This document shows positions 1 to 64,000 of a DNA stretch of 64,000 nt, piece after piece; the stretch's first letter is position 1, and each line of letters begins with the position of its first letter. Location: positions 71,115-135,114 of the forward strand of contig JAFLBV010000003.1 of NCBI GenBank assembly GCA_017302895.1. The letters are read 5' to 3'. The DNA is from Ignavibacteria bacterium. GTDB lineage: Bacteria > Bacteroidota > Ignavibacteria > Ignavibacteriales > Ignavibacteriaceae. A model generated the notes under the pieces. It saw only the letters and a list, made by a program, of their open reading frames with translations. It had not been told where the DNA came from and ran no database searches. Position numbers and translations under genes: made by a program.

Positions 1-804
1 TGTACAAATGGTTTTGGCTGCCATCCACTGTGCGTCAGGGGCTACACCAACAGTATCACCTGATGCAGATCTTCCGACCATAGTGCCCATCGTATGAGTG
101 CCATGTCCGTCACAATCAGACGGTGTGGTTGTACCGGCACCCGGATCAAGCCATGCTTGATTAGCCGGTGCAAAATTGCCTCTCCACCTTGCAGCGAGTG
201 CCACATGCGTGTGACGGACACCGGTGTCTTCTCCCATTACAATGGTTCCGGCACCGGTAATACCCATCTGCCACAACAGATGTGCATTAATAATTTTTAC
301 TCCCGGCTCAACTGCTTCCTTTCCCTCAGATTTAGGTGCGTCCCTGAAATTTAAAGGTTTGTCGAGATAGGTCGGGACATCGAGATCCATGGCAACCAGA
401 TCCATGCTGTTGCCAAGTTCTTCAAAAACCGATTTTTTGGCTTCAACTGCTATCGCATTAATAACCCAGAATGGCTTAAATGTATAAACCGCTCTGTCAA
501 CAGATTTCGATTCAAGGTATTTGATCAGATTTCTTTGAGTGCCCGACGCTTTGTTCTGCAAGGCAGTTATTACGGTTTCAGCACGCAGTGAAGGGGAGGC
601 TTTCTGTTTATAAAGCTCCTGATCGAGTTTTAAAACATCAACCTGATCACGAAGAAAGATAATTCCCTTCACATATTCATCGTTACTGCTGTTTTGCAGT
701 GCCCGGTTTAAACGGGTGGAAACTTCGGGTTGCGAATACGCTGTCAGGAACAATCCCGACATAACCCAGAAAAACAGTAAGAGTTTTCTCACTATTGGCT
801 CCAT
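1..804 (-). CDS. S8 (subtilisin-like) serine peptidase, N-terminal 268 codons; ORF continues past the window start
   Basis: Absent from the ORF track because it is open to base 1. My reverse-strand translation from ATG 804-802 gives a signal-like MEPIVRKLLLFFWVMSGLFLTAYSQ and a propeptide-like segment. It then shows the catalytic Asp motif IVMGEDTGV and His motif DCDGHGTHTMGTMVG, with no stop down to base 1. Confidence 0.8.
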   Translation of the reverse strand, partial: MEPIVRKLLLFFWVMSGLFLTAYSQPEVSTRLNRALQNSSNDEYVKGIIFLRDQVDVLKLDQELYKQKASPSLRAETVITALQNKASGTQRNLIKYLESKSVDRAVYTFKPFWVINAIAVEAKKSVFEELGNSMDLVAMDLDVPTYLDKPLNFRDAPKSEGKEAVEPGVKIINAHLLWQMGITGAGTIVMGEDTGVRHTHVALAARWRGNFAPANQAWLDPGAGTTTPSDCDGHGTHTMGTMVGRSASGDTVGVAPDAQWMAAKTICT

Positions 805-1045
805 TGTTGTGTGATATATATTAGATGTGTAATGTTAAATTACAAAAAAAATCGGACTGTCACAACATAAATCAATCGGAATGTTGCTTTTTCATCCCGT
901 AAATTTTTTATGACCTATTGCCCGATTGAGAAAAAAATGTTAAGTTTCGGATATAAATCACCTTTAATTCTGTTCAGCGAAATGGAAAAGGAGTCCACAC
1001 ACAAATGCATCTAAATTTTCCCATCTTTCACAATTCCGAAAGGAA

Positions 1046-1076
1046 CCTCCCGGCTCTCTGCGCCCGGAGGTTTTTT
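1046..1076 (+). terminator. Terminator-like hairpin plus T6 inside the pyrR leader (candidate PyrR-controlled attenuator)
   Basis: Stem CCTCCCGG (1046-1053) pairs with CCCGGAGG (1063-1070) with one bulge, followed by TTTTTT at 1071-1076. It ends 5 nt before the pyrR ATG at 1082. A terminator abutting a start codon fits attenuation, the known control mode of PyrR-regulated pyr operons. Confidence 0.5.
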
Positions 1077-1081
1077 ATTAT

Positions 1082-1624
1082 ATGAACATCAAAGCAAAAA
1101 TTCTCGATCAGGAAGCCCTCCAACGAGTCGTGACCCGCATGGCTCATGAAATTGTTGAGAAAAACAAAGGAACCGATAATCTCATTATTATGGGATTAAG
1201 AACCAGAGGAGAGTACCTCGCCACACGATTAAAAAACAAAATCTTCGAAATTGAGAATGTAGAAGTACCTCTCGGCATTCTCGATGTCACCCTCTACAGA
1301 GACGATTTCCGCACCAGACTTAAACAACCACAGGTTTCCGTTTCCAATATCACTTTCGATATTACTGAAAAAAACATTGTCCTCGTTGATGATGTACTCT
1401 ATACGGGAAGAACAATCCGCTCGGCTCTCTGTGCAATCATGGATTTTGGAAGACCTGCGACCATAAAACTATGTTGTCTCGTCGACCGAGGTCATCGTCA
1501 GCTTCCCATAAAGGCAGATATCATCGGAAAGAACATCCCCACTTCAATTAATGAGGAAGTGAGAGTAAAACTCGTTGAGCACGACGGCGAGGATGCCGTT
1601 TACCTGGTTGAGGCTGAAAAATGA
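1082..1624 (+). CDS. pyrR: Bifunctional pyr operon regulator / uracil phosphoribosyltransferase PyrR
   Basis: 180 aa. It has the PRPP-binding loop VLVDDVLYTGRTIRSA and a PyrR-like N-terminus (ILDQEALQRVVTRMAHEIVEKN). It is the first gene of a pyrR-pyrB-pyrC string. Confidence 0.9.
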   Translation: MNIKAKILDQEALQRVVTRMAHEIVEKNKGTDNLIIMGLRTRGEYLATRLKNKIFEIENVEVPLGILDVTLYRDDFRTRLKQPQVSVSNITFDITEKNIVLVDDVLYTGRTIRSALCAIMDFGRPATIKLCCLVDRGHRQLPIKADIIGKNIPTSINEEVRVKLVEHDGEDAVYLVEAEK

Positions 1625-1646
1625 AAATTAAAAACGGAATAAAAAA

Positions 1647-2579
1647 ATGCAACTGAAAATTAAACACCTGCTCGGGCTCGAAAATGTGAGCAGTTCAGAT
1701 ATCCAGACCATTCTGGATACCGCTGTTTCCTTCAAGCAAGTGCTCGAGAGACCCATCAAAAAAGTCCCCACCCTGCAGGGAAAAACCATCGTTAACCTCT
1801 TTTATGAAAATTCCACCCGAACCAGAATATCCTTTGAACTCGCAGAAAAAAGACTCTCTGCGGATTCTGTAAATTTCTCCGTATCAGGCTCGAGTGTATC
1901 GAAAGGTGAAACTTTCAAAGACACAGTAAGAAACATTGAGGCTATGAAAGTCGACATGGTTGTCGTCAGACACGCCTCGGCAGGAGTTCCACTTTACCTG
2001 ACTAAAATAACCGACTCCATAGTTATAAATGCGGGAGACGGTATACATGAGCACCCGACTCAGGCACTTTTGGACATGTACTCAATCAGAGAGAAGTTTG
2101 GAAAACTCGAAGGATTGAAAGTGTGTATTGTGGGTGATATTGCTCATTCCAGAGTTGCATTGTCGAATATCTTTGGTCTAAAAGCGATGGGTGCCGATGT
2201 GTCTGTTTGCGGTCCGGCAACACTCATCCCTCGGAACATCTCGGATCTTGGGGTTAAAGTTATCCACAACATCGACGAGGCAATTCAGGAAAACGATGTT
2301 CTTAATATCCTTCGAATCCAACTCGAAAGAAAGGCAAAAGCATCATTTCCTTCAACCCGTGAATATCACAAGTTCTACGGAATAACAAAGGAAAGACTCG
2401 AAAAAAACAAGAAGGATGTTTTGCTCCTTCACCCGGGACCTATAAACAGGGGTGTGGAAATATCTTCCGAAATGGCTGATGGAGAGCACCAGATAATTCT
2501 TGAACAGGTTACAAACGGGGTTGCTGTAAGAATGGCAATCCTGTATCTTCTTGGAACCAGACATGGCGAGGAAAACTAA
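1647..2579 (+). CDS. pyrB: Aspartate carbamoyltransferase catalytic subunit
   Basis: 310 aa with ATCase motifs STRTR, HEHPTQAL and LHPGP. Confidence 0.93.
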   Translation: MQLKIKHLLGLENVSSSDIQTILDTAVSFKQVLERPIKKVPTLQGKTIVNLFYENSTRTRISFELAEKRLSADSVNFSVSGSSVSKGETFKDTVRNIEAMKVDMVVVRHASAGVPLYLTKITDSIVINAGDGIHEHPTQALLDMYSIREKFGKLEGLKVCIVGDIAHSRVALSNIFGLKAMGADVSVCGPATLIPRNISDLGVKVIHNIDEAIQENDVLNILRIQLERKAKASFPSTREYHKFYGITKERLEKNKKDVLLLHPGPINRGVEISSEMADGEHQIILEQVTNGVAVRMAILYLLGTRHGEEN

Positions 2580-2580
2580 C

Positions 2581-3855
2581 ATGCAAACATTATTAAAGAG
2601 CCTTCGTATCATTGATCCAGAACTTGGTCTCGATCTCATTTCTGATATCCTGATAGACGACGGTGTTATCACGAAAATTGCTCCTGAAATTGAATTAAAC
2701 GACTGGAATGTGGATATCCACGATTACTCCGGATGTGTAGCGGCACCCGGTTTTATCGACATTCATGTTCATCTCCGTGAACCCGGAAGAGAAGATGAAG
2801 AAACTGTGGAAACAGGATGTGTAGGAGCTGCAGCCGGCGGTTTTACAGCAGTTGCATGCATGCCAAACACCGATCCGGCGATCGATTCAGCCGAAATAGT
2901 TGAATCAATTATCGCAAAAGCAGCTAAAACACCCGTCGATGTATTTCCGGTCGCTGCCGCAACTATGGGTCGAAAAGGTGAAAGCCTCTCCCCTGTTGGT
3001 GAATTGAAGGAGGCCGGTGCAGTAGCTTTCTCTGATGATGGAGTCGCCATTAAAACAGCATCAATCCTAAGAAAAGTAATGGAATATGCCTCCATGTATG
3101 ACCTTCCTGTCATTGAACACTGTGAAGACGAGTCTCTTGCCGGTGGTTCGATGAATGAGGGATTAAATTCAACCCGCTTTGGGCTCACCGCGGTTCCACC
3201 GATAGCCGAGGAACTGACCGTTGCAAGAGATATCATGATGGCTGAGTACACAGGTGCAAAAGTCCACATAGCTCATATCTCAACCGCAAAGGCAGTCCAG
3301 CTCGTTAGAGAAGGAAAAGCTAAAGGAATTAAGGTAACGTCAGAAGTAACTCCACACCACTTTATTCTTACAGATGACTGCTTAGCAGATTACGACACCA
3401 ATTTCAAAATGAATCCTCCCCTTCGAACATCAGACGATGTGAAAGCAATGATTGAAGGCCTGAAAGACGGCACAATCGATTGTATAGCATCTGATCATGC
3501 ACCGCATTCCATTGAAGAAAAGGAAATGGAGTTTGAGTATGCTCCGAACGGTATTCTTGGACTTGAAACCACTCTAAGCCTCACTCTCCATCATCTTTAC
3601 CATGGTGGAGTCTTGTCTCTCAATCAGATTATTGAGAAACTGTCAGTTAATCCCAGAAAATTGCTTAAAATCCCAATACCTGCTGTAAAGGAAGGTGATA
3701 AGGCGAATTTGACGATTTTTAATCCCGATGCTGAACGAATGGTGAAAGTATCAAGATTCAAATCAAAATCGAAAAACTCCCCTTTTGATGGATATGTCCT
3801 AAAGGGCAGCCCGGTGGCAATCTTCAACAAAGGCAAACTGATCACTGCTGAATAA
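2581..3855 (+). CDS. pyrC: Dihydroorotase
   Basis: Metal-binding DIHVHLREPG and later SDHAPH. ATG 2581 lies 1 nt after the pyrB stop. The ORF-track start at 2551 would overlap pyrB by 29 nt, so I prefer 2581. Confidence 0.9.
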   Translation: MQTLLKSLRIIDPELGLDLISDILIDDGVITKIAPEIELNDWNVDIHDYSGCVAAPGFIDIHVHLREPGREDEETVETGCVGAAAGGFTAVACMPNTDPAIDSAEIVESIIAKAAKTPVDVFPVAAATMGRKGESLSPVGELKEAGAVAFSDDGVAIKTASILRKVMEYASMYDLPVIEHCEDESLAGGSMNEGLNSTRFGLTAVPPIAEELTVARDIMMAEYTGAKVHIAHISTAKAVQLVREGKAKGIKVTSEVTPHHFILTDDCLADYDTNFKMNPPLRTSDDVKAMIEGLKDGTIDCIASDHAPHSIEEKEMEFEYAPNGILGLETTLSLTLHHLYHGGVLSLNQIIEKLSVNPRKLLKIPIPAVKEGDKANLTIFNPDAERMVKVSRFKSKSKNSPFDGYVLKGSPVAIFNKGKLITAE

Positions 3856-3865
3856 ATTCTTTCAA

Positions 3866-3900
3866 GGGAGGCTGTTTTGTGCAGTCTCCCCGCTGTTTTC
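3866..3900 (+). terminator. Possible intrinsic terminator after pyrC
   Basis: GGGAGGCTG (3866-3874) pairs with CAGTCTCCC (3882-3890), 9 bp including one G-U. The following CGCTGTTTTC is only a weak T tract. Confidence 0.4.
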
Positions 3901-4049
3901 AAACAATTCTCCTCTTTTTTATACATCTGTTCAATTTTGTAAACAATCACCTGCCGTAAACTCCTTTAATACCGCCTGAAACAGCAATTATGGTTTTGGC
4001 ACAGTTGTTGCAGTATAAGTGCAGAAACATTTTAACAAGAGGTGATACC

Positions 4050-4859
4050 ATGAAAAAGACTGGTTTAATTTTAGCAATAGCAACAACAATCCTGCTTCTG
4101 TCGGGATGCAGATTCAGAAACGACTTCTTTAACGATCCGTATTATGACGATCGGGCTCCATCGGTTCCAAAAAATGTTGAAGTACTCAATGGTGACGGAG
4201 TTGCTACTGTCATCTGGGATCACAGCCCCGAATCAGATGTAAAAGGCTACAGAGTCTACTCTTCATCCAGCTTCAGTGGTCGATACGAATATATCGCAAC
4301 TGTTTATGGAAATCAGTATGACGATTATGGTGTAAGGAACGGTGACCAATATTTTTACGCTGTTACTGCTTACGATATTAACGGGAATGAATCAGACTTG
4401 AGCTACGAATATGCTTACGCAGTACCAAGACCCGAAGGTTTTGGAAAAATGCTGTACGAAGCCAATGCTTTCCCTGCATCTTCAGGATATGACTTCTCCG
4501 GATACAGAACTGTAGCATGGAACGCTCAGGATGCAGACTTCTTCTTCGAAAAGGTAAACGGGGTTTATTATCTATCGGTCTACGATGACACAGACATCAA
4601 AGACATGGGGACAACAAATAACATCTACGATATCGAATTCGCCCCTTCATCCGGGTGGGCTCCTGACAAAACCGCAAAAGTGTACGCCGGCAGAACATAT
4701 GTCTTCTGGTTATGGGATAACAAATATGCAAAGATCAGAGTAAAGTCGATATCAGCAGACAGAATAGTATTCGACTGGGCTTATCAGACAGTAGAAGGCG
4801 AACCGCAACTGAAGCCATCAGTAATAAAAGGCAAAAGACCAATCGCAAGGGTTCAATAA
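4050..4859 (+). CDS. Lipoprotein with fibronectin type III-like domain, function unknown
   Basis: MKKTGLILAIATTILLLSGC is a lipoprotein signal with a lipobox Cys, and AGAGG lies upstream of ATG 4050. The FN3-like segment is PSVPKNVEVLNGDG...GYRVYSS...YFYAVTAYDINGNES. The ORF-track start at 3990 adds 20 non-signal residues. Confidence 0.6.
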   Translation: MKKTGLILAIATTILLLSGCRFRNDFFNDPYYDDRAPSVPKNVEVLNGDGVATVIWDHSPESDVKGYRVYSSSSFSGRYEYIATVYGNQYDDYGVRNGDQYFYAVTAYDINGNESDLSYEYAYAVPRPEGFGKMLYEANAFPASSGYDFSGYRTVAWNAQDADFFFEKVNGVYYLSVYDDTDIKDMGTTNNIYDIEFAPSSGWAPDKTAKVYAGRTYVFWLWDNKYAKIRVKSISADRIVFDWAYQTVEGEPQLKPSVIKGKRPIARVQ

Positions 4860-4889
4860 TTAAACTTAACTCCTTACACGGAGACTGAA

Positions 4890-5330
4890 ATGAAAACTCT
4901 AACTCAATCCTTAATTCTTCTGACGCTCCTGACCTTCGGGTTGGGAGCTCAGGTTTATAACTTCGACAACAATAAAGCCGGGCAGAAGTTTCCAAACCCG
5001 CAAGGAGTCCTGCAGGAGATCGAATCCGGTATCAATAAAGGCGATGCATCACTCTTCACAAAATATTTATCCGAGAATTCCTACATAAATCTTCCAAATG
5101 GCGTTTCAGGCTATTTTAGCAGCAACCAATCTTTTTATATTTTGAAAGACTTTTTTAAAACTTTTGTTCCTGTTTCCTTTTCATTCACTGAAACAGGTAA
5201 CAGCAGAAACCCCGTGGCTACGGGAAGGTTGAAATTCGATCAAAATGGAAAGAGAGATAGTGCTACTGTTTATATCGCCTTGTCGTTTGAAGGTAACTCT
5301 TGGAGGATAACTCAACTTTCCGTCAATTAA
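4890..5330 (+). CDS. Small secreted protein, DUF4783-like (NTF2/SnoaL-like fold guess)
   Basis: 146 aa with signal peptide MKTLTQSLILLTLLTFGLGAQ. The family assignment is from memory of similar Bacteroidota proteins and was not searched. Confidence 0.5.
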   Translation: MKTLTQSLILLTLLTFGLGAQVYNFDNNKAGQKFPNPQGVLQEIESGINKGDASLFTKYLSENSYINLPNGVSGYFSSNQSFYILKDFFKTFVPVSFSFTETGNSRNPVATGRLKFDQNGKRDSATVYIALSFEGNSWRITQLSVN

Positions 5331-8300
5331 CCGGTGCCGGAATTCATGGTATCTTTTTCAGATTCCGGAAGTCAGTATTAATTGCTGCTTCCGGAATACT
5401 TTTTTTAATACTTCTTCTTTTTTATCACTCCGAAAACACAGACTTCTCCGGCAATAAAGCTGTCGACCAAAAAGTTAAAGATTCATTTATTGAAGCCTTT
5501 CACAATGAATACAAAACACTGGAGAATTACCACAGCAACCTGATTAAAAAAATTTCGCTGAAAGGCATAAATGCCTTCACAACTGATGAAAGCCGGAATA
5601 AATCCAATTCTGCGTTTTTTTCTTTGGATGGCAAGTTTGTCGCAGGATTCTCTCTCCTCTCTCAACTTGACAAGGAACAATTTCTTAAGTTAAAAAAAGA
5701 GAGATCCCTCATCCTCTTAAATTCCTTAAGGGCAGACCTGGCGTTATCATCCGAAATAAATTTTCAGGGATCGCGTTACATTCTGGTTTCTGTCACATTA
5801 ATCGACAAATTTTATTCTCTCAAGAATCAGTACGATGATCCGGATAATTTCTTCACAAGTTTTGAAAAGAAAACAGGAACAACCGTTTCGATCACAGGTT
5901 CCGGGGGTAAAAATATTCTTCAGCTTACATCACCAGATGGAAGAGTGCTGGCTGAAGTTGCGCTTGAAAATTCTGATTCGAGCCGAATAAAATCGTCCGT
6001 GTTCCTGACTGTATTCAGAATATTTCTCTTTGTGGCTTCCACGCTTCTGCTGTTTCATGCCTGCTATCTGTTTATCACCGGGGCGAAAAGTAAATTTAGA
6101 ACCGGCTTGGAGACGGTGAAACCGGGATATTTATTTCCCGGAGTGCTTATCGCACTTTTTGTGGTTTTGTCTCTAAGAATATTTCTCCTGAACTTCGATG
6201 CCGGAATTCTGCTCGGACTCAAAGATTTTGACAACCCTGCAAACTATTCTTCTCCATTTGGTTTTGGTGTTGCGGGTTCTCCGGTCAATCTTCTTATCAC
6301 TTCATTTTTAGGGACAATTTTTACCGCCACTCTCCTTTCTGCCGTAATTCGAAACAACAGGAAACAGAGTAACCACCCGTCAATACTGGCAATAAGGGCA
6401 TTTATATCAATTTTCCTGTCAGTTCTTCTCCTCAGAGGATTTGCCGCAGTTCAGCGAAGTATAGTCTATGACAGCTCCCTTCGCTACTTTATGGGAGACT
6501 CGATACTTCCCGGAAAAGATGTTATCCTCATGAACATCAGCATTCTGATGGCATCATTTACGCTTGTGTCTCTGACTGTAATGTTCATAGCTTCAGCGAT
6601 AAACTCCCTTCATCTGTCATTGAACAGATTGAAATTCGCTTCGACACCCGGTATTCTGTTGCCGGCTCTTAAGATTATTGCAGTGGTTGTATCAATACTC
6701 CCCGGGCTGCTTTATTTTGCAGTGTTCGAGAAGGAGATGATTCTGCCACTTCCGTCACTTCTGATTTCTCTGTTGCTGCTGGTGGCAGTCTATTTTGTCC
6801 TCGGAAAACAAAACGCGCTCGTTTCAACTTTCCTTGTCATCGCACTCATATCTTCAACCTCCTCCATAATTTTGTTGAGCAAGTTCAACGAAGACCTTGA
6901 GAAAGATTCCCTTAAGAAAATTGCATTGGAGATCAACAGACCAACTGACACTTTTATGCGCTTTTTGGTACAGCAATCTCTTTCTGTTGTCTTGCGAATG
7001 AATGTATCACCTCAAAACAATGAGGCAACCTTAACGGGAATGGCTTTTAGAGTCTGGTCGGGCAGCATTTTAAACGGTGAAGTATACCCGTGCAAAATTT
7101 CAATCTATAGAGGAGCCACACAAAAAGATATTTTCTCTCCCTTCGGTATTCCGTCACTCAACGAGTTTAATGACGCACCCGACACTTCCCTGACGGATAT
7201 TGCGATACGGGACTCGGCGGTCAGCGAAGGAAAACTGATAACAGGTGCAATTCCTTTTGCAGAGAGCGATTCCACAAAATATTTTGCCGTCGTAACGATA
7301 TTAAAACGGGATTTCCATGTACCCGGCGCCGGAATCCCCCTCTTTATGCGTCCTGAAACCAACCCTGTAAATGATATCATAGATCTTAGGCGCATGTCAA
7401 TTTTCAAGTTCGTAAATGATACCCCGATCGGAAGTTTTGGAGCGGTACAAATCCCGGACAAAGAAATAGTAAATATCAGAGACAAGTATAAATCAGGAAG
7501 AGTAGAGGAACTTTACCGGACAACCATCTCCGGTCAGGAGGCAAGTATATTTTACCTGCTCTCAAATCAGGGGGAATTAAACAGTCTCACTGTGTTGATA
7601 CTCAAGGATAAAGACCCTGTGAGAATTCTCTTCAACTTCTTTAAATTGTTCTTTCTTCACTCGCTTTTCATCCTCTTGCTTCTGCTTGTAGTCGCGATCG
7701 TAAGGTTCAGAAAGATTTACGAACTTTTCTTCAGGTTCAGATTTCAGTTGACAGTCAGTTTTATGATTATGTCGGCAATTCCGATTTTAGCTCTTGCACT
7801 TTTTAACCGGGATAATCAGGCATCAGTTGATGAAAAAAACAGATATTTTGCCCTGAAATCAAGAGCCGAGAAGGTTAAACAGATTGTGCAGACTCTGGAG
7901 CCGGGCAGCTCATCATTGAACCTGACGGGCATTCCCTCATCCATATACAGAGACGGGAAATTGTTTTTTATATCACCAAATGAAGCCAAGGCACCCTTCA
8001 TTCCCGGATATCTGCAGTTACCGGCCAGCTCCCCGGGACTGGTACCGGTCGAGGACTTTTTCCTCACACAACACTTCGACAGATATAAATACTTCTCATT
8101 TTCCCATTCCTGGCTCAACAACGGGAAGATTTTTACCGTTCTTGTGAACGATATCTCAGACAGGGATGAACAGTCACTAACGCTCCTTGAATTTGATGTT
8201 TTTCTGTTTGGAGTCTACTCTCTAGCAATTATTCTGACCTCCATTCTTGCTACTTTCATTTCGGGAAGGATTTCCTCTCCCCTACTAAAGCTGACGAAAG

Positions 8301-9103
8301 CCACCAATTCAGTTGCTTTGGGTAATTTTGATTATGACATCTCTTCAGGCAATAAAGGCGAAATTGGCGAGTTGATCAGGGGATTTCGATATATGACCGA
8401 TGAGTTGAAAAAAAATCAGGATGAAATAGCACTTCTCGAACGGGAAGCTGCCTGGAAGGAGATGGCAAAACAAGTTGCACATGAAGTTAAAAACCCCCTT
8501 ACACCCATGAAATTGAGCGTTCAGCACTTGCTTTCCGCTTATAAGGATGGTGCACCAAATCTGCCCGAACTCACTGAGAAAATTCTTGTTTCCATTCTTA
8601 AGCAGATAGAAATACTTAATCAGACGGCATCAGAGTTTTCGCGTTTCGCGAAAATGCCAGGATTTCAGCCACACCCTGTGAACATTTCATCCCTTATTCT
8701 GGAAATAAAAGATCTGTATACAGGCTCTCCACTAAGATTTGAATTTCGAAGTGAGCTTGATAATGCTTTTATCCTGGGTGACGAATCTTACTTCAAAAGA
8801 TCGATGATCAATCTTATCAAAAATGCAATCCAGGCAGGAGCTTCATCTGTCACAGTTAAACTCACTCAAATCGAAAACGAGTATGAATTGACCGTTCTGG
8901 ATAACGGAAAAGGCATCACCGAAGAAACAGCTTCCAAAATTTTTGAGATTAACTTTACCACAAAAGTAACAGGCACAGGGCTGGGATTAAAACTGACCCG
9001 AAGGTTTGTAGAATCTGTTGGGGGATCAATCGAACTTCTGAAAAGTGAAGAGGGCACACTTTTCAAGATGAAATTCCCGGTTTATAAGGAGAAACTTGAT
9101 TGA
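5300..9103 (+). CDS. Large multi-pass membrane sensor histidine kinase (NtrY-like transmitter core)
   Basis: 1267 aa with many hydrophobic helices in two blocks and a HAMP-like linker (GEIGELIRGFRYMTDELKKNQ). It carries the H-box AHEVKNPLTPMK, N-box LINLIKNAIQAG, G1 VLDNGKGI and G2 GTGLGLKL. The track start is TTG and overlaps the previous gene by 31 nt, so the true start is uncertain. Confidence 0.85.
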   Translation: MEDNSTFRQLTGAGIHGIFFRFRKSVLIAASGILFLILLLFYHSENTDFSGNKAVDQKVKDSFIEAFHNEYKTLENYHSNLIKKISLKGINAFTTDESRNKSNSAFFSLDGKFVAGFSLLSQLDKEQFLKLKKERSLILLNSLRADLALSSEINFQGSRYILVSVTLIDKFYSLKNQYDDPDNFFTSFEKKTGTTVSITGSGGKNILQLTSPDGRVLAEVALENSDSSRIKSSVFLTVFRIFLFVASTLLLFHACYLFITGAKSKFRTGLETVKPGYLFPGVLIALFVVLSLRIFLLNFDAGILLGLKDFDNPANYSSPFGFGVAGSPVNLLITSFLGTIFTATLLSAVIRNNRKQSNHPSILAIRAFISIFLSVLLLRGFAAVQRSIVYDSSLRYFMGDSILPGKDVILMNISILMASFTLVSLTVMFIASAINSLHLSLNRLKFASTPGILLPALKIIAVVVSILPGLLYFAVFEKEMILPLPSLLISLLLLVAVYFVLGKQNALVSTFLVIALISSTSSIILLSKFNEDLEKDSLKKIALEINRPTDTFMRFLVQQSLSVVLRMNVSPQNNEATLTGMAFRVWSGSILNGEVYPCKISIYRGATQKDIFSPFGIPSLNEFNDAPDTSLTDIAIRDSAVSEGKLITGAIPFAESDSTKYFAVVTILKRDFHVPGAGIPLFMRPETNPVNDIIDLRRMSIFKFVNDTPIGSFGAVQIPDKEIVNIRDKYKSGRVEELYRTTISGQEASIFYLLSNQGELNSLTVLILKDKDPVRILFNFFKLFFLHSLFILLLLLVVAIVRFRKIYELFFRFRFQLTVSFMIMSAIPILALALFNRDNQASVDEKNRYFALKSRAEKVKQIVQTLEPGSSSLNLTGIPSSIYRDGKLFFISPNEAKAPFIPGYLQLPASSPGLVPVEDFFLTQHFDRYKYFSFSHSWLNNGKIFTVLVNDISDRDEQSLTLLEFDVFLFGVYSLAIILTSILATFISGRISSPLLKLTKATNSVALGNFDYDISSGNKGEIGELIRGFRYMTDELKKNQDEIALLEREAAWKEMAKQVAHEVKNPLTPMKLSVQHLLSAYKDGAPNLPELTEKILVSILKQIEILNQTASEFSRFAKMPGFQPHPVNISSLILEIKDLYTGSPLRFEFRSELDNAFILGDESYFKRSMINLIKNAIQAGASSVTVKLTQIENEYELTVLDNGKGITEETASKIFEINFTTKVTGTGLGLKLTRRFVESVGGSIELLKSEEGTLFKMKFPVYKEKLD

Positions 9104-9218
9104 TCAATTCTTTATTTTTTATACCGGCATGCAATATTTCGAATTTGCTTCGTAAATTTGGCTCTGACATTCTGACATAAATCAACCTATACTAAACCTG
9201 ACCGCAGAGGATAAATAA

Positions 9219-12200
9219 ATGACCAAACTCACTCCAAAACAACAACAGGCTTCAGATCTTTCCAATCATATTCTGGTGACTGCAAATGCTGGTTCCGGCA
9301 AGACAAAAGTTTTATCCGGCAGATATATAGATGCTCTCCTGAACAAAAACATCAGAGTAAACGAGATAGCAGCCATCTCATTTACCGATAAAGCCGCCTC
9401 CGAACTCTATTCCAAAATCAGAGAACAGCTTGTAAAGAAATACAACGATTCAAAAGACGACAACGAGAAAACCAGATTAAACGGGTTAATCAAAGACCTG
9501 GTTAATTCAAATATTTCAACCTTCCATTCATTCTGCTCAAGTCTTCTGAAAGAGTATCCTCTGGAAGCGGGCCTTGATCCATCATTCAAACTTCTCGATG
9601 ATCAATCTTCTGACAATCTGATAAGAGAAACTACAGACGAAATAATATCCCGTTCTCTCGTCGATGAAACGCTCAGTCCAGATATCAAAAAACTGATCAG
9701 ACTTCTCAGAGGGACCTCCAGATTCAAGTCGACTATGAAAGAGATGATTGATGGAAGAAAAAGGGTACAATCGTGGCTCGACGGATTAGACGGGGATATC
9801 TCATCTGAAACAATATTAAAAAAATCAGTCGAATCCATAAATAGCTATATTGCAATTCTCTTCCCGACTCTTGATAAAATGGTTGAGGGGATAGCTTTCA
9901 TTAACGACTTCGTAGCTTCCAAAGGGGAGAATGATTATGCGAATAAAATTTATGATCTGCTCACAGAATTTCATTCATCATCGGATAATATTGTAAAATT
10001 TGACATTCTTTCGCAGATTTTGAAAAATTTCCTTACAAAAGAAGGCGAAATCAGAAAAAAGAGTTACTTATCTGATAAGTTAAAAGCACTTGTTGATCCT
10101 GAAAAATTTGCTGAGATACAGGAAAACTGCCTGTACTTAAGGAAATTTTTTGAATTTGCTTCTAAAGAAGAAGACAAAACAAGCTACGACCATCTCAAGA
10201 TTTATGCTGAGTACTCTTCTCTTTTTATCAAATTCTACAAAATTACTCTGGAACTTTTGAATAAAAAGAAAAAAGACATAAATGCCATTGATTTTGAGGA
10301 TATGTTGATACTTACCGCAGAACTTTTAAAGAAGGATTCGGTAAGAAAGGCAATACAGGGCAGGTATAAATTCATGATGATCGATGAATACCAGGATACC
10401 AACGATCTTCAATTCGATATCTTTATTCCACTACTCGGAGACCTCTCTACCGGAAATCTCTATGTCGTTGGCGATAAAAAACAGAGCATCTACGGATTCA
10501 GAGATGCAGATCTCTCGGTTTTCGATCGAACAAAAGAGAAAATAGTATCTAATTCCGGTGAATCTGTCGTACTTGAGCACACCTTTAGACTTACAAGAGA
10601 ATTGACTGCGTTCGTAAACAAAATATTCCCCCGTGTCTTCGCAGACAGAAATGAAATGCTGGACGGAACGGAAGAACAGTTTGCAAAAAAACGAAGTCTT
10701 ATCAATGCAGTTGACTATGAGCAGACTGTTTTCTTCGATCTGGACAAAGAATACAAGGAAAGTGAAATTACCCTGCTGATAAACGATTTGTCGAAGAGCA
10801 ACGACACATCAGTTGATATCGGGGATCAAAACAAATCCGGAACATCCGGCAAGAAGCAGGGACCAAACGCCAAACAGTCCCGTCAGGCTGAAGCCGAAAT
10901 GCTCGCGGCTCATTTGGTGAAACACTTTGCTCATATTACCAAATTAAACAAAACCCTTGAAGAAAAACTGACAGTTGCAATACTTGTGCGAAAGTCAACT
11001 GCTATTGAGTACCTCGAAGAAGCTCTTACTGAGGCAGGAGTGCCCTATGAATTGATGGGCGGGAAAAAGTTCTATCAGCAGAAAGCGGTTGAAGATATCT
11101 CGATGATTTTTAACTTCCTGACAGATCCAGGAAATGATTTCAATCTCTATTCTTTGTTACGAAGCCCCTTCTTCTCAATCTCAGATGAGGATATCCTCTC
11201 AGTCTCTCAATCAGATGGTAATACTGCCTTTGAAAAACTTCGATTCATAGCGGGCGAAGAGAACCAAAGGTTAAATGTTGCGTATCAGACACTAGCCTCT
11301 CTTATCGATGTCTCTCAAGGTGCAAAACCATATAAGATCATCGACCATGTTTTGTCTAATACTCCATATCTCGCGGTTGTAAATAACAGACCAAACGGCA
11401 ACCAGATTCTCGCAAATCTCAAGAAACTCCTTTCTCAGGCAGTCGAGTTCGAAAATAGTGCGTTTAATTCCATCCATGATTATAAATCGATGCTCCAAAG
11501 ACTGATGAAGGAATCTGAGAAAGAGAGTCAGGCTCCGCTGTCTGAAGATACCGATACGGTAAAGATTATGACAATCCATCAGTCGAAGGGTCTTGAGTTT
11601 AACTCTGTTTACATCTATGGATGTGCAGAATCTGCCTTGTTGGAAGGCCCTCGGGACAAGTCACCGGTATCCGTCCACAAGGACCTTGGATTGAAATTTA
11701 AAATCTCCGAGTCAGATGATATTTACTATGACAATATCACTCATATTCACGACAAACTCGCTGATCTGATTGATAAGCAGGTTGACATAGAAGAGTTGAA
11801 ACGGGTGTTTTATGTAGCTGTCACCCGGGCTGCGAATAATCTTTTTCTATCGGTTTCAATGAAGGATGATAATATCGTTGAAAACAGTTTCCTCCAAATG
11901 TTATTGAAAGGGCTGGGTATTCCTTTCCTCCCAAAAGAGGATTTTGACCTGGAAGCCGGTACGCTGACAACGGCTCGAAACGGAGAAGAAGGACAAATCG
12001 AGAGCAAAGAAGAGCAAATAACTTTGAAAATAAAGGTTTGCACCGATTTGGTCCAGGGGACAGTTAATCTCAAACCAGAACTTTCAGAGCGCCCTGCTCA
12101 TGAGTTTTCTTTGTACCCTAATAAACTGGAGAAAAAACTTTCCAACGAAATAATCACAGCAACCAAATTCCTCTCGTTTCAACAATGCCCGTTCAAGTAT

Positions 12201-12980
12201 TACCTGAATTACATCTCAGGAATCACCGGGATTCCGGGATTATCTGATTTTATTGCAGAGAACACAGACGCCGGAGAAGGGGAAGAAGACCTTTTGCAGG
12301 AGAGTGCGCTCGATGGAGCCGAAAACGGGAGTATAAATCTAGGCGAAATCAACTTTGGCGCTGCCATCGGTACTCTCGTCCATGAAGTCCTTGCGAAGAC
12401 TTATTCACCCAGGCTGGATCAGGAGCTTGTCTCGTCAGTCGTCAATCAATTCCTTAGCGACAATCCTGATTTTTCGACAGAGAAAGAAGCTCTAATGAAG
12501 AATACATCAGGTAAGTTGGATAGTTTTTTCAAAAGCGATGTTGCATCTGAAATATTTAATCACACGAATTTCGATAATGAACGCGAAATTTTTGTTCAAG
12601 TGGACGATTTTTATTTGGTGGGTGTTATCGATAAGTTGATTATTTTAGATGACAAAATTGTAATAATTGATTACAAGACTGATAAAAATCCCGATGCCTC
12701 TCTTGCAAGATATGTCGATCAGTTAAAATACTATGCCTTTTTATGCTCAAGGATATTCCCGGAAGTGAAGGTTTTTGAACTTCGTCTGATTTTCCTCAAC
12801 AATCCCGGACATTTCGAGCCGTTGACGGTGAACAGAAATGATATTGACATAACCGGGAAAAGGATTAGGGAATTTGTCGGGACTCTCAGGACGGCAATTA
12901 ACTCAAACGGATTTCAAAAAAATACGAATCATTGTCCTGACTGCAGGTTCAGTTTTAATTCAGAAAAATGCTTTGTCTGA
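9219..12980 (+). CDS. UvrD/AddA-like SF1 helicase fused to a C-terminal PD-(D/E)XK nuclease
   Basis: 1253 aa. Helicase motifs are Walker A ANAGSGKTKVL, motif II MMIDEYQDTN, motif III VGDKKQSIYGFRDAD, TIHQSKGLEF and FYVAVTRA. The nuclease motifs are GVIDKL...IIDYKTDK and QLKYYAF. Cysteines occur at QQCPFKYY and HCPDCRFSFNSEKC. Confidence 0.85.
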   Translation: MTKLTPKQQQASDLSNHILVTANAGSGKTKVLSGRYIDALLNKNIRVNEIAAISFTDKAASELYSKIREQLVKKYNDSKDDNEKTRLNGLIKDLVNSNISTFHSFCSSLLKEYPLEAGLDPSFKLLDDQSSDNLIRETTDEIISRSLVDETLSPDIKKLIRLLRGTSRFKSTMKEMIDGRKRVQSWLDGLDGDISSETILKKSVESINSYIAILFPTLDKMVEGIAFINDFVASKGENDYANKIYDLLTEFHSSSDNIVKFDILSQILKNFLTKEGEIRKKSYLSDKLKALVDPEKFAEIQENCLYLRKFFEFASKEEDKTSYDHLKIYAEYSSLFIKFYKITLELLNKKKKDINAIDFEDMLILTAELLKKDSVRKAIQGRYKFMMIDEYQDTNDLQFDIFIPLLGDLSTGNLYVVGDKKQSIYGFRDADLSVFDRTKEKIVSNSGESVVLEHTFRLTRELTAFVNKIFPRVFADRNEMLDGTEEQFAKKRSLINAVDYEQTVFFDLDKEYKESEITLLINDLSKSNDTSVDIGDQNKSGTSGKKQGPNAKQSRQAEAEMLAAHLVKHFAHITKLNKTLEEKLTVAILVRKSTAIEYLEEALTEAGVPYELMGGKKFYQQKAVEDISMIFNFLTDPGNDFNLYSLLRSPFFSISDEDILSVSQSDGNTAFEKLRFIAGEENQRLNVAYQTLASLIDVSQGAKPYKIIDHVLSNTPYLAVVNNRPNGNQILANLKKLLSQAVEFENSAFNSIHDYKSMLQRLMKESEKESQAPLSEDTDTVKIMTIHQSKGLEFNSVYIYGCAESALLEGPRDKSPVSVHKDLGLKFKISESDDIYYDNITHIHDKLADLIDKQVDIEELKRVFYVAVTRAANNLFLSVSMKDDNIVENSFLQMLLKGLGIPFLPKEDFDLEAGTLTTARNGEEGQIESKEEQITLKIKVCTDLVQGTVNLKPELSERPAHEFSLYPNKLEKKLSNEIITATKFLSFQQCPFKYYLNYISGITGIPGLSDFIAENTDAGEGEEDLLQESALDGAENGSINLGEINFGAAIGTLVHEVLAKTYSPRLDQELVSSVVNQFLSDNPDFSTEKEALMKNTSGKLDSFFKSDVASEIFNHTNFDNEREIFVQVDDFYLVGVIDKLIILDDKIVIIDYKTDKNPDASLARYVDQLKYYAFLCSRIFPEVKVFELRLIFLNNPGHFEPLTVNRNDIDITGKRIREFVGTLRTAINSNGFQKNTNHCPDCRFSFNSEKCFV

Positions 12981-13007
12981 TATTTACTTATTTTACCGGT
13001 TAAACAA

Positions 13008-14078
13008 ATGAATTTAAATACCGTATCAAAGTCAATTGTCATAATTATTTTTGGTTCACTCTTCCTGTCTTACACAGGCTGCACTACGGTTAATCAGGTT
13101 TCACAAACATCCTGTTCTCTTTTTGAAATGCCTCCCGATCTTACAGATGCGGCCATAAATGACTCTGTGATCAAATTCTACTCTTCGGCGTTGAAAGGAA
13201 AAGTTTTCTTTCTCGATCCCGGACACGGTGGCAGCGACAGGAAAAACAAAAGTCCAAATGGTCTTGTTACAGAGGCTGATATTAATTTGAAGGTGGCGCT
13301 CTATTTAAGGGATTTCCTCACCCGGGCAGGAGCAAAGGTCTTGATGTCACGAGACACTGACAAGACCGTTGAACTGAAAGAGCGGAGCAGACTCGCAAAT
13401 GAATCAGAGGCCGGATTTTTCATTTCAATTCATCATAATGCTCCCGGTAAACCAACCGATTCACATATTAACTACTCTTCCACTTACTATCATGCTACAG
13501 AAGATGATTTTGAACATCATCCTTCAAACAGAGATTTGGCAAAATATATTAATCGAGATCTGGCTTTCAATACCGGTCGCCCGCCGGGTCTGGCATCTTT
13601 TGATGGTACAGTTTCAGATTATCTTATTTACCCCGGGGACGGATTTTCTGTATTAAGAAATACAAATATCCCCGCTGTACTCGTTGAATGCTCCTTTTTC
13701 ACCAACCTGAATGAAGAAATTCGACTTTCAGATTCCCTCTATAACAAACTTGAAGCATGGGGAATCTTCAAAGGCACGGGGAAATATTTCAGAGCTGCGG
13801 TTCCACAACTTTCATTGAAAACCAGGCAAATTGTGAAGAGCAAACTCGAACTAAAGGTGGACATCAATTCGAAACAGGAAATCCGGTCTCATCAAATTAA
13901 AGTGTTTAAAGACAAGGAATTACTCCCCGAAAAGTTTTATACTGTTTCCAATAATCTTCTGACCATCGATTTGGGTGATTCCTGGAAAAAAGAGACTGTT
14001 GTAAAGGTGGTTGTTACCAATAAATCCGGTTTGAGCAATTTACCTTTTGTTATCACACTCACACCTGAAGTAAACTAA
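13008..14078 (+). CDS. N-acetylmuramoyl-L-alanine amidase (Amidase_3 family)
   Basis: N-terminal signal/lipobox-like LSYTGC. Motifs are FFLDPGHGGSD, EADINLKVAL and FISIHHNA. Confidence 0.85.
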   Translation: MNLNTVSKSIVIIIFGSLFLSYTGCTTVNQVSQTSCSLFEMPPDLTDAAINDSVIKFYSSALKGKVFFLDPGHGGSDRKNKSPNGLVTEADINLKVALYLRDFLTRAGAKVLMSRDTDKTVELKERSRLANESEAGFFISIHHNAPGKPTDSHINYSSTYYHATEDDFEHHPSNRDLAKYINRDLAFNTGRPPGLASFDGTVSDYLIYPGDGFSVLRNTNIPAVLVECSFFTNLNEEIRLSDSLYNKLEAWGIFKGTGKYFRAAVPQLSLKTRQIVKSKLELKVDINSKQEIRSHQIKVFKDKELLPEKFYTVSNNLLTIDLGDSWKKETVVKVVVTNKSGLSNLPFVITLTPEVN

Positions 14079-14092
14079 CAAGGAGAATGTAG

Positions 14093-15700
14093 ATGCTCAA
14101 TTATATCTGGGCTGTACTGATATTTCTCGGTTTCATTTCTGCGGTATTCTATGATTTGAGCGACTCCGCCACTTCAAAGTATCGAAATGGCACTGAAATT
14201 ACCACCTTCTCGAAGATTGTCACTTCTTCTGAGGGTGTAAAAACCGTCGAAGTGATGCTCGATTCAACTTTGCTTTCCAAACACTTTGGTGTACCCGTCA
14301 GCGGAGTGATAAAAAGTGAAATCCCTCTCGAAAAACTGAAGGCAGCGCAGGAAGCAAGCATTACATTCAGGATTCCCGAGGATGCCGGTTCAATCATCAA
14401 GGAGATTGCAAAAGCCTCGGGAAAAGAGAATGACATAACTGCAACGATTTCACTCAAAACTGAGGAAAAAACGAGTGTAAAAAGTTCACTTGTATTGGAA
14501 TCAGTCTCCTTGAAAAAGATAAAAGAGGTCACTAATTCAGCGATAAGTTACGCCGGAACAGCAGTAGAGATTGCTCTTGGTCTCGTTGGAATAATGGCAA
14601 TGTGGCTCGGGATAATGAAGATTGCTGAAGCTGCCGGAATCATCAATTACATAGCTATCGCGATGAAACCGGTAACTAAAAGGCTTTTTCCGGATGTCCC
14701 TCATGATCATCCTGCAATTGGATCTATCATTATGAATATTTCGGCAAATTTCCTGGGTCTCTCAAATGCAGCCACTCCCTTCGGTTTAAAAGCAATGGAG
14801 GAGCTGGATAAATTAAATCCGGAAAAAGGAACTGCGACTAACGCAATGTGTACTTTTCTGGCAATTAATACCGCAGGAATGACTCTAATACCTGCCACTG
14901 CAATTGCTGTCAGAGCAGCCGCCGGTTCTACTCAACCTGCAGTAATCATCGGAACCTCATTGTTTGCATCTGCCTGTGCCACCACAGCGGGACTGATAGC
15001 GGTAAAGACTCTCGAAAAGTTCTCTGCTGACAGGAAAGAAGGTGTCGTGTTTCTTAAAAAAGTTGCAAAAAAGGCAATTTTTATCCTTCCTGTTATTGCG
15101 TTGATTATCTATCTATTTACTTCTGATATAATTTCATTGCCTTCAACCGGCTTCGATACGGCAATTCTGAAAGGGATTATCGATACATTTTCAGCATTGG
15201 CGATCCCGTTGATCATTTTTACATTCGTTCTCATCGGTATCCTGAAAAAAGTGAAGGTTTATGAGACCTTTATTGAGGGGGCTAAAGAGGGATTTGGAGT
15301 CGCTCTTAAAATTATCCCCTATCTTGTAGCCATGCTCGTTGCTATTGGAATTTTTAGAGCGAGTGGTGGAATGGATCTTCTGGTTTGGGTGCTTACACCC
15401 GTTACCAGTCTTGTTGGAATGCCGGCAGAAGCATTACCGATGGCACTGATGAGACCCCTTTCGGGAAGCGGTTCCATCGCAATAATGACCGAAATAATCA
15501 AGACTCACGGTCCTGATTCCATTCTTGGCCTGATGGTTTCCACCTTCTTCGGAAGTACGGAAACAACTTTTTATGTGCTGGCAGTCTATTTCGGTTCGGT
15601 AAGTGTAAAAAGAACCCGGCATGCACTCCCTGCAGGACTAATTGCAGATGTTACCGGCCTTCTGATGGCGGTATTTATTGTAAGACTATTATTCGGTTGA
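14093..15700 (+). CDS. Nucleoside-recognition (Gate) domain membrane protein, SpmA/SpmB-like fusion
   Basis: 535 aa polytopic protein. MLNYIWAVLIFLGF and VEIALGLVGIMAMWLGIMKIAEAAG resemble SpmA, and the C-terminal half resembles SpmB. Confidence 0.7.
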   Translation: MLNYIWAVLIFLGFISAVFYDLSDSATSKYRNGTEITTFSKIVTSSEGVKTVEVMLDSTLLSKHFGVPVSGVIKSEIPLEKLKAAQEASITFRIPEDAGSIIKEIAKASGKENDITATISLKTEEKTSVKSSLVLESVSLKKIKEVTNSAISYAGTAVEIALGLVGIMAMWLGIMKIAEAAGIINYIAIAMKPVTKRLFPDVPHDHPAIGSIIMNISANFLGLSNAATPFGLKAMEELDKLNPEKGTATNAMCTFLAINTAGMTLIPATAIAVRAAAGSTQPAVIIGTSLFASACATTAGLIAVKTLEKFSADRKEGVVFLKKVAKKAIFILPVIALIIYLFTSDIISLPSTGFDTAILKGIIDTFSALAIPLIIFTFVLIGILKKVKVYETFIEGAKEGFGVALKIIPYLVAMLVAIGIFRASGGMDLLVWVLTPVTSLVGMPAEALPMALMRPLSGSGSIAIMTEIIKTHGPDSILGLMVSTFFGSTETTFYVLAVYFGSVSVKRTRHALPAGLIADVTGLLMAVFIVRLLFG

Positions 15701-15717
15701 TAAAGAAATAAAAAAAA

Positions 15718-15746
15718 AGAGGCTGCCCCGGATGAGGCAGCCTCTT
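15718..15746 (-). terminator. Intrinsic terminator of the OmpA-family gene (hairpin shared with the convergent spmAB-like gene)
   Basis: AGAGGCTGCC (15718-15727) pairs with GGCAGCCTCT (15736-15745). On the minus strand the hairpin is followed by a U8 tract (A run at 15711-15718). Confidence 0.8.
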
Positions 15747-15768
15747 CATAATTTAAAGAGTAATATTA

Positions 15769-16896
15769 TTACTTGATTATTCTGAATTCCACTCTTCTGT
15801 TAAGGGCTCTTCCTTCTTTGGTAGAGTTGTCAGCAACAGGGTTGGTGTCAGCAACACCTTTGATAGTCATTCTTGAAGCTTCCACACCTTTTGAAACAAG
15901 GTAATCTTTCACATTTTGAGCACGCTTTACTGAAAGCGGGTTGTTACCTTTAAGGTCACCCTTGCTGTCTGTGTTTCCGATTATCTCAACGTTGACTTTC
16001 TTGTTTGCAATCAACTGAGCTGCGTTCTGTGCAAGAATAGCATAGTATTCTGATTTTATTTCCGCAGAACCTGAATCAAAGTTTATACCGACTAACACGA
16101 TTTCATGATCAATAGCATCAGGTTTAGTGCTCTCAGGCTTGTTTTTCTTGATCATGTCCTCAATCTTCTTGTAGTCGATCTCAGGTGCAGGAGGAGGAGT
16201 CACTTTTGCATCATTAATCATTTTTTCGATTTTTTTGTAGTCGATCTCATTGGAAACGCCTTTTGGTAAATCGCAGATTTTCGTTTCTTTACCTCTCGAG
16301 AAATAATACATGATACCAAGATCGAGTGTAGTGTAACTGTCCAAAGTTCCACCGAAAAGTCCACCATTTGGTCCCATCAATCCGTCAAATTTATCGGTCG
16401 ACAATGTATGATGACCAAGCTCAAGAAATGTAGAAAAATCCTTTGAAACAGGAAGATTTACACCTAAATTAACTGTCAGAGAAATCTCATTCAAGCTGGT
16501 TTTATCTGAAACGAATCTCACAGGATTAGTAACTTTGTAGGCTGTGACAGCAAATCCTGCACCACCGTAGACTTTTATGAAGTCGGTGCAAGGGTTGAAG
16601 GTCATCAGATAATTAATCCCAAAAGTAACGGCATCGGTAGAGGGACCGTTCACAACACCCAACGGAGCACCTTTGGAAGTGAACTTGAGATAACTCAATT
16701 TTACTCTGAATGCATTATATGCATCGAACTCACGCGTTAAGGAGAGTCCTGCCCCAAGGTCAAGATCTTCACCATATGTGTCTCCAAACATTCTTGGTGA
16801 AGTTGCAGACAGACCAACTGCCCATCCGTTTTCATATGTCTGTGCGTATCCAAGTGATGCAAACATCAAGAGGATAACAACTAAAAATTTTCTCAC
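15769..16896 (-). CDS. OmpA-family outer membrane protein
   Basis: Signal peptide MRKFLVVILLMFASLGYAQ, then a beta-barrel-like N-terminal half. The C-terminal OmpA domain reads GNTDSKGD...LSVKRAQNVKDYL...NRRVEFRI. Confidence 0.85.
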   Translation of the reverse strand: MRKFLVVILLMFASLGYAQTYENGWAVGLSATSPRMFGDTYGEDLDLGAGLSLTREFDAYNAFRVKLSYLKFTSKGAPLGVVNGPSTDAVTFGINYLMTFNPCTDFIKVYGGAGFAVTAYKVTNPVRFVSDKTSLNEISLTVNLGVNLPVSKDFSTFLELGHHTLSTDKFDGLMGPNGGLFGGTLDSYTTLDLGIMYYFSRGKETKICDLPKGVSNEIDYKKIEKMINDAKVTPPPAPEIDYKKIEDMIKKNKPESTKPDAIDHEIVLVGINFDSGSAEIKSEYYAILAQNAAQLIANKKVNVEIIGNTDSKGDLKGNNPLSVKRAQNVKDYLVSKGVEASRMTIKGVADTNPVADNSTKEGRALNRRVEFRIIK

Positions 16897-17060
16897 AACA
16901 ACTCCTTGTCATTATCTTTAATAAAAAACTCTCGTGCCTGAAGCGTGATAAACCAGACAAACTGCACGGGAAGTTTCAGCCACAAAAAATATTCAAGAAC
17001 AAATATAACCGTAAAAACTTAGAAAAACTAATAATACTTACAAACTGATATTTCTGAAAA

Positions 17061-18830
17061 TCAGTTCAAAACCTTGAATTCGACTCTTCTGTTCATCGCT
17101 CTTCCCTCTGCAGTACCATTATCAGCAACAGGGACGGTGGAGCCATAACCTCTCGCTGTTAGTCTGGAAGCTTCCACACCTTTTTCGATCAGATAAGATC
17201 TCACAGATTCAGCTCTGTTTTGCGAAAGTGATAAATTACTGTTATCGTCACCCACAGCGTCGGTGTGACCTCCAATTTCTATTAGAAGACCCGGATTTGC
17301 GAGCAGTATCTGTGCAGCATGGTTGAGAATCGGATATGATTCGGGACGAAGTTTAGCCGAACTGAAGTCGAAATTCACACCGTACAATACCCAGCTCTGT
17401 GTCTGATCCTTGCCGGAGTACTGCTTGATAATATCTTCTATCTTATTGTAGTCAATTGGATCGGTCTGATATTTCTTTACAATTTCCTCGATTTTGGCAT
17501 AATCCACCGGCTCATATTTGGTATCATTTTTGCCGGGGTCATCCTTCTTGGGGTCTTTGTCCTTATCTTTTTGCTCAATAATTCCGCCATAAAGCAATGG
17601 TGCATCTGCCTTGTCACCCCTGTCGAGATACATGTTTAAACCTAATGAGAATGTCATGTAACTGTCGTAAGGACCACCAAGGAAACCGCCCACTGGTGAA
17701 CTCATGTTAATTAGTCCATCCAATCGGTCATGAGATACTGTCATGTAACCAACCTCGGTGGTAATTGAATACCCCTCGGAGAAAAGTTTCCAGTCTGCAC
17801 CCAAAATAAGGTTAAATCCATAGTCAAACTGCCAGGCACCGTCTTTAATTGAAGTGCTTGCGGGTTTGTTTACAGAGTACATGTAAGCACTCCCACCCAT
17901 TCCAATGTAGGGAGAAACAGGCTCGTTAGGGATAAATTTATATAGAATATCCACCTGGCCGTTCACCATGTCTGTGCTTTGTCCCTTGTTGGAACCGGGC
18001 ATATGAATATATGAGGGTTTCAATCGCATTGTTACATATTCGTTAAATTTCTTTGATATCTCGACATATCCACCGTATCCAAATTCCTGACCGAGCTCAT
18101 CAGTACCTGCAAATCTGGGATACATAAAACCAACTCCAAAAAGCCAGCTGTTCTTGTAAACAGGATATCTCTCAATCATTGGAGGGGTTTTCTCTTTTGG
18201 GTCAGCACCGGCAAAATATTTGCTTTTAGGACCAAAACCAAAGTTGTACAACACCCCAAGACCGAAATTCATGTAAGAGTCTCTTCGGCCACCCAGCATA
18301 CCGCCAATTAGTCCATTCGTACCGTCAAGTCTGTCGTTTGTGACTGAATGATAAGAAATCTCTGCATTCAAATCCCAGTTTTTGGCGATCAAATCTTTGA
18401 AAACAAGTCCAAATCCCAAATCTGTAGTATAATCGAGCACACTTTCATCCTTGCCGTCGGTGGCATTTTTTATTTGCTGCAGGAAACCGGAAAATCCGAG
18501 GGTTAAATACGGAGTAACTGCGTATCCCGGGATGAAGTAATAGTTGAGTGCAAATCCGGTACCGATAAGGTCAGATGTACTTTTCTTTGTTGACTGGGAT
18601 TCAAGATGTGTGTAAAATGGCTTAAGTCTTAACCCGGCATGCTCGGAAAGATCAAGCTGAATGCTCAGCCCTCCGCCATAGTTAAACTCTTTACCGCCTG
18701 CATCAGTACCTATCAGTCTGGGGTACATGGCACCGAATCCAAATCGCCATTGGTCAGTATAGACCTGTCCGTATGACTCAAGGGTTAGCGAGACAAGAAT
18801 AATCGAAGTAAGTAGCAGTAGTTTCTTCAT
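17061..18830 (-). CDS. OmpA-family outer membrane protein with duplicated N-terminal barrel module
   Basis: Start taken at MKKLLLLTSIILVSL (ATG 18830); the ORF-track start at 18893 adds 21 non-signal residues. The C-terminal OmpA domain reads GHTDAVGDDNSNLSLSQNRAESV...NRRVEFKV. Confidence 0.85.
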   Translation of the reverse strand: MKKLLLLTSIILVSLTLESYGQVYTDQWRFGFGAMYPRLIGTDAGGKEFNYGGGLSIQLDLSEHAGLRLKPFYTHLESQSTKKSTSDLIGTGFALNYYFIPGYAVTPYLTLGFSGFLQQIKNATDGKDESVLDYTTDLGFGLVFKDLIAKNWDLNAEISYHSVTNDRLDGTNGLIGGMLGGRRDSYMNFGLGVLYNFGFGPKSKYFAGADPKEKTPPMIERYPVYKNSWLFGVGFMYPRFAGTDELGQEFGYGGYVEISKKFNEYVTMRLKPSYIHMPGSNKGQSTDMVNGQVDILYKFIPNEPVSPYIGMGGSAYMYSVNKPASTSIKDGAWQFDYGFNLILGADWKLFSEGYSITTEVGYMTVSHDRLDGLINMSSPVGGFLGGPYDSYMTFSLGLNMYLDRGDKADAPLLYGGIIEQKDKDKDPKKDDPGKNDTKYEPVDYAKIEEIVKKYQTDPIDYNKIEDIIKQYSGKDQTQSWVLYGVNFDFSSAKLRPESYPILNHAAQILLANPGLLIEIGGHTDAVGDDNSNLSLSQNRAESVRSYLIEKGVEASRLTARGYGSTVPVADNGTAEGRAMNRRVEFKVLN

Positions 18831-19059
18831 ACCGGATGCTTTCCTATTTTTAGCAATTATACATTGCAATCTAACAAAAAATAAACCTTGCACAAACTTA
18901 TTTCATCGTCCAGTCAATTTTTTTTTAATTCTTAAGTCCAATTATTTTATACAATTACTAAATTTACTTAAAAAATTGCATCATATCGGATGTCTGACTC
19001 CGCATAACTTCGTTGTTTTTTTATTTCTCGATTTTTCAATATATTTGCGTTCTGTTTTT

Positions 19060-19137
19060 CGGGGTGTAGCGCAGCCCGGTTAGCGCGCGTCGTTCGGGAC
19101 GACGAGGTCGAGAGTTCAAATCCCTCCACCCCGACCA
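19060..19137 (+). tRNA. tRNA-Pro (anticodon CGG)
   Basis: Hand-folded cloverleaf. Acceptor CGGGGTG/CACCCCG (C1-G72), D stem GCGC/GCGC, anticodon stem CGTCG/CGACG. The anticodon loop is TTCGGGA (U33, CGG, G37). T arm GAGAG-TTCAAAT-CCCTC has one A-C mismatch. Discriminator A and CCA are encoded. C1-G72, A73 and G37 are typical of bacterial tRNA-Pro. Confidence 0.85.
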
Positions 19138-19157
19138 AATAAATAATAGACGGAATT

Positions 19158-19655
19158 ATGGCATCTAATCATTCATTCGATATAGTTTCAGAAGTTGACT
19201 TTCAGGAAGTTGACAATGCTGTCAATCAGGCACTCAAAGAAATCATTCAAAGATATGACCTGAAAGAGTCTCACACCACTATCGAACTTTCAAAAAAAGA
19301 CAAGAGTATAACCATCCACACAAAGGATGACTACTCTCTCAGCCAGAGCGTTGATATTCTTCAGACAAAGTTCATTCGAAGAGGAATGTCGATAAAGGTA
19401 TTAAAAATGAATGAAGCCGAACCTGCAGCAGCAGGAACCTTGAGACAGAAAATCGACCTGAGAAGTGGTATCTCAAAGGAAGACGCAAAGGAAATCACCA
19501 AACTTATAAAAGATTCAAAACTTAAGGTAAATGCTCAGATTCAAGATGAGCAGGTGAGGGTTACCGGATCGAAGATTGATGATTTACAGGCTGTTCAGCA
19601 ACTCGTTAAAGACAAGGATTTTCCTTTCCCTGTACAGTTCGTCAACTACAAATAA
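19158..19655 (+). CDS. yajQ: YajQ-family nucleotide-binding protein (UPF0234)
   Basis: 165 aa. The N-terminal SFDIVSEVDFQEVDNAVNQALKE is the YajQ signature. Confidence 0.85.
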   Translation: MASNHSFDIVSEVDFQEVDNAVNQALKEIIQRYDLKESHTTIELSKKDKSITIHTKDDYSLSQSVDILQTKFIRRGMSIKVLKMNEAEPAAAGTLRQKIDLRSGISKEDAKEITKLIKDSKLKVNAQIQDEQVRVTGSKIDDLQAVQQLVKDKDFPFPVQFVNYK

Positions 19656-19689
19656 AAAGTCATAACTCATAAGTAATAACTTATAAGTC

Positions 19690-22308
19690 CTATCTTCTTC
19701 CACTGAAGAAATTATCAGATTTTTCGAGTTTAAGGTCCTGCAATTGCGGGGCTTTAACTTTTATTTCAAATCTGTAACCTGTATAAGTGCCGACAGGATT
19801 CCACACAAAATTCATAATCCAGCAATGGAGATCCCTGCTTACAACTATTTGTGGTGCTGCGAACTCTTTGTTTTCAAAATCATAGCTTCCCCCAAGTGTA
19901 AATTTCCAGAATTTGGTCAAATTGAAATTTAAATCAGCCCGAAGGGTGGTGTATTTTAATATCTGAACTGGAGTTACCCTGTTCTCGTTGTAATTAAATG
20001 ACAAATTCAACGACCATGGAATGGAAAAATCGGGGTCAACTTCCGCAAACAGTCCCTGATAATTCCTGTTCTGATAAAAAACTTTTTGTTCTACATTCAC
20101 CGAATCTTTTTTTGTCTCATCAGCTATTCTCTCTCCCGTCAGAGTGGCCGAAGCTGAAAAGTTGAAGTTCCGCAACTGCAACAGACCCTGCCCCTCAGCG
20201 ATGAGAAATTTATTGATTTCCCTGCCATTTGCATCCCAGACATAAGGACTGAAAACTGCCGACCCGGAAAGACTCAGAAAATCGAGAACCTGAGTCCTGT
20301 AATCGAGAAACAAATTTGAAAGTTTTAGAGAATCAGCGGCAAAATTGTGTGATATTCCTCCGTTGACATTCAGCAACTGGATTTTCTTTTCTTTGGAAGT
20401 GGTATCCGTAGGATCCGGTTTTGTCTTTATTTCAAAGATGTTCGAAAGCCCCAGCCGCATGCTTTGTTGCTCACCTGTCGAAGCTCCGCCAAAGATTTCT
20501 CTCTCATATTTGTTATACTTAACCACTCTGCCGGTAGCATCGGTATATGCACCAAAATAACCCCAGCCATCCAATGAAAAATCGGGCTGATAGTCATAAC
20601 TCAAAGTTGGTATGAATGTGTGACGAAGGGAGGAAATTCCGAAAGTGTTTACCGGGAAAATTCCGTAGAGTTTGGTAGTTGCCGAAACCCCGACGCGAAA
20701 AGTTCTGACAAAACCGATTTTATCGACATCATTAGTGATAATTGAATCTTTCAAAGCATTTGACGACATCAACGAGTAGTTATACGAATTCATCATGTTT
20801 GCACTGCTGCCATCAGGAATGTAAATCGATGTTCGCTCTATCTGCTTGTTGTACCATAATTCCTGATAACTCACATTTGGAGTTACATTTATGTATCCTA
20901 TTTTTGGAGAGAGTGAGAAATTGAGACTGTGCCTCACACCACCCCTCACATCCAAAACACCATCGGTATTTTTCCTGTTATTCTGCAGCTGTCCGGAATA
21001 GCTTATTCCGAGTTTTTCGTACCAGGCTTCATCAGTTTTTATTTCAGCACTTCGAAAAGGATAAAAAACAGACTTCGAGAAGGAAATATTAGGCAATATT
21101 TCGTTGATATTACCAGTCTGCAAATCCTGTTCTCTACTGTAATTTACACTAAGCCCTGCTCCGAATTCCTCAAAATTCTGGAAATATGAGATATTGGAAT
21201 AGATGTTATTCCGTAACAGATCGTTATAGTTCGAGGAATTCTGTTTTATATAATTGCTCGAAAGAAACTCGATATTGGCGTCTATTCTGGAATCAGGGGT
21301 CAGAGGCTGATTGTGAACCAGTCTCAATCGCCAGTTTTTCTCATCAGTTCTGTCGGGATCAGTTGATTCCCCCTGGTTTAGATTTGAGTACCCCGCCTCC
21401 ACAAAACCTGAGAAATCATACCTTTTTACATAGCGGAAATTTCCATTTATACCCCAACCACCACGGGTATAATAATCACCTGTTGTGGTCAAATCCATAT
21501 AATCGTTTATAGCCCAGTAGTACCCAAACCGGGAAAGATACCTTCCGTAACCGGTCCTGTTTCCAAATGCAGGTGTTAGCAGTCCCGACCGTCTTCCCTT
21601 TTGTAATGGGATAACAGCAAAAGGAAGCGGCACCGGAAAGGGTACACCGCCGAAAGTGAGCCAGATCCACTTTCCTATTAACTGTTCATCGGGAATGACT
21701 TTCATTTCTGTACATTTGAAGCCATAGTGCGGCGGATTATGTTCACAGGTGGTATAAAATCCTCCCTCAACAAAATAGTTTTTTTCATCCATTTTCTTGA
21801 TTTTTACACCTGAATAGGAAGCCTCCTGATTCGTGGTCGATGCGAATGTTATATAACCCCGTTTGGTCTTGAAGTTATATTTCATCACTTCTCCGTTATA
21901 CTTGTCTTTCCCGTCAATCAGTTCGGGAAGCTGCTTCACTACCTTGTAACCGGCACTGTCAATATAACTTCCATAGGCGTCAACATTGGAGGACTCGAAA
22001 TACACTATAATTTTACCGCTTCTGAGTTCGGTTGTTCGATACTTTATCAATCCTTTGTTGTAGATCTCCATCCTTTTCTGTTTTGTGAAGAAAAGTATCG
22101 AATCTGTAGCTGAAGCATAAATCAGAGTGTCAAGGTCGCTCTTAGCTACTGAATCCTGCGTCAGAATGGTATCGGCAAGTACTGCGAGTGAATCATTTCC
22201 CAGAGGAATGCTGTCTCTGTCCAATTGATAACCCATCCTCACACTGCCTGTAAGGGGAGAACAGGCAACCGTACCAAGAACAATCAGTAATACTAAAAAG
22301 CGATTCAT
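19690..22308 (-). CDS. lptD: LPS-assembly protein LptD-like (Bacteroidota-type)
   Basis: 872 aa with a signal peptide and an OstA-like N-terminal part followed by a large barrel. The segment KGRRSGLLTPAFGNRTGYGRYLSRFGYYWAINDYMDLT is characteristic of this LptD family. Confidence 0.7.
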   Translation of the reverse strand: MNRFLVLLIVLGTVACSPLTGSVRMGYQLDRDSIPLGNDSLAVLADTILTQDSVAKSDLDTLIYASATDSILFFTKQKRMEIYNKGLIKYRTTELRSGKIIVYFESSNVDAYGSYIDSAGYKVVKQLPELIDGKDKYNGEVMKYNFKTKRGYITFASTTNQEASYSGVKIKKMDEKNYFVEGGFYTTCEHNPPHYGFKCTEMKVIPDEQLIGKWIWLTFGGVPFPVPLPFAVIPLQKGRRSGLLTPAFGNRTGYGRYLSRFGYYWAINDYMDLTTTGDYYTRGGWGINGNFRYVKRYDFSGFVEAGYSNLNQGESTDPDRTDEKNWRLRLVHNQPLTPDSRIDANIEFLSSNYIKQNSSNYNDLLRNNIYSNISYFQNFEEFGAGLSVNYSREQDLQTGNINEILPNISFSKSVFYPFRSAEIKTDEAWYEKLGISYSGQLQNNRKNTDGVLDVRGGVRHSLNFSLSPKIGYINVTPNVSYQELWYNKQIERTSIYIPDGSSANMMNSYNYSLMSSNALKDSIITNDVDKIGFVRTFRVGVSATTKLYGIFPVNTFGISSLRHTFIPTLSYDYQPDFSLDGWGYFGAYTDATGRVVKYNKYEREIFGGASTGEQQSMRLGLSNIFEIKTKPDPTDTTSKEKKIQLLNVNGGISHNFAADSLKLSNLFLDYRTQVLDFLSLSGSAVFSPYVWDANGREINKFLIAEGQGLLQLRNFNFSASATLTGERIADETKKDSVNVEQKVFYQNRNYQGLFAEVDPDFSIPWSLNLSFNYNENRVTPVQILKYTTLRADLNFNLTKFWKFTLGGSYDFENKEFAAPQIVVSRDLHCWIMNFVWNPVGTYTGYRFEIKVKAPQLQDLKLEKSDNFFSGRR

Positions 22309-22318
22309 TAGTATTGGA

Positions 22319-23326
22319 TTACGCTTCCATATTTGAATTTATTGTCTTAATGGATTCTTCAATTTTTGTACCGATCATATGGGCGACCCGTAAAGCTTTT
22401 AATCCGTCTTCGCCTGACACCACCGGGGTAGTTCTCTCGATTACCGCTCTAATAAAGAGTTCGAGTTCATATTCAAGTGCATTCACTTTCGGAGCCTCCG
22501 CCTGCTCATAGACAACACTTTTTGCATTGGCGCCAACACCGATAAGCCCGAATGAAAATGCTGCTCCTGATGGCTCACTCGGCGATACCAGTCTGTAGAT
22601 TTCTGTTGTACCGGTTATAAAATCGAGAGTAATGTAGTTATCCTTTTGGAAGAGTCGCATTTTTCTCATTTTCTTTTGTGAGATGCGGCTCGCAGTAACC
22701 ACCGCAACTGCCCCGTTTGCAAATTCTATCCTGCAGTTTGCAATGTCAGTTGTTGGAGATACAACGGCTATCCCGCTAGCATCCACTTTCACCACTTCAC
22801 TCTTAACAAGGCTAAGAATGATATCGATGTCGTGAATCATCAAATCCAGCACAACTGCCACATCCGTACCTCTGGGGTTAAATTGGGCAAGCCGGTCTGT
22901 CTGAATAAATTTTGGTTCGAGATTATATTTGTCGACTGCGAGTATTGCGGGATTAAACCTTTCGATGTGACCGACCTGTATCAGTTTGCCTTTTTCTTTA
23001 GCCAGGGCAACGAGTTTTTCAGCTTCCTCAATTGTTGCTGTAACTGGTTTTTCTATAAATACATCAAGACCGTGCTCGAGACAAAATTTGGCAACACTGT
23101 AATGTGCTGTGGTGGTTACGGCTATCGAAGCAGCCTCACATTCCTGTACCAGCTCCTCAAGAGTGCCAAAGACTTTTATCCCAAATTCATTTGCGCATTT
23201 TTCTGCTCTTTCTTTGGAAGTATCATATACCCCCAAAAGCTCCGCTGATGCAATATTTTTAAGCATCTTGACATGGAGACTGCCAAGATGGCCTGTACCA
23301 ATTACGCCGGTTTTTATCTTTTTCAT
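22319..23326 (-). CDS. Gfo/Idh/MocA-family NAD(P)-dependent oxidoreductase
   Basis: Rossmann motif right at the start (MKKIKTGVIGTGHLG). ATG 23326 is preferred over the upstream ATG at 23380. Confidence 0.8.
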   Translation of the reverse strand: MKKIKTGVIGTGHLGSLHVKMLKNIASAELLGVYDTSKERAEKCANEFGIKVFGTLEELVQECEAASIAVTTTAHYSVAKFCLEHGLDVFIEKPVTATIEEAEKLVALAKEKGKLIQVGHIERFNPAILAVDKYNLEPKFIQTDRLAQFNPRGTDVAVVLDLMIHDIDIILSLVKSEVVKVDASGIAVVSPTTDIANCRIEFANGAVAVVTASRISQKKMRKMRLFQKDNYITLDFITGTTEIYRLVSPSEPSGAAFSFGLIGVGANAKSVVYEQAEAPKVNALEYELELFIRAVIERTTPVVSGEDGLKALRVAHMIGTKIEESIKTINSNMEA

Positions 23327-23517
23327 CGAATTTCTGTCTTGTTTATTTGAGGAAAGAATTGAGCGGGAAAATGAGGGCATGGATCACCCGGGCAACCGGA
23401 ACCATACCCCTCAAATTTTAAAAATGTTGGAGCCACTTTTCTTGAAACTTTTGAAGTGGTGTCTGAAATTCCTCTTCAATTTAAATTTCTGATCAGCTAA
23501 AAGAGCAAACTTTATTT

Positions 23518-23757
23518 TTACTCTTGTATCTCTGCACATTTAATCGAATTGTAAGGAATAAAAATCCTTACTGTTTCACCATTTTCTCTCTCGTTCCTTA
23601 GAAGCAAGCCATCATCGTAGGTGGCTTCAAGCTTCCCCATCTTGAAAACGATCTCATATACGGGAGTATTAGAGAAAGAATCGGTTACCAGTCCGTAATT
23701 TTCAAACATGGTAACATGTACAGATTTTCCTTTGAATTGAGACCAATCAAATTTCAT
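23518..23757 (-). CDS. Hypothetical small protein (79 aa)
   Basis: Isolated ORF with plausible composition and no recognisable motif. Confidence 0.45.
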   Translation of the reverse strand: MKFDWSQFKGKSVHVTMFENYGLVTDSFSNTPVYEIVFKMGKLEATYDDGLLLRNERENGETVRIFIPYNSIKCAEIQE

Positions 23758-23875
23758 AAACTTATCTGACTCCTAATTGAGCATAAACTTTTTTAGAATA
23801 ACTGTTAAATATAATAAATTGATACTGACAGAACAAAATCTCTGTCGGACATTCTTGCAAATATCTGCAATATTT

Positions 23876-24931
23876 TCACTTTTTATTTATTGTTTGATCA
23901 TCCAGCCAGCGAAGCATGGTGTTGATCGCAATAAATTTTGATCTTTTTTGTTTAACTTTCACATTCTCATCGTACAATCTCGCCAGCTCCGCCCCGACAA
24001 TGAATACCATATTTGTATAATAGATCCAAAACGCTATCACTATCAAAAGAGAATAAGTCCCGTATATTTGTCCAAATGAAGCGAGATTATCGATATAATA
24101 TCCAAACGCAAACTTTGCGAGAATCCAAAGTCCTGCAGCAGTCATCGCGCCAACAAACAATGAAACTTTCCTTATTTTTTTTGACGGTACTATCCTGTAG
24201 AAGAAATAGAAAAGAATAAAAATTGATAAAAATGAAACCGCAACAGTAAAAGTTTCCTTTAGCAATACCGAATCAAGCAATCCAAGAAAGGGCATCTCCA
24301 TCGCTATCCTCTGAAGAACCATCAAAGCCGGCAAAATCAGGAATATCGCAAAAAACAGAACTATCATCACGAGTATCAGAAGAAAATCAACCAGTTTCGA
24401 GATAATTATGTTTTTCTGCTCGGGCACATCAAATACATTGTGCAGAACGGTCCTGATACTCGAGAAGAACCCCGATGCAGCAAACAATAATGCGCTGAAA
24501 CCGATGATTCCGGCGACATTTTTGTACTCTACAAGCTCCTCAATTCTCCCGCCTATCATCGTCTTTGCAAATTCCGCATAACTCTGATACGGTATCAGCG
24601 CATCGATAAATGTATTAATCCTCCCGACAAATTCTACCGAGGTAAGAAAATTTCCCAAAATAAAGAACATGATAAGAGTAATCGGGATTATACATAAGAA
24701 TAGAGAAAAAGCGAGCGCTCCCGAAAAAAGAAAGACATGATGCTGATCAAATCTGTCAATAAATCTTAATATCCACTCTACATAAACTTTGTAAAGCCCG
24801 TTAACCCGGTTATAGGTCGACTTCTTTTTGAACATTTCAGGTTCAAAAACGAACACTCCATCAAATATCAATACAAATATTTTGAAAAATGGCTTAACTT
24901 TTTCTTGCCATAAGTTCCGGAATAGCTTCAT
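23876..24931 (-). CDS. YihY/BrkB-family inner membrane protein
   Basis: Polytopic, with the typical [18 protein letters not shown] segment. The alternative start ATG 24835 (MFKKKSTY) would remove the 38-nt overlap with purL. Confidence 0.75.
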
Positions 24932-27119
24932 AATATCTTTCTTTTAGCTCCGATATCTCAAATTCAATATCATTTATCTTTACTTTTTTTCCCCCTGTTT
25001 TCCCTGCCACCTTGACTGGAACACCTTTTTCGTGTGCCAATGTCTCAAACTTGGACAGGTTTTCCGGTGCAATTGAGAAGACAATCCTTCCCTGGGTTTC
25101 GGAAAAGAAAGCGAAATCTTCGCGAGTGCCGGAGAAACTGACTTCTGCTCCAACAGGATTCTCTTCGTCCGCAATGCACGACTCAATTATTGTGACCACA
25201 ACACCACCTTCAGACACATCGTGTGCCGAATTAACCATCCCCGACTTTATAACTGCAAGAGTGAAATCGTGCAGTTTTTTCTCTTTCTCCAGATCACAAA
25301 CAGGAGGTGTTCCTTTTACCAGTTTGTGGATGATCTTTAAATACTCGGAACCGCCAATTTCTTCAGCATCCTCTCCGGCAACAATTATAAGGTCTCCTTC
25401 ATTTTTGAAGTGCATCCCTGTAATGTGGGACAAATCTTCAATCAAACCAAGCATTCCAACTACGGGTGTCGGATATACTGCAGAATCCGGTGACTCGTTG
25501 TAGAAGGAGACATTCCCTCCTGTCACGGGTGTATCAAAAAATCTGCATGCCTCGCCCATTCCGGTAACAGCTTCTTTGAATTGCCAGTAAATTTCAGGCT
25601 TATACGGATTTCCAAAATTCAGGCAATTTGTGATAGCGAGTGGAATTGCGCCCGTACAAACGACATTTCTCGCAGCCTCTGCCACGGCGAGTTTGCCCCC
25701 TTCCCTCGGATCGAGATAAACGAACCTCGAGTTACAATCTGTTTTCACTGCTATCGCTTTATTGGTGTCTTTCAGGTATACCACAGCAGCGTCACCGGCT
25801 CCCGGTCCCTTTACGGTATTGGTTCTAACCATACTGTCATATTGCCTGTAAACCCATTTTTTGGATGCAATCACCGGAGACGACAAAACCTTCAGAACTG
25901 CAGCTTTCAGATCTCCGGGAACGGGAAGTTCTGTTTTTTCGAATTTTGCTGTTTCCTCCAAATAAAGTGGTTTCCGGGTCTCTCTGTCATATTGCGGAGC
26001 ACCACCTCCAAGTACGAGATCGTAAGGATCTACATCGGCTTTTAACTCACCGTTGTAAAAGATTTTTACTCTTCTGTCTGCAGTAACTTCCCCGATTGTT
26101 TCGCAATGAAGATCCCATTTTTCGAAAACTTCTTTTACATCTTTCTCAAACTCTTTTTTTGCAACTACGAGCATTCTCTCCTGACTTTCAGAAAGCATTA
26201 TCTCGTAAGCTGTCATCCCTGTTTCACGAAGTGGCACTTTTGACAAATCGATCGTCATGCCGTGATTCCCCTTCCCGCTCATTTCGGTGGTTGAGCACGA
26301 GATTCCCGCTGCTCCCATGTCCTGTATTCCCACAATGTAACCTTTTCTGATGACTTCCAGACTTGCTTCGAGCAACAGTTTTTCGGTAAACGGGTCACCA
26401 ACCTGAACCGATGGACGCTTTGCCTCACTTTTCTCCGAAATTTCTTCGGAAGCGAATGTAGCACCATGAATACCGTCCCGTCCCGTGGATGAACCCACTA
26501 TAATCACAGGATTTCCCGCTCCCTCGGCAGTGGCGGAAGCTGTCATTCCGTGTTTGACAACTCCGACAGCCATCGCATTTACTAAAGGGTTACCATGGTA
26601 ACATTCGTCAAAATAGACTTCTCCGGCTACTGTCGGAACACCGAAACAATTTCCATAATCTGCGATGCCCTCAACCACCCCGTTGAAAAGGTATCTTGTC
26701 CGGTCGTCGTCAAGCGAACCAAACCGAAGCGAGTTCAAAGCCGCTATAGGTCGGGCACCCATCGTGAAGATATCCCTCAAAATGCCTCCGACACCTGTGG
26801 CAGCACCCTGATACGGTTCGACTGCAGACGGATGATTATGACTTTCGATTTTAAAAGCTATTGCGAAACCGTCTCCAATATCCACAAGTCCGGCGTTCTC
26901 CTCCCCCGCACCCACGAGGAGTCTCCCACCGCTTCTGGGCAATGTTTTTATCAGCTTAATGGAATTTTTATAACTGCAATGCTCACTCCACATTACACTG
27001 AATATCCCAAGTTCTGTGAATGAAGGCGTCCTCCCTAGACGGGTGCAAATATCTTCAAATTCCTCTTTGGTAAGTCCGTGTTCAAATGCCAGTTCAAGTG
27101 TTACTTCAGGTTCTTTCAT
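24894..27119 (-). CDS. purL: Phosphoribosylformylglycinamidine synthase subunit II
   Basis: 741 aa. Motifs are [31 protein letters not shown] and IQDMGAAG. Confidence 0.93.
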
Positions 27120-27156
27120 TCGTCAATTCCATTGGTTTCTAAATTTTCGGTTAATT

Positions 27157-27843
27157 TCAGGCAAGATATTGCTGCCATATATCATAAAGTTGGTAAGTGG
27201 CAAAGATATCCCTCCCGCAATATTCAGCAATTTCTTTTATTCTCCCTTCATGATACATGTTTTTTACTTCAGAACCTGAAACATCTTTAGATTTGGGAGT
27301 TTTAATTCCAAAACTGTGACAGTAAAAATCGAGGTTGAATTTGCGGAATCCGCCATAAAAAGATAACTGTTCGAGAAGATCGAGGTGCAGCTTGCTGTCA
27401 AACCTGTTTCCCATCAAATTTTTCGAAGGTTTTATGCCAAGAAGTGCCGATCGCAACATCAGGAATGGAACATCAAATCCCCTCCCGTTAAAGGAAATAA
27501 GTTGATCAACTTTTGAAACAAATTCCCAAAACTTTATCAAAATTTCCCGTTCAGGCAATCCCTTGTAGCTAAAACCGGTCTCTTCCGACTGCCACACTTC
27601 CTCAGTCTCATTTTCGTAAAAAACATAGCCTTTTTGCTGCTCTACATAATACATCCCGATGACGACAACTTTCGATGTGAAAGGATACAAAGCTGTCCAG
27701 TCTTTAAGTTCCGCCTGTTTCCGTTCCTTATCCTCAGGGGTTTTTTCTTTTTCTGCGTCTCTCAGTAGGTATTCCTGCTGGCTCGGGGAAAATGATTCCC
27801 ATGGCAAGGCGACAGTTTCTATATCAAAAACGATTCTTTTCAT
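27157..27843 (-). CDS. RNase H-fold 3'-5' exonuclease (PolB-exonuclease-like, DEDDy)
   Basis: ExoI VFDIETV, ExoII SFNGRGFDVPFL, ExoIII YCGRDIFATYQLY. There is a 4-nt start/stop overlap with the upstream thioesterase gene. Confidence 0.75.
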   Translation of the reverse strand: MKRIVFDIETVALPWESFSPSQQEYLLRDAEKEKTPEDKERKQAELKDWTALYPFTSKVVVIGMYYVEQQKGYVFYENETEEVWQSEETGFSYKGLPEREILIKFWEFVSKVDQLISFNGRGFDVPFLMLRSALLGIKPSKNLMGNRFDSKLHLDLLEQLSFYGGFRKFNLDFYCHSFGIKTPKSKDVSGSEVKNMYHEGRIKEIAEYCGRDIFATYQLYDIWQQYLA

Positions 27844-28316
27844 GTTCTTTTGCTCCTGTCAAAACTTCTTTTCTCAAATGATCCGACTTTTGCCGCAAAT
27901 TCGTCACTCAACGGAGCTGTTTTTCCTGTTTTTTGATCAACCTGAGCAACAACACCGGATCCGTCGACCACCACTTCACCTGTAGTTTTATTCACGATTA
28001 CATGCTCAAACCCGTAGGAGGAATTCCCAATGTAAGATATCCTTGTATGAATCTCGAGTTCATCATCATATTTCGAATGTCTTCTGTAGTTAATCTCATT
28101 CCTTACCATGAAAAAATCGAAACCATCGGTGAATAAACCTCGCTCGGGAATCAATCCGGCTTCTTTCAGATATTCGAGACGGGATTGCTCCAAAAAAGAG
28201 ACATAAACAGCGTTATTGCAAACGCCAAGCATGTCAACTTCATGGAATCTTACTTTCAACTTTGTAACATGATAAAATGCGTGTCCGTTGTACTCAAACA
28301 TTTTTACAACCTCCAC
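27840..28316 (-). CDS. Acyl-CoA thioesterase, 4HBT/YbgC-like hotdog fold
   Basis: 158 aa. VRFHEVDMLGVCNNAVYVSFLEQSRLEYL is typical of YbgC-type thioesterases. Confidence 0.75.
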   Translation of the reverse strand: MEVVKMFEYNGHAFYHVTKLKVRFHEVDMLGVCNNAVYVSFLEQSRLEYLKEAGLIPERGLFTDGFDFFMVRNEINYRRHSKYDDELEIHTRISYIGNSSYGFEHVIVNKTTGEVVVDGSGVVAQVDQKTGKTAPLSDEFAAKVGSFEKRSFDRSKRT

Positions 28317-29395
28317 AATATATTGAGTGCTTCGATAATCTGATCTTTATTCACATCCATGTGTGTTATAGCCCTTACTGTTCCAATTGGACCGGGAAGA
28401 AAACGAAGACCCTCCGCCTCACACTCTGCCATCAATACTTCAGGTGATTTTGTTCTGTGTTTGAAAATGAGAATATTTGTTTGAACAGAATCTGAATCAA
28501 TCTCATATTGGGGCATGTTCGCAAGTTCTCTTGCCATAAATCCGGCATTTTCATGATCCTCATGAAGTCTGGAAATATTATTCTTCAGAGCATAAAGTCC
28601 CGCTGCGGCTAATACTCCAACCTGCCTTGCCCCACCTCCCCATGCTTTTCTGAACCGGAATGCCTCTTTGATAAAATCCCTGTTCCCGGCAATAACAGAA
28701 CCAACAGGCGCTCCCAAACCTTTCGACAGACAACAGGAAACTGAATCGAAGTGAGAAGTAATCTCTTTTGGCTCCACACCGAGACTCACGGCAGCATTCC
28801 ACACTCTTGCACCGTCCAGATGGAAAATAAATCCCTTTTCATGCACAAATTTTTCAAGTTTTTTTATTGTCTCAAGAGGATAAACCCTCCCCATTCTCCT
28901 GTTATGCGTGTTTTCAAGGGCAATTACTCTGGTTCTTGGCATGTAGTAGGCTTCGAGAGGTCTGATCGCTGGTGCGACCAGTTCGGGTGTCATAATACCG
29001 TCCTTTGTAAAAACCGGAAACAACTGTAAACCGCTCAATACTGCCGGAGAGCCAGATTCATAATAAAAAATATGCGATTCAGCATCGCAAATTACCTCGT
29101 CGTGTGGCTGTGTGTGGGTTTTGAGGCACAACTGGTTACCCATTACGCCGCTGAAAACGAAGAGTGCTGTTTCAAACCCCAAGAGATCTGCCGCATACTC
29201 CTGAAATTCATTTACAGTTGGATCTTCTTTAAAAACATCATCCCCAACTTCGGCATCGTACATTGCCCTTCTCATATCAGGCGAAGGTTTTGTAACTGTG
29301 TCGCTTCTTAAATCAATTATTTTCAAAATGTCATCCAAATTCTGTTTTAATTCATCTTCAAAAATACCACTTTTTTTCGTTTGCCTGACAATCAT
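28304..29395 (-). CDS. ltaE: Low-specificity L-threonine aldolase (PLP-dependent)
   Basis: IDLRSDTVTKPSPDMRRAM...GDDVFKEDPTVNE and the Lys region CCLSKGLGAPVGS. The start may lie further downstream than the track start. Confidence 0.8.
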   Translation of the reverse strand: MIVRQTKKSGIFEDELKQNLDDILKIIDLRSDTVTKPSPDMRRAMYDAEVGDDVFKEDPTVNEFQEYAADLLGFETALFVFSGVMGNQLCLKTHTQPHDEVICDAESHIFYYESGSPAVLSGLQLFPVFTKDGIMTPELVAPAIRPLEAYYMPRTRVIALENTHNRRMGRVYPLETIKKLEKFVHEKGFIFHLDGARVWNAAVSLGVEPKEITSHFDSVSCCLSKGLGAPVGSVIAGNRDFIKEAFRFRKAWGGGARQVGVLAAAGLYALKNNISRLHEDHENAGFMARELANMPQYEIDSDSVQTNILIFKHRTKSPEVLMAECEAEGLRFLPGPIGTVRAITHMDVNKDQIIEALNILWRL

Positions 29396-29708
29396 TAATT
29401 GAATTCCCGGTCTGGAAAGAGAATGGCTAAATGCGCTGCATCACGATATTATTTCCATTCAAAATAAATTTTATCCTTCCATGGAATTATTTTGCATAAT
29501 GACCGGTTTTTAAATTATATTTGCATTGTACATAGTACACATTTTTGGACGGGTGTACATTATTAAGGGCAACCCGTAAAACTTTACAAAGACAAACAGC
29601 GTCTAAAATAGATAAAAGGCGATTTATTACTTAAAATTTACTTTGGCACATTTTTTGTAGCGTTATTATTGAACGAATGAGAACGATACAGACTATAGAG
29701 GTTTAATC

Positions 29709-30086
29709 ATGAAAAGATTTTTTACAATTATAATTTTGGCCACCATACTGGTGGCAGCAGGTCTTCCCTCGATGAAGACTGAAACAAAATCAAGTACTCC
29801 AAAAGGTAACGGAGATAATCCACGCAATTTTGTATTGGAGCAAAATTATCCCAATCCGTTTAATCCTGAAACGACCATCAGCTATCATCTTCCAAACGCT
29901 GGTCAGGTGAGACTTTCAGTGTATAATCTCCTTGGAGTTGAAGTGGCAGTTCTTGTGGATGAGTTTCAGTCAACCGGAACCTACAGCATAAGATTCAACG
30001 CTTCGTCATTGCAGTCGGGAGTTTATCTTTACAAATTGAAAATGGGAAATACCACCCTCACACGGAAAATGACTTACCTCAAGTAA
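29709..30086 (+). CDS. Small secreted protein consisting almost only of a T9SS C-terminal sorting domain
   Basis: 125 aa: signal peptide, roughly 25-aa linker, then EQNYPNPFNPETTISYHLP...GVYLYKLKMGNTTLTRKMTYLK. Confidence 0.75.
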   Translation: MKRFFTIIILATILVAAGLPSMKTETKSSTPKGNGDNPRNFVLEQNYPNPFNPETTISYHLPNAGQVRLSVYNLLGVEVAVLVDEFQSTGTYSIRFNASSLQSGVYLYKLKMGNTTLTRKMTYLK

Positions 30087-30114
30087 TTTCATTTAATCTG
30101 TAATTAAAAGTTTT

Positions 30115-30146
30115 AAGGCTGTCTCATTCGGGGCAGCCTTTTTTAA
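30115..30146 (+). terminator. Intrinsic terminator
   Basis: AAGGCTGTC...GGCAGCCTT hairpin followed by TTTTTT, 29 nt after the stop at 30086. Confidence 0.8.
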
Positions 30147-30147
30147 T

Positions 30148-30295
30148 TCATCCTTCAACCCTCTGCCCTCCTCATTCATCCTTCAGCCCTCTGCCATCTT
30201 TTTTCAGCCTTCAGCCCTCTGCCATCTTTTTTCAGCCTTCAGCCCTCTGCCATCTTTTTTCAGCCTTCAGCCCTCTGCCCTCCGCTTTCTGCCTT
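30148..30295. repeat. Tandem repeat, 28-bp period, 5 copies (3 central copies identical)
   Basis: Core CCTTCA(A/G)CCCTCTGCC starts at 30152, 30180, 30208, 30236 and 30264. The units at 30180, 30208 and 30236 are identical (CCTTCAGCCCTCTGCCATCTTTTTTCAG). Confidence 0.95.
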
Positions 30296-30378
30296 TTAAA
30301 AATGAACGGCAATCCTTTGATATTAGCTTGGTTATCCGTAACTTTATATGATACATATTTGGATAAAAGGTTTTCGAA

Positions 30379-32577
30379 ATGCGGCTACACTATTTTATAT
30401 TTTTTCTTACAATTGTTACTGTTTCAGCGTTTTCTCAGAATTTTGCGGGAAAGAAATTTGCTCTCGATCCGGGACACGGAAGTCCGAGGAATGCAACCTG
30501 CGAACCCGAGACCAAAAGGTTTGAAACATATGTAAACCATATCGTGATGCCCTATCTTAAAAGATACTTGCAACGGGATGGTGCGACGGTTTTTTCGACA
30601 AGAGGTGATTTCGATTCGCTCGGTGCATGCATGACACTCTCAGAAAGGGAGGCTGTAGCAAACAACAATAATGTCGATTTTTTCCACTCCATTCACCATA
30701 ACGCCTTTCAAGGGACGAGCAATTACTCTCTTGTTCTGTTCGAACAGTTGAATAATACTGTTTGCCCCAACGGAAATCCACAATGGCCCGGAACTGCGGA
30801 CAGCATGTCGATTTATATGGCAGCAGAACTTTATGCGGGACTTCAAACAACCGTTGGTTACCCCCGGGGTGACTATTGCTTCCTTGGCTACAATTTGGGT
30901 GTACTTAATGACCTGGCAATGCCGGGGGTACTCAGTGAGGGTTCATTTTTCGATTTCCCTGCAGAAGCGGCAAGACTCGCTAATCTTGACTATCTGATGA
31001 CTGAGGCTGAAGCACTCTACCTGTCTTACCTGAAATATTACAAAAAGCCACTTCCTTCACATGGAAGTCTTGTCGGAATTGTTACAAATCTGACTACAGG
31101 CAATCCTGTAAAAGGGGTAAGAGTAGTCCTCACCTCACTAAATAAAACATATCAGATTGATTCTCTCGGAAACGGTTTTTACAGATTCGATTCTCTCGCA
31201 CCCGGTACCTACCCGGTCTCGGTTTATTCAAATCTTGATACAACAAATACGACCGTAACAATTACCGCCGGTAAAATTAACAAAAAAAATCTCCTCAGCG
31301 GTTCTGCCGATGCTCCTCCGATTGTGAAATTATTGTCTGTTACTGCATCTGAGGGCGCTCTTAATCTGAGATGGGAACAACCCGCTGGACTCGTGGATTC
31401 GATCATGATTTACCTCTCAGAGACAGGTGCCATCCCCACAGGAAGCCCTTACAAGACAATAGCGGGGAATGTTACCACCCATATCCTTTCGGGACTAACG
31501 GCCAACCAGACTTATTATGTTGCCCTTAAAGCCAAAAATCTCTTCGGTATCAGTCCGGCAATCTCAAAAGTTTATGGAGCTCTCACCACCGGAAGTGGTG
31601 ACCAGGTATTACTGGTTGACGGATTCAACCGTTATGGCGGCTCCGGAAGCTGGCAGCAACCTTACCACAATTTCACTTCCTATTACGGTGAAATTTTGGG
31701 TGAGTCTCTGCTCAGGTTTTCCACTGTCTCCAATATGGCTATTACCTCTTCCTCTCAAATAAAGCCATTTAAGTATCTTTTCTGGCTTTTAGGTGATGAA
31801 TCGACCCTCGATGAAACTTTCTCCACAACTGAACAAACATTTGTGAAGGAATACCTTCAAAACGGCGGAAAACTTTTCGTTACCGGTTCTGAAGTGGCAT
31901 GGGATCTCGACAGTCGTGGCACGACCACCGACAAGGAATTTTTTAATCAGTTTCTGAAAGCTTCTTATGTAGCTGACAACCCGACCCCCAATACACCTTC
32001 AGCATCGGGTGTTCCGGGTACTTTTACTGATGGTTTTTCTGCAACTTTTGGAGTGACATATCCTGAAGATTGGCCCGATGTTATTGCCCCGCTTAATGGC
32101 AGCACATCAATTCTTAGATATAATGCCACTCAAAATGCAGCCGTGGCTTTTGATGGTATGTTTCCTTCAGGAACAAACCCGGGTAAACTTGTTTATGTGG
32201 CTTTTACCGTGGAAACCATCGGCGATGCAACCAAGCGGAAAGCGCTCGTGGACAAGATTATGGGATACTTTGGCGGTTTTGTTTCAGTGGATGATTTGGC
32301 TGATGGCTTGCTCCCCGGTTCATTTTCAATGACAGTACATCCGAACCCTTTCAATCCATCGACAAAACTGACGGTGAATCTTCCAGAAGAAGGTCTCTAC
32401 AAGATCAAACTCTTTGATATTCTTGGCAGAGAAATTCAAACTCTTTATGATGGGTCTCTTGTCAGAGGTTCACATTCTTACAATGTGGAAATGAACAATT
32501 TCCCCTCCGGAACTTATTTTATCCATGTTTCGGGAAATAATGTGAATTCTGTTCAAAAGATTTTACTCCTTAAATAA
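30379..32577 (+). CDS. Multidomain secreted MurNAc-L-Ala amidase with T9SS C-terminal sorting domain
   Basis: Signal peptide, then Amidase_3 motifs FALDPGHGS and FFHSIHHNAF. A CarboxypepD_reg-like segment follows (GSLVGIVTNLTTGNPVKGVRVVL...GTYPVSV), then an FN3-like segment. The T9SS CTD reads VHPNPFNPSTKLTVNLP...GTYFIHVSGNNVNSVQKILLLK. Confidence 0.8.
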   Translation: MRLHYFIFFLTIVTVSAFSQNFAGKKFALDPGHGSPRNATCEPETKRFETYVNHIVMPYLKRYLQRDGATVFSTRGDFDSLGACMTLSEREAVANNNNVDFFHSIHHNAFQGTSNYSLVLFEQLNNTVCPNGNPQWPGTADSMSIYMAAELYAGLQTTVGYPRGDYCFLGYNLGVLNDLAMPGVLSEGSFFDFPAEAARLANLDYLMTEAEALYLSYLKYYKKPLPSHGSLVGIVTNLTTGNPVKGVRVVLTSLNKTYQIDSLGNGFYRFDSLAPGTYPVSVYSNLDTTNTTVTITAGKINKKNLLSGSADAPPIVKLLSVTASEGALNLRWEQPAGLVDSIMIYLSETGAIPTGSPYKTIAGNVTTHILSGLTANQTYYVALKAKNLFGISPAISKVYGALTTGSGDQVLLVDGFNRYGGSGSWQQPYHNFTSYYGEILGESLLRFSTVSNMAITSSSQIKPFKYLFWLLGDESTLDETFSTTEQTFVKEYLQNGGKLFVTGSEVAWDLDSRGTTTDKEFFNQFLKASYVADNPTPNTPSASGVPGTFTDGFSATFGVTYPEDWPDVIAPLNGSTSILRYNATQNAAVAFDGMFPSGTNPGKLVYVAFTVETIGDATKRKALVDKIMGYFGGFVSVDDLADGLLPGSFSMTVHPNPFNPSTKLTVNLPEEGLYKIKLFDILGREIQTLYDGSLVRGSHSYNVEMNNFPSGTYFIHVSGNNVNSVQKILLLK

Positions 32578-32591
32578 GTCCGGAAATTAAA

Positions 32592-33521
32592 ATGAAAAAA
32601 ATATTATTTATAACTCTTATTTCAGCAACACTTTTGTTAGGCCAGGGTATTTCGGTGACGATGAACCCGGTGCTCCTGACAAATGGTGATGCCCTGTATT
32701 CACTCGGAAAACTCTCTCCTGACGGGAAATACGCACTCTTGTCGGGAAAAGGATATACAAAAATTGAACTCCTTGAAATCCCGACAGGGAAATCGAAGAT
32801 TATCACCGAGAATTCCCCCGGATCCGGTTGGGGTATGAGGTGGAACCGCGACAGCAAGAGATTCCTGTTTAAAATAAATGACAATTCTAACCCTGACAAG
32901 AAGACCATTTCTCTCTTCGAGTATAACGATGGAAAAGGATTGTCACAAATTGCCGGGCTGGATCCTGAATCGAACAATCTTTTCTTCTACACTCTTCTGG
33001 GAGATGGAATTTCAACCGAGGGGAAAAACGGGACCACCCAAATTTTGCGGAAATCAAACAGCGCAGATGATGTTTCTTATTCACTAAATGATGGAAAACT
33101 CACCGTCATTGACCCTTCAGGTAAATTGAAACAGGGAGCAACAGAACAGATTTCATTAAAAGAAAAAGTCCTCTTCGCAGAGTGGTCACCTTCGGGGAAA
33201 AGACTTGCTGTTCACTCAGCAGGCAATGGCATCTTTGTTTTTGATTTTGAAACAGGGAAAGAGTATAATTTCCCGAAAAGCGAATATCCTTCCTGGATAA
33301 ACGATGATTATCTTGTCTATATGATGACCGAAGACGACGGATACACCCTGCTGAACAGTGAGGTTGTAGTTGCCAGGTTCGACAGGAGCGAGTCGTCAAT
33401 TGTTACAAAGGACTTTATGGCCCCTGCTCTCTTTCCTTCGGCCTCGGGCGACGGAACGATTATATTTACAGCCAGTGATCATAAGATATATGTTACCAAA
33501 GTTGAATTTTATAAGAATTAA
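32592..33521 (+). CDS. Secreted TolB/PD40-like beta-propeller protein, function unknown
   Basis: Signal peptide plus repeated SPDGKYALLSG, WSPSGKRLAVHS and SASGDGTIIFTAS motifs. Confidence 0.55.
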   Translation: MKKILFITLISATLLLGQGISVTMNPVLLTNGDALYSLGKLSPDGKYALLSGKGYTKIELLEIPTGKSKIITENSPGSGWGMRWNRDSKRFLFKINDNSNPDKKTISLFEYNDGKGLSQIAGLDPESNNLFFYTLLGDGISTEGKNGTTQILRKSNSADDVSYSLNDGKLTVIDPSGKLKQGATEQISLKEKVLFAEWSPSGKRLAVHSAGNGIFVFDFETGKEYNFPKSEYPSWINDDYLVYMMTEDDGYTLLNSEVVVARFDRSESSIVTKDFMAPALFPSASGDGTIIFTASDHKIYVTKVEFYKN

Positions 33522-33597
33522 AATGAACTATTTTTTGTATTTTTACATTAATAATTCCCGGTAATCATTTCAATTAAATGCGAGGCACAAGCAGTTA

Positions 33598-35427
33598 ATG
33601 GGACCTTCAAGAAATTTTAAAACAATCCCTGAACTTTTCAGAATTCTTGTAGATGACTATGGCAAAGACCCTTCAAAGGTTATGCTGAAGCATAAAGTCG
33701 GCAAAGAATATGTGGATATCACTTATCAGCAGGTCAAGTCGGAAGTGGAACTGATGGCCCACGGTTTTCTCTCGATTGGAGTAAAAGAGGGCGACAAAAT
33801 TGTCCTTCTTGCAGAAAACCGTCCTGAATGGATGATGCTCGATTTTGCCATACTTGGAATTGGTGCTGTGGATGTCCCCCTCTATCCCTCACTTACTCCA
33901 AATGATATCGGTTTTATAGTTAACAATTCTGAAGCCAAGGTTGTAGTCGTTTCCAATAAACTGTTGCTCTCGAAGTATCTGAAAGTAAAAGATCAATGCC
34001 CGAGTGTCGAGAACATAATTGTGATTAACGAAAAGGATGCGGATGATTCGATCTCCGGTCTCTACTCCCTCAAACAACTGCAAAAAAGGGGTGAAGAACA
34101 CAGGAAATTCAGTCCGGGTCAGTTCGTCGAAATGAATTCCCGTGTGAAAGAGTATGACCTGTGTACTATAATCTACACTTCCGGAACCACCGGTGAACCT
34201 AAAGGCGTGCTTCTCACCCACCACAATATCATTTCCAATGTCCTCGCTGCCCTGGAAGTGATTGCGGTAACTCCTACCGAAGTTTTTCTTTCTTTCCTTC
34301 CTCTCTGCCACATTTTTGAGAGGATGGCGGGGTTTTATCTCGCTCTCGCGTCGGGAAGCCAGGTGGCGTTCGCTCAAAGTATCGAAACGGTCCCCCAGAA
34401 CATGGTGGAAGTGCGACCAACTCTCATGACCGCTGTGCCCAGACTTTTTGAGAGATTCCATGCCCGTGTGATGAAAACTGTTGAAAGTGGATCAGAGAAA
34501 AAACAACAAATTTTCCATTGGGGACTTCAAGTCGGAAAAGATTATGTCAAAGCAAAAAAAGCCGGCAAGATACCAATGGCTCTTAAATTGAAGCATAAAG
34601 CGGCTGATGCTCTCGTGCTTAAGAAAATCAGGGAGAGAACCGGAGGCAGGTTGAAGTTCTTTGTCTCAGGCGGAGCAGCTCTTCCCGGACCAATCGGTGA
34701 ATTTTTTGAAGCTCTTGGGATATTGATTCTCGAAGGTTACGGACTTACAGAGTCTTCCCCTGTGATAGCAGTAAACAGAGTTGAAGCATACAAATTCGGC
34801 GCCGTTGGTAAAATTATTCCCGGTGTACAGGTTAAGATAGTTAAGGAACATCCTGAAGATCATGATGGTGAAATTCTTGCAAAGGGACCAAACATCATGC
34901 AGGGTTACTACAAACTCCCGCACGAAACTGCCGAGACCATAAAGGATGGCTGGCTCCACACCGGCGATATCGGCTACATCGATGCCGATGGATTCCTCCT
35001 GATCACCGACCGGAAAAAGAATCTTTTCAAAACCTCGGGTGGAAAATATGTTGCCCCGACACCAATCGAAAATCTTTTCCTCGCCAACAAATATGTCGAA
35101 CAGTTTGTTCTAATCGGTGATAAACGAACTTTCCTAAGCGCACTGATTGTACCCGATTATGATAATCTTAAGGATTTCGCAAAAGCCAATAATGTCGAAT
35201 ATGTGGATATCCCGGATTTAATTAAGAAAAAGGAAATCATTCAGCTCTACGAAAAAGAAATCGTAAACATTCAGAAACCTCTCGCGAGCTATGAAAAAGT
35301 GAGAAAATTCGCCTTGATGGAAAGAGCTTTTACGATCGAAGATGGAGAGATGACACCTTCAATGAAAATCAAAAGAAAGATTGTCGAAAAGAAGTACGCC
35401 GAGGAAATTGAAAGAATGTACGCATAG
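33598..35427 (+). CDS. Long-chain fatty acid-CoA ligase (AMP-forming)
   Basis: 609 aa. Motifs are the AMP-binding IIYTSGTTGEPKGVLLTHHN, EGYGLTESSP and TGDIGYIDADGFLLITDRKK. Confidence 0.88.
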   Translation: MGPSRNFKTIPELFRILVDDYGKDPSKVMLKHKVGKEYVDITYQQVKSEVELMAHGFLSIGVKEGDKIVLLAENRPEWMMLDFAILGIGAVDVPLYPSLTPNDIGFIVNNSEAKVVVVSNKLLLSKYLKVKDQCPSVENIIVINEKDADDSISGLYSLKQLQKRGEEHRKFSPGQFVEMNSRVKEYDLCTIIYTSGTTGEPKGVLLTHHNIISNVLAALEVIAVTPTEVFLSFLPLCHIFERMAGFYLALASGSQVAFAQSIETVPQNMVEVRPTLMTAVPRLFERFHARVMKTVESGSEKKQQIFHWGLQVGKDYVKAKKAGKIPMALKLKHKAADALVLKKIRERTGGRLKFFVSGGAALPGPIGEFFEALGILILEGYGLTESSPVIAVNRVEAYKFGAVGKIIPGVQVKIVKEHPEDHDGEILAKGPNIMQGYYKLPHETAETIKDGWLHTGDIGYIDADGFLLITDRKKNLFKTSGGKYVAPTPIENLFLANKYVEQFVLIGDKRTFLSALIVPDYDNLKDFAKANNVEYVDIPDLIKKKEIIQLYEKEIVNIQKPLASYEKVRKFALMERAFTIEDGEMTPSMKIKRKIVEKKYAEEIERMYA

Positions 35428-35448
35428 ATTTGCTTCTCAGGAATAAAA

Positions 35449-35940
35449 TTGAGACGCACTAAAGAATACTGGATCGAGAAACTTCATTTGAAGCCACATC
35501 CTGAAGGAGGTTTCTATGGTGAAACATACCGTTCTGAAGAGGAGATTGAGAAATCTGCCCTTCCCGAAAGGTATGGCAGCAACAGATCATTTTCGACTCA
35601 GATATACTTCATGCTCGTGTCGGGAAATTTCTCCGCATTCCATAAAGTAAACTCAGACGAGACATGGCATTTCTATGACGGTTCTACTGTGCTGTTGCAC
35701 TGCCTCCACCCGGATAAAGGAGTTATAACAACAATGCTCGGACTTGAAGACGGTGCCGAACCACAGTTTACTGTAACTCGAGACATATGGTTCGCTGCAG
35801 AGGTTGCAGATGGCGGTGATTTTTCTCTGGTTGGTTGCTCGGTTGCGCCCGGTTTCGATTTTAATGATTTCCAACTGGCGGATAAGGATGCCCTCTATTC
35901 GCAATTCCCTCTTGATATCGTGCAGAGACTCTGCCGTTAG
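35449..35940 (+). CDS. Cupin-fold protein, DUF985 family
   Basis: KLHLKPHPEGGFYGETYRS is the family hallmark. TTG start as in the ORF track. Confidence 0.7.
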   Translation: MRRTKEYWIEKLHLKPHPEGGFYGETYRSEEEIEKSALPERYGSNRSFSTQIYFMLVSGNFSAFHKVNSDETWHFYDGSTVLLHCLHPDKGVITTMLGLEDGAEPQFTVTRDIWFAAEVADGGDFSLVGCSVAPGFDFNDFQLADKDALYSQFPLDIVQRLCR

Positions 35941-35976
35941 AATACTCAACGGACTTCAAACAGTTCTTTAAAATGG

Positions 35977-36009
35977 AAAAGGCTGTCTCATTGCGGGACA
36001 GCCTTTTTT
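35977..36009. terminator. Bidirectional intrinsic terminator between convergent genes
   Basis: GGCTGTCTC (35981-35989) pairs with GCGGGACAGCC (to 36003). It is flanked by AAAA upstream and TTTTTT downstream. Confidence 0.8.
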
Positions 36010-36025
36010 AATATTTGAGCAGAAA

Positions 36026-36745
36026 TCAATGTTTCAGTTTATGTACAAGATCAAGTTCGATTGCCTCTTCTGAATAAAAAGCCTCGCCGTAATCTTTCCC
36101 GATTCTGAATCCATACAATTTTGATCTTGATTCAATGAAGTCGAGAAAACCTTGTTTGCTGATAAATGTCTCAGGCTCTTTGTTTTTGGGGTCAAAAAAC
36201 TGACTCGAGAACGCCTTTACAGATTTCATCTTTGTATCAAAGTATCCTGAAATATCAACTATAAACGAAGGCTCAAACTCATAAGTCTGCATGTAATAAT
36301 AGAGAGCCGAAGGTCTGTAAGATGGTTGCATATGTTCATTTTCGAATGTGTGGATTTTTCCAACACCTGAATAGAAATATGCCTGTTTTGCGAGCTGACT
36401 CACTGCGATATGATCAGGATGCCTGTCATTAAAGTATGGCGCAAAAATAACTTTAGGCTTGTATTTTCTGATCGCATGAATAAACTTCAGCAGATTTTCG
36501 CGATTAACCTGTATCTCACCATCAGGAATGTTAAAATTGTCTCTAAACTCAGCTTTCAAAACAATTCCTGCCTGAATGGCTTCGTGTTGTCTGATCTCGG
36601 CAGAACCACGGGTTCCCAGCTCACCCCTCGTACAGTCAATTATTCCAACCTTCATCCCGTGTGATGCAAGTTTGGCGATGGTACCACCCATTGAGAGTTC
36701 GGCATCATCCGGATGTGCAGCAAAAACTATAACATCAATCTTCAT
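36026..36745 (-). CDS. bshB1: Bacillithiol biosynthesis deacetylase BshB1 (LmbE/PIG-L family)
   Basis: VFAAHPDDAELSMGGTIAKL and TRGELGTRGSAEIR match the BshB1 N-terminus. Confidence 0.8.
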   Translation of the reverse strand: MKIDVIVFAAHPDDAELSMGGTIAKLASHGMKVGIIDCTRGELGTRGSAEIRQHEAIQAGIVLKAEFRDNFNIPDGEIQVNRENLLKFIHAIRKYKPKVIFAPYFNDRHPDHIAVSQLAKQAYFYSGVGKIHTFENEHMQPSYRPSALYYYMQTYEFEPSFIVDISGYFDTKMKSVKAFSSQFFDPKNKEPETFISKQGFLDFIESRSKLYGFRIGKDYGEAFYSEEAIELDLVHKLKH

Positions 36746-36755
36746 CTTTATTGCC

Positions 36756-37442
36756 TTATTCGACTATCGACATGTAACGGTCAACTTCAGGGATAACGGT
36801 CGACTTTGCATAATCGGTTTTTAAAGTAATAAGTATATCTTTTGCTTTTTCTTTATTGTTCATTTCTATGTAAACAATTGCAGCATTCAAAAGATATTGT
36901 GCGTTCATCGGATTGTCTTTTGAGAAACTTGCTGCCTTCTCATAACCTTCAACGGCTTTTTCATATTCTTTTTTCATTTCATAATAGCCGGCTTTGCCAA
37001 CTTCAGCAGCAGCTTTGAAAATCGGGTTGCTGCCGGAATAGTCATCGTAATATTTGAAAGCTTCTTCCTGTTTGCCAAGGTAGCTGTATGCGTTCGCAGC
37101 ATAAATTTTTGCAGCCTCACCATTCTCTGTTCCGGAATAATCTTCGGCTATTTTTTTCAAACCGATAATTTTCTTTGCGGGATCACCGTCAATTGCCTGA
37201 AGATACGCACCTGATTCATACTGCGAAAGAACAAGCGTAAGAGCTGTTCCTGCAGCTTCATCATTCTGCTTTTTGTTAATTCCATAAAACACGATAGCTG
37301 CTATTATTATAACAAATGCAGCCAGACCGCCGAAAACAATCTTTTTATTCTCTTCGTACCAGCCGAGAACACGGTAATACAGTTCTACCGATGCTTCTCT
37401 CTTGATTTCTTTTTGTTTAAATTTGCTGACAGGTTTAGCCAT
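36756..37442 (-). CDS. Membrane-anchored TPR-like protein (YfgM-like)
   Basis: One N-terminal TM helix (FGGLAAFVIIIAAIVFYGI) followed by TPR-like helices. Confidence 0.6.
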   Translation of the reverse strand: MAKPVSKFKQKEIKREASVELYYRVLGWYEENKKIVFGGLAAFVIIIAAIVFYGINKKQNDEAAGTALTLVLSQYESGAYLQAIDGDPAKKIIGLKKIAEDYSGTENGEAAKIYAANAYSYLGKQEEAFKYYDDYSGSNPIFKAAAEVGKAGYYEMKKEYEKAVEGYEKAASFSKDNPMNAQYLLNAAIVYIEMNNKEKAKDILITLKTDYAKSTVIPEVDRYMSIVE

Positions 37443-37497
37443 TATTAACCTTTCTAAATTCTAAAAATTGCGAATAACAAAGATAACCGTAATTTCT

Positions 37498-38547
37498 TTA
37501 AATTCCTACACGAATATGGTTTGAAAATATCCATCCTCTCCCCCCATGATAAACTTCAACCCTGTAAACCCCTTTTTCATAAACAACAAACTCAATATCA
37601 CTGCCTGTAGTCTCATCAATCACCCTGCCATTATGAACAAGTTTCATCACAGCGAGCTGAGCAGGCACGAGAACCCGCAGATTGATTTTTTCGCCATGCG
37701 GAACCGTGTCACCCATATTGTATGTTTGACCTCCGGCATCCGCAAAAAACCTGAACCCAGTCGCATCACCGTGATAGTAATTCGCAACGAAACTTCTTCC
37801 TTCTTTTAGTGCTTCAAGTATCAGTTTTTGATAATGTTTCTGAACCGCAGGGTCATCGGTCGGATACATGCGTTCAGGAAGTATCACATATGTCCTGATC
37901 GATTTATAAAGTACTTTGTAGGGGAAAACCTCCACTTCAAAAAATCCGAGCAGATTCACCCGGTGGGCATGTGCATCTATTCCACCAATGGCTGTGACTT
38001 TCCGCTTCAGGTTCAGTCTGTCCCAGACCTCGAGTGTTTCCTCCGCAGGTCGGTCAATTGTTCTGAGTGGATGTACAAAAGAATTGTATTTATTCTGCTC
38101 GGTGAGGTTTTCCATCCACTCCGACATGTGGTTCCAAATCTCAATTCCGGTGAAATCTGAAATTTCCCAGTCAGTCCAAGGATAAGGAGGGTGCTCTTCC
38201 ATTGAGTCCCGCTTTTCGTGCGGGTGTGCCAAAAACCCGATTCCACCGGCATCATTAACAGCTTTTACATACTGTGCTGCCGGCATTCTTGTGGAGAAGG
38301 TTTTATCAACTCCAAAAGCGAGGTAGTGATTCTTATTCTCTTTATCATTTATCTCGCATCCCACAATAAGAAGTGTCTTGCCATAAAATCCCTCGTAACC
38401 TTCATCTTTCGCTCTTAGAGTGTTGTGATCGGTGAGAATTATGAAGTCGAGCCCCGATTCATTGGCGAGGTTCGCTATTTCACGAACTTCGCCCGAACCG
38501 TCTGAAAATTTTGAATGTATATGCAGGGATCCTGAATAAACAAACAT
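37498..38547 (-). CDS. PHP-domain metallohydrolase (CehA/McbA-like)
   Basis: SLHIHSKFSDGSG, FIILTDHN and GGIDAHAH. Its start codon directly abuts the stop of the upstream aldehyde dehydrogenase gene. Confidence 0.7.
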   Translation of the reverse strand: MFVYSGSLHIHSKFSDGSGEVREIANLANESGLDFIILTDHNTLRAKDEGYEGFYGKTLLIVGCEINDKENKNHYLAFGVDKTFSTRMPAAQYVKAVNDAGGIGFLAHPHEKRDSMEEHPPYPWTDWEISDFTGIEIWNHMSEWMENLTEQNKYNSFVHPLRTIDRPAEETLEVWDRLNLKRKVTAIGGIDAHAHRVNLLGFFEVEVFPYKVLYKSIRTYVILPERMYPTDDPAVQKHYQKLILEALKEGRSFVANYYHGDATGFRFFADAGGQTYNMGDTVPHGEKINLRVLVPAQLAVMKLVHNGRVIDETTGSDIEFVVYEKGVYRVEVYHGGRGWIFSNHIRVGI

Positions 38548-40125
38548 TTAAAACTTGAACTCGTCGATTATTTTTTGCACTTCTGCTGCAGTAAGTGTTT
38601 TCTCTCCCGAACTCTCCTGGTTTTTAGTCTCTTTTTTGGGAATTTCTTTCATCGCGTTGTTCTGGTTTATCACCGGGTTACCCGCTCTTGCTCTCAGTCT
38701 TTCTTCAATTTCCTGAAGATAACTTTGCGAACGGGTAATATTATCACCCATTCCCGAGAGTGAATTTCCATGATTTACCGGATTCACCTCAAATGCAAGA
38801 TGCTTTATGTTCATAAGGTGTTTGGCGCTCACATTTTCTGAAACGATGGAGCCACCCCATGTTCCTGGTCCCAATGTCAGAGATGGAAGAAGTGCTGTTG
38901 TATAGCCAACCGCCCCTATCGAGGAAACGGTATTACACAAAATTCTGAAAGCCGGTTTCTCTAATGCAAACTTCATTATAATTTCACGGTCGTTCGAATG
39001 AATCACCATTGTGTGACCTACCCCGCCGAAATGCAGGAGGTCGATACATCTATGGCAGCCTTCAAGCCAGCCGTCTACAGTATAAAAAGCAAGTATCGGA
39101 GACAATTTCTCGTAGGAAAGAGGTTCTTCCTTCCCGACTTTATCACATTCAGCCACAAGAACTTTGATATTCTCCGGAACAGTGAATCCAGCATAGTTGG
39201 CGATCCATGGGGCAGGTTTTCCCACTATTTCAGGATTTACTCTGCCACCTTTAAGAATTGCAGCCCCGAGCTTCTTTTTCTCTTCCTCATTAACAAAGTA
39301 GCAACCGGCGGATTTTGCCTCTGCAATCGCCGTTTCCCTGATTGACCTGTCAACTATCATAGCCTGTTCGGAAGAACAAAGTGTACCGTTGTCAAAGGTG
39401 GTGCCGTAAACAATATCGAGAACCGCTTTTTTAACATTGGCACTTTTCTCAATGAATGCAGGAACATTACCGGCTCCCACGCCGTAGGCAGGAGTCCCCG
39501 AACTGTAAGCAGCCTTCACCATCGGAGTGCTTCCGGTGGCGAGTATCACTGCGATGTTTTTATCTTTCATCAGGGCTTCTGTGCCCTCGATTGTCGGTGT
39601 ACGGAGGCATTGAATCAATCCTTTCGGAGCACCTTCCCTCTCAGCCGCCTGTGCAACAATTGCGAGGGCTTCAGCAGTACAGTTCACCGTTCTGGGATGA
39701 GGAGAAGCAACGATGCCGTTTCTGCACTTCAGGGAAATAATAGCTTTAAACATTGCCGTTGATGTAGGATTGGTGGAAGGAACCAGTGCGGCTACAACTC
39801 CCATCGGTTCTGCAATTTTCAGTACCTTGCCGCCGTGCAAACTCTCGATTACACCACAACTTTTAAGGTCTTTTATCGATTCCCACACATTTTTTGTGGC
39901 AAACTGATTCTTTACTACCTTGTCCTGCCACTTGCCAAATCCGCTCTCTTCACAAGCCATTTTTGCGAGTTTCTCAGCAGCAGCATAACCTGCATCAGCC
40001 ATCGCCTTTACAATGCGATCAACCTGATCCTGTGAGAAATGCTTGAATTCCATTTGAGCCTCTTTGGCTCTCCTCGAAAGCTCTCTTGCCTCTTGTATCG
40101 AGAGCAGGTCTTTATCAATATTCAT
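38548..40125 (-). CDS. Acetylating (CoA-dependent) aldehyde dehydrogenase, EutE/PduP-like, with about 70-aa C-terminal tail
   Basis: The N-terminus LSIQEARELSRRAKEAQMEFKHFSQDQVDRIV and the catalytic Cys context DNGTLCSSEQ are typical of EutE-type enzymes. At 525 aa it is longer than the roughly 460-470 aa core. Confidence 0.8.
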   Translation of the reverse strand: MNIDKDLLSIQEARELSRRAKEAQMEFKHFSQDQVDRIVKAMADAGYAAAEKLAKMACEESGFGKWQDKVVKNQFATKNVWESIKDLKSCGVIESLHGGKVLKIAEPMGVVAALVPSTNPTSTAMFKAIISLKCRNGIVASPHPRTVNCTAEALAIVAQAAEREGAPKGLIQCLRTPTIEGTEALMKDKNIAVILATGSTPMVKAAYSSGTPAYGVGAGNVPAFIEKSANVKKAVLDIVYGTTFDNGTLCSSEQAMIVDRSIRETAIAEAKSAGCYFVNEEEKKKLGAAILKGGRVNPEIVGKPAPWIANYAGFTVPENIKVLVAECDKVGKEEPLSYEKLSPILAFYTVDGWLEGCHRCIDLLHFGGVGHTMVIHSNDREIIMKFALEKPAFRILCNTVSSIGAVGYTTALLPSLTLGPGTWGGSIVSENVSAKHLMNIKHLAFEVNPVNHGNSLSGMGDNITRSQSYLQEIEERLRARAGNPVINQNNAMKEIPKKETKNQESSGEKTLTAAEVQKIIDEFKF

Positions 40126-40249
40126 TGAATTTCCTTAAAAAATCTCATCTCGAAATATATAGATTATTTCCCTAACTATCAATTCTATTAAATATTGAGT
40201 TGGGAGATGTTTCATTACTTCAGAACTCCTGAACCTCGGAACTCCAGTA

Positions 40250-40313
40250 CCTCAGTATCTCGGAAGTTCAGAGGTTCTGAAACTCTGAGGTTCTACTTCA
40301 CAAAAAGCATCTT
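40250..40313. repeat. Dispersed repeat, copy A (covers the last 6 codons and 3' flank of the T9SS gene)
   Basis: 59/64 identical to 43067-43130 by hand alignment. Contains ...GAGGTTCTGAAACTCTGAGGTTCTACTTCACAAAAAGCATCTT. Confidence 0.9.
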
Positions 40314-43022
40314 ATCCGAGCGGATGAACACGGGTTTCAGGTTTGCATCCCTCACGGTGAGGTTGTAGAAATAGACTCCTGATGCCATGTCATTCATCGT
40401 GCCTGTCTTTCCCGGGGTGAAATCCCTCTCATGCTCTCCGGCAGGAAGCCAGCCGTTGTTCAATACCGCAACGGTTGACCCGTTTACATCGTAAACCCTC
40501 AGGATCACCTCTCCCGGTTCTTCAAGCCTGAATCTTATTGTTGTGGATGGGTTGAACGGGTTGGGATAGTTTTGGTAGAGTACCACTCCCTTGGGTGAAA
40601 GTTCTCCTCCTTCTGCAATATCAGTCAGTACCACCGTTACACTGTCCCATTTGCTAACAAGTCCCTGATTATCCCTCGCTGTGATTTTGTATGTATAGTT
40701 TCCTGTCGGGTCAGAGATTGAATCGGTAAACATTGTGTCTCTGCCCGTATATATTCTGTTTAATTCTCCCGGGATGAAATACGGGTCTCTCCCCCTGTGA
40801 AGTGAGAATGAATTGAAATCCGCCTCTGTACCTCCCCGCCAGTGAATCTCCATCCTCCCCTCGCCTTTCAGGAGAGTGCCGGAGGCATCACCACGCGAGG
40901 GTAAAGGGGGTGAGGTGACAAGAGTAAAACTCGGTTTTTTGGGTGCCAGGTCAAGATATTCGTATCTCTGACCGTAGGGACCTCCATACCTTCCGATGTC
41001 ACTTCTGGTTCCGTCAACATCAAGTATAGTCGGGTCACCGGCATCTATGAGGGGGGAATACATCTGAAGACGGTAGTTGCTGCTGTCAGTGCCTTCATAC
41101 ATCGGGTCATACGAGGTATAGATTAGAGTATCGGGATTAAGTTTTGAAATGTCATTGGAGATTGTGCCGTTGCCATAAAAGTTGTTGTAATTGATGCTGC
41201 CTGCAACCACATTTTCTCTGTATAAATCGAATACTACACCACATGAATCAACAGTGTTGTTTATAAAATTAATTGGTGAGTATGCTGTCCAAGGTTCTAC
41301 AACATTAGTGAATAATCTGAAGATATTGTTTGCAAAAAAACCCCTCCCCAGCCCAACACCTGTTGACGCATTACCCCCAAAAGAAATCAAATTATTGTAG
41401 AATCTGGCTGTTCCCCCAAAAAGTCCTAATGCAATCGCTTTCCAATCATTGTACAGAATCAAGTTTTCGCTTATAAGTCCCGTACTCAATGATAATGTGT
41501 AAATATTTTTATACATGATGTTTGACCTTATTTCTATTGGAGGTGCAGATGTTTGATAAGCAGTTTCTATAGCTGTTTCTGCACCTGTAAATAGATTCAT
41601 TGACGCTTCTCCTGTTCCTGACCACACCGATAGAGCGTACCGAAAATTACCAAGAAACAGGTTGTTACGAATTCGAACTTTTGTTATTCCTGCAGGCCAT
41701 GAAATATACAAACCACTGTGATAAGTAGTAGCCTTTTTTGTTCTAAAAGTGAGGTTTTCAAGTGTAATGTTATCCCTCATGAAAAATGCATATATCTCCG
41801 AAAACTGAGGAAACCCGCTCAAATCCACAATACAACTGTCAACATCAATACCGATTATTGCAAGGTCTCTTCCCTGGTGTTCTGATACCACCTGCTCCCT
41901 GTAAACACCTGTTCCGATCAGTATCGTATCTCTACTCTCACACATGTCCACAACTTTCTGTATGCTGTCAGATGCAGTTGCCCAGGTGGTGTATGGATAC
42001 ACAGGGGTTGGATTCCCCGCTTTTACATAGCGGATGGTTGGTACAACAGCCCGACCGCTCCCTGAATGTGGAGTCCGTCCAGAGTGACCCTTCTCAGCAA
42101 TCTCATCTTTTTTGTTGAGGTATCTTGTCTTTATATTGCTGTCCGTCTTACTGAGCATTTGGCTGTTCTTCAGCGAGAAGCGTTCCGGTATTCTATCCTT
42201 GTCTCTGCCATAAACATACCAGATTAACTCATCCATCACTTCAATATTATCGATGTAAAGTTCTCCGTGATTCACTGTGCTGATACCTTCAGGAAGTACA
42301 ACTGCATACGATATATTCATCGATTTTATGCTTTGCGGATCGATTGTACCGGATGAACTGTTATTGAAACTGCTTATTATTCGCAAATCGTATGGAAGAA
42401 TGATCAGCGTAAAAAACTCATCGGACAAATCGTCCCATTTTACTTCCTTCCCCGCTAATGTGACGGTTGTCGTCTTCCCCGATATGTCTGTCAGGTTCAG
42501 GTTCACCCGTAATGAACAAACCGTGATGTTCGAATCAGGCCTTCCTCCTCCCTTTAACTTAAATTGTGCCAGATATTGTATCAGCATTGAATTTGGAAGT
42601 CCCGGCAGATTTGTAAAATTGTAATCCCTTTCCTGATAAATGAAAGGACCTTCAACGAGTGTGATTTCCTGGCGGGTTTTGGTGCAGGTTGTGTCTGTCA
42701 GCCACCTTTCAGATAATTTGGTTTTGACATAACTCCCCAATTGATCGCTTATGACAGTTGTGTAATTGGAGTCACGGTTCATTCTGACAGTGCCGGGATA
42801 CATACCACCACTGCCTCCTTCTGCCTCCCAGATATTATGGATAGCGTGAGAGAGTAGTTTCTCCCAGTCAATTTGGCTGTCATCGGGTTCAGATATATTC
42901 CAAAAGCTGTTTTGTGCAAAATTTTTCCCGAAAGGTATCCCGTTTGGTACCTGTGATTTTATAGTTTGTCCCAAAATGATTGAAAAAATAACACAACTTA
43001 ATAAACTGTATCTACAGGTCAT
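40293..43022 (-). CDS. Large secreted right-handed beta-helix protein with T9SS C-terminal sorting domain
   Basis: 909 aa with a signal peptide. Repeated beta-helix-like turns are IRNNLFLGN, YNNLISFGGN, FANNIFRLF and FINNTVDSCG. An FN3-like region follows, then the CTD LYQNYPNPFNPSTTIRFRL...GVYFYNLTV...KMLFVK. Confidence 0.75.
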   Translation of the reverse strand: MTCRYSLLSCVIFSIILGQTIKSQVPNGIPFGKNFAQNSFWNISEPDDSQIDWEKLLSHAIHNIWEAEGGSGGMYPGTVRMNRDSNYTTVISDQLGSYVKTKLSERWLTDTTCTKTRQEITLVEGPFIYQERDYNFTNLPGLPNSMLIQYLAQFKLKGGGRPDSNITVCSLRVNLNLTDISGKTTTVTLAGKEVKWDDLSDEFFTLIILPYDLRIISSFNNSSSGTIDPQSIKSMNISYAVVLPEGISTVNHGELYIDNIEVMDELIWYVYGRDKDRIPERFSLKNSQMLSKTDSNIKTRYLNKKDEIAEKGHSGRTPHSGSGRAVVPTIRYVKAGNPTPVYPYTTWATASDSIQKVVDMCESRDTILIGTGVYREQVVSEHQGRDLAIIGIDVDSCIVDLSGFPQFSEIYAFFMRDNITLENLTFRTKKATTYHSGLYISWPAGITKVRIRNNLFLGNFRYALSVWSGTGEASMNLFTGAETAIETAYQTSAPPIEIRSNIMYKNIYTLSLSTGLISENLILYNDWKAIALGLFGGTARFYNNLISFGGNASTGVGLGRGFFANNIFRLFTNVVEPWTAYSPINFINNTVDSCGVVFDLYRENVVAGSINYNNFYGNGTISNDISKLNPDTLIYTSYDPMYEGTDSSNYRLQMYSPLIDAGDPTILDVDGTRSDIGRYGGPYGQRYEYLDLAPKKPSFTLVTSPPLPSRGDASGTLLKGEGRMEIHWRGGTEADFNSFSLHRGRDPYFIPGELNRIYTGRDTMFTDSISDPTGNYTYKITARDNQGLVSKWDSVTVVLTDIAEGGELSPKGVVLYQNYPNPFNPSTTIRFRLEEPGEVILRVYDVNGSTVAVLNNGWLPAGEHERDFTPGKTGTMNDMASGVYFYNLTVRDANLKPVFIRSDKMLFVK

Positions 43023-43066
43023 TGATCCGTCTTCTTTTAGTTTTTACAAATTGTTGAACCCCGGTC

Positions 43067-43130
43067 CCTCAGTTTCTCCAAAGTTCTGAGGTTCTGAAAC
43101 TCTGAGGTTCTATTTCACAAAAAGCATCTT
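43067..43130. repeat. Dispersed repeat, copy B (intergenic relic reading KMLFVK-stop on the minus strand)
   Basis: 59/64 identical to 40250-40313. It lies between the T9SS gene start (43022) and the stop of the PEGA-like gene (43152). Confidence 0.9.
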
Positions 43131-43151
43131 CCTTCTCCGGACTGCATATAT

Positions 43152-43736
43152 CTACTCGAGTATAACGGTAAATGTTTTATGTTCCTTATCCACAAAAATT
43201 TCCTGCTTCAAGGGGGTCCTTCCTTCCTTGATGATTTTAATTTTGTGATTTCCCGGACTCAATTTCACAGGAAGATTATGATCAGTTTTCTTGAAATCCA
43301 CAAAAAGTTCGGCATCGGGTGGTGATATGGTAAATGTCACTTCAATTATTCCGGGATCATTTTCAGCAAGCTTTGGCTCAATCGAATAGGGCAAAACATC
43401 CGACGGTTGAAGTGGTGGTATATTAATCAGAACGGGTTTGAACCCCGGAGCAGAGACCTCTATTACCTGATCGTGAGTATCAAATATTACGATGTACCGT
43501 TTTTCCGCTGCTTCAAAAACGGGACCAATTAAGGTATCAGTCTTGCAGGTAAATTTTAGATTATCGAGGGAAGAGTAAACTATCAGGGCAGCCCTGTTCG
43601 GAAAGATGTAGAAATCGGGTTCGCCGCCTTTATATTGTGTGGGCCCGGCTTTTAGTTCGTTTTCCTGAGAAGAGAGGGGACAGGAAAGGAGTGCCAAAAT
43701 TATTAACAGGAACAGATTTTTCATAGTAATTCTCAA
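43152..43736 (-). CDS. Secreted PEGA-domain-like protein, function unknown
   Basis: Signal peptide MKNLFLLIILALLSCPLSSQ. The PEGA-like segment reads ISPPDAELFVDFKKTDHNLPVKLSPGNHKIKIIKEGRTPLKQEI. Confidence 0.55.
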   Translation of the reverse strand: MRITMKNLFLLIILALLSCPLSSQENELKAGPTQYKGGEPDFYIFPNRAALIVYSSLDNLKFTCKTDTLIGPVFEAAEKRYIVIFDTHDQVIEVSAPGFKPVLINIPPLQPSDVLPYSIEPKLAENDPGIIEVTFTISPPDAELFVDFKKTDHNLPVKLSPGNHKIKIIKEGRTPLKQEIFVDKEHKTFTVILE

Positions 43737-43918
43737 TTAGTAAATCTCAAAATACAAAACCCCGTCAAACTAAAGAAATATCAATAAAAATATTCAGAAA
43801 ACAACAAAAAACCGTGTGATCAGAAGAATTTGTGCTACCATTTTTGTGTACAGTCTGCTCTCCTGAACTTTACTATGTTTGTATCGGAAATTTTAATCAC
43901 ATTTAAAGCGGATGATAT

Positions 43919-44974
43919 ATGAACACAAAAACCATAAAAGCTTATGGCACAGAGACCCACGATACACCGATCCATGGTATGGAAATAAAACGGCGGGAGC
44001 TGCTACCGAACGATGTTGAGCTGGATATCCTTTACTGTGGCATCTGCCACTCTGATCTGCATCAAATCAGGAATGAATGGGGATTCACCACATATCCTGT
44101 CGTTCCCGGTCATGAGATAGTCGGAAGGGTAACCCGGGTTGGCGCGGAAGTGACAAAATTTAAGACGGGTGAACTTGCTGCCATTGGGTGTATAGCCGAC
44201 TCATGCAGAAAATGTGAATATTGTGAGGAAGACCTGGAACAGTTTTGTGCTGAAGGAGTAATTTTTTCCTATAACAGTCCTGACAAGCACACAGGCTTAA
44301 TGACATACGGCGGATTCTCCGAGAGTTATGTCTGTGATGAAAATTATGTACTTCGTGTACCTGAAAATCTCGACCCGGCATCAGCGGCACCACTTCTTTG
44401 CGCAGGAATTACAGTTTATTCACCGCTGAAACACTGGCACACAGGACCGGGAAAGAAGGTCGGTATTCTTGGAATGGGCGGTTTGGGACATCTTGCCATT
44501 AAGATTGCTAAGGCTATGGGTGCCGAGGTAACTGTATTTACGACTTCAGCATCGAAGATCGAGGATGCAAAAAGACTTGGTGCTGACAACGCTGTTTTAT
44601 CCACCGATGCGGCAGAGATGAAGAAATATGCCAGGAAACTTAATCTCATTCTCGATACCGTGTCGGCAAAACATGATGTGAATACCTATCTCAATCTTCT
44701 AAAACTGGACGGAAGTGTCGTCATGGTCGGTCTTCCCGCAGAACCCCTCGAGATACATGCTTTCAGTGTGGTAATGGGAAGACGCAGCTTTTCGGGATCG
44801 AGCATAGGAGGAATTGCTGAAACCCAGGAGGTACTCGATTTCTGTGCAAAACACAACATTACAGCGGATATCGAAATGATTCAAATTCAGGATGTTGCCG
44901 GGGCATTTGAACGGCTCGAACGGGGTGATGTTAAGTACCGGTTTGTCATCGATATGGCTTCGCTGAAAAAATAA
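43919..44974 (+). CDS. Zinc-dependent NAD(P) alcohol dehydrogenase (cinnamyl-ADH/YahK-like)
   Basis: GICHSDLH, structural-zinc Cys cluster CRKCEYCEEDLEQFC, and Rossmann motif GILGMGGLGHLA. Confidence 0.88.
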   Translation: MNTKTIKAYGTETHDTPIHGMEIKRRELLPNDVELDILYCGICHSDLHQIRNEWGFTTYPVVPGHEIVGRVTRVGAEVTKFKTGELAAIGCIADSCRKCEYCEEDLEQFCAEGVIFSYNSPDKHTGLMTYGGFSESYVCDENYVLRVPENLDPASAAPLLCAGITVYSPLKHWHTGPGKKVGILGMGGLGHLAIKIAKAMGAEVTVFTTSASKIEDAKRLGADNAVLSTDAAEMKKYARKLNLILDTVSAKHDVNTYLNLLKLDGSVVMVGLPAEPLEIHAFSVVMGRRSFSGSSIGGIAETQEVLDFCAKHNITADIEMIQIQDVAGAFERLERGDVKYRFVIDMASLKK

Positions 44975-45013
44975 GCCGGGCTTAAGAAATCTGCGGTCAT
45001 AATTGTTGATTTT

Positions 45014-45088
45014 GAGAGAATAAAAAGTGATTAAATGTAAACAGAACGCTGTTCGCTGTTAAATTTTCCTTTTTATTCTCTCTTTTTT
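45014..45088 (+). terminator. Long hairpin plus T6, possible terminator of the alcohol dehydrogenase gene
   Basis: Perfect 14-bp inverted repeat GAGAGAATAAAAAG (45014-45027) / CTTTTTATTCTCTC (45069-45082), followed by TTTTTT. The 41-nt loop is atypically long. Confidence 0.4.
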
Positions 45089-45158
45089 GTATATATTCGC
45101 CTCCATATCTCAATTAATTGTCCCGCAGTTTTCATCATACAGTCGGAGGCATATTGTT

Positions 45159-45887
45159 ATGAAAAAAATTGTACCTTTTTTAATCTTTCTTTTCTTCCCT
45201 CTTGTTTCGAACGCCCAGTACGGGGATCATCTCTCGGTTTATTTCGGCGGCGGATATGGCTTTCTTCTCAGTTCCTCAACGGGTGTTACCAAATTTGTTG
45301 ACCGTTACAATTTCACGCGAAAAGCTGTTATTTCAAAACAGATGGAGACCCCCGGCATGATGTCAGGATTCTCTTTCCAGACGGGGATGAAGGGTATGGG
45401 ATTGATGTTTGAACTGGGAATAACTTCAGGCAGCGGCAAAATGACATCTGAAGCCGACCCTTCCAAAGTAGCTCCGGGTAGTGCCACGAGCAGGGAAATC
45501 GACCTCAAATTCAAAGGCTACAACCTTACATTTGGTTTTCAATTTGGAGATCACGGGGTTGCCCTGGGTCCCGTAATGGATGTTTCGATCATAAATCTCT
45601 CCTTCGAAACAAAGACTAACACAAGCGGTGCCGTGGGGGATGATATCGGTACAAATGTTGGAATTGGTGCCGGACTTCAGATCGTCCTCGGTGATATGGA
45701 GGAACGGTCTTTCGAAATTGTGATTAAACCGTCATACATCTTCAGCCTTTTTGGTCCCGATTTTGAAAATCTCTATAAACGAACCGGAACAACTCCCGAA
45801 GAAAAAGATTATTTGCCTGACACAAAAGGCGGGTTTGGTGGTTTTCAACTGAATATTGGCATAAATGTCGGATTTAACTGCATTTAG
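45159..45887 (+). CDS. Hypothetical secreted beta-rich protein (outer-membrane barrel guess), paralog 1
   Basis: GGAGG lies 9 nt upstream of ATG 45159. Signal peptide MKKIVPFLIFLFFPLVSNAQ, then alternating Gly/aromatic beta-strand-like pattern. It ends in GGFGGFQLNIGINVGFNCI. Confidence 0.55.
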   Translation: MKKIVPFLIFLFFPLVSNAQYGDHLSVYFGGGYGFLLSSSTGVTKFVDRYNFTRKAVISKQMETPGMMSGFSFQTGMKGMGLMFELGITSGSGKMTSEADPSKVAPGSATSREIDLKFKGYNLTFGFQFGDHGVALGPVMDVSIINLSFETKTNTSGAVGDDIGTNVGIGAGLQIVLGDMEERSFEIVIKPSYIFSLFGPDFENLYKRTGTTPEEKDYLPDTKGGFGGFQLNIGINVGFNCI

Positions 45888-46001
45888 ATGATGCCGGATT
45901 GTTCAGCAACAGTCAGGGCGTGTACAGATAAAAAGGAAACTTTTTTTTAATCACAGAGTATATTGATTTAAACCATTAAATCCATTTAATGAGATAACGA
46001 T

Positions 46002-46736
46002 ATGCTCAAAATTTTCAAACTTTTTTGTTCCCTTTTGATTGTTTTTCCTGCCTGGTCACAGTATTACGGTAGCATAGATGCTCCATTTTCCGCCTGGGTG
46101 ACGGGAGGAGCGGACTTCTATTCCATTAACTCCACCGGTCTCGAAAATTTCGCTTATCGTTTCAATTCTGACAGAACTTCAATTCATTCCACTGTGATGA
46201 AACCTCCCCAAATGCTTTCGGGCTATTTTGTCGGAGGGGGTTTCGGCGTAGACGGGGTCGTGGTAGAGTTTTTTTATGCACACCATAAGGGTTCGATGAA
46301 CTCAGAGATCGATCCGCTTTTCGCGACTGACGGAAGTTTCGGCAGATCAATAGACTTAACAGGCAACACTTTTAATATCTCGAGTGGCTATCTCTTTTCG
46401 ATATTTGAAGGAAGTTTTGCAGTAATCGTACCGACCTTCGAAGCCAATATTACTTCGCTCTCATTTACAACAAAGACCACCAATTCACCCAACGAGATAA
46501 AGGGGGATATCGGCACATCAACCAATATATCGATTGGAATGAGTTTCCTTCTCAATCTGACAGGGTCTTTTTACCTCTATGTAAAACCATCATATAATAT
46601 TGACGCTTTTGGTCTCGACTTCCGGCCCCTCTACGAAGGCACCTCCACATATTACCGCCATTTGAGGGAAACTACAGGTTCCTTCGGTGGCTTTGAAATA
46701 AAAGCCGGTATTGCGATTGTTACGGGGTGTTTTTAG
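46002..46736 (+). CDS. Hypothetical secreted beta-rich protein, paralog 2
   Basis: Same length class and shared blocks with the previous gene: SFETKTN/SFTTKTT, DIGTNVGIGAG/DIGTSTNISIG, and the ending GSFGGFEIKAGIAIVTGCF. Confidence 0.55.
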   Translation: MLKIFKLFCSLLIVFPAWSQYYGSIDAPFSAWVTGGADFYSINSTGLENFAYRFNSDRTSIHSTVMKPPQMLSGYFVGGGFGVDGVVVEFFYAHHKGSMNSEIDPLFATDGSFGRSIDLTGNTFNISSGYLFSIFEGSFAVIVPTFEANITSLSFTTKTTNSPNEIKGDIGTSTNISIGMSFLLNLTGSFYLYVKPSYNIDAFGLDFRPLYEGTSTYYRHLRETTGSFGGFEIKAGIAIVTGCF

Positions 46737-46805
46737 CCATTCTGAAAAAGGGGTAAAATTCAATATTTTTCAATATATTTGACGACCACAAATCTGAAAA
46801 GAAGA

Positions 46806-48356
46806 ATGAAAAACCGCCTCCCTCTGGGACTGCAGAATTTTGATGATCTGAGACGGAAGAAGAAAGTCTATGTCGATAAGACAGCTTTTATTGCTGAATT
46901 GATATCAGATTATAAAATTGTATTCCTTTCCAGACCCCGCAGATTTGGAAAATCCCTTCTTCTTTCGACCATTAAAGAACTTTTCAGCGGAAACAGGGAC
47001 TCGTTTGAGGGTCTTTATATTCATGACCGGGTTAATGTTGAAAAACTTCCTGTCATTTTGCTGGACTTTTCCTTAATAGCCAACAGTGATGCAGACACTT
47101 TCAAAAAATCGATAATCATTTACCTGCAGGAGATTGCAAGGGAATATTCTGTCGAGATTGATACAGATGTGCCACAAATGGCAATATTTCTCCTCGTAAA
47201 CCGTATCCACACAGTTACGGGTAAAAAGACAGTTATCCTGATCGATGAATATGACAAGCCGATTGTTGATCACATAACCAACCCTGCCAAAGCATCGGAA
47301 AACAGAGAGATACTACAGGGTTTCTTTGGTGCCATCAAAGGTCTGGATCAGTTTATCGAGTTTCTCTTTATCACAGGGGTGAGCAAGTTTTCGAAGGTAT
47401 CTCTTTTCTCGGGATTCAATCAACTCACCGACATTTCATATGATCCCAGGTTCAATGATATATGCGGCTACACCCAGGAAGAACTGCAATCTTCTTTTAC
47501 CCCTGAACTCGACAAATTGAATTCCGTATTTGATGCTCCCCGTGAGAAGTTAATGGAGCAAATTAAATACTGGTATAATGGTTACAGCTGGGACGGAAAG
47601 AATACAGTTTATAACCCCGTATCGATATTGAATCTTTTCAGAATTAATGAATTTCAGAATTACTGGTTTGCAACCGGTACCCCAACATTTCTTTTAAAAA
47701 AAATAAAAGAAGATTCGGTTTTTATCCCAGAACTTGAGGCACTTACGATAGACTCAACCGGGTTGGAGTCGTTTGACATCGAAAACATCAGTCTGCGGAA
47801 TCTTCTTTTACAGACAGGATATCTTACCGTTAAGGGAAAGACCTCCGGATTCTCAGGCGTTACCTACACTCTCGGCTACCCAAACTATGAAGTAAAAGAT
47901 GCGTTTTATTCCTTTATATATGGATATCTGACTGAACGGAAAGTGGATGAAGTCAATTCAATCGCTGCAAGAATGAAAAAATCTCTCATTCAACAAAATC
48001 CTGACCTCTTCCTGTCTGATCTGAAATACCTTTTCGCACAGATTCCTTCCATGCTCTATATTTCAGAAGAAAAGTACTTCCATTCACTTTTTATAACCAT
48101 CGCTTTTCTGATTGGTCTGAAGGTGGAATCCGAGGTGAGTACAAATATTGGACGAATTGATACTGTTCTCGAACTGGAGGATAAATATTATCTTCTCGAA
48201 TTCAAATACTGTAAATCTGCTCAATCCGGAATTGATCAAATCAAAGACAAGAGGTATGCAGAGAAATATCTGCGTTCAGGGAAACAGATAATTTTCGTTT
48301 CCCTTGCCTTTACCAGACATGAAATTACCATGCAAACGGAAAACTTCCGGGAGTAA
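46806..48356 (+). CDS. AAA-ATPase-like N-terminal domain fused to a PD-(D/E)XK nuclease-like C-terminal domain (PF09820/PF08011-type architecture)
   Basis: LPLGLQNFDDLRRKKKVYVDKTAFI, P-loop-like RPRRFGKSLLLST and Walker-B-like VILIDEYDKP. The C-terminal part reads GRIDTVLELEDKYYLLEFKY. ATG 46806 is preferred over TTG 46779. Confidence 0.75.
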   Translation: MKNRLPLGLQNFDDLRRKKKVYVDKTAFIAELISDYKIVFLSRPRRFGKSLLLSTIKELFSGNRDSFEGLYIHDRVNVEKLPVILLDFSLIANSDADTFKKSIIIYLQEIAREYSVEIDTDVPQMAIFLLVNRIHTVTGKKTVILIDEYDKPIVDHITNPAKASENREILQGFFGAIKGLDQFIEFLFITGVSKFSKVSLFSGFNQLTDISYDPRFNDICGYTQEELQSSFTPELDKLNSVFDAPREKLMEQIKYWYNGYSWDGKNTVYNPVSILNLFRINEFQNYWFATGTPTFLLKKIKEDSVFIPELEALTIDSTGLESFDIENISLRNLLLQTGYLTVKGKTSGFSGVTYTLGYPNYEVKDAFYSFIYGYLTERKVDEVNSIAARMKKSLIQQNPDLFLSDLKYLFAQIPSMLYISEEKYFHSLFITIAFLIGLKVESEVSTNIGRIDTVLELEDKYYLLEFKYCKSAQSGIDQIKDKRYAEKYLRSGKQIIFVSLAFTRHEITMQTENFRE

Positions 48357-48365
48357 TTCCCCCCC

Positions 48366-48465
48366 CATTACTGCATTATTGGATTATCTGCATTACTGCA
48401 TAAAAAAAAAGCCCCTCCATTTCTGAAGAGGCTTAAAACATTACTGCATTATTGCATTACTGCAT
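48366..48465. repeat. Four copies of the 11-mer CATTACTGCAT flanking the gyrA terminator
   Basis: Copies at 48366-48376, 48391-48401, 48439-48449 and 48455-48465. The surrounding sequence shows a degenerate 8-nt period (CATTAYTG). Confidence 0.9.
48402..48434 (-). terminator. Intrinsic terminator of gyrA
   Basis: The minus-strand RNA reads AAGCCUC-UUCAGAAAUG-GAGGGGCUU followed by U9. Confidence 0.8.
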
Positions 48466-50936
48466 TAAAGAAGGGTTTCTTCCGTCTCTGCAGTATCTGT
48501 TGCATTATCATCGTCATCCGGAACTACCTTAGCGATGTCGGTAATCGAATCGTTATCCTTCAGGTTGATGATTCTTACACCCTGGGTGTTTCTTCCCATT
48601 GTGCGGATATCCTTGGCAGCCATTTTAATGACCATGCCACCTGAAGTGATGCAGATAAGTTCATCGTTGTCGTTGAGTTCCATGATCGACATCAGTTTAC
48701 CCGTCTTTTCAGTGGTTTTCACGGTAATGATACCCTTTCCGCCACGGTTGGTAACACGATAATCGTTCACATCCGACCGTTTTCCATAACCTTTGTCGGT
48801 AACCACCATTACGGTGCTTGTGCGTTTGATAACGAGTGAACCGATTACGAAGTCACCTTTCTCGAGTCTGATACCGATAACGCCGGTTGCGGCTCTTCCC
48901 ATGTCACGAACAGCACTCTCGTCGAAACGGATGGCTATACCGTCGTGGGTACCGATGATGATATTGTCACCGGCTTCGCAAAGCTTGGCGCTGATGAGTG
49001 AATCACCTTCATTCAGATTCAGGGCGATAATTCCGCCGCGTCTTACATTACCGTAAGCCGAGAGGACAGTTTTCTTGATAACGCCATTTTTGGTAGCCAT
49101 TATCAGGTACTGATCATCCTTAAACTCTTTAACGGTTACGAAAGCAGTGATCTGCTCGTCAGGTGTTTTCTCAATCAGATTGAGGATCGACCTTCCGAGT
49201 GCGGATCTTCCGACATCGGGCACTTCGTGTACCTTGAGCCAGTAGCAGCGACCCTTGTCGGTGAAGAACATGATGTAGTGGTGTGTCGAGGCAACAAACA
49301 TTGTCTCCACGAAATCACCTTCTTTTGTTCCGGCACCGGTTACACCTCTTCCGCCGCGTTTCTGTTTTCTGTATCCGCTCGCAGGGAATCTCTTGATGAA
49401 ACCTCTGTGGGAAATGGTAACCACCACATCCTCTTCAGCGATCATGTCCTCGAGTGAGAAGTTTTCATAGTCATAAATGATTTCGGTTCTTCTTTCGTCG
49501 CCAAATTTGTCGCGAAGAGCTATGAGTTCCTCTTTAATGATGAGATTTCTCTTCTCTTCACTTTCGAGGATGCCTCTCAGTTTCTCAATCAGTTTGATAA
49601 GCTCTTTATATTCCTGCTCAATTTTCTTTCTTTCGAGACCGGTCAGCCTTTGCAATCTCATATCGAGTATCGCTTTTGCCTGAATCTCTGAAAGTTTGAA
49701 GCGTTCCATCAGGTTTTTCTTTGCAGTTTCGGTATCTCTCGAAGCCTTAATGACAGCAATTACCTCATCGATATTATCGAGAGCGATGATGTAACCTTCG
49801 AGAATGTGGGCTCTACGCTCTGCCGCATCGAGTTCGAAACGGGTTCTGCGAATGAGTACATCCATTCTGTGGAGCAGGAAGTGGTGCATCATTTCTTTAA
49901 GGTTGAGTACCTTTGGAGCTCCGTTCACCAGTGCGAGCATGATTACACCAAAAGTTACCTGCATCTGGGTGTGTTTGTAGAGCTGGTTGAGGACTACAGC
50001 AGGCTGAGCATCTTTTTTCAGTTCGATAACCACACGCATACCGTCCCTGTCAGATTCATCTCTTAGATTTGAGATGTGCTGAAGTTTCCCTTCCTTAACC
50101 TGTTGAGCTATTCTTTCGATAAGAGCAGCTTTATTAACCTGGTAGGGAAGTTCGGTCACGATAATGTGAATTCTGCCGTTTTTCTGTGTTTCAGTGTTTA
50201 CCTTCGCACGAACGATAAGTTTTCCTCTGCCCGTGTGGTAGGCACTTTTCACTTCGGAATAGCCGTAGATAATTCCGCCTGTCGGGAAATCGGGAGCAGA
50301 TACATGCTGCATCAGTCCGTCGATGTCAATTGCGGGATTGTCGATCATGGCTACAAGTCCATTAATCGTTTCTGTCAGGTTGTGAGGCGGAATGTTTGTT
50401 GCCATACCGACCGCAATACCGCTCGACCCGTTGATCAACAGGTTGGGCAGGTAAGAGGGGAGAACTGATGGCTCCTGAAGTGAATCATCAAAGTTGGGGA
50501 CGAAGTTTACCGTGTTTTTGTCAAGATCGCGAAGCATTTCATCTGAGATTTTCGCGAGTCTTGCTTCGGTGTACCTCATTGCCGCTGCGGAGTCACCATC
50601 CACTGATCCAAAGTTACCCTGACCCATCACAAGCGGATAGCGGAGAGAGAATTCCTGGACCATGCGCACCATCGCATCGTAAACGGAGGAATCACCGTGC
50701 GGGTGATACTTTCCAAGCACTTCACCCACGATTCTGGCAGATTTTTTGAAGGGTCTGTTGTAGTAGTAGCCCAAATCGTGCATACCAAACAACACTCTTC
50801 TGTGAACAGGTTTCAGACCATCGCGGACATCGGGTAATGCTCTTGAAACAATTACCGACATCGAATAATCGATGTAAGAAGATTTTAACTCTTCTTCAAG
50901 TGAAACGGGAATGATTTTATCAAACATATTTGACAT
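48465..50936 (-). CDS. gyrA: DNA gyrase subunit A
   Basis: 823 aa. Active-site [10 protein letters not shown] and the GyrA box KQKRGGRGV. Confidence 0.95.
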
Positions 50937-50954
50937 ATTGATTTAAACTCTTCT

Positions 50955-52964
<2,010 letters not shown>

Positions 52965-52975
52965 CTAATCCGTTT

Positions 52976-53266
52976 TTATCTTGAAAACTTTATTTGTTTA
53001 ATCTTTTCACTTTTAAAGTAAGTGTTCATTTTATTAATAAGCAGTTCCTCGTTGAACTTCAGTTCGTTCTTCAACGAAGGATTGTCAACCTTGATTCTTA
53101 ATATTCCGTTGTCATATTTGTCAGGGAGAACATGACCCGCAAGCTCGGGAAAGATGAGAAAGAAATGTTCGTAAACTTCCTCTTTCTCGAGAATCTCTCT
53201 CACTTTTTGAAAAGCGGGATCGTTTGCCATAACCTCACCCACCGAGGTGACAATTTTTTTTGCCAT
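52976..53266 (-). CDS. DUF721-domain protein (DciA-like)
   Basis: 96 aa located between recF and gyrB. The pattern GILRIKVDNPSLKNELKFNEELLINKMN...IKQIKF matches the DUF721 layout as I remember it. Confidence 0.65.
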   Translation of the reverse strand: MAKKIVTSVGEVMANDPAFQKVREILEKEEVYEHFFLIFPELAGHVLPDKYDNGILRIKVDNPSLKNELKFNEELLINKMNTYFKSEKIKQIKFSR

Positions 53267-53317
53267 TCCTTAGCCTGAAACTTCACAAGGGTAAAAGCTA
53301 TTCATCCGGTGCGCCTG

Positions 53318-54409
53318 TCAAGGATTAACGAAAATTGTTGAATCGTTCTCGTCCTTCTTTAAAAACCCGTAGTTTGAGAAGTCGGTCAATGTTATAAATG
53401 CCTGCCCCACTTCTTTCAGATACTCGCTGATTGCAATCGATCTTGCCTTGTCAAGCTCACCAAAAACATCATCCAACAGGAAAAAAGGTGTGTTCTTTAA
53501 AATCTTCTTCAGAAAAAAGAACTGTGCGAACTTCAATGCCACTTGAAATGTCTTGTGCTGCCCCTGTGAACCGAAAGTTCTTACGGAATTTCCGTTTATG
53601 CTGAAAATAAAATCATCCTTATGCGGACCGGTCAGGTTTGTCCCCCGTCTTATCTCATTCTCCCTGTTTGCAAGTATCGCCTTGTGAAACACACTCTGAA
53701 TGCCGGCATCATCCACAGCAAAAGAATCGTATTCGATTGCCGGAATCTCTTGGTTGTTCATAATGTGAGAGTATGATTCGGAGAGGTAGTCCTTGAATTC
53801 GCTGATGAACTTTCGTCTCATCACGATGAGTTGGACGCCTGAATTCACCAGTTTTTCATCCCAGGCTTCCAGTTGATCAAAGAGGGTTTTCGACCTGAAC
53901 TCTTTCAATTTATTTAAGAGAGATGACCTTTGCTTTAATGTTCTGTTGTAGTCGAGAAGTGTATCAAGATACACTTCACTCGACTGCGAAATAACCGAAT
54001 CGACAAATTTTCTTCTGTCAGCGGGATACCCGTGGGTAAGGTCGAGATCTGCCGGAGTCAGGACCACGACCGGAAACTTGCCAATCACATCTGCGGCACG
54101 GTTTAATTGCTTCCCGTCCTTAAAATATACTCTTTTATTCTCCTCTCTTCCATACCTTATCCTCACTTTATGAGAAGTGAAGCTCTCGATGGAGGAGACA
54201 ATTTCGTAAACATCCGAGTCAAAATTTACCATCTCAGTGTCAGGACTCGATCTGAAACTTTTTGTAGTACAAATGAGATAGACAGCTTCGAGTATGGTGG
54301 TTTTGCCTTTGCCGTTACCACCAACCAGAAAGTTTAGCCCCGGAGAAAAATCAAAATGCGAATCCTTATGCAACCGGAAATTCTTAAGTTCCAGCGACTT
54401 TAATATCAT
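53318..54409 (-). CDS. recF: DNA replication and repair protein RecF
   Basis: Walker A VGGNGKGKTTILEAV, signature region FGSQGQHKTF and Walker B FLLDDVFGELD. Confidence 0.92.
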   Translation of the reverse strand: MILKSLELKNFRLHKDSHFDFSPGLNFLVGGNGKGKTTILEAVYLICTTKSFRSSPDTEMVNFDSDVYEIVSSIESFTSHKVRIRYGREENKRVYFKDGKQLNRAADVIGKFPVVVLTPADLDLTHGYPADRRKFVDSVISQSSEVYLDTLLDYNRTLKQRSSLLNKLKEFRSKTLFDQLEAWDEKLVNSGVQLIVMRRKFISEFKDYLSESYSHIMNNQEIPAIEYDSFAVDDAGIQSVFHKAILANRENEIRRGTNLTGPHKDDFIFSINGNSVRTFGSQGQHKTFQVALKFAQFFFLKKILKNTPFFLLDDVFGELDKARSIAISEYLKEVGQAFITLTDFSNYGFLKKDENDSTIFVNP

Positions 54410-55515
54410 ATTGTGTTCAGACGCGTCGGCATGAGGAGCATAAGCAGATCCTCATTTTCATCCTGTTTAAGCGGCTTGAATATTGCTGCTTTTGACGGGG
54501 ACACCAACTCGACCACTAGATCATCACAGTTTAGATTGTTCAAAATTTCAAGCAGGGATTCGGTTTTGAAGCCGATGGTAAAATTTTCACCAATATAATT
54601 TGCCGGAATCGACTCGTCAGCCCTTGAACCGCTCTCCTGATCCTCAGTATTCATTTGTATGCTCTCTTTGTCGAGAGTAACTTTTACAAGCTGGAAGTTT
54701 TTGTTGCTGAGAAGTACCATTCTTCTTGTGGCGGAAATAAAAGGCGCCTTACTGATTGAAAGCTTATTCGGACTGTCGGCAGGAATTACGGCACTGTATT
54801 CCGGAAATTTATGCTCTATCAGTCTTGAAACGAGTCTGGTGGTTCCTGATTCAAAATACATGCCGCCTGTTGTATATTTCAGGGAAACAACCCCGTCTTC
54901 AAGAAGTTTTACAAGGATATTAACAGTTTTACCCGGTACAACAATAGCCACGGGATCGTCATGCTTCAAATTGAGAGCTGAAAATCTGACAAGTTTGTGG
55001 GCATCGGTGGCAACAAAATGTGTACCATCCTCTTTCATATCGATAAGCACACCTGTCATGGAAACCCTTGCTGAATCCTTGGATACGGCGAAGGAGGCAG
55101 CCTGAAGCGCTTTTTTGAGAAGCTTTGCATCTATTTCGAGGCTGTTTTCAGTTTCAATATCTTTAAATCCGGGGAAATTGTCGGGGGAGGAGTAATTGAA
55201 ATTGTAATGGCCCAGATCGGTTTGCATCACAATTTTTTGTTCCTCAATCACCACTCTGATCAGCGTGTCGCCGAGTGATTTCACAAAATCGCTCAGGAGT
55301 TTCCCTTTCACGATGAATCTTGCCGAACCGTCGCATGTAACCAGATCTTTTACACTGATCGCAACTTCATGATCATTGGCAGTAAGGGTAAGTTCGCCAT
55401 CCCCAAATTCAACAAGGATGTTCTCGAGAATTGGCATCGGGGTACGCAGTGGCACAGCCGGGAGGACTTTTGTTATCAGCTTGTCAAAAGCTATACTGTT
55501 AATGGTAAATTGCAT
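54406..55515 (-). CDS. dnaN: DNA polymerase III beta subunit (sliding clamp)
   Basis: 369 aa with the typical N-terminus (LPAVPLRTPMPILENILVEF...LTLTANDHEV). There is a 4-nt overlap with recF. Confidence 0.92.
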   Translation of the reverse strand: MQFTINSIAFDKLITKVLPAVPLRTPMPILENILVEFGDGELTLTANDHEVAISVKDLVTCDGSARFIVKGKLLSDFVKSLGDTLIRVVIEEQKIVMQTDLGHYNFNYSSPDNFPGFKDIETENSLEIDAKLLKKALQAASFAVSKDSARVSMTGVLIDMKEDGTHFVATDAHKLVRFSALNLKHDDPVAIVVPGKTVNILVKLLEDGVVSLKYTTGGMYFESGTTRLVSRLIEHKFPEYSAVIPADSPNKLSISKAPFISATRRMVLLSNKNFQLVKVTLDKESIQMNTEDQESGSRADESIPANYIGENFTIGFKTESLLEILNNLNCDDLVVELVSPSKAAIFKPLKQDENEDLLMLLMPTRLNTI

Positions 55516-55830
55516 TATGATTTCCTGTTTTTCCGAATGTCAAAAATACAAAATTTCCCGCAATTTGTGGCAGTTTATATGTCGTCAAATCGTGCATTTT
55601 TTTCAACTTGCAAGAGCGATAGCAACAAAAATTCAGTTGGTTTGAGGTTTTTCCCTCTTTTACCCAAACATGTCGCTTATAATGGATATAAAGGCGTCCG
55701 GAAAACCACCCTATCTGTTCCGTTGCACCACGGCGTACAGGGCGGTTTTTCGCCTCACCCGGTGACCACGCATTCACCTTCAACTGCTCCACAAGGTCAC
55801 TCACGGCGAAAAAAGAGAATATTCGCAGTT

Positions 55831-55905
55831 TATATTTTACTTTAAAGCCAAAATGGAAAATATAAATATTTATATTTTACTTTTCGGGCAAAATGGAAAA
55901 TATGG
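55831..55905. repeat. Two 34-bp palindromic units at 40-bp spacing, downstream of fic; identical to 57119-57193
   Basis: The units at 55831-55864 and 55871-55904 have the form TATATTTTAC-N14-GGAAAATAT(A/G). The block begins 13 nt beyond the fic stop codon. Confidence 0.95.
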
Positions 55906-55918
55906 CTACATCCGATTG

Positions 55919-57049
55919 CTATTTATTAAGAATATCGAGGTACTCTTTGAACAGGAAAATCCTGTTTCTTTTAAAACCGGTAATTTCCGTCAATATTCCC
56001 ATTTCTTCGAAACTTCTAAGAAGCTCATTAACTGTTTTTTGAGAGATTAATAACAACCGCTCTACTTCATTGGTGTTTATGATTGGCTTTCTAAAAAGTT
56101 GATCGAGCAGGAGTTGAGCTTTTTGAGCCTTTTTACCCAATCCAATTATTTTTTTCTGAGTTAAACTGTTTTTCAATTCTACAATTCTGCTCAATGAGTA
56201 CACAGCCTCTTTAGCTGTTGTTTCTACAGCATTCAAGAAAAAGATGATCCATCCTTCCATATCTCCCTTCTCCCTCACGAAGGTCAATTTATCGTAGTAT
56301 AAACTTTTGTTTTTCTCAAAGAAATCGGATGTATAAAGCAGAGGCTTATCAAGTAACCCGGCAGAAATCAGATACAGAGTGATCAAAAGCCTCCCGATTC
56401 TTCCGTTTCCGTCAAGGAAGGGATGAATGGTTTCAAATTGATAGTGAGCTATCGCTATTCTTATTATTTTAGGGACGGAGAGGTCTTCGTTGTGAAGGAA
56501 CTTCTCCAGATCAGACATCAACTCATCAACAAGGTCAGCAGCCGGGGGCACAAAAACAGCATCTTTGATAGAGGCACCACCTATCCAGTTTTGCGATGCC
56601 CTGAACTCGCCGGGATTTTTTGTCTTTCCTCTTACATGTGAGAGGAGAACTGCGTGGGTAGCTTTTAAAAGACGGCTGGAGAGTGGAAGACGATTTAATT
56701 CATCAAGTGAAAAGTTCATCGCCTCCAGATATTTTTTTGTTTCTATCCAGTCATTTCTGTGCTCCGGGTTGACATCAAGCTCGTCGTAAAATGCCTCTTC
56801 GATGTTGGTCCTAGTCCCCTCGATTCGACTCGAAGTAACAGCCTCCTTGGTCACATATGATTGGATAAAAAGATCAATATCAGGAATAAATTTCGCATAG
56901 GAGTTTAATTCTCCCAGTCTTAAGGAAACCTGTTCTAGCAGCTCGAGGATTCTGTTGTTGCTAAAGTTCCAGGAACGGTTTATCTGTGATGGAACAAAGT
57001 ATTTGTATTGGTAGCCTTGTTTGTAGCTTCCGGGATTAAAATTGTCCAT
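55919..57049 (-). CDS. Fic-family protein (AMPylase-type, class II with N-terminal inhibitory motif and C-terminal winged-helix-like tail)
   Basis: 376 aa. The active-site motif is HPFLDGNGRIGR. The inhibitory (S/T)xxxE(G/N) motif appears as SSRIEG upstream of the core. The C-terminal LLISQKTVNELLRSFEEMGIL is HTH-like. Confidence 0.9.
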   Translation of the reverse strand: MDNFNPGSYKQGYQYKYFVPSQINRSWNFSNNRILELLEQVSLRLGELNSYAKFIPDIDLFIQSYVTKEAVTSSRIEGTRTNIEEAFYDELDVNPEHRNDWIETKKYLEAMNFSLDELNRLPLSSRLLKATHAVLLSHVRGKTKNPGEFRASQNWIGGASIKDAVFVPPAADLVDELMSDLEKFLHNEDLSVPKIIRIAIAHYQFETIHPFLDGNGRIGRLLITLYLISAGLLDKPLLYTSDFFEKNKSLYYDKLTFVREKGDMEGWIIFFLNAVETTAKEAVYSLSRIVELKNSLTQKKIIGLGKKAQKAQLLLDQLFRKPIINTNEVERLLLISQKTVNELLRSFEEMGILTEITGFKRNRIFLFKEYLDILNK

Positions 57050-57078
57050 ATTGCAAATTTTTGTGTTTGATGGTCATT

Positions 57079-57193
57079 TATATTTTACTTTAAAGCCAAA
57101 ATGGAAAATATAAAATACTATATTTTACTTTAAAGCCAAAATGGAAAATATAAATATTTATATTTTACTTTTCGGGCAAAATGGAAAATATGG
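57079..57193. repeat. Three 34-bp palindromic units at 40-bp spacing, upstream of fic
   Basis: Units at 57079-57112, 57119-57152 and 57159-57192. The nearest unit starts 29 nt from the fic start codon. Confidence 0.95.
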
Positions 57194-57302
57194 AATTGGG
57201 GATATACCTTTTGCGAGAGGGAGAATTGATAGCTAAATTAATCCCTTTCCCACCTTGGCTTTATTTGTTAAATTTGTAAATTGCTCAAAAAAATAATTAG
57301 AG

Positions 57303-58067
57303 ATGAAAAAAGTATTATTTCCGGCACTTTTGGCTGTGATCTTCCTGGCAGGCTGCTCACTTGATGTCGACCGTTCTGCCATGTCACCTGAAGAGAGATT
57401 CAAGTATGCACTGTCTTTGTACGAAGATGAGTCATATCTTGAGGCAATAACCGAATTTGAAGGTATACTGATACAATATCCCGGCAGTACAGTTGCAGCA
57501 GATGCCCAATATTTTCTAGCGATGTCCCGCTTTAAAAGAAGTGAATATCTGATGGGTGCCTACGAGTTCAGTAAGCTGATCAACACTATGCGCGCAAGCA
57601 AGTATATTAAAGACGCACAATTTATGCTCGCCGACTGCTATTATGAATTGTCGCCGAATTATGCTCTCGACCAAAAGTACTCGGAGAAGGCAATCGAGGA
57701 ATTTCAGGCTTTTATCAATTTCTTCCCAACCGACCCAAAGGTAGAGGAAGCTGAAAGAAAAATTGCCGAAATGAACGACAAACTCGCTCAAAAAGTCTTT
57801 TCAAATGCAGTAACTTATGAAAAAATGGGTATGTATGGAGCAGCGATAGAATACTACGGCTACCTTACCGAGAAGTATCACGATTCAAAATATTGCGGTG
57901 AAGCCTCCTACAACAAAATTACACTTCTTGTCGACAGAAAAAGATATAAGGAAGCTCTCAAGGAAACAGAACTCTTCCTCGCCAGATACAAAGGTGATCC
58001 GAACACCCGGAATGTTGAATCGATCAGAGCAGATCTCTTGAAAATGCCACAACTCTCGGCTCAATAG
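57303..58067 (+). CDS. bamD: Outer membrane protein assembly factor BamD (TPR lipoprotein)
   Basis: The lipobox is in the signal peptide MKKVLFPALLAVIFLAGCS. The TPR pattern includes YEDESYLEAITEFEGILIQYPGS and AQFMLADCYYE. Confidence 0.8.
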   Translation: MKKVLFPALLAVIFLAGCSLDVDRSAMSPEERFKYALSLYEDESYLEAITEFEGILIQYPGSTVAADAQYFLAMSRFKRSEYLMGAYEFSKLINTMRASKYIKDAQFMLADCYYELSPNYALDQKYSEKAIEEFQAFINFFPTDPKVEEAERKIAEMNDKLAQKVFSNAVTYEKMGMYGAAIEYYGYLTEKYHDSKYCGEASYNKITLLVDRKRYKEALKETELFLARYKGDPNTRNVESIRADLLKMPQLSAQ

Positions 58068-58068
58068 A

Positions 58069-58533
58069 ATGGATAAGCCGGTAAAAATCTCTCAGGTCGT
58101 TATGACCGAGCTGGTGCTTCCAAACCACACCAACCCCCACTCACATCTTTTGGGCGGGCAGTTGATGCTTTGGATCGATATTTGTGCCGCTCTCTGCGCC
58201 GCAAAACACGCCCAGGCCGTCTGCGTAACTGCCTCTGTTGATAAAATTGATTTTCACCACCCCATTAAACTCGGGGAAGTGGTTACACTTCAGGCATCGG
58301 TAAACAGAGTATTTAATACCTCGCTTGAAGTGGGGGTAAAAATCCACTCCGAATCATTTTATTCGGGGAACAGAGCGCATACAAACAGTGCGTATCTTAC
58401 ATTTGTAAGTATCGACAAAGATGGCAACCCCGTACCCGCACCAAAAGTAATCCCCGAAACTGAAGAGGAGATTCGCCGGTTTGAGCAGGCAGGAACCAGA
58501 CGGGAACAGCGCCTCCGTAACCGGATAAAATGA
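58069..58533 (+). CDS. Acyl-CoA thioesterase (YciA/BFIT-like hotdog)
   Basis: VVMTELVLPNHTNPHSHLLGGQLMLWID...TASVDKIDFHHPIKLGE. Confidence 0.8.
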   Translation: MDKPVKISQVVMTELVLPNHTNPHSHLLGGQLMLWIDICAALCAAKHAQAVCVTASVDKIDFHHPIKLGEVVTLQASVNRVFNTSLEVGVKIHSESFYSGNRAHTNSAYLTFVSIDKDGNPVPAPKVIPETEEEIRRFEQAGTRREQRLRNRIK

Positions 58534-58567
58534 CCGGGACCACACAGGCAGGATCATAACAACATTC

Positions 58568-60199
58568 ATGCGGAATACTTTTTTAATAGTTTTTTTATCT
58601 CCTTTCCTGATTTTTTCTCAGGATAAACCCGATCTCGATTCCGTTTTTAATGTTTTCACAGCTCTTCGAACCACTCAACAGGTATCATTGCCCCAGACAG
58701 CGAAATACCACAAGTGCGGTCTCCCTTCACTATCTCCGTTAGTTTACTTCCAAGATGAATTAAAACCGGAACAAAAACTTTTATTTAAAGAGATTACTGC
58801 TCGACCTGTTTTGGATACAAGCATCGTGTCTCCCCAAAAACGGTTTCGGATCCACTACGATAAATCAGGGTTTCAAAAGCCTGCTTATTCAGTCGACAGT
58901 CTGGCCCTTGCTCTCGATTCTTCATATCAGTTCGAAATTACATATTTAAAGTATCCCGCACCCCCTTCTGACGATACAGCCGGTGGTGACAGCCTTTATG
59001 ATGTTTACATCGTAGCTTTTCAATACTATTACGGCGAGACGATCCCTGAAACGAAGGTTTCACCCTTTCTCGAGCAATATTCGTCATACATAAAAATTGA
59101 CAATGATTTTGCAGGTTTCTATACAAGCGGACTCCCTGCCGCAATGGTAACAGCGGCACACGAATTTCATCACGCAATTCAGATGGGGAATTACATTCTT
59201 CGCTATTCCGATACCTTCTTTCACGAACTCGTATCCACATCCATGGAAGAATTTGTATTTCCGGAAGTAAATGACTATCTCGCATATTTGCCTGATTATT
59301 TCGAAAACCCGGGACTCTCCATTTCAAAGTATTCGGGTTATTGTCTCGCACCGTTCTCCCTCATGTTAAAGGAAAGACTCGGTTATGATATAATTAAAAG
59401 GCAGTGGGAGTTGATGATTAGAGACAGGGCTGTAAAAGCGATCGTGAATTCTCTTACCGAGGCCGGTTCATCCGCAACTGAAGAATTTAACACTTTTGGA
59501 ATGTGGAATTATTTCACAAGTTACAGAGCAATCCCCGGGAAATATTACAAAGATGCTGCCCGGTTCCCGGTTTTGGTAAATTACATGAAATCTGACATTG
59601 CCGGGAACAGAGTCGATATCTCGTTGAAGGCGCACCCTGTTACCAACAATTCCCTTATGGTGGCAAATTCCCAAAACGGCTCCCGTGACACAGTTGTTAC
59701 CATAGTTACCGATTATTCAACCGACAAGTGGTTCGACTCACCCGACTCATACCTTGATTATTCCTACAGTCTATACACATATCAGGCGGATGGGTCTGCT
59801 CTTCTTTTTGGCAGTTATTATGATAAATTCGGGAAAAACCCGGCATATCAGGCAAAAACGGCGACCATTATAAATAATGTTGTGATAAGCAGGGGGGATC
59901 AACCCCAAAATGCGGAAAATGATCCGTATCCTTCACCCTTCACATACGGGAAAAACAGAGAAGATGTGATATATTTCCCTTTTAAATTTTTGCAAAATAC
60001 CACAACGATTCTCAATGTATATAATGTGGCGGGAGACCTGATCTATTCAGGAGAAGAACCCTCATGGGGTGTATTAAGGAATCTGGTGAAGTGGCAGGTT
60101 CGCAACAATTTTGGGCAAAAACTCTCCTCGGGTGTCTATATTTACATACTCAAAGCAAACGATCAGAATAAATCAGGCAAATTTGTAATTCTCAACTGA
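58568..60199 (+). CDS. Putative secreted zinc metalloprotease (HExxH) with T9SS-type C-terminal domain
   Basis: Signal peptide, then AAHEFHHAIQMG. The C-terminal part DPYPSPFTY...ILNVYNVAGDLIY...GVYIYILKANDQNKSGKFVILN resembles a T9SS sorting domain. Confidence 0.65.
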   Translation: MRNTFLIVFLSPFLIFSQDKPDLDSVFNVFTALRTTQQVSLPQTAKYHKCGLPSLSPLVYFQDELKPEQKLLFKEITARPVLDTSIVSPQKRFRIHYDKSGFQKPAYSVDSLALALDSSYQFEITYLKYPAPPSDDTAGGDSLYDVYIVAFQYYYGETIPETKVSPFLEQYSSYIKIDNDFAGFYTSGLPAAMVTAAHEFHHAIQMGNYILRYSDTFFHELVSTSMEEFVFPEVNDYLAYLPDYFENPGLSISKYSGYCLAPFSLMLKERLGYDIIKRQWELMIRDRAVKAIVNSLTEAGSSATEEFNTFGMWNYFTSYRAIPGKYYKDAARFPVLVNYMKSDIAGNRVDISLKAHPVTNNSLMVANSQNGSRDTVVTIVTDYSTDKWFDSPDSYLDYSYSLYTYQADGSALLFGSYYDKFGKNPAYQAKTATIINNVVISRGDQPQNAENDPYPSPFTYGKNREDVIYFPFKFLQNTTTILNVYNVAGDLIYSGEEPSWGVLRNLVKWQVRNNFGQKLSSGVYIYILKANDQNKSGKFVILN

Positions 60200-60233
60200 T
60201 GAATTGAAGCAATAAAGGAAAATTTTAATTTAG

Positions 60234-60872
60234 ATGACTAAATTAGTCTTGAATAAACTTACAAAAACATTCGAAAGAAGAGTAATCTTTAAGGATGTGA
60301 ACCTCGAGTGGTCTGCTCCCGGACTTTTTGGCGTGGCAGGTCCCAACGGCTCCGGAAAATCGACCCTTGTGAAGGTGGTCACCGGACTTATTTCTGCTAC
60401 ATCGGGGGAAGTCTATCTCGAATCAGACGGAAAAAAGTTTACACCGGCTAATTCGACCGGTCATTTTGGTTTCGCCTCCCCCTACCTCGTACTCTACGAT
60501 GAGTTTACCGCAAAGGAAAATCTCGAATTTACAATGAATATCAGGGGTAAGCAGCTTGATGAAGCGAAAATGGACTCACTTCTCGATCATTTTTCCCTAC
60601 TCAAGAGGAAAAACGACCTTGTCAGAGCCTATTCATCGGGTATGAAGCAGAGGCTTAAAATAATCTTTGCATTTATCCACAATCCGGAACTCATTATTCT
60701 GGATGAACCGACCGCCAATCTCGATGCTGAAGGCAAGGGAAAGGTTTATGAACTCGCAAAAAGCATTGCACAGGAGAAAATTGTAATTTTTGCAACAAAT
60801 GAAGAAGAAGAACTTGCCATGTGCAAAGAGGTCATCAAGATTATGGATCATAAGCCGGCAGGGAGGGACTGA
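60234..60872 (+). CDS. ccmA: ABC transporter ATP-binding protein, CcmA-like (heme exporter)
   Basis: 212 aa. Walker A GPNGSGKST, signature YSSGMKQRL and Walker B LIILDEP. It is followed immediately by a CcmB-like gene. Confidence 0.65.
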   Translation: MTKLVLNKLTKTFERRVIFKDVNLEWSAPGLFGVAGPNGSGKSTLVKVVTGLISATSGEVYLESDGKKFTPANSTGHFGFASPYLVLYDEFTAKENLEFTMNIRGKQLDEAKMDSLLDHFSLLKRKNDLVRAYSSGMKQRLKIIFAFIHNPELIILDEPTANLDAEGKGKVYELAKSIAQEKIVIFATNEEEELAMCKEVIKIMDHKPAGRD

Positions 60873-60874
60873 CG

Positions 60875-61540
60875 ATGTTTAAACAAGCCCTTTGGCTTTT
60901 CAATAAAGACCTTACATCCGAGCTTCGTACAAGATATGCAATTAATGCTCTCGGAATGTTCATTGTTGTCACGATCAGCGTTATCCTTTTTGCGATAGGG
61001 CAGGAGAAAATAAGTTCGGCTCTCGCCGGCGGTCTCCTTTGGGTGGTAATTTTCTTTACCGCCATGTCGGGGCTTTCAAGGGCATTCGTTTCGGAGGAGG
61101 AAAGAGGAACAGCACTTCTGTTGCAACTGATTGCCAGTCCGACAGTTGTTCTAACGGGAAAACTTTTTTATAATCTTATCCTCGTATTCGCCATGAATAT
61201 GGTGATTCTGGTGCTCTATTCTGCTTTGTTTGATGCATTTGTGCTGAAGAATGTTTTTATCTTTTTCTTCTCCTTTGTATTGGGGAATACCGGATTGGCA
61301 TTTGCATCAACCATCATTGCATCCATAATTGCAAAAGCAAACTCGAAAGGGACACTTTACCCCGTACTTTCGTTTCCGATTCTGCTGCCACTTCTACTGA
61401 TGCTGGTGGAAATTACGAAACGGTGTTCGGATGGAGTAACATTTGAAGAAATTTCACCCGAGTTTTTCGCCCTGGTCAGCTACAATGTTGTAATCGCAGC
61501 AGCAAGTTATATGCTGTTCGACTTTATCTGGAAAGAATGA
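60875..61540 (+). CDS. ccmB: Heme exporter protein B (CcmB-like)
   Basis: 221 aa with six hydrophobic helices. GLSRAFVSEEERGTALLLQLIASPTVVLTGKLF aligns by eye with the conserved E. coli CcmB segment (LERLFRDDLQDGSLEQL). Confidence 0.65.
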   Translation: MFKQALWLFNKDLTSELRTRYAINALGMFIVVTISVILFAIGQEKISSALAGGLLWVVIFFTAMSGLSRAFVSEEERGTALLLQLIASPTVVLTGKLFYNLILVFAMNMVILVLYSALFDAFVLKNVFIFFFSFVLGNTGLAFASTIIASIIAKANSKGTLYPVLSFPILLPLLLMLVEITKRCSDGVTFEEISPEFFALVSYNVVIAAASYMLFDFIWKE

Positions 61541-61553
61541 TTTTTAAAATTTA

Positions 61554-62693
61554 ATGAGGAAATACAAATTGAGAACAGCTCTTATTACCGGCATTACGGG
61601 ACAGGACGGAAGTTATCTTGCCGAACTGCTCCTCGAAAAAGGATATACTGTACATGGAATCATCCGCCGCAGCAGTTCTTTTAATACAGGAAGAATAGAT
61701 CATATTTACAACAACGATGAAGTAAGAAACAAAAGATTTTTCCTCCATCACGGTGATGTGGTCGATACCAGCAATCTTAACAGACTTCTCGAAAAAATCG
61801 CTCCCGATGAAATTTACAACCTCGCTGCCCAAAGTCATGTGAAGGTTTCATTTGATGTCCCCGACTATACAGCACAGGTGGATGCGCTCGGAACATTGAG
61901 ATTTCTTGATGCAATGAGAGAAACAGGCTTAAACGCCAAAACGAAGTTTTATCAGGCTTCAACGAGTGAACTCTACGGTAAGGTTCAGGCTATTCCGCAG
62001 GATGAAAAGACACCTTTCTATCCAAGATCGCCCTATGCGGTTGCTAAGATCTATGCCTATTGGATAATTGTAAATTATCGCGAGGCTTATGACCTCTTCG
62101 CATCCAACGGTATACTTTTCAACCATGAATCACCAAGAAGAGGCGAGACATTCGTTACGAGGAAAATAACCATGGCAGCATCAGCCATTGTGACGGGAAA
62201 AGAGAAAACTCTCGTACTCGGTAACCTATCCTCCAAAAGAGACTGGGGCTTTGCACCGGAATATTGTGAAGGGATGTGGCGTATACTTCAGGCAGAGAAG
62301 GCAGACGATTTTGTGCTCGCTACAGGCGTTACCAATACTGTAAGAGATTTCTGCAAGATGGCATTCGCCGGTCTCGGAATAGAGATTGAATTTAAAGGTG
62401 AAGGTGTCGATGAAAAAGGTGTCATAAAATCAATTGATGAAGATTATCTAAAATCCCTCATCGAAAAATATACTACCAAATATACGGGTCCTGTCGATCT
62501 TTCGCAGTTAAAACCCGGCAGAGTGGTTATTGAAGTGAGCCCAAAATATTTCAGACCTACTGAAGTTGATCTGCTGATTGGTAATCCTGCCAAAGCAAAA
62601 AATGAACTTGGTTGGGAAGCAAAGACACAACTGGATGAACTGGTGAAGATAATGGTGAACGCTGATTTTAATTCAGCTCTTAATGCGAGATAA
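61554..62693 (+). CDS. gmd: GDP-mannose 4,6-dehydratase
   Basis: [44 protein letters not shown] and the catalytic [10 protein letters not shown]. Confidence 0.93.
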
Positions 62694-62710
62694 CAATTCG
62701 AAATAGCCAC

Positions 62711-62735
62711 GGGGGTGCTTACCTGTTGCACCCCC
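62711..62735 (+). terminator. GC-rich hairpin after gmd (possible terminator)
   Basis: GGGGGTGC (62711-62718) pairs with GCACCCCC (62728-62735). The T tract is weak and displaced. Confidence 0.45.
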
Positions 62736-62805
62736 CCAAGCTATCTTTTGCAAAGACCCTCTGACGAATTAATTTCATTCACTAACATTTTTGACTATAA
62801 AATCC

Positions 62806-62827
62806 GGGATGTCGCCCCCGACATCCC
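62806..62827 (-). terminator. Perfect 9-bp hairpin, possible distal terminator for the minus-strand regulator gene
   Basis: GGGATGTCG-CCCC-CGACATCCC. On the minus strand it is followed by GGAUUUUAUAG. Confidence 0.4.
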
Positions 62828-62863
62828 ACGAAGATGGTTCCTTTTATCTTACCCTGAAACTAC

Positions 62864-63048
62864 TACCTGCAATTTATGATGGCTTTTTTGCACACCCCAA
62901 AAGACTTCTGATTGTTTACCCTTGTCTCGATTACCTGTAATTTGATTATGGTGGTTTTACTCACCCCAAAAGACTTCTGATTGTTTACCCTTGTTTCGAT
63001 TACCTGTAATTTGCTGATGGTGGTTTTACTCACCCCAAAAGACTTCTG
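62864..63048. repeat. Tandem repeat, 69-bp period, about 2.7 copies
   Basis: CACCCCAAAAGACTTCTG starts at 62893, 62962 and 63031. The full copies 62893-62961 and 62962-63030 differ at 3 of 69 positions. There is a degenerate partial copy at 62864-62892. Confidence 0.95.
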
Positions 63049-63209
63049 TTTTGAATACCCTGAACGGAATTAATCATAATTACTGGGTGAAATATATGCG
63101 GGAGGGGTTACTGAAACGATTAATGAAACGGCACTTTCCGAAAAAAGTTGAAATAATATCAAACTTTTTTCATAATAGTACTGATTATTTGGGGATTTTT
63201 GTTCGGTTT

Positions 63210-64000
63210 TTAGTTTTTCAGGATTGTCTGAATGGAATGCGGGTATTTTTTACCGTAAACAGTTTCATACTCTTTTTGGAAGGTCTGCCATGCCTCTTCA
63301 ACCAAAGAATGCCTTCCAAGATGGAAAAGAGATCTTAATTTATACTTGAATGCCTCTTCGTTTGCAGGATCAAAAAGGTCAACGAACCCCGCAGTCTTGT
63401 TGCACGCATGGAAATCTTTTGACTCATAAAGGTATGCACATCTAAGAAGTAGAATTTCCAATATCCGGTTGGAGAGTGCAAATCTTTCCCTCTCCGCCCA
63501 ATCCGATTTTATCCCTTCAAGGATGGTTCCTCCCTTGATGATGCCGGTAAACTTCTCCATGACAGCATCAATTGAAATTTTACCTTTTACTTCGAGCAGG
63601 CTGAACAGAGAGGCAAGTTCCGCCATTTCATTTGTAACAGGTGGAGCCGTTGTCAGACAGACCCTGTCATCATCTATCTCCAGTTTTACACTGTCGAGCT
63701 TGTTCAGAGTTTTTCGGAGTTTTGAGAAGGCAACATTTCTGTTGTTTTTAAGTTTCTCTTTCGGGATGTCCGACCATATTATCTTCTCGAGTTTTCTTAG
63801 TGGTACCGTCGGAGTCTTGCCAAATGTGGTGTAGTAGAGGATCGCTGAAAATATTTCCTGAAGTTTGGGGGTAAGTTCAGACTGAATTTCAGACCCGTCC
63901 CTGTCTATCAGCCTCAAACCGCCAAAGAGGGTGATAACATTTTTTACTTCGGGTTTTATATCATCCGGGAAAAATTCACTTACGGGGTTCCTGGTTGTAT
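63210..64000 (-). CDS. SARP/BTAD-like transcriptional regulator, C-terminal part; ORF is open to the window end
   Basis: The ORF-track start at 63917 is a TTG. I checked that the same frame stays open up to base 64000 (..NVITLFGGLRLIDRDG..). The C-terminus EEAWQTFQKEYETVYGKKYPHSIQTIL resembles BTAD domains, and the LFGG-LRL-I segment resembles the SARP winged-helix start. Confidence 0.6.
   Translation of the reverse strand, partial: TTRNPVSEFFPDDIKPEVKNVITLFGGLRLIDRDGSEIQSELTPKLQEIFSAILYYTTFGKTPTVPLRKLEKIIWSDIPKEKLKNNRNVAFSKLRKTLNKLDSVKLEIDDDRVCLTTAPPVTNEMAELASLFSLLEVKGKISIDAVMEKFTGIIKGGTILEGIKSDWAERERFALSNRILEILLLRCAYLYESKDFHACNKTAGFVDLFDPANEEAFKYKLRSLFHLGRHSLVEEAWQTFQKEYETVYGKKYPHSIQTILKN

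Follow-up and report, generated by a model that had tools for sequence, protein, structure and literature searches.

Between the divergent genes dnaN and bamD of the window (the whole 64-kb stretch of DNA analysed here) lies a single fic gene with an array of 34-bp palindromic units on either side. The features, in window positions, are as follows.

54406–55515, minus strand: dnaN (open reading frame list, Pfam)
55516–55830, minus strand: non-coding DNA separating dnaN from the array; retained by the fic-less allele and forming the left edge of the variable spot
55829–57193, minus strand: whole module (two units, fic, three units), over which a second Ignavibacteriales species, L052, has a homologous cassette
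55831–55864, no strand: downstream array, unit A, centre AAAGCCAA
55871–55904, no strand: downstream array, unit B, centre TCGGGCAA; ends 13 nt past the fic stop codon
55831–55905, plus strand: 75-bp direct repeat, copy 1 (A-B), identical to copy 2 at 75 of 75 positions
55919–57049, minus strand: fic, a SoFic-type class II Fic AMPylase of 376 aa by Pfam, PADLOC and structure-chain alignment
57079–57112, no strand: upstream array, proximal unit A; stops 29 nt short of the fic start codon, predicted as a likely promoter-overlapping operator
57119–57152, no strand: upstream array, middle unit A
57159–57192, no strand: upstream array, distal unit B
57119–57193, plus strand: 75-bp direct repeat, copy 2 (A-B), identical to copy 1 at 75 of 75 positions and 1288 bp from it
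57229–57302, plus strand: conserved bamD-proximal sequence, common to relatives with different cargo upstream and forming the right edge of the variable spot
57303–58067, plus strand: bamD/YfiO (open reading frame list, Pfam)

The enclosed gene is, as far as its sequence tells, a SoFic-type, auto-inhibited class II Fic enzyme with a C-terminal winged-helix domain. Like SoFic itself (MloA/SO_4266 of S. oneidensis, and the anti-phage gene EcSofic), it matches the SoFic model and structures along its full length: the PADLOC model PDLC03963 is hit with E = 3.3e-118 (residues 11–375 against model positions 4–359 of 361), and phmmer aligns residues 40–375 with the SoFic structures 3eqx, 9tch and 9vjc (E about 1e-37). 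Pfam finds Fic_N and Fic (Fic E = 5.5e-18), and a 412-aa chain labelled 'Fic-domain containing protein', 7cb8, is matched with E = 1.5e-31. The intact active site and the auto-inhibitory SSRIEG motif reported in the earlier note were both found. The first, HPFLDGNGRIGR at residues 209–220, fits HPFx[D/E]GN[G/K]R and is invariant in an eight-sequence alignment; the second, TSSRIEGT at residues 72–79, follows the class II (S/T)xxxE(G/N) pattern, N-terminal and within the same chain, with S73, S74, I76, E77 and G78 invariant among homologues. Conservation is lowest in the C-terminal domain, about residues 285–376 (column means of 0.49–0.62, versus 0.7–0.99 in the Fic core), and despite this its wing motif TG..RNR.F is invariant. 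For the AMPylation target, SoFic sets the precedent of EF-Tu.

EcSofic has a 47-aa antitoxin, AS1, encoded downstream (PMC12249575); the window module has no room for such a gene, because only 13 nt separate the fic stop codon from the array. A small open reading frame at 55499–55804 (minus strand), considered as an AS1-like antitoxin, was rejected: its frame differs between the window and the close relative L006, it lies outside the module, and it is retained in fic-less alleles.

Architecture of the palindromic arrays

The window contains five 34-bp units, repeated at an exact 40-bp period within each array. Scanning all 64 kb with the arm pattern at up to 3 mismatches returned ten matches, which are these five units on both strands (0.02 in shuffles), and no further copies. 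Unit coordinates, period, the identity of the 75-bp repeats, their 1288-bp distance and the gaps of 29 nt and 13 nt to the start and stop codons were all reproduced as first described. One point was refined. The palindrome, initially read as 10-bp arms around N14, is real, but the true dyad is longer, with 13-bp arms and an 8-bp centre; the family consensus is TATATTTTACTTT-N8-AAAGTAAAATATA, of which one arm is slightly degenerate in the window lineage. The two centre variants had been placed in the same A-B order on each side; A-B does occur on both sides, with the left (downstream) array reading A-B and the right (upstream) array A-A-B.

The upstream units end 29, 69 and 109 nt from the fic ATG, as dyad-symmetric sites near the start codon. 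The perfect identity of the 75-bp repeats, which extends to the lineage-specific B centre, requires a recent duplication, gene conversion or a Campbell-type event. Rfam scans, at the gathering threshold and with permissive settings, left both the arrays and the dnaN leader without an RNA family match. A sigma-70 promoter scan brought up no clear promoter, only weak matches no better than those in shuffles, and was uninformative.

The unit accompanies fic across lineages

A metagenome scan for the unit yielded 49 dereplicated good loci: in 22 a Fic homologue lies no more than 200 nt away, 9 lie at the end of a contig, and in the other 18 the unit stands alone. Across about 20 homologue lineages the unit commonly lies 33–75 nt upstream of the fic start codon. 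It follows the gene from one unrelated setting to another, a Treponema genome and type I restriction-modification operons among them, and the Fic proteins next to it, one of them in that Treponema genome, are only 45–63% identical to the window's. Information content across these homologue units is concentrated in the 13-bp arms (1.5–2 bits per position, against about 0–0.6 bits in the centre). In most homologues the only unit is a single upstream one, not part of a tandem array; arrays downstream of fic occur in only about six lineages of the window's subclade, and the other subclades that were looked at have none. Relics are one explanation for the 18 lone units of 49, and sites that regulate other genes in trans are another. 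Lone arrays are also seen in defence-island contexts. Among viral contigs, only three carry the unit, with no sign of phage carriage.

Periodic half-sites extend beyond this subclade. Upstream of the gene, alternating half-sites particular to the subclade also occur elsewhere in a set of 80 SoFic homologues chosen on protein sequence alone, with array periods of 40–41 bp (L173, L178, L198 and L203) or about 50–51 bp (L212, L228, L216 and L223), and sister subclades show half-site spacings of 30/21 or 24/27 bp. The promoter fragment of Shewanella SoFic contains the 8-mer ATGTCGAT three times, 39–40 bp apart, at 107, 68 and 28 nt from its start-codon end, which parallels the window units at 109, 69 and 29 nt from the start, although the half-site itself differs from that of the window. 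A downstream array and flanking direct repeats, both present around the window fic, are not reported for SoFic.

Published experiments on two homologues bear on what such sites may do. Dimeric SoFic binds the 100 bp directly upstream of its own start codon in vitro, and autorepression has been suggested; binding to the Shewanella promoter DNA was measured (bioRxiv 10.64898/2026.07.09.737422), and no motif is known to have been named for it. CccR of Yersinia pseudotuberculosis is a dimeric class II Fic protein with a C-terminal HTH that serves as both autorepressor and toxin; it represses its own promoter, where DNase I footprinting maps it to an inverted repeat (PMC9755527). CccR shares the domain layout of the window Fic, including the N-terminal SxxxEG inhibitory motif, and its inverted repeat lies near the gene start, as the window units do by position. 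The two systems differ in that the CccR operator, AGATAATCAT-N26-ATGATAATCT, is reported as a single site (PMC9755527), whereas the window has a 13-8-13 unit, three times upstream at 40 bp and twice downstream; moreover, CccR is a T6SS effector, whereas the window fic has no visible secretion context.

Gain or loss of fic at the dnaN–bamD site

Comparison with relatives indicates that dnaN and bamD, which are divergent, enclose a spot of variable cargo, and that the module sits in it. Four relatives (L006, L008, L009 and L010; about 93% nucleotide identity, DnaN identical to the window's) show the same site with two units and without fic, and the one BamD that was checked among them, from L006, is identical to the window BamD. 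Relatives with 74–94% identical BamD have no units there and carry other genes instead. A further relative, L081 (BamD 76% identical), has at the same site three units and a divergent fic whose N-terminus is 55% identical, while closer relatives are without units.

A second presence/absence pair is formed by L052 and its fic-less counterpart L053. The homology of L052 to the window starts at the first left unit and stops inside the right-hand array, with unrelated flanks outside the arrays, and each of the two Ignavibacteria pairs with and without fic has its indel boundaries within units. Compared with L052, the window's fic is 77.6% identical in nucleotides and 87% in amino acids, the left array 90.7%, and dnaN about 80% in nucleotides. 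The idea that the window and L052 represent two unrelated insertion sites was dropped, as the L052/L053 site likewise lies a few kb upstream of dnaN, so that descent may have been vertical. Two units of L052 have complementary variant arms, a single example that hinted at a crossover in the unit centre; a small palindromic inversion or two substitutions would account for them equally well. In a third pair, from Treponema (L025/L158), the fic-less allele retains a unit together with about 25 nt of the fic 3′ end, and its lone unit is clearly the relic of a fic deletion.

From the fic-less two-unit relatives, the unit-free relatives with other cargo and the Treponema relic, we infer that the flanking arrays mediate gain or loss of fic and that recombination between repeats causes the polymorphism. 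Because the units form direct repeats on both sides, fic would be easily lost, with sites left behind in relatives.

Cognate operators as the best-supported reading

Of the readings offered in the earlier note, the one in which the units are operator sites for the winged-helix tail of Fic has the best support, from the comparative evidence combined with the experiments on CccR and SoFic. It fits best because the unit is tied to fic, because subclades have their own arrays, and because ATGTCGAT recurs at 39–40 bp in the Shewanella promoter. We infer, from the published experiments on CccR and SoFic and from half-sites that change with the protein between subclades, that Fic binds the units and thereby represses transcription.

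The explanation we favour is thus that fic by itself makes up a SoFic-type module for defence or toxicity, with a putative anti-phage (abortive infection) or toxic AMPylation activity; that the 34-bp units are the cognate operators through which Fic represses its own gene; and that fic is deleted when the arrays recombine, a lone array being left. We place the probability of this explanation as a whole at about 0.7. Each unit would pair two inverted half-sites of 13 bp across an 8-bp centre without sequence specificity, which sets the half-site centres 21 bp apart. By occupying the three units just ahead of the start codon, Fic dimers would, as CccR does, repress their own promoter. The two-unit array past the stop codon would place fic between direct repeats; recombination between the arrays would then delete the gene and yield the lone array, the state seen in close relatives, and the reverse reaction could in principle put fic back. 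The operator account follows the published model of CccR and SoFic autoregulation, and the locus most likely exemplifies self-regulation of this known kind.

Several observations are less comfortable. The half-site is near-invariant across the subclade, which sits uneasily with the weakly conserved C-terminal domain of Fic, and simple autorepression does not explain the downstream arrays. Further points against the account are the 18 lone units, the lack of a clear promoter in the sigma-70 scan, and the recent event that the perfect 75-bp identity calls for.

Alternative explanations

The units might instead be recombination sites of the loxP/FRT kind, with a 1288-bp circle (fic, A and A-B) integrated Campbell-style into an existing A-B array, by a host site-specific recombinase or by homologous recombination, to give the 75-bp repeats as attL/attR-like products. 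We consider this unlikely. It draws on the perfect 75-bp direct repeats with their lineage-specific B centre, on the two-unit fic-less allele at the same site, on the indel boundaries within units in both Ignavibacteria pairs, and on L081, with its divergent fic and three units where closer relatives are unit-free. The unit also has the 13-8-13 geometry of loxP/FRT-type core sites, and the 75-bp repeats supply partners with identical centres; but adjacent units differ in centre, which would block tyrosine-recombinase exchange between them, and the 30/21 or 24/27 bp spacings of sister subclades do not fit a recombinase core site. No recombinase lies within the cassette, and nothing points to a dedicated one, be it an integrase or Xer. 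Further evidence against comes from the homologues, most of which have units on the upstream side only, from the Treponema fic-less allele, which is an imprecise deletion and not a site-specific excision, and from the divergence of fic between the window and L052, which is similar to that of dnaN and compatible with vertical descent. Contigs of 1.23–1.30 kb that contain only fic had suggested free circles, but an assembly that breaks at the 75-bp repeat accounts for them; in one (L002) the ends overlap by 13 nt, which gives exactly the 1288-bp period and is no proof of a circle.

The same evidence bears on the earlier proposal that fic was inserted into a pre-existing A-B site, for which an empty site was sought in the dnaN–bamD interval of relatives. 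A two-unit fic-less allele was indeed found, in close relatives. However, the likelihood that this 'empty' site arose by deletion is no lower than that of its being a landing site, because the homology of L052 includes both arrays, more distant relatives are unit-free, and the Treponema unit is clearly a deletion relic. A role of the units in a mobile cassette and a role as operators can coexist.

Known recombinase-less cassettes offer a partial likeness. As with loxP/FRT-type sites, integron attC cassettes and the pdif modules of Acinetobacter, a single gene in about 1.3 kb is bracketed by short palindromic sites, and presence/absence alleles keep the sites, as at the window locus. Unlike those sites, the window units form 40-bp tandem arrays with differing centres, and across the family the unit sits in the promoter region of its own cargo gene. 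We rejected an integron gene cassette in particular: attC cores are RYYYAAC/GTTRRRY, and the window arms, ATTTTAC/GTAAAAT, mismatch at the invariant TT/AA position; neither an IntI integrase nor an attI site is present within the module. At 34 bp the unit is also shorter than known attC sites, which measure at least about 57 bp.

A variant that joins both roles, and to which we attach only a small probability, has the operator arrays double as landing pads: a recombinase-less SoFic cassette would leave as a 1288-bp circle through its own repeats, and the circle, or linear DNA that had been taken up, would re-insert into lone arrays. Such a course would fit the lone arrays in defence-island contexts and the divergent fic of L081 at the bamD-upstream site. 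If it were true, autoregulatory sites would have a second effect, driving a defence gene's turnover and the exchange of its alleles.

It is very improbable that the units have nothing to do with fic and represent a REP-like dispersed repeat, an oriC element (AT-rich 13-mers by dnaN) or a host-factor site controlling dnaN or bamD. The setting has some appeal: dnaN and bamD run divergently on either side of the array; the cumulative GC skew, falling until then, flattens out over the final ~8 kb of the window, in which the array is found; the arms are AT-rich 13-mers; and a lone array with intact arms persists in fic-less relatives. Yet the unit tracks fic into unrelated contexts, the Treponema genome and the restriction-modification operons among them, and is missing from the site in relatives with 74–94% identical BamD. 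Against an oriC element in particular, no DnaA box (TTATCCACA-like, up to 1 mismatch) occurs within 54166–58235, which covers the dnaN–bamD interval. Nor is the unit a generic REP-like element, the outcome that the earlier note had set against its own readings: no dispersed copies were found in the 64-kb window, unit matches on contigs of 539 kb and 128 kb are confined to this site, and the genome scan gave one matching contig per genome only.

The suggestion of a type III-like system, in which transcripts of the upstream repeats would be processed into RNA antitoxins that counteract Fic as the toxin, deserves hardly any credence: three short tandem repeats do lie directly upstream of a toxin-class gene, as in ToxIN, CptIN and TenpIN, and the arrays fold as RNA better than shuffles (z about −3.3 to −3.9, as expected of any palindrome array), but the repeats are DNA palindromes whose conserved dyad arms and freely varying centre form the pattern of a DNA site and not of an RNA fold, they are single-copy in most homologues and occur also downstream of fic or alone, and the protein is an AMPylase with its own inhibitory helix and not an endoRNase of the ToxN/AbiQ type. 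No terminator-like site was found between the repeats and fic, in the same scan as the sigma-70 search and as uninformative overall.

Implications for SoFic-type modules

What we observe directly at the SoFic locus, from family membership and the conservation and position of the unit to the periodic arrays across the family and the presence/absence alleles, does not overturn current understanding. It provides a precise and testable candidate operator, TATATTTTACTTT-N8-AAAGTAAAATATA, for one SoFic subclade. It also provides a small case of defence-gene turnover, in which repeats derived from a gene's own regulatory sites would ease its loss and leave recognisable scars. Across the family, SoFic genes show subclade-specific periodic half-site arrays of about 40 or 50 bp, the Shewanella promoter included, and this pattern could guide footprinting and structural work on phage sensing by proteins that are at once enzyme and regulator.

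The fic module and its enzyme

The fic region of the window lies between dnaN and bamD/YfiO, with the gene order as follows:

54406–55515, minus strand, dnaN, flanking the fic region
55919–57049, minus strand, fic, a SoFic-type Fic enzyme of 376 aa
57303–58067, plus strand, bamD/YfiO, flanking the fic region

Five 34-bp palindromic units (starts 55831, 55871, 57079, 57119 and 57159; period exactly 40 bp) flank both ends of the fic open reading frame, 29 nt separating its start codon from the closest upstream unit and 13 nt its stop codon from the downstream array. Segments 55831–55905 and 57119–57193, offset by 1288 bp, are identical at 75 of 75 bp. The arm pattern matches 10 times in the window, these being the five units read on both strands (0.02 matches in shuffles), and nowhere else in its 64 kb. 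This layout, described in the earlier note, was reproduced in full, as were the intact active site HPFLDGNGRIGR and inhibitory motif TSSRIEGT, both of which are invariant among homologues.

We assign the predicted protein to the class II, SoFic-type Fic enzymes with a C-terminal winged-helix domain because, besides carrying these two motifs, it contains Fic_N and Fic (Pfam), matches the PADLOC SoFic model end to end (E = 3.3e-118) and aligns over residues 40–375 with SoFic crystal structures (phmmer, E about 1e-37); it also matches 7cb8, a 412-aa 'Fic-domain containing protein' chain (phmmer, E = 1.5e-31). The SoFic family is reported to provide anti-phage defence from a single gene (PMC12249575).

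The unit accompanies Fic across genomes

A search of public genomes and metagenomes with the arm pattern yielded a generalised unit, the 13-8-13 palindrome TATATTTTACTTT-N8-AAAGTAAAATATA, in which the information content is 1.5–2 bits per position in the arms and about 0–0.6 bits in the 8-bp centre. Among 49 dereplicated metagenome loci with good units, 22 encode a Fic homologue no more than 200 nt from the unit, 18 hold lone units and 9 are at contig ends. Fic is the sole protein that accompanies the unit across loci, and the usual position of the unit is 33–75 nt upstream of the fic start codon. The unit-adjacent Fic proteins, one of them from a Treponema genome (L025) and another from a GC-rich genome of the Ignavibacteria (L017), are only 45–63% identical to the window protein. 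This pattern is the signature of a putative protein-binding DNA site that moves together with the gene. Lone units elsewhere adjoin hsdM, DNA methylase, DUF559 and AbiEi genes, which are defence-island contexts.

Units and Fic genes often occur inside type I restriction–modification operons, in the order hsdM–unit–fic (loci L122, L071, L106 and L114/L125). In L122, a short Fic of 242 aa that lacks a winged-helix domain (833–1561) precedes a good unit (1635–1668), with hsdR next; this unit could be left over from a SoFic gene that was replaced. Short-read assemblies break repeatedly at units, leaving fic on separate contigs of ~1.25 kb (L011–L014, L090, L125, L002–L005), and for this reason the flanking sequence will frequently escape automated surveys of SoFic context.

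Arrays as probable operators for the winged-helix domain

Two related proteins are known to bind their own promoters. CccR of Yersinia pseudotuberculosis, a dimeric class II Fic protein with a C-terminal HTH, protects an inverted repeat in its own promoter from DNase I and represses that promoter (PMC9755527). SoFic, the MloA protein of S. oneidensis, binds the 100 bp that precede its start codon as a dimer but not as a monomer, according to a preprint whose consulted passages name no motif for the bound DNA (bioRxiv 10.64898/2026.07.09.737422). In the mloA promoter DNA of its Table S2, to which SoFic binds in vitro, ATGTCGAT occurs three times in direct orientation (positions 192, 231 and 271; spacing 39 and 40 bp) and twice inverted (162 and 242). 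Measured from the start-codon end, the direct copies lie at 107, 68 and 28 nt, and the window units end 109, 69 and 29 nt from the fic start. ATGTCGAT is a candidate SoFic operator.

Further, we compared 80 SoFic homologues from viral contigs (37–55% identical), chosen on protein sequence alone. The window-type unit is mostly absent from this sample, in which subclades carry their own alternating half-sites upstream (for example, TATTTTAATTTT, ATCCTTTCTTT, TTATTTCATTT, ATTTTACTTAA and CCTTTACTTTT), with periods of 40–41 bp (L173, L178, L198 and L203) or about 50–51 bp (L212, L228, L216 and L223). The half-site sequence therefore varies with the protein while the periodic architecture is retained, which supports the earlier proposal that the Fic winged-helix domain uses the arrays as operators. 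A caveat is that conservation along the protein is lowest in the C-terminal domain, save for an invariant wing motif, TG..RNR.F. The window module belongs to the SoFic/CccR kind, and most likely the auto-inhibited enzyme represses its own gene through the operator arrays; simple autorepression leaves the downstream arrays unexplained.

Gain and loss of fic between dnaN and bamD

The earlier note had also offered, as one possible reading, that the flanks are attL/attR-like products of fic cassette insertion. A fic-less, two-unit site does exist: in four relatives with about 93% nucleotide identity to the window and an identical DnaN (L006, GCA_020161395.1; L008; L009; L010), the dnaN–bamD interval is 500 bp with the same flanks, two units only and no fic; BamD was compared for L006 and is likewise identical there. 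Against insertion, more distant relatives are unit-free, with no units upstream of bamD where BamD is 94%, 82% or 74–77% identical, and the fic-less allele of a Treponema pair (L025/L158) retains the unit together with roughly the last 25 nt of fic, the lone unit there being a relic of deletion.

In a second species (L052 and L133), fic is 87% identical in amino acids to that of the window and lies between an upstream array of three and a half units and a downstream array of two; L053, its fic-less counterpart, keeps two and a half. Homology between the window and L052 runs from the first left unit to within the right-hand array, and thus includes arrays of both sides (nucleotide identity 77.6% in fic, 90.7% in the left array). 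The L052 site is also a few kb upstream of dnaN, which speaks against a second, unrelated insertion site; the alleles may descend vertically from a filled ancestor. The 22 nt at L052 3625–3646 (unit 1 right arm, AATATT spacer, unit 2 left arm) are the exact reverse complement in L053, which could have arisen by inversion of a small palindrome or by two symmetric substitutions.

Recombination between the flanking arrays would yield the fic-less alleles. Alternatively, the window allele may be a recent re-insertion, which would account for a 75-bp repeat that is perfect and includes the lineage-specific B centre (one of two centre variants, A and B); that the arrays act as landing pads for such events is improbable.

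The fic module occupies a variable spot flanked by essential genes that are divergently oriented. At the same site, a divergent fic accompanied by three units with a 40-bp period is present in L081 (BamD 76% identical), and unit-free relatives carry other cargo: a DUF87 ATPase, a 607-aa protein, an M48 peptidase, a cytochrome and an HTH_3–M78 protein with RmrA/capP-like PADLOC hits. Across Ignavibacteriales relatives (window 57194–57302; loci L161–L170), a ~70-bp sequence next to bamD is conserved, and the cargo immediately upstream of it varies and includes SoFic, a lone array, the DUF87 ATPase with two small ORFs, and others. L052 has an additional PD-Lambda-2_B-like gene between dnaN and fic. 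This site resembles a variable or defence spot close to dnaN.

Other readings of the units

The unit geometry fits loxP/FRT-like core sites, but adjacent units differ in their centres, the spacings of sister subclades are incompatible and the module has no recombinase on board; we consider this reading less likely than the operator one. The suggestion of a type III-like RNA antitoxin did not hold up: most homologues have a single unit, the toxin is not an endoRNase, no terminator was found between the upstream array and fic, conservation lies in the dyad arms, and units are also found on their own and beyond the 3′ end of the gene. Unlike a REP-like element, the unit has no dispersed copies in the 64-kb window or on contigs of 539 kb and 128 kb, and a single contig per genome matched in the genome scan; an oriC element is disfavoured by an interval free of DnaA boxes and by the unit accompanying fic into unrelated contexts, and the unit cores mismatch integron attC.

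Neighbouring sequence features

Between the array and dnaN lies a 315-nt non-coding stretch (55516–55830, minus strand) that diverges more than nearby genes (83–90% identity versus about 93% overall in the ~93%-identical relatives). It has no Rfam hit and a predicted conserved long-range helix, CCUCUUUUUUC with GGGUAAAAGAGG, with only one compensatory pair among three sequences compared; the stretch could serve as a dnaN leader or encode a small RNA. A tandem array at 30147–30295 (28-bp unit TTCAGCCTTCAGCCCTCTGCCATCTTTT, 4.8 copies) and a similar TTCAGCC-rich repeat between the units and bamD in L081 (about 430–560) may belong to a dispersed repeat family of the group. At 62864–63048, a 69-bp unit is repeated in tandem (2.7 copies with 90% matches).

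Implications

What is new here is modest: a candidate operator sequence for window-type SoFic; a periodic array, of 40 or 50 bp, as a trait of the SoFic family; and arrays on both sides that would turn fic into a deletable cassette, with lone-array scars remaining.
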